A stretch of DNA of 13,468 bases, taken from assembly GCA_046758705.1 (NCBI GenBank), contig JBHIAT010000097.1, forward strand, positions 1 through 13,468. The letters are read 5' to 3'. The position numbers and the translations under genes are program-made. This document shows, in pieces, positions 1-13,468 of the stretch (the stretch's first letter is position 1; each line of letters opens with the position of its first letter). Under the pieces are notes generated by a model, which was not told where the DNA came from, did not search any database, and saw only the letters and a list, made by a program, of their open reading frames with translations. This DNA comes from Candidatus Bipolaricaulia bacterium. Its GTDB lineage: Bacteria > Bipolaricaulota > Bipolaricaulia > JBHIAT01.

Positions 1-227
1 CCGCCCAGGCGATTGACGATGTACTGTTCGGCGCGGTGGATGCCGGCCTTGGCGACGTACAGGGAATGTTCACTGTCCTGGATCAGGGAGCTGTACCGCT
101 GACTGTTGAGGGAGACGCTGTAGTAGCCGGTGCCCAGCAACGTGATGAGCATCAGGACGAAGAAGGTGACGACCAGCGCTGATCCCCGGTCGTCTGTCCT
201 GAGATGTGATCCTCTCCACCTGTGCAT
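1..227 (-). CDS. PilX-like type IV minor pilin / pilus assembly protein, N-terminal part (runs off window)
   Basis: Not in ORF track. Manual translation from ATG at 227 (SD GGAGG at 233-237): MHRWRGSHLRTDDRG|SALVVTFFVLMLITLLGTGYYSVSLNSQRYSSLIQDSEHSLYVAKAGIHRAEQYIVNRLG. Class III signal peptide (RG|SAL plus hydrophobic stretch, no Glu+5, as in PilX/GspK) and a PilX_N-like 'LYVAKAGI' motif. Confidence 0.85.
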   Translation of the reverse strand, partial: MHRWRGSHLRTDDRGSALVVTFFVLMLITLLGTGYYSVSLNSQRYSSLIQDSEHSLYVAKAGIHRAEQYIVNRLG

Positions 228-232
228 GCGAA

Positions 233-264
233 CCTCCAATGAATGTAAGTAAAGTCATTGGAAG
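233..264 (-). promoter_or_regulatory. Shine-Dalgarno-sequestering hairpin in the pilX-like leader (putative riboswitch expression platform)
   Basis: Minus strand CTTCCAATGA (264-255) pairs with TCATTGGAGG (242-233): 10 bp with one G-U, burying the GGAGG SD. Confidence 0.65.
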
Positions 265-370
265 CCCGTCCCAACTCAGCCGTCGGAGTTGAATCGGTCC
301 GGGCATGCAAAGGTGCGCGCTACAACTGGCCGGTAACGGCTTAGTTGAGCCTGATGATTAAGCTTTGCAT

Positions 371-451
371 GGTCCTTCGGCAACCCGGTTACCCCTGGTC
401 AGGGGCCCGTGGGCTTTGCACCCCATGAGGTGGGGCACCTTTATCGGGACC
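371..451 (-). ncRNA. Variant c-di-GMP-I (GEMM) riboswitch aptamer, second of a tandem pair
   Basis: Minus strand GGTCCCGATAAAGGTGCCCCACCTCATGGGGTGCAAAGCCCACGGGCCCCTGACCAGGGGTAACCGGGTTGCCGAAGGACC. P1 (GGTCC/GGACC), GCAAAG junction, P3 and 3' TGCCGAA align with the canonical aptamer at 463-540; P2 lacks the AAA internal loop and GNRA loop. Confidence 0.7.
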
Positions 452-462
452 GATGGTCACCT

Positions 463-540
463 CCTTCGGCAGCTCGGCTGTCCTTTCGGACCCGAAGCTT
501 TGCGTCCCCACCTTTCGATGGGTTTGCCTTTGTCGTGGAT
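463..540 (-). ncRNA. c-di-GMP-I (GEMM) riboswitch aptamer
   Basis: Minus strand ATCCACGACAAAGGCAAACCCATCGAAAGGTGGGGACGCAAAGCTTCGGGTCCGAAAGGACAGCCGAGCTGCCGAAGG matches the GEMM consensus (GGCAAACC..GAAA..GGGACGCAAAGC..AGCC..GCCGAA). The G20-equivalent is G, pointing to c-di-GMP rather than 3',3'-cGAMP. Confidence 0.93.
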
Positions 541-684
541 GCGTCTTTGGGCTTCACCCATAATTATACCCAACAAATCGAATTTGTAGAGCTAGAGCCG
601 AGCTATTGATATAGGCCAGGCAAACAGCAAAATGGGTTTGCCTTTGTCGTGGATGCGTCTTTAGGCTTCGACCCATAATTATAC
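518..684. repeat. Direct repeat of ~52 bp (518-569 and 632-684) covering a -10 box and the 5' part of the riboswitch aptamer
   Basis: ATGGGTTTGCCTTTGTCGTGGATGCGTCTTT(G/A)GGCTTC(-/G)ACCCATAATTATAC occurs twice, with one substitution and one indel. Confidence 0.95.
563..590 (-). promoter_or_regulatory. Putative sigma70 promoter for the riboswitch-pilX leader (second -10 copy at 678-683)
   Basis: Perfect TATAAT at 568-563 on the minus strand, about 25 nt upstream of the aptamer; only a weak -35 (TCTACA, 16-bp spacer). Confidence 0.55.
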
Positions 685-840
685 GCCAAGACTTGAAGGT
701 TTAGCCGTGAGCGGGTGAACGGAGTGGATCACAGAGAGGGGGGAACTGTTATTAACGCGACAGGATGACGACATCTTCCAGGTAGGGATCGCCGACCCGA
801 AAGATCAGCTGACCGTCGTACTGCTCCTCAAGCTCTTTTC

Positions 841-1410
841 TCAGCGGGTTGGACCTGTCTTCCTCTTCTTTTTTAAGGCCTGAAGTAGATCGCGCTCGAC
901 CCGCTCTTCTAACTCTGCATCGTAGACCAACTGGCTGGGGTGAAGCTTGTAGTACAGCGGCTCACCACCGTCGGTAAACCGGACTGTCACTTTCACCAGC
1001 TCCGAGTAGGGCTCGACTCGGGCGTCAATCTCCGCCACCTCAAGCTCCCCCGTCTGCTTTTGCACGATCTGCTCTATCACATCTGCTACAAGCAACCGGA
1101 TCTGCTTCATCACTGTGACCTCAATCAGCTTCTCTTTAATCCAGACTCTCAACAGCGTTGTGTATCCCAGGCTCTTGGCCGCGGCGATGGCCTTCACCTG
1201 CTCCAAAAGGGGCTTGTCCAAACGTAGCGCCACCACCTCCTTCTCGGGTCGGACAAGCTCCACCTCCACCGGCTCCAGCTCGTCCCAGTAGTCCGCGGTA
1301 CTATGGGTCTCCCAGAATCGGGCGATCTGCTCGTCCGTCCAACTTGTCATGTCCGGGAGCTTCTTCGCACCCTGGGACTTAGGCTTAGGCTTAGGTTTAG
1401 ATTTAGACAT
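841..1410 (-). CDS. CopG/BrnA-like ribbon-helix-helix antitoxin with an extra ~90-aa C-terminal domain
   Basis: DEQIARFWETHSTADYWDELEPV...VALRLDKPLLEQVKAIAAAKSLGYTTLLRVWIKEKL is typical of CopG-family antitoxins paired with BrnT. ATG at 1410 overlaps the end of the upstream toxin remnant and follows AAGGTG. Confidence 0.8.
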   Translation of the reverse strand: MSKSKPKPKPKSQGAKKLPDMTSWTDEQIARFWETHSTADYWDELEPVEVELVRPEKEVVALRLDKPLLEQVKAIAAAKSLGYTTLLRVWIKEKLIEVTVMKQIRLLVADVIEQIVQKQTGELEVAEIDARVEPYSELVKVTVRFTDGGEPLYYKLHPSQLVYDAELEERVERDLLQALKKKRKTGPTR

Positions 1411-1504
1411 GGAGTTCACCTTCTTCCGGGATGACTCGGTGCTTCCGGAGAATCTTCTCCACGATCTGTGGCTCCCAAAGGATTTGGTCCCCTCTCAGCT
1501 TCAA
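1403..1504 (-). pseudogene. Truncated BrnT-like toxin (33 aa, N-terminus only)
   Basis: TTG start at 1504 with GGAGAG upstream. MKLRGDQILWEPQIVEKILRKHRVIPEEGELHV* resembles the BrnT N-terminus (W..EK...KH.V..EE) and sits directly before the antitoxin. Confidence 0.65.
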
Positions 1505-1540
1505 TGCCGAGCCACTCTCCCGCCTTGTTCTTGGTTTTTT

Positions 1541-1569
1541 AGTGTAATACTTTGTATAACTTCTGTCAA
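1541..1569 (-). promoter_or_regulatory. Sigma70 promoter of the toxin-antitoxin operon with overlapping palindromic operator
   Basis: TTGACA (1569-1564) - 17 bp - TACACT (1546-1541). Inverted repeat GTTATAC-aaa-GTATTAC (1560-1544, 6/7 match) spans the spacer and -10, as expected for RHH autorepression. Confidence 0.8.
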
Positions 1570-1600
1570 GGGGGAAACCGTGAAGTCCGAATCTCCCCCT
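1569..1600 (-). terminator. GC-rich stem-loop at the end of the duplicated cdsA 3' end
   Basis: AGGGGGA...TCCCCCT inverted repeat overlapping the TAG. No U-tract, so terminator function is uncertain. Confidence 0.35.
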
Positions 1601-1752
1601 AGAGCGCATAGGTGGCGTACAGATAGAAGGCCGGCAGAGCAAACAGCAGCCCGTCGATGCGATCGAGCAGACCGCCGTGGCCGGGGAACAGCCGGCCGGA
1701 GTCTTTGACACCAGCGTGCCGTTTGATGAGGGATTCGAACAGATCACCGAAC
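1599..1752 (-). repeat. Duplicated 3' end of cdsA (direct repeat of 3265-3418); att-like islet boundary
   Basis: 154 bp with 6 mismatches at offsets 0, 6, 9, 18, 36 and 114, all third-position synonymous (including TAA/TAG). Confidence 0.95.
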
Positions 1753-1753
1753 A

Positions 1754-1846
1754 GCGATCGCGTCGGCCAAGATCAAGACCGGTACGGTTGATGCGCGCAC
1801 CCTGGCCCAGCTGTTGCGGGCCACCTTGCTGGCCACGGTTCACATC
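1754..1846 (+). mobile_element. IS110-family transposase internal fragment (remnant)
   Basis: Translates [31 protein letters not shown], matching the IS110 DEDD-domain 'KTDxxDAxxLAxLL' motif with the first Asp changed to Gly. It begins almost exactly at the repeat boundary. Confidence 0.7.
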
Positions 1847-1864
1847 ACCGAAGAAGTTAGCCAG

Positions 1865-2239
1865 TTACTGGTGAACTTCCCCCGATATGGGTGGGATCGG
1901 CGACTGCTGCTGGCCAGCTCGGGTGGCGCGCACACTCAGGAACCGGGCAAAATCGAGGACTTCAGCCCTGGCGGGCTCCGGCAGACGCGAAACCAGTTCC
2001 GCGACTCGCTCTGCCAGAGGTACCCATTGCCGGGTACGTGTCTGCCACACCACCACGAATTGCTCCGGCCGCAAGGCCATAAAGTTCAGCGCCTGTCCCT
2101 GCTCATCGGTGAACTCGACCTCATAGGCCGCGTCAGCGTTGTGGATCTCGATAATGGTGCCCTGCATTCCCGCATACAGATCCTGCTCAGGAAGGTCCAC
2201 GATCAGTTCCACCACATCAAACAATTCAGGCATCTGCAT
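1865..2239 (-). CDS. DUF4926-like protein with DUF2281-like C-terminal helix; putative antitoxin/immunity protein
   Basis: ELFDVVELIVDLPEQDLYAGMQGTIIEI...AYEVEF is DUF4926-like; LPEPARAEVLDFARFL is DUF2281-like. TGATG overlap with the upstream gene (alternative start at 2233). Confidence 0.8.
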   Translation of the reverse strand: MQMPELFDVVELIVDLPEQDLYAGMQGTIIEIHNADAAYEVEFTDEQGQALNFMALRPEQFVVVWQTRTRQWVPLAERVAELVSRLPEPARAEVLDFARFLSVRATRAGQQQSPIPPISGEVHQ

Positions 2240-2580
2240 CACCCTTTCACCCACAACGTGGCCAGTCGGACTTCATCCTCTCCTTCAGGGACAAACCAGC
2301 CGGTGCGCACGATAGCTCGTTGACCTGCCGGTCCCTCAATCTGTAAGTCAGCTGTATAGCGGTGTCCAGACTCATCCCGACTGTGAAAGTGAACTTCCGC
2401 CTCTGGTGCGTGAGTCTCAATTTGCCTCAGCAAGTGCTGATAGTTTTCGTGAGTGTATCCTAACGCTTGCTCAAATACACGAGCCTTATAGCGCCCCAGT
2501 GGTGCATCGGGATTCAATGCGTACTCGGTTAACTTGCGTGGGTCGATGACCACCTGACTCGCCAACTCGTGCAGTTTCAT
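2239..2580 (-). CDS. DUF6883-like protein, putative toxin
   Basis: VIDPRKLTEYALNP...GRYKARVFEQALGY...G.RY...V.TGW...RLATLWV pattern. ATG at 2580 gives 113 aa; TTGGCC-18-TATACT at 2630-2601 upstream argues against the longer 2676 start. Confidence 0.78.
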   Translation of the reverse strand: MKLHELASQVVIDPRKLTEYALNPDAPLGRYKARVFEQALGYTHENYQHLLRQIETHAPEAEVHFHSRDESGHRYTADLQIEGPAGQRAIVRTGWFVPEGEDEVRLATLWVKG

Positions 2581-2779
2581 CTCTTCGGTCTGCTGAGGTA
2601 AGTATAACCTAAATGGTAGTTCCTGGCCAACTTTCTCCAGTTTCACGAAAAGTCCGAAACGTGCTGCTACGCTCACAATAACTGACTCACCTTTTGCACC
2701 TCATTATGATCTGCTGTATATCGGCATCAACGTCGCCTCCATCTACCACCGTGAGTTGCGGTCTTCGCGATGGCGCGAC

Positions 2780-2886
2780 CTTCACTCACGGCTACTGGCT
2801 TCGTCACTCCCTGCGGGAGTTCTATACATCAGCTCGAAGAGCGACGAAACATCGTAGCCGGGAGTGAAGCGGAGTGCAACTCCCGG
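2780..2886. repeat. REP/REPIN-like nested palindromic element
   Basis: CTTCACTCACGGCTAC (2780-2795) is inverted to GTAGCCGGGAGTGAAG (2854-2869), 15/16 match, with pairing continuing inward (TTCGTCACTC/GAGCGACGAA). Extra hairpins ACTCCC-TGC-GGGAGT and CCGGGAGT...ACTCCCGG; GTAG foot. Confidence 0.65.
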
Positions 2887-2990
2887 CGATGTAGCAAGGG
2901 GTGCAAAAGATGTGCTGATACTCATTCGATGGGTTGATGTCGTTATGGTATATGGATTGGCCATTGAGATGGTCATGCGAGATGAGAGAT

Positions 2991-3070
2991 AGCTGTCAGC
3001 CCTCAGCCATCAGCACAGGAAAATATTCATTTGCGGTTGACGTTGAGCTGAGGGCTGAGAGCTGAGGCTG
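2991..3070. repeat. Inverted heptamer tandem repeats (AGCYNTC)n ... (GCTGAGR)n
   Basis: AGCTGTC AGCCCTC AGCCATC AGC (2991-3014) and GCTGAGG GCTGAGA GCTGAGG (3047-3067). 2991-3007 pairs with 3047-3063 at 16/17. Confidence 0.8.
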
Positions 3071-3133
3071 TTTTGCGATCTGGTTGGCGGGGTCTCTCTA
3101 CGGACCCCTATCCGGACACTCTCAGAGCGAATT

Positions 3134-3162
3134 AGTATAAAAGCCGTATGTTCATGACTCAA
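3134..3162 (-). promoter_or_regulatory. Putative sigma70 promoter firing into the islet
   Basis: TTGAGT (3162-3157) - 17 bp - TATACT (3139-3134), in AT-rich context. Confidence 0.5.
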
Positions 3163-3264
3163 TTGGAAAAATCTGCAAAAGTATAGTCAAAAGGTGTCTT
3201 ACCTGAACTCAATCATCACAAGCCCAGTCTAGATCGTTACTTGCCCCGACATGACAGAGCAGTG

Positions 3265-3912
3265 TTAGAGGGCGTAGGTGGCATACAGATAGAAGGCCGG
3301 TAGAGCAAACAGCAGCCCGTCGATGCGATCGAGCAGACCGCCGTGGCCGGGGAACAGCCGGCCGGAGTCTTTGACACCGGCGTGCCGTTTGATGAGGGAT
3401 TCGAACAGATCACCGAACTGGGTGAAGACCCCGACCGTCACCGACAGCCCCAAGATATCGCCGGCCCGTATCGGGAGCCAGACGGAGCTGATAGCGGTGG
3501 CGATCGCGGTCAGCGCCAGCCCGCCGACGACCCCTTCGACGGTCTTCTTGGGGCTGATCTGCGGGGCGAGCAGCCGCCGCCCCCACAGGGAACCGGCGAA
3601 GTAAGCCCCGGTGTCGTAGCTCCACACCAGGGCCAGGATCAGGATCGCATACCCCGGACCCAGGAAGCGATAGATCAGGTAGAAGAACGCGAGCAGGGCG
3701 ACATAGACGAGCCCGACGGGCAACATCAGGAAGGCGGGAAGCTCACTCCTGCGGATCAGCTTGACATACTCCCCGCCGGCGATCAGCGTCGCCAAGCCGA
3801 CCAGCAGCCCCACGATCCAATCGGTATCGTAACGTACCGTCAGCCACAGGACGATCAACAGGAGTGAGATGGCGATCGCCGCGGTCAGGATCCGGCAGCT
3901 CAGTTCATTCAT
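3265..3912 (-). CDS. cdsA: Phosphatidate cytidylyltransferase
   Basis: Hydrophobic; DTGAYFAG, ISPKKTVEG and [29 protein letters not shown] signature; ATGA overlap with uppS. Confidence 0.97.
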   Translation of the reverse strand: MNELSCRILTAAIAISLLLIVLWLTVRYDTDWIVGLLVGLATLIAGGEYVKLIRRSELPAFLMLPVGLVYVALLAFFYLIYRFLGPGYAILILALVWSYDTGAYFAGSLWGRRLLAPQISPKKTVEGVVGGLALTAIATAISSVWLPIRAGDILGLSVTVGVFTQFGDLFESLIKRHAGVKDSGRLFPGHGGLLDRIDGLLFALPAFYLYATYAL

Positions 3913-4664
3913 GCCTCAACCCGGCCGAACCGCCGTTTGCGCTGCTGAAAGTCCTCGATCCCCTGAAGCAGCTCCGTCTCCGAGAAGTCCGGCCACAGGG
4001 TGTCAGTCACCCAGAACTCGGTGTAGGCGATCTGCCACAACAGGAAGTTGCTCAGCCGCTGCTCCCCGCTGGTTCGGATCACCAGGTCGGGATCGGGGAT
4101 CCCCTTCGTGTATAGATAATCGGCGAACCGGTCCACATCGAGGTCCGCCTCGTTTAGTTGCCCGTGCTTCAAATCTTCGATGAGCCGTCTGACGGCTGCC
4201 ACGATCTCCTGACGGCTGCCGTAGTTGACGGCTAAGTTCAGGTTCAACCCGCCGTTCTTTCTGGAGAGCTCGACCGCGTCTCGCAGCCGCTTCTGCACCC
4301 GCCGCGGCAGATCCGACAGCTCCCCGAGAATGTGTAGCCGGATGTTGAGCCGCAGCAGGCTTTCCAGTTCCCTGTCCAGGAAGTCGGCCAGCAGGTTCAT
4401 CAGGAATTCGACCTCCACCCTGGGCCGCTTCCAGTTCTCTTTCGAGAACGCGAACAGCGTCAGGTATTTGATGTTGAGGTCCTCAGCGGCGAACTGGACG
4501 ATCCGTCTGGCGGTCCGGACCCCGGCCCGGTGTCCCTCGGTCCTGAGTCGATTCCGATACCTTGCCCATCTCCCGTTCCCGTCCATGATGATGGCGATAT
4601 GCTGCGGGAGGTCGTGTTCCTTGATCCGCCTCAACCGGGTGCTGATGATCTCTACCGTCTCCAT
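3909..4664 (-). CDS. uppS: Undecaprenyl/polyprenyl diphosphate synthase
   Basis: PQHIAIIMDGNGRWA, FSKENWKRP, NYGSRQE, DPDLVIRTSGEQRLSNFLLWQ, RRFG. Start at ATG 4664 or TTG 4688. Confidence 0.98.
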   Translation of the reverse strand: METVEIISTRLRRIKEHDLPQHIAIIMDGNGRWARYRNRLRTEGHRAGVRTARRIVQFAAEDLNIKYLTLFAFSKENWKRPRVEVEFLMNLLADFLDRELESLLRLNIRLHILGELSDLPRRVQKRLRDAVELSRKNGGLNLNLAVNYGSRQEIVAAVRRLIEDLKHGQLNEADLDVDRFADYLYTKGIPDPDLVIRTSGEQRLSNFLLWQIAYTEFWVTDTLWPDFSETELLQGIEDFQQRKRRFGRVEA

Positions 4665-4684
4665 AATAGGCCATCCCGATCCGC

Positions 4685-7414
4685 TCAACCTGAACCCAGC
4701 GCCTCCAGATTCTTCTCGAGCCGTTCCTTCTTCTCCAGGAACTCCTCCCTCTTCCCCTTCTCCTTCTCGATCACCTCATCGGGCGCCTTCTCGAGGAACT
4801 CTGCGTTGTTCAGTCGCTTCAGCGACCGATCGAGGTCGGACTTTACCGACGCCAGCTCCCGCTGTAGGCGCTCGCGCTCCTGATCCATGTCGATGAGCCC
4901 CTCCAACGGGATGAACACTTCGGCCCCCTCCAGCACCTTGCGCGGCGCCTTCGTCGGTCGTTCCACGGCGGGACCGAGCTCGGTGATCCGGGCATTGGCC
5001 AGTTCGTGGAAGAAGACCTGGTTCTCCAATACCAGCTCCTTCACGCCGGCGTCCTCGACCTTGATCAGCACCTCGACCTCCGCGTTTGGGGGGACGTTCA
5101 TCTCCGAGCGGATCGTCCGAACCGAACTGATCACACTCTGGAGCGTCTCCATGCGTGCCTCGACATCGGGGTCGACCTGGCCCAGTTCTTCCTGAGGGAA
5201 CGGCGCGATCATGATACTCTCCTCCCGTTCCTCCACGGCGGGCAACTGTCCCCAGATCTCCTCGGTGATGAACGGCATGAACGGATGGACCAGCTTCAGG
5301 ATCGCCACCAACGTCGTATACAGGATGGCTTGCGCCGTCTCCCTTCCCCTGCCTGAAGCATCGTCAACGTCCTCGTACCCGTAAAGGCGGGGTTTGGTCA
5401 TCTCCACGTACCAATCGCAGAAATCGCTCCACACGAACCCATAGAGCGCCGCGGCCGCGTGGTTGAAGTCGTACTGCTTCAGGGCACGTCGCACGGCGAC
5501 GATCGTTCGCTGAAGGCGGGATCGGATCCAGCGGTCCTCAAGCCGCAACTCCTCAGGCCCAGGCTCGGGCGCGGAGTCCCCGTCGGAGTCCCCGAGATTC
5601 ATCAGGACGAATCGGGAGACGTTCCAGATCTTGTTGAGGAACTTTCGATTGCCGTCGATGTCGTGAGTCGACAGTCTGATCCCGCGTCCCTTCGATGTGG
5701 AGGCGGCCAGCGTGAACCGCAAAGCATCCATCCCGTAGTTCGCCTTCATCTCCAGGGGATCGATGACATTCCCCTTCGATTTGCTCATCTTCTGTCCCGT
5801 CTCATCCTTAATCAACGGGGTAAGTAGTACCTCTCGAAACGGGATCTCCTCCATGAAGTGCAGCCCCATCATGATCATTCGCGCCACCCAGAAGAACAGG
5901 ATATCATGTCCGGTGATCAACAGAGATGTGGGATAGAATTCCTTCAAATCCTCGGTCTCCTCAGGCCAGCCCATGATGGTGAACGGCCACAGCGCTGAGG
6001 AGAACCAGGTATCCAGCACATCCTCATCCTGGTGGATCCGGTGGCTCTCGCAGCCGGAGCACCCCTCGGGGACCTCTCGACTGACAGTGATCTCATCGCA
6101 ATCGTCGCAGTACCACGCAGGGATGCGGTGCCCCCACCACAGCTGTCGGGAGATAACCCAATCCCGAATGTTCTCCATCCAGTCAAAGTAGACCTTGTTC
6201 CAGGAATCAGGGATCAACTCGATCTTGCCGTCTCGGACGACGTCGATCGCCGGCTGGGCCAGCTCAGCCATCTCGACGAACCACTGTCGGGAGATGAGCG
6301 GCTCGACCATCGTCCCGCAGCGCTGGCAATGCCCGATGGCGTGTTGGTACTCCTCGACCCGTTCCAGGTACCCGGCGGCCTCCAGATCCTTGACGAGTTT
6401 CTCCCGGCAGGCGTAGCGATCAAGTCTCCGGCACTTGCCCGCGTTGTCGTTCATCGTGCCATCCAGGTTCATCACGGTGAGCGGCTCAAAACCATGGCGC
6501 CGACCGATCTCGAAGTCGGTCATGTCATGGGCCGGGGTCACCTTGAGGACCCCGGTCCCAAACTCCGGATCGACCGCTTCATCGCCGACGATCTCCAGCT
6601 CCCTCCCCACCAGCGGCAAGCTGGCATGCCTCCCGATGAGTTCTCGGTAGCGGTCGTCCTCAGGGTGGACGGCGATCCCCGTGTCCCCGAGCATCGTCTC
6701 CGGCCGGGTGGTGGCGATGCTCACGTGCGTCGGCTCGCCCCCCGCATTCCCGTCCTCGTCCTCATCGGAATCTTCGCTCTTCACACCCGGGGTACCAACC
6801 AGCGGGTAGCGGATGGTGTAGAGCTTGCCGTCATGCTCCAGGTGGTCGACCTCGATGTCGGAGAGCGCCGTCATACACCGGGGGCACCAATTGATGATGT
6901 AATCGTCCCGGTAGATATAGCCCTCCTCATACAGCCGGACGAACACCTCCACCACCGCTCGCGACAGCCCGTCATCGAGAGTGAACCGCTCCCGGTCCCA
7001 GTCGCAGGAGCACCCCAACGCCTTGAGCTGATCTCGGATCACCCCCCCGTACTGTTCCTTCCACGCCCAGACTCGCTTGACAAACGCCTCGCGCCCGAGA
7101 TCGTGGCGTGTCAACCCTTCCTCATCAAGCTCGCGTTCTACGACGTTCTGGGTGGCGATGCCGGCATGATCGGTCCCCGGGAACCAGATGGCTTTGAACC
7201 CATCCATTTGCCGGTAGCGGATCACGATGTCTTGGAGCGTGTTGTTGAGCGCATGCCCCATATGGAGGCTACCGGTGATGTTCGGCGGCGGGATTACGAT
7301 TGAGAACGGTTCCGTGCCTCCCGGGCTCTTGAAATAACCCCGCGCCTCCCAAACCTGGTACCAGCGTTCCTCTACCTGGTCCGGGTTGTATCTCTTGGAC
7401 AGAGACGGGTTCAT
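4685..7414 (-). CDS. valS: Valine--tRNA ligase
   Basis: PPPNITGSLHMGH (HIGH), GTDHAGIATQ, DWVISRQLWWGHRIP, DVLDTWFSS, KMSKS and C-terminal coiled coil. Confidence 0.99.
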   Translation of the reverse strand: MNPSLSKRYNPDQVEERWYQVWEARGYFKSPGGTEPFSIVIPPPNITGSLHMGHALNNTLQDIVIRYRQMDGFKAIWFPGTDHAGIATQNVVERELDEEGLTRHDLGREAFVKRVWAWKEQYGGVIRDQLKALGCSCDWDRERFTLDDGLSRAVVEVFVRLYEEGYIYRDDYIINWCPRCMTALSDIEVDHLEHDGKLYTIRYPLVGTPGVKSEDSDEDEDGNAGGEPTHVSIATTRPETMLGDTGIAVHPEDDRYRELIGRHASLPLVGRELEIVGDEAVDPEFGTGVLKVTPAHDMTDFEIGRRHGFEPLTVMNLDGTMNDNAGKCRRLDRYACREKLVKDLEAAGYLERVEEYQHAIGHCQRCGTMVEPLISRQWFVEMAELAQPAIDVVRDGKIELIPDSWNKVYFDWMENIRDWVISRQLWWGHRIPAWYCDDCDEITVSREVPEGCSGCESHRIHQDEDVLDTWFSSALWPFTIMGWPEETEDLKEFYPTSLLITGHDILFFWVARMIMMGLHFMEEIPFREVLLTPLIKDETGQKMSKSKGNVIDPLEMKANYGMDALRFTLAASTSKGRGIRLSTHDIDGNRKFLNKIWNVSRFVLMNLGDSDGDSAPEPGPEELRLEDRWIRSRLQRTIVAVRRALKQYDFNHAAAALYGFVWSDFCDWYVEMTKPRLYGYEDVDDASGRGRETAQAILYTTLVAILKLVHPFMPFITEEIWGQLPAVEEREESIMIAPFPQEELGQVDPDVEARMETLQSVISSVRTIRSEMNVPPNAEVEVLIKVEDAGVKELVLENQVFFHELANARITELGPAVERPTKAPRKVLEGAEVFIPLEGLIDMDQERERLQRELASVKSDLDRSLKRLNNAEFLEKAPDEVIEKEKGKREEFLEKKERLEKNLEALGSG

Positions 7415-7475
7415 ACCTATAGTTCCCTTCCCATCCTGGCCATGATCTCCATCCTATCAGACGACCTGACAGCGG

Positions 7476-7931
7476 TCAACCTGAGGTCCACTCCGTTTGA
7501 GTCAACTTGTAATCCAACAGCTCCTGTTCGTCGAAGAACAGTCTCGTCTCGCGGTCGGCCGATGCGGAAGAATCGGAGCCATGGATCAGATTCTTGGTCA
7601 GGTCGAGGCCGAAATCCCCGCGGATCGTGCCCGGCTTTGCCTCGAACGGATTCGTCGCTCCCATCAGCCCGCGAACCACCTCGACGGCCCGCTCGCCTTC
7701 GACAATCATCACGACCGCAGGCGATGAGGTGACGAACCGGATGAGGTCCTCGAAGAACGGCTTTTCCCGATGCTCTGCGTAATGGATCTCGGCCAATTCC
7801 CGATCCACCTGGATCATCTTCATGGCCATGATCTTGAGTCCTTTGACTTCGATCTGGCCCAGCAGAGTTCCGATCAGTCCGCGCTGGACTGCGTCCGGTT
7901 TGAGCATCACGAACGTTCGTTCGACGGCCAT
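7476..7931 (-). CDS. ndk: Nucleoside diphosphate kinase
   Basis: ERTFVMLKPDAVQRGLIG, PGTIRGDF and NLIHGSDS with the catalytic His. Confidence 0.99.
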   Translation of the reverse strand: MAVERTFVMLKPDAVQRGLIGTLLGQIEVKGLKIMAMKMIQVDRELAEIHYAEHREKPFFEDLIRFVTSSPAVVMIVEGERAVEVVRGLMGATNPFEAKPGTIRGDFGLDLTKNLIHGSDSSASADRETRLFFDEQELLDYKLTQTEWTSG

Positions 7932-7956
7932 CGGCCCCTCCTTCTCCTTCCCCTGA

Positions 7957-9090
7957 TCATCGGGGCATCCGGGTGTACCGGTTCCCCTCGACCTCCACGA
8001 TCAATTCCTTCATCTGGAGTTGGAGGACCAGTTGCGAGACCTGAGCGGGGGAGAGACCGGTCTGCTCGATGATATCGTTGAAGTGGATCGGGTCAAACGC
8101 CAGGGCATCGAGGACCTGCCGTTCCTCGGAGGAGACGGAGATAGTGGACGGCTCGGTTCCGGATCGGGCCGAACTTCGCTCCAGGAGGCGGGCCAGATCC
8201 TCGAACTCCTCCACAACATCCTCGGGTCCTTCGATCAACTTGGCCCCCTGTTTGATCAGCCGATGGGTCCCCTGGCTCGTCTCCCGAGTGATCTCCCCCG
8301 GGACAGCGAACACCTCCCGCCCCTGATCGAGCGCCAGGTCGGCGGTGATCAGTGCCCCGCTGGTTGCCGGCGCCTCGACAACGATCGTGCCTCGACTCAG
8401 GCCGCTGATGATTCGATTCCGCTGGGGGAAGGTCCAGCGATCGGGGCGCATCCCGATCGAGAACTCACTCAACACACAACCGGCGTTTGCGATCCGCTGA
8501 CACAACTCCCGGTTCTCGGCCGGATAGATGTGGGCGAACCCCGAGCCGAGGACCGCGATCGTTCGGGCGCCAGCGGCCAGCGCCCCCCGGTGCGCTGCCG
8601 TGTCGATTCCGAGAGCCATCCCGCTCACGATCGTGAACCCCAGCTTCCCCAGCTCCCGGGCAAGCCGCTCGGTGATCAGTCGACCATAGGTTGAGCAGCG
8701 ACGCGTTCCCACGATCGAGACCGACAGTCCATCGCGATCGAGATAATCACCCTGGACGTAGAGCACCGGAGGGGGGTTCGGGATCGCCCGCAACGGCTCA
8801 GGATAACCGCCGTCGTCCAGCGTCAGAATGTGAAGGTCGAGACGCTCGATCCGGGCCAGCTCCCGGTCCGGGTCGATCTCGCCCCGCTCCCTGACAAAGG
8901 CGTCGACAACATCGCTGAATCCGGGCACGTTGTGGAGCGCCCCAGACGGCGCCCTCCAGATCGCCTCCGGGCTTTCGAAGTGATCGAGGAGGGTCTGAAA
9001 CCGCCGAGGTGTCATCTTCGAGATCATGTTCAGGCCGATCCAGCACCGTTTCGTTCCCAGATCCGATTCGCTCATCCTCGGAACCACCAT
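7957..9090 (-). CDS. dprA: DNA-processing protein DprA
   Basis: YP..LR.IPNPPPVLY, SIVGTR..S.YG, VSGMALGID..AH, FPQRNRIISGLS, EA...SGALITA..ALDQGREVFAVPG and C-terminal winged helix. Start is 9090 or 9075, not 9216. Confidence 0.97.
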   Translation of the reverse strand: MVVPRMSESDLGTKRCWIGLNMISKMTPRRFQTLLDHFESPEAIWRAPSGALHNVPGFSDVVDAFVRERGEIDPDRELARIERLDLHILTLDDGGYPEPLRAIPNPPPVLYVQGDYLDRDGLSVSIVGTRRCSTYGRLITERLARELGKLGFTIVSGMALGIDTAAHRGALAAGARTIAVLGSGFAHIYPAENRELCQRIANAGCVLSEFSIGMRPDRWTFPQRNRIISGLSRGTIVVEAPATSGALITADLALDQGREVFAVPGEITRETSQGTHRLIKQGAKLIEGPEDVVEEFEDLARLLERSSARSGTEPSTISVSSEERQVLDALAFDPIHFNDIIEQTGLSPAQVSQLVLQLQMKELIVEVEGNRYTRMPR

Positions 9091-9095
9091 GCCGT

Positions 9096-9125
9096 AGTCT
9101 AACGAAAAGCGTTCCGGCCTGTCAA
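9096..9125 (-). promoter_or_regulatory. Sigma70 promoter of dprA (probably also ndk and downstream genes)
   Basis: TTGACA (9125-9120) - 18 bp - TAGACT (9101-9096), ending 5 nt before ATG 9090. Confidence 0.7.
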
Positions 9126-9160
9126 CGAAGTAACGGGGGGAGGGGTGCAACCAGCATCCC

Positions 9161-9303
9161 AGACAGGTGCTGCTGTTGGAGGCGGAGACCCTGACCGCCC
9201 TCGACCTGAAGCCCATATCGAAGAGCTCAATGAGCGACCGGGCCTTGCCAAACAGCTCGACGGACGACGTGGTATGCTGGCTAAAGTGATCCGAATCGGT
9301 GGC
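9161..9303 (+). pseudogene. MOSC-domain protein remnant (internally deleted, frameshifted)
   Basis: One frame from 9161 gives RQVLLLEAETLTALDLKP; a second frame gives HIEELNERPGLAKQLDGRRGMLAKVIRIG. These resemble the N-terminal RQV and C-terminal PGL...GRRGM.A.V segments of MOSC proteins with the middle missing. Confidence 0.55.
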
Positions 9304-9312
9304 CTGCTTCCG

Positions 9313-10434
9313 CTAACGCTCCCTAAAGATGGGCTTCAGGACTCTTGACTTGCCGATCCGTTTTATTTCGGACTCAACTTCGTCAAGGTTGTCGAAGTTT
9401 ATGCCCTCTTTGGTCTTAATGGGAACCGATTTGTTCAACAATATTCGGGTAAAGAGATCCTCAAAGACCTTAACAATCTCTGGACTGTGGATAATGATCG
9501 CGTCGCTAATGAAGTTTGGGTATCGAGCATCCCGTGATATACATAGCAGCACATACTTACCCGACAGCACAACCATATCGAAAAACAGTGTCAGAGGGGG
9601 TGCCACCAATGCGCTTAAGAAGTACTGATCGATATCTTTTGCATCCTCTACGCGCGCCTTCAGGTCCTCCATATCTTTTTTGCTGTTCAAAAGTACGACC
9701 TGTTTCACTTCAAAACCGACTTCCCTAAGGACTTGCCACCATTTTCTCATGAAATCCTTGTAGTAGTATTCCTTGAATTTCGCATAGAGTTCCTCAAAGT
9801 CCGAGATATATACGATATCATCAGGGGTGTAAGAGTCGAGGGACTCGTAAAGAAACTCGTGAAGCCCGGCTCTGTCGACAACCTGCACTGCCCGAGCCGT
9901 GCCGCTTTGTCGTAAAAAGTTAAGCGTTTCGATTAAGCGTTCTGAAACGACACGAAGTTCCTTGTTCCTGGCTAACACGATCAGTACAAACATGACACCC
10001 ACGGTCACCAGCGTAAATTTCTTCAACAGCGGTCCCATATCCGAGAAATCGCCTGGGAAACCACCGACCAGATCGATCAACAGAATGATGAAGCTCATGA
10101 TGAGCAGTAACGCCCCTATGATTTGAGACGCGACTGTTGCAACTTTTCGCGAAAACGGAATCTCTTCAGTCGATGGCAGTTTAGCTTGAGGATTTAGTAT
10201 GACATGTTGCAAGGACAAGATCTGTTCACGAATTTGAGTGATGTTTACCGGACCTTCCAGGTATTGTGACAATACAATGAGCCCCATAACGATAATCAGC
10301 ATGGCATCGAGTTGAAGTTCGGTTGGATTTAAAAACATTTGCAACGGGTCGGGACTGCCCAAACTATTGCCGAGCAATATGAATCCAACGACCGTGACCA
10401 ACGCGACGAGCGCTATACTAATTCCTTCTCCCAT
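9313..10434 (-). CDS. Hypothetical membrane protein: ~4 TM helices plus soluble C-terminal domain, possibly an inactive PLD/TrmB-like fold
   Basis: 373-aa ORF with GGAG SD; two pairs of hydrophobic segments in the first ~155 aa; visibly AT-richer than neighbours. The fold guess rests only on the strand/helix pattern (FFDMVVLSGKYVLL...AIIIHSPEIVKVFEDLF). Confidence 0.8.
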   Translation of the reverse strand: MGEGISIALVALVTVVGFILLGNSLGSPDPLQMFLNPTELQLDAMLIIVMGLIVLSQYLEGPVNITQIREQILSLQHVILNPQAKLPSTEEIPFSRKVATVASQIIGALLLIMSFIILLIDLVGGFPGDFSDMGPLLKKFTLVTVGVMFVLIVLARNKELRVVSERLIETLNFLRQSGTARAVQVVDRAGLHEFLYESLDSYTPDDIVYISDFEELYAKFKEYYYKDFMRKWWQVLREVGFEVKQVVLLNSKKDMEDLKARVEDAKDIDQYFLSALVAPPLTLFFDMVVLSGKYVLLCISRDARYPNFISDAIIIHSPEIVKVFEDLFTRILLNKSVPIKTKEGINFDNLDEVESEIKRIGKSRVLKPIFRER

Positions 10435-10640
10435 GACGGCTCCAGGTGATCAAGTTATAGTTATAGTTATGGGCATTCTGTTGATCTATATCCCTCAATG
10501 ATATTTGTGCCCTGAAATACGGATTCTAGGAACTATTGATAAAAGATATAGCTTTGAATCGGACAACCCTCAAGGCTTCGGCGGTCGGGCTCAACTCAGG
10601 GGAGGTGTCCGCCGCTTTCTTCCTGTAGGAGAGGTCCGCT

Positions 10641-12026
10641 TCACTGTCCCATATGCCACAGCACCTCTTCCATGGAGGTGATCCCGCCGATGACCTTGCG
10701 CAGACCATCCCCGATGAGGGTGGTCATCCCACTGTTGATCGCTTCCTGGATGATCTTCTCATCGGAGGCCCGCTCCGCGATCATATCCCGGATCCGTTCG
10801 TTGACGACGAGCAGCTCGAAGATGCCGGTCCTTCCCCGATATCCCCGGTTGCTACACTGAGTACAGCCGATCGGGCGATAGATCGTCTTGACCGATTCGG
10901 CCGCTCCGCGAAGGTGGATTTCGAAGATCTTCTGCTCCCATTTCTCCAGTTGAGCCTGCTGTTTGCAACTGCCGCAGAGCTTACGGACGAGCCGCTGAGC
11001 GATCACCCCTCTCAGTGTAGCGGCCAGCAGGTAGGGCTCTGCGCCCATGTTGAGCAGCCGCGGCACCGTGCCGACGGCCGAGTTGGAGTGGAGCGTCGAG
11101 AAGACGAGGTGGCCGGTGAGCGCGGCGCGAGTCGCCATCTGGGCAGTCTCCTCGTCCCGGATCTCCCCGATCATGATCACGTCTGGATCCTGCCTGAAGA
11201 GATATCGGAGTGCACTGGCGAAATCGATGCCCTTTCTTGGGTTGACCTGGGTCTGGTTGATATTCTCGATCCGGTATTCTGGGGGGTCCTCAACGGTGGA
11301 GATGTTGATCTGGGGGGAGTTGATCGTCTTGAGGCTGGCGGTCAGCGTGGTCGTCTTCCCGCTTCCAGTGGGTCCGGTGGCCAGGATGAGGCCGGAGGGG
11401 CGGCGGATCAGCTGTTGATACTGATCGAGCGCCCTCCCTTGCAACCCCAGTTCCTCGATAGCCAAGGTGGCCGGGGGGTTCAACACGCGTAGGACGATCT
11501 TGTCGCCGTAGATGAACGGGAAGATCGACACCCGAAACTCGTGCTTGTCCAGTACGATACTGCCGTCCTGGGGGATTCCCCTCTGGATGATGTCGAGATC
11601 GGCCATGACCCGAACCCGGGCGACCAGTTCCTTGTGGATATCCATGGGGAGTTGCGCCATTTCGTGCAGCACCCCGTCGATGCGATAGCGTACCCGGAGC
11701 CGATCGGGGAACGGTTCGATGTGGATGTCGCTGACCTCCCGCTCCAGCGCTTCGTTGATGATCGATGCCACGATCTGGTTGACCGGCTTATGGGCGGTCA
11801 CCTGGGGGACCTGGGGGACCTTCTTCTCCCACATCCTGGTTCTCTGCAGGTGGAGCGCCTGCTGGAGGTCCTCCTCGGTGATGCAACCTTGCTCGATCAG
11901 GATCTCACCGAGCCGTCTTTCCACCTCCTCGGCCTTCTGGATCGCCAGCGCCTTGGTTAACTCGGTCTCGGAGAGCTTCCCGATGTCGATCAGGATGTCT
12001 CCCAGACGATTACCAGCTCTCGGCAC
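10641..12026 (-). CDS. GspE/PilB-family secretion/pilus assembly ATPase with N-terminal MshEN c-di-GMP-binding motifs
   Basis: SDIHIEP, RYRIDG, Walker A GPTGSGKTT, TVEDPPEY, RQDPDVIMIGEIRD, TGHLVFSTLH, CxxC...CxxC, GYRGR. Two RLGxxLIxxGxx-xxxx-LxxxLxxQ repeats at the N-terminus; GTG start with GGAGGT SD. Confidence 0.95.
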   Translation of the reverse strand: MPRAGNRLGDILIDIGKLSETELTKALAIQKAEEVERRLGEILIEQGCITEEDLQQALHLQRTRMWEKKVPQVPQVTAHKPVNQIVASIINEALEREVSDIHIEPFPDRLRVRYRIDGVLHEMAQLPMDIHKELVARVRVMADLDIIQRGIPQDGSIVLDKHEFRVSIFPFIYGDKIVLRVLNPPATLAIEELGLQGRALDQYQQLIRRPSGLILATGPTGSGKTTTLTASLKTINSPQINISTVEDPPEYRIENINQTQVNPRKGIDFASALRYLFRQDPDVIMIGEIRDEETAQMATRAALTGHLVFSTLHSNSAVGTVPRLLNMGAEPYLLAATLRGVIAQRLVRKLCGSCKQQAQLEKWEQKIFEIHLRGAAESVKTIYRPIGCTQCSNRGYRGRTGIFELLVVNERIRDMIAERASDEKIIQEAINSGMTTLIGDGLRKVIGGITSMEEVLWHMGQ

Positions 12027-12167
12027 CGTGGCTTACCTCCCCGTAAGCCGAGTATACCCCATTCACTGCGTTTCAGGTGGTCTTCCGCTACCTGAGGGCT
12101 ATAGGAGACATTCTTGAAGTGGGGGTTCCAATACAAAGCGGTGGGCAGCGACCACGACTTTCTCAGC

Positions 12168-13178
12168 CTATCGAGGGGCCGACCGATCCCGGTTCAGATG
12201 CTCACGGACGACGGCCGCCAAAGCAGCAATGAATGTGGGCCGGGTGTTCATCGACTCGGTCCGCCGGAGTTGCATCTCCAGTTCCTTGGCCCGTTCCTGA
12301 CACTCGACGTCGATGTCGTACAGGATCTCCAGATGGTCGGCGACGAACCCCACCGGGACGATCAACACATGGTGGTGGTCTGCCTGGGACAGCTCCTCCA
12401 GCACCTCCAGGATATCCGGGCCCAGCCACGGCTCCGGCGTATGACCGGCGCTCTGGTAGGCGAATTGCCAGGCAGCCAACCCGAGAAGCTCGGCCACCCC
12501 CTCGCAGGTCTCGAGGAGCTCTCGGGGGTAGGGGTCGCCCTCGGCGAGGATGCGTTCAGGTAGGCTGTGGGCGGTGAACACGATCGGCACCCGATCCCGA
12601 ACCGGCTCTGGGAAGTACAGAAGCGCGTCTTCAACCACCTCGGCGACGGCGCGCAGGAACCGAGGATGGTCGTTCCAACTGGTTACGAATGACAGATTGA
12701 GTCGGGTTTTAAGCTGTTTTTTCGCCGCTCGGACGGCCTCGATGTAACCGCCGACGCTCATCCGGGAGTAATGTGGTGCCAGGGCGAGGGCCACGACCCG
12801 GTACACGCCGTCCGCCGCGATCTCCTCGACGGTCTCGGCGATGAACGGATGCCAGTGCTTCATCCCGATGTAGACGCGAAACCGATCCCCGGCGGCGTTG
12901 AGCCGCTCCTCCAGCGCCCAGGCCTGCTCCCAGGTGATCTCAAGCAGGGGAGAACGTCCGCCGATACAGCGGTAGCGTCGTTCTAAATCCTCCACCTGGT
13001 CGCGCGACGGCACCCGTCCACCGCGGATATGGGTGTAATAAGCCTTGACATCCTCCAGGGAATCGGGGTTGCCGTAGGCCATTAACAGCACCCCGATCGT
13101 CTCATCGGCCTGCGGCTCGGCCTCGACGGGTCTCTCCTGGGTCAGCACTGCCTCATCGGCATGTACGGCTCTCGTCAT
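12168..13178 (-). CDS. hemH: Ferrochelatase, Bacillus/CpfC (coproporphyrin)-like
   Basis: GVLLMAYGNP...YYTHIRGGR, IGGRSPL, LAPHYS, FTAHSLP, GDPY, YQSAG...PWLGPD, GFVADHLEILYDID. ATG 13178 overlaps the upstream TAA (TAATG). Confidence 0.96.
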   Translation of the reverse strand: MTRAVHADEAVLTQERPVEAEPQADETIGVLLMAYGNPDSLEDVKAYYTHIRGGRVPSRDQVEDLERRYRCIGGRSPLLEITWEQAWALEERLNAAGDRFRVYIGMKHWHPFIAETVEEIAADGVYRVVALALAPHYSRMSVGGYIEAVRAAKKQLKTRLNLSFVTSWNDHPRFLRAVAEVVEDALLYFPEPVRDRVPIVFTAHSLPERILAEGDPYPRELLETCEGVAELLGLAAWQFAYQSAGHTPEPWLGPDILEVLEELSQADHHHVLIVPVGFVADHLEILYDIDVECQERAKELEMQLRRTESMNTRPTFIAALAAVVREHLNRDRSAPR

Positions 13179-13468
13179 TAAGCGCCCTCGCGGATGTTCA
13201 CCCACCGCTCCTCAGGGATGCTTAAGAACGCTTCGACCGCCCGGGGATCGAATTGGCTCTCACTGTTGGTGATGATCTCCTCCTGGGCGACTGCGAACGG
13301 GAGCGCCTTGCGGTAGGGTCGATCGACGGTCATGGCATCCAGGGTATCGGCGATCGCGAACAGCCGCGCACCGAGCGGGATCTCCTCCCCCGTAAGCTCT
13401 CGTGGGTAGCCGAACCCGTCCCAGCGTTCATGATGGGCGTAGACGATCGGGATCGCTCCTTCCAGGAA
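13178..13468 (-). CDS. HD-GYP domain cyclic-dinucleotide phosphodiesterase, C-terminal part (starts outside window)
   Basis: Not in ORF track. Manual translation: FLEGAIPIVYAHHERWDGFGYPRELTGEEIPLGARLFAIADTLDAMTVDRPYRKALPFAVAQEEIITNSESQFDPRAVEAFLSIPEERWVNIREGA*, with HHExxDGxGYP, AD..DAM..DRPY and QFDP. Confidence 0.95.
   Translation of the reverse strand, partial: FLEGAIPIVYAHHERWDGFGYPRELTGEEIPLGARLFAIADTLDAMTVDRPYRKALPFAVAQEEIITNSESQFDPRAVEAFLSIPEERWVNIREGA

Follow-up and report, generated by a model that had tools for sequence, protein, structure and literature searches.

The c-di-GMP-I riboswitches are among the best-studied riboswitch folds, and the two contacts between their helices P2 and P3 are regarded as essential. 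Docking of P2 on P3 is described as the combined work of a tetraloop-receptor contact and the C44-G83 pair (PMC11705072, PMC3764141), and A23, A25, G32, A35, C44 and G83 belong to the positions reported as highly conserved within the class (PMC3764141). Among the mutants of the Vc2 aptamer reported in one study, G83C gave no binding by ITC, the swapped C44G/G83C combination brought no rescue, and A62G, which disrupts the stacking of the tetraloop-receptor contact, folded more slowly (PMC11705072).

Aptamers of this class also occur in series. A survey of tandem riboswitches counts 347 c-di-GMP-I doublets and 12 triplets and classes them as pseudo-cooperative arrangements with "multiple expression platforms" (PMC9481103). 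The families RF03167 and RF03168 are listed as variants of the class (PMC12452182).

Here we describe a tandem leader on the minus strand of a contig from an uncultured Candidatus Bipolaricaulia bacterium. The window, that is the whole stretch of DNA analysed, is 13,468 nucleotides long and corresponds to contig C97. Its aptamer 1 is ordinary, and the stripped second aptamer that follows it is best regarded as a new form within the known c-di-GMP-I class.

Organization of the leader

We use A for aptamer 1, B for the canonical second aptamer found in paralogous leaders, and B* for the stripped second aptamer. The whole leader, B* included, lies on the minus strand, and its elements are given below in the direction of transcription.

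768..632, minus strand: upstream partial duplicate that repeats the promoter and the 5' leader and breaks off inside P2, ~21 nt into a copy of aptamer A; 91.2% identical over 137 nt to the promoter and aptamer-A start of contig C190
590..563, minus strand: putative sigma-70-like promoter, with -35 TCTACA at 590..585 and -10 TATAAT at 568..563; 10 of 12 matches in a consensus scan
537..464, minus strand: aptamer 1 (A), a canonical c-di-GMP-I aptamer by its Rfam matches, with an AAA/GAC internal loop, a GAAA tetraloop, C44 and G83
464..447, minus strand: inter-aptamer linker GGAGGUGACCAUCGGUCC, paired with 285..300 in the RNAalifold consensus of six leaders
451..371, minus strand: aptamer 2 (B*), recognized by sub-threshold full-length Rfam matches, a three-way junction in the minimum free energy (MFE) fold and positional homology to B
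370..317, minus strand: variable spacer with local hairpins, among them CAUGCAAAG at 368..360; the fastest-evolving part of the leader
315..285, minus strand: conserved 31-nt block CACCUUUGCAUGCCCGGACCGAUUCAACUCC, a proposed anti-aptamer or switching sequence
291..228, minus strand: hairpin CAACUC/GAGUUG (291..272), then an anti-SD element GGGCUUCC (267..260) pairing with the SD region in whole-leader folds; its regulatory role is putative
227..1, minus strand: start of the controlled gene (ATG 227..225), truncated by the contig end and encoding a hydrophobic N-terminal anchor

Read along the minus strand, aptamer 1 (537..464) is followed after 12 nt by the second aptamer (451..371), and the linker that joins them both extends P1 of A on its 3' side and supplies the 5' strand for P1 of B*. 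The promoter scan found 2 sites against 0.5 expected in shuffled sequences, and the paralogous leaders are preceded by an identical TATAAT and 5' leader GAAGCCCAAAGAC. The SD sequence GGAGG occupies 237..233; the hairpin ahead of it retains its pairing with a different sequence in C190. A search of the minus strand over window positions 1..900, which cover the entire leader, found no terminator-like site.

The controlled protein has a complete 374-aa paralog on contig C52, which matches DUF7305 with 49.6 bits (cut-off 27) and, weakly and below cut-off, PilX_N (E 0.05); none of the three proteins searched (0/3) gave an NCBIfam match. A longer portion of a paralogous gene is available on C190. 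The gene product is described here as a membrane-anchored DUF7305 / PilX_N-like protein.

A derived aptamer below the curated thresholds

At Rfam gathering thresholds aptamer 1 is the sole match in the window, scoring 79.8 bits against RF03167 (gathering 59, E 5e-18) and 75.7 bits against RF01051 (cut-off 35). A permissive scan of positions 150-800 (651 nt) aligned B* with the full length of RF03167 (model 1-80 of 80) at 448..375, with 30.3 bits against the gathering score of 59 (E 4e-05), and RF01051 gave 26.7 bits against its cut-off of 35 (genome-wide E 0.0058). An earlier interpretation of the locus from its letters alone, hereafter the sequence-only reading, had anticipated that standard models might score this aptamer poorly, and this was borne out by both families; no described variant model of Rfam reached its gathering score on B*. 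B* is a c-di-GMP-I homologue that falls short of both curated thresholds and of four structural hallmarks. Word searches of open-access literature gave no description of a GEMM-I aptamer devoid of its tetraloop, although published alignments may contain such sequences.

B* comprises a P1 helix (451..445 with 379..371), a P2 helix (438..431 with 425..418) closed by the loop 430..426, and a short P3 (415..382) with an AA bulge at 390..389, position 83 being the A at 389. The three-way junction is found in both the model alignment and the MFE fold. The letters of the ligand pocket, which the sequence-only reading had assigned, are confirmed by model alignment and sequence as G20 at 439 (in AAAGG), A47 at 417 (in GCAAAG) and C92 at 380 (in UGCCG); A47-A49 correspond to 417..415, and the copy on contig C112 has the same junction letters G20, A47-A49 and C92. 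GEMM-Ib, which senses cGAMP, carries A at position 20, where B* has the G at 439.

P2 had been described as a short CCCCA/UGGGG stem with a CCUCA loop at 430..426, lacking both the AAA strand and a GNRA tetraloop; all of this stands except the shortness, the helix being an uninterrupted 8 bp from G21-C46 through an A-U pair. The P2 internal loop of the class, A23-A25 opposite G42-C44, is absent: GCC faces GGU or GGC and is fully paired, as G23·U44, C24-G43 and C25-G42 in the window. These three former loop pairs are standard in both distinct B* rows of the alignment (2/2) versus none of the five canonical rows (0/5). The continuous P2 is the MFE structure of the isolated B* domain and persists in three whole-leader MFE folds. 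The GNRA tetraloop and its P3 receptor are likewise missing, with CCUCA (C97 and C190) or AGC (C112) in the place of the tetraloop and with a deletion in P3 of the segment CCCUAACG..CGAGGG, which canonical B retains. Of the conserved positions of the class, A23, A25, G32 and A35 are not found in B*.

The folding energy of B* is unremarkable (z = -1.26, with 24 of 200 shuffles folding equally well), and it is because of homology and conservation that we treat it as a real element. Kissing between the P2 loop (CCUC) and the SD was considered and dropped, the loop being different in C112 and variable in metagenome contigs.

Positions 44 and 83

The sequence-only reading had proposed that the tertiary pair between positions 44 and 83 was compensated, U-A replacing C-G. 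The letters are as it gave them, U44 at 420 and A83 at 389 versus C and G in aptamer 1, and the tertiary pair is the part that is not confirmed. U44 pairs with G23 inside P2, and C112 combines C44 with A83, which makes no pair. A Watson-Crick U44-A83 pair is further argued against because U44 is already held in the continuous P2 helix. Of the seven distinct B and B* rows, the five canonical ones have C-G, one has U-A (C97 and C190 being identical) and one has C/A (C112), so that the supposed compensation has the support of a single sequence type. C112 has G23-C44 where the window has G23·U44, an exchange that is quite usual for a position inside a helix.

In G047, another genome of the same class, a canonical aptamer with a GAA/GGU loop of the normal kind and a GCGA tetraloop combines U44 with A83, so the family may tolerate U-A as a version of the 44/83 tertiary pair. 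In B* the letters U44 and A83 seem better explained without a tertiary pair. Position 83 is G in all 24 parsable aptamers of the 27 over threshold in the source genome, and A in all three B* copies (3/3). Should B* still bind its ligand, an A-minor contact between the bulged A83 and the new G23-Y44 pair could take the place of the 44-83 pair.

Descent from a canonical second aptamer

In the source genome (3.7 Mb in 319 contigs, 93.9% complete, 4.7% contamination) RF01051 has 33 matches at E <= 1; 27 exceed the cut-off, and many are arranged as doublets or triplets. All 27 combine the AAAC strand with a loop of GAAA or GTGA, 25 of the 27 having been parsed for these P2 and loop features with a regular expression. 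B* is present in three copies: that of the window, that of C190, with an identical B* domain in a leader of 93.5% identity over 570 nt, and that of C112, whose leader shows 83.9% identity over 218 nt and precedes a different gene.

Exactly six copies of the motif GACCGAUUYRACUCC, the core of the 31-nt block, are found in the genome, all of them behind a tandem array. The six homologous leaders thus defined have B* in C97, C190 and C112 and a canonical B at the equivalent position in C52a, C52b and C23, and a column-by-column alignment places B* on canonical B. Between the two forms, the AAA/GGC internal loop becomes GCC/GGY and closes up as three pairs (G-Y, C-G, C-G); the distal stem, 6 bp long and capped by GAAA, is reduced to 2-3 bp with a loop of 3-5 nt; the bulged GG turns into AA or GA, which replaces G83 by A; one P3a pair is altered on both sides from A-U to G-C (5 versus 2 rows); and P1 gains one G-C pair in all three B* leaders. 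B* descends from a canonical second aptamer B and has lost every element of P2-P3 docking. What it has kept is P1, cleanly paired helices P2 and P3, and G20, A47-A49 and C92 at the junction.

Distribution

All relatives available for comparison are from the same class but from other orders and families. The three B* copies were made into a covariance model (R1), which gave them 111.7, 111.7 and 91.1 bits and, over 100 relatives and a phylum sample of 150 genomes, found nothing else above 48 bits. Among the 41 R1 matches examined (in 29 loci, about 120 further rows lying outside this count), 40 keep the A-rich P2 strand or a remainder of it, and a single locus, L051, has a continuous P2.

A class-wide pattern, AARGGTG..YGCAAAG..YTGCCGAA, which is blind to continuous-P2 forms not starting with GGUG, matched in 4 of 184 genomes, and among these four a continuous P2 was found in the source genome and in G087, the genome of L051, only. 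L051, a singlet in a 5' UTR, shares with B* the GGUGCC..GGCGC base of the helix and the junction letters and has a deviant P3; Rfam gave nothing for it at E <= 0.1, and none of the remaining 73 genomes of its family contained a match. The pattern GGTGCC..GGYGCAAAG..TGCCGAA proved too loose over species genomes, returning at least 119 stretches, nearly all by chance, and is thus hardly informative about other phyla. Applied to 80 + 39 loci from this loose pattern, R1 gave weak matches to L119 (23.7 bits) and L178 (18.0 bits). L119 was rejected as a B*-like form: it is a regular member of RF01051 whose P2 carries an insertion of 53 nt.

In metagenomes, the pattern GGTG..GCAAAGCC..CCGGGYTGCCGAAGG returned 26 stretches, a set that may omit records of the source genome. 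By eye, 23 of them are canonical, with GGTG inside a GUGA-type loop, and two look like chance; L180, another of these stretches, was rejected as B*-like for its 61-nt insertion in P2. A continuous P2 was found in none of the 26. Within these searches, B* is so far confined to one uncultured lineage.

Constraint on the second aptamer

Comparison of the window with C190 showed no substitution in B* with its P1 (0/86), one in aptamer 1 (1/74), six in the spacer (6/53), six in the SD hairpin (6/37) and 18 in the coding start (18/224), the last three parts differing by 8-16%; the segment 316..272, which holds the block, is also unchanged (0/45). With the flanking segments pooled (30/314), 0/86 would arise by chance with a probability of ~2e-4, an identity that could equally reflect gene conversion. 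Against C112, the divergence is 17% in B*, 11% in aptamer 1 and 47% in the spacer (21/45). The stem changes that separate the window's B* from C112 and from canonical B all keep pairing, the double P3a change included.

At least two further B* variants occur on contigs from four runs of one study, labelled as hydrothermal-vent metagenomes. Their changes as listed, outside which lie 10 substitutions and 13 indels, comprise positions 398, 426 and 427 in loops, a C-G to U·G exchange at 409 and a U22·G45 to C-G exchange at 437, with indels in two loops and in J1/2; among the changes listed, none falls on G20, A47-A49, C92, 44 or 83. All these comparators are close kin and non-independent, as paralogs of one metagenome-assembled genome or contigs of one study. 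The earlier claim that this is no randomly decayed copy finds support in the pairing-preserving nature of the stem changes and in a conservation as strong as that of aptamer 1, and B* is under constraint and not decaying.

A proposed shared expression platform

When the six leaders were aligned from the 3' end of A to just beyond the block, RNAalifold returned an alternative structure and not the B/B* aptamer fold. In one helix of this structure the linker (GGAG, UG and AUCGGU) pairs with the 3' part of the 31-nt block; in the other, the 3' half of B or B* (CYGGGYU and CGAAGG, the 3' strands of P3a and P1) pairs with its 5' part. The window block CACCUUUGCAUGCCCGGACCGAUUCAACUCC is accordingly complementary both to CCGGGUU..CGAAGG of B* and to the linker (AUCGGUCC, UGA and GGAG). 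The alternative structure has 30 pairs, with 95.6% of 180 cells paired versus 25-52% when slid by 1-3 columns, a contrast inflated by counting the pairs on the same six-leader alignment that yielded them. The linker/block helix is present in the MFE folds of both the C97 and the C190 leader, and by eye the linker also extends A's P1, as GACAC/GUGUC in C52a and as UCC/GGA in the window, comparable to ACC/GGU in C149.

Two pairs of the alternative structure are changed on both sides. At the block position opposite the changed P3a pair (column 101-188), the three B leaders have A (forming U-A) and C97 and C190 have G (forming C-G); C112 has U, a mismatch (C/U). For two of the three B* leaders, a change in the 3' strand of P3 is thus matched both in the 5' strand of P3 and in the block, which is the signature of mutually exclusive pairings. 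Its 3' half being still complementary to the downstream block, B* appears wired into the switch.

We infer a single expression platform serving both aptamers because the alternative pairings involve the linker, the 3' half of B or B* and one block. In the absence of ligand, the linker and this 3' half would pair with the conserved 31-nt block; on closure of the P1 helices the block would be freed and refold with the anti-SD/SD region, shutting off translation. Constrained thermodynamic ensembles, inconsistent among leaders and taken as weak hints, put the exposure of the SD in the alternative versus the closed state at 0.51 versus 0.00 in C190, 0.53 versus 0.00 in C112 and 0.50 versus 0.27 in C52a; exposure was greater in the alternative state in three of five leaders and unchanged in two. 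It is because of these three leaders that we tentatively favour c-di-GMP as an OFF signal, a direction held with low confidence. With P1 of aptamer 1 enforced, the probability of P1 was 0.37, 0.17 and 0.02 for B* versus 0.00, 0.04 and 0.00 for canonical B. Together with the longer P1, these values faintly hint at a ligand-independent closure of B*.

Possible ligand binding by the second aptamer

The reading that we prefer, at a probability of about 0.45, is that B* has no canonical affinity for c-di-GMP and acts mainly as a detuned or ligand-blind latch following aptamer 1. Impaired binding is suggested because B* has neither of the two P2-P3 contacts and Vc2 mutants of C44-G83 lose binding. 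Aptamer 1 would then sense the ligand, its P1 would strip the linker from the block, and B* would fold and lock the released state; such a latch would shift the threshold of the B* paralogs relative to leaders with A and B. Against this, the kept junction letters and a P3 balanced against an alternative pairing would also fit a working sensor, and the Vc2 mutants, single disruptive changes in another sequence context, may be a poor analogy for a coordinated redesign.

It is also possible, with a smaller share of our confidence and in line with what the sequence-only reading proposed, that B* is a working docking-free sensor of c-di-GMP, with lower affinity or slower kinetics, which would place a tight A and a loose B* on one platform. 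Such a sensor would account well for junction letters that are found in both distinct B* sequences and match the canonical aptamers of the genome, for P1, P2 and P3 helices held by pair-preserving changes, for a conservation equal to that of aptamer 1 and for a P3 3' strand that still co-varies with the anti-aptamer block. The singlet L051, an unrelated 5' UTR element from another family of the class, has the same continuous P2 and junction letters, but with its lack of Rfam and family matches it may itself be a relic. The retention of three letters in two distinct sequences of about 16% divergence is not significant, both known P2-P3 contacts are gone, and in the Vc2 mutants reported the loss of C44-G83 alone made binding undetectable (PMC11705072). 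The stronger form of this proposal, in which B* would be a natural minimal c-di-GMP aptamer that binds with neither the tetraloop-receptor contact nor the 44-83 pair and serves as the low-affinity second sensor of a two-threshold switch, is rated about as likely as the docking-free sensor itself.

That B* is the functionless remnant of a duplicated aptamer, carried along between functional parts, is improbable. Its sub-threshold scores with both Rfam models, its restriction to one genome and close relatives and the loss of all tertiary-contact elements are what a remnant would look like, but none of the stem changes listed disrupts pairing, the adjacent spacer diverges by 11% (C190) and 47% (C112) where B* diverges by 0% and 17%, the extra P1 G-C pair is found in all three B* leaders, and complementarity to the downstream block is maintained. 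A different ligand for B*, such as 3',3'-cGAMP or another dinucleotide, which the sequence-only reading had entertained since GEMM-I variant classes of changed specificity exist, is very improbable, as the specificity positions G20, A47 and C92 carry the c-di-GMP-type letters of aptamer 1 and of the canonical class, and J1/2, J2/3 and J3/1 show no change absent from the canonical aptamers of the genome.

Implications and comparison with known systems

The latch and the sensor would have different consequences. If B* is selected and binding persists, what the fold minimally requires would have to be revised, and a natural case of affinity tuning would be at hand. If it does not bind, B* would represent a "ghost"-type domain in a c-di-GMP tandem and would exemplify paralogous genes that acquire different thresholds through the loss of one sensor out of two. 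In both cases derived aptamers are shown to escape threshold-based annotation, and some c-di-GMP-I doublets may share a single platform instead of acting as independent switches.

With the c-di-GMP-I aptamers of the Vc2 type (RF01051), B* shares the P1/P2/P3 junction, G20, A47-A49, C92, the P3 bulges and the position in the 5' UTR; it differs from them by the lack of the P2 internal loop, the GNRA tetraloop and the P3 receptor, and by an A in place of G83. RF03167, c-di-GMP-I-GGC, is the top-scoring Rfam family for both aptamers of the window, probably owing to their short P3. Both nevertheless have GCAAAG where the model consensus is GCGAAg, that is an A (417 in B*) instead of G. The "GGC" of the family name we take to designate G at the A47 position, and on aptamer 1 the label should not be read literally.

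Glycine ghost aptamers keep their inter-domain contacts and lose the ligand pocket. B* is their opposite, with pocket letters kept and tertiary contacts lost. The ghost aptamers of singlet glycine riboswitches, mentioned in the tandem survey (PMC9481103), still offer an analogy for the latch reading, as degenerate aptamer-derived domains that persist beside a working aptamer by requirement of the architecture. The c-di-GMP-I tandems of the same survey likewise place serial aptamers before one gene, and the leader reported here differs from them by its ~12 nt spacing, the absence of a terminator-like site, an apparently single expression platform and a stripped second aptamer (PMC9481103).

Aptamer abundance and family assignment

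The genome that carries the window is very dense in c-di-GMP-I aptamers, with 33 matches to RF01051 in 3.7 Mb (27 of them above the cut-off) and about ten tandem arrays. The contigs concerned include C52, C23, C149, C81, C55 and C66, and RF01051 matches form triplets on two of them:

C52 3789..3499, c-di-GMP-I triplet array
C23 28237..28606, c-di-GMP-I triplet array

The family label of such elements deserves care. Aptamer 1, the canonical aptamer of the window leader (464-537), scored highest with the variant model c-di-GMP-I-GGC (79.8 bits, against 75.7 bits for RF01051), and it carries A, not G, where the consensus of that model departs from the parent class. Through Rfam clan competition, aptamers of this kind can receive the wrong label.

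Divergent and partial elements

Three further elements stand out:

Window 632-768, minus strand, second, distal copy of the promoter, 5' leader and first ~21 nt of aptamer 1, from sequence comparison with contig C190
G047:C22:23902-23979 (L208), canonical-looking c-di-GMP-I aptamer in a genome of the same class, its sequence judged by eye
G087:C263:2328-2417 (L051:1501-1590), orphan singlet GEMM-I-like element in a 5' UTR

The distal copy matches the C190 promoter region over 137 nt at 91% identity, ends abruptly within P2 and is followed 3' by unrelated sequence, then by the proximal promoter. It has the appearance of a scar left by duplication or recombination; its promoter would provide an extra upstream transcription start. 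By eye, the L208 aptamer, which has a GCGA tetraloop and a GAA/GGU internal loop, carries U44 and A83 (Vc2 numbering), possibly a natural U-A form of the C44-G83 tertiary pair. The orphan element lies ~130 nt ahead of a signal-peptide-like ORF, and its P1 and junction letters are GEMM-I-like, with a deviant P3 and an uninterrupted 9-bp P2 (GUGCCGUGC/GCACGGCGC). It matched nothing in Rfam at E <= 0.1, and a search through its family's remaining 73 genomes brought up no counterpart.

In four metagenome runs of one study (X1-X4), some contigs fuse window position 471 straight to 278, lacking the 192 nt that hold the stripped second aptamer, the spacer and the conserved block, and others jump back from 538-558 to 444-511 (window 215-600 compared). 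Such junctions are probably due either to different leader architectures among the paralogs or to the assembler crossing repeats of the leader family.

Genes downstream of the leaders

Paralogous membrane-anchored proteins are encoded under homologous leaders:

L002:131-1255 (C52)
L030:1716-2539 (C190)
Window 1-227

They carry DUF7305 (49.6 bits for the complete C52 protein), with only a weak PilX_N-like match at the N-terminus (E 0.05), and an NCBIfam search of the leader-controlled proteins matched no family. The C112 leader precedes a different gene, encoding an unrelated 175-aa membrane protein for which family searches gave no match.

A proposed single platform for two aptamers

In the doublet leaders of the window, C190, C112, C52 (two) and C23, the aptamers are ~12 nt apart, and no terminator-like site was found (minus strand of window 1-900). 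Judging from sequence, both aptamers appear to be in competition with a single conserved 31-nt block downstream (window 285-315; the inter-aptamer linker lies at 447-464), and each of these leaders appears to join two aptamers to one expression platform. A published survey (PMC9481103) classes c-di-GMP-I tandems under multiple platforms, whereas the doublets described here apparently share one.
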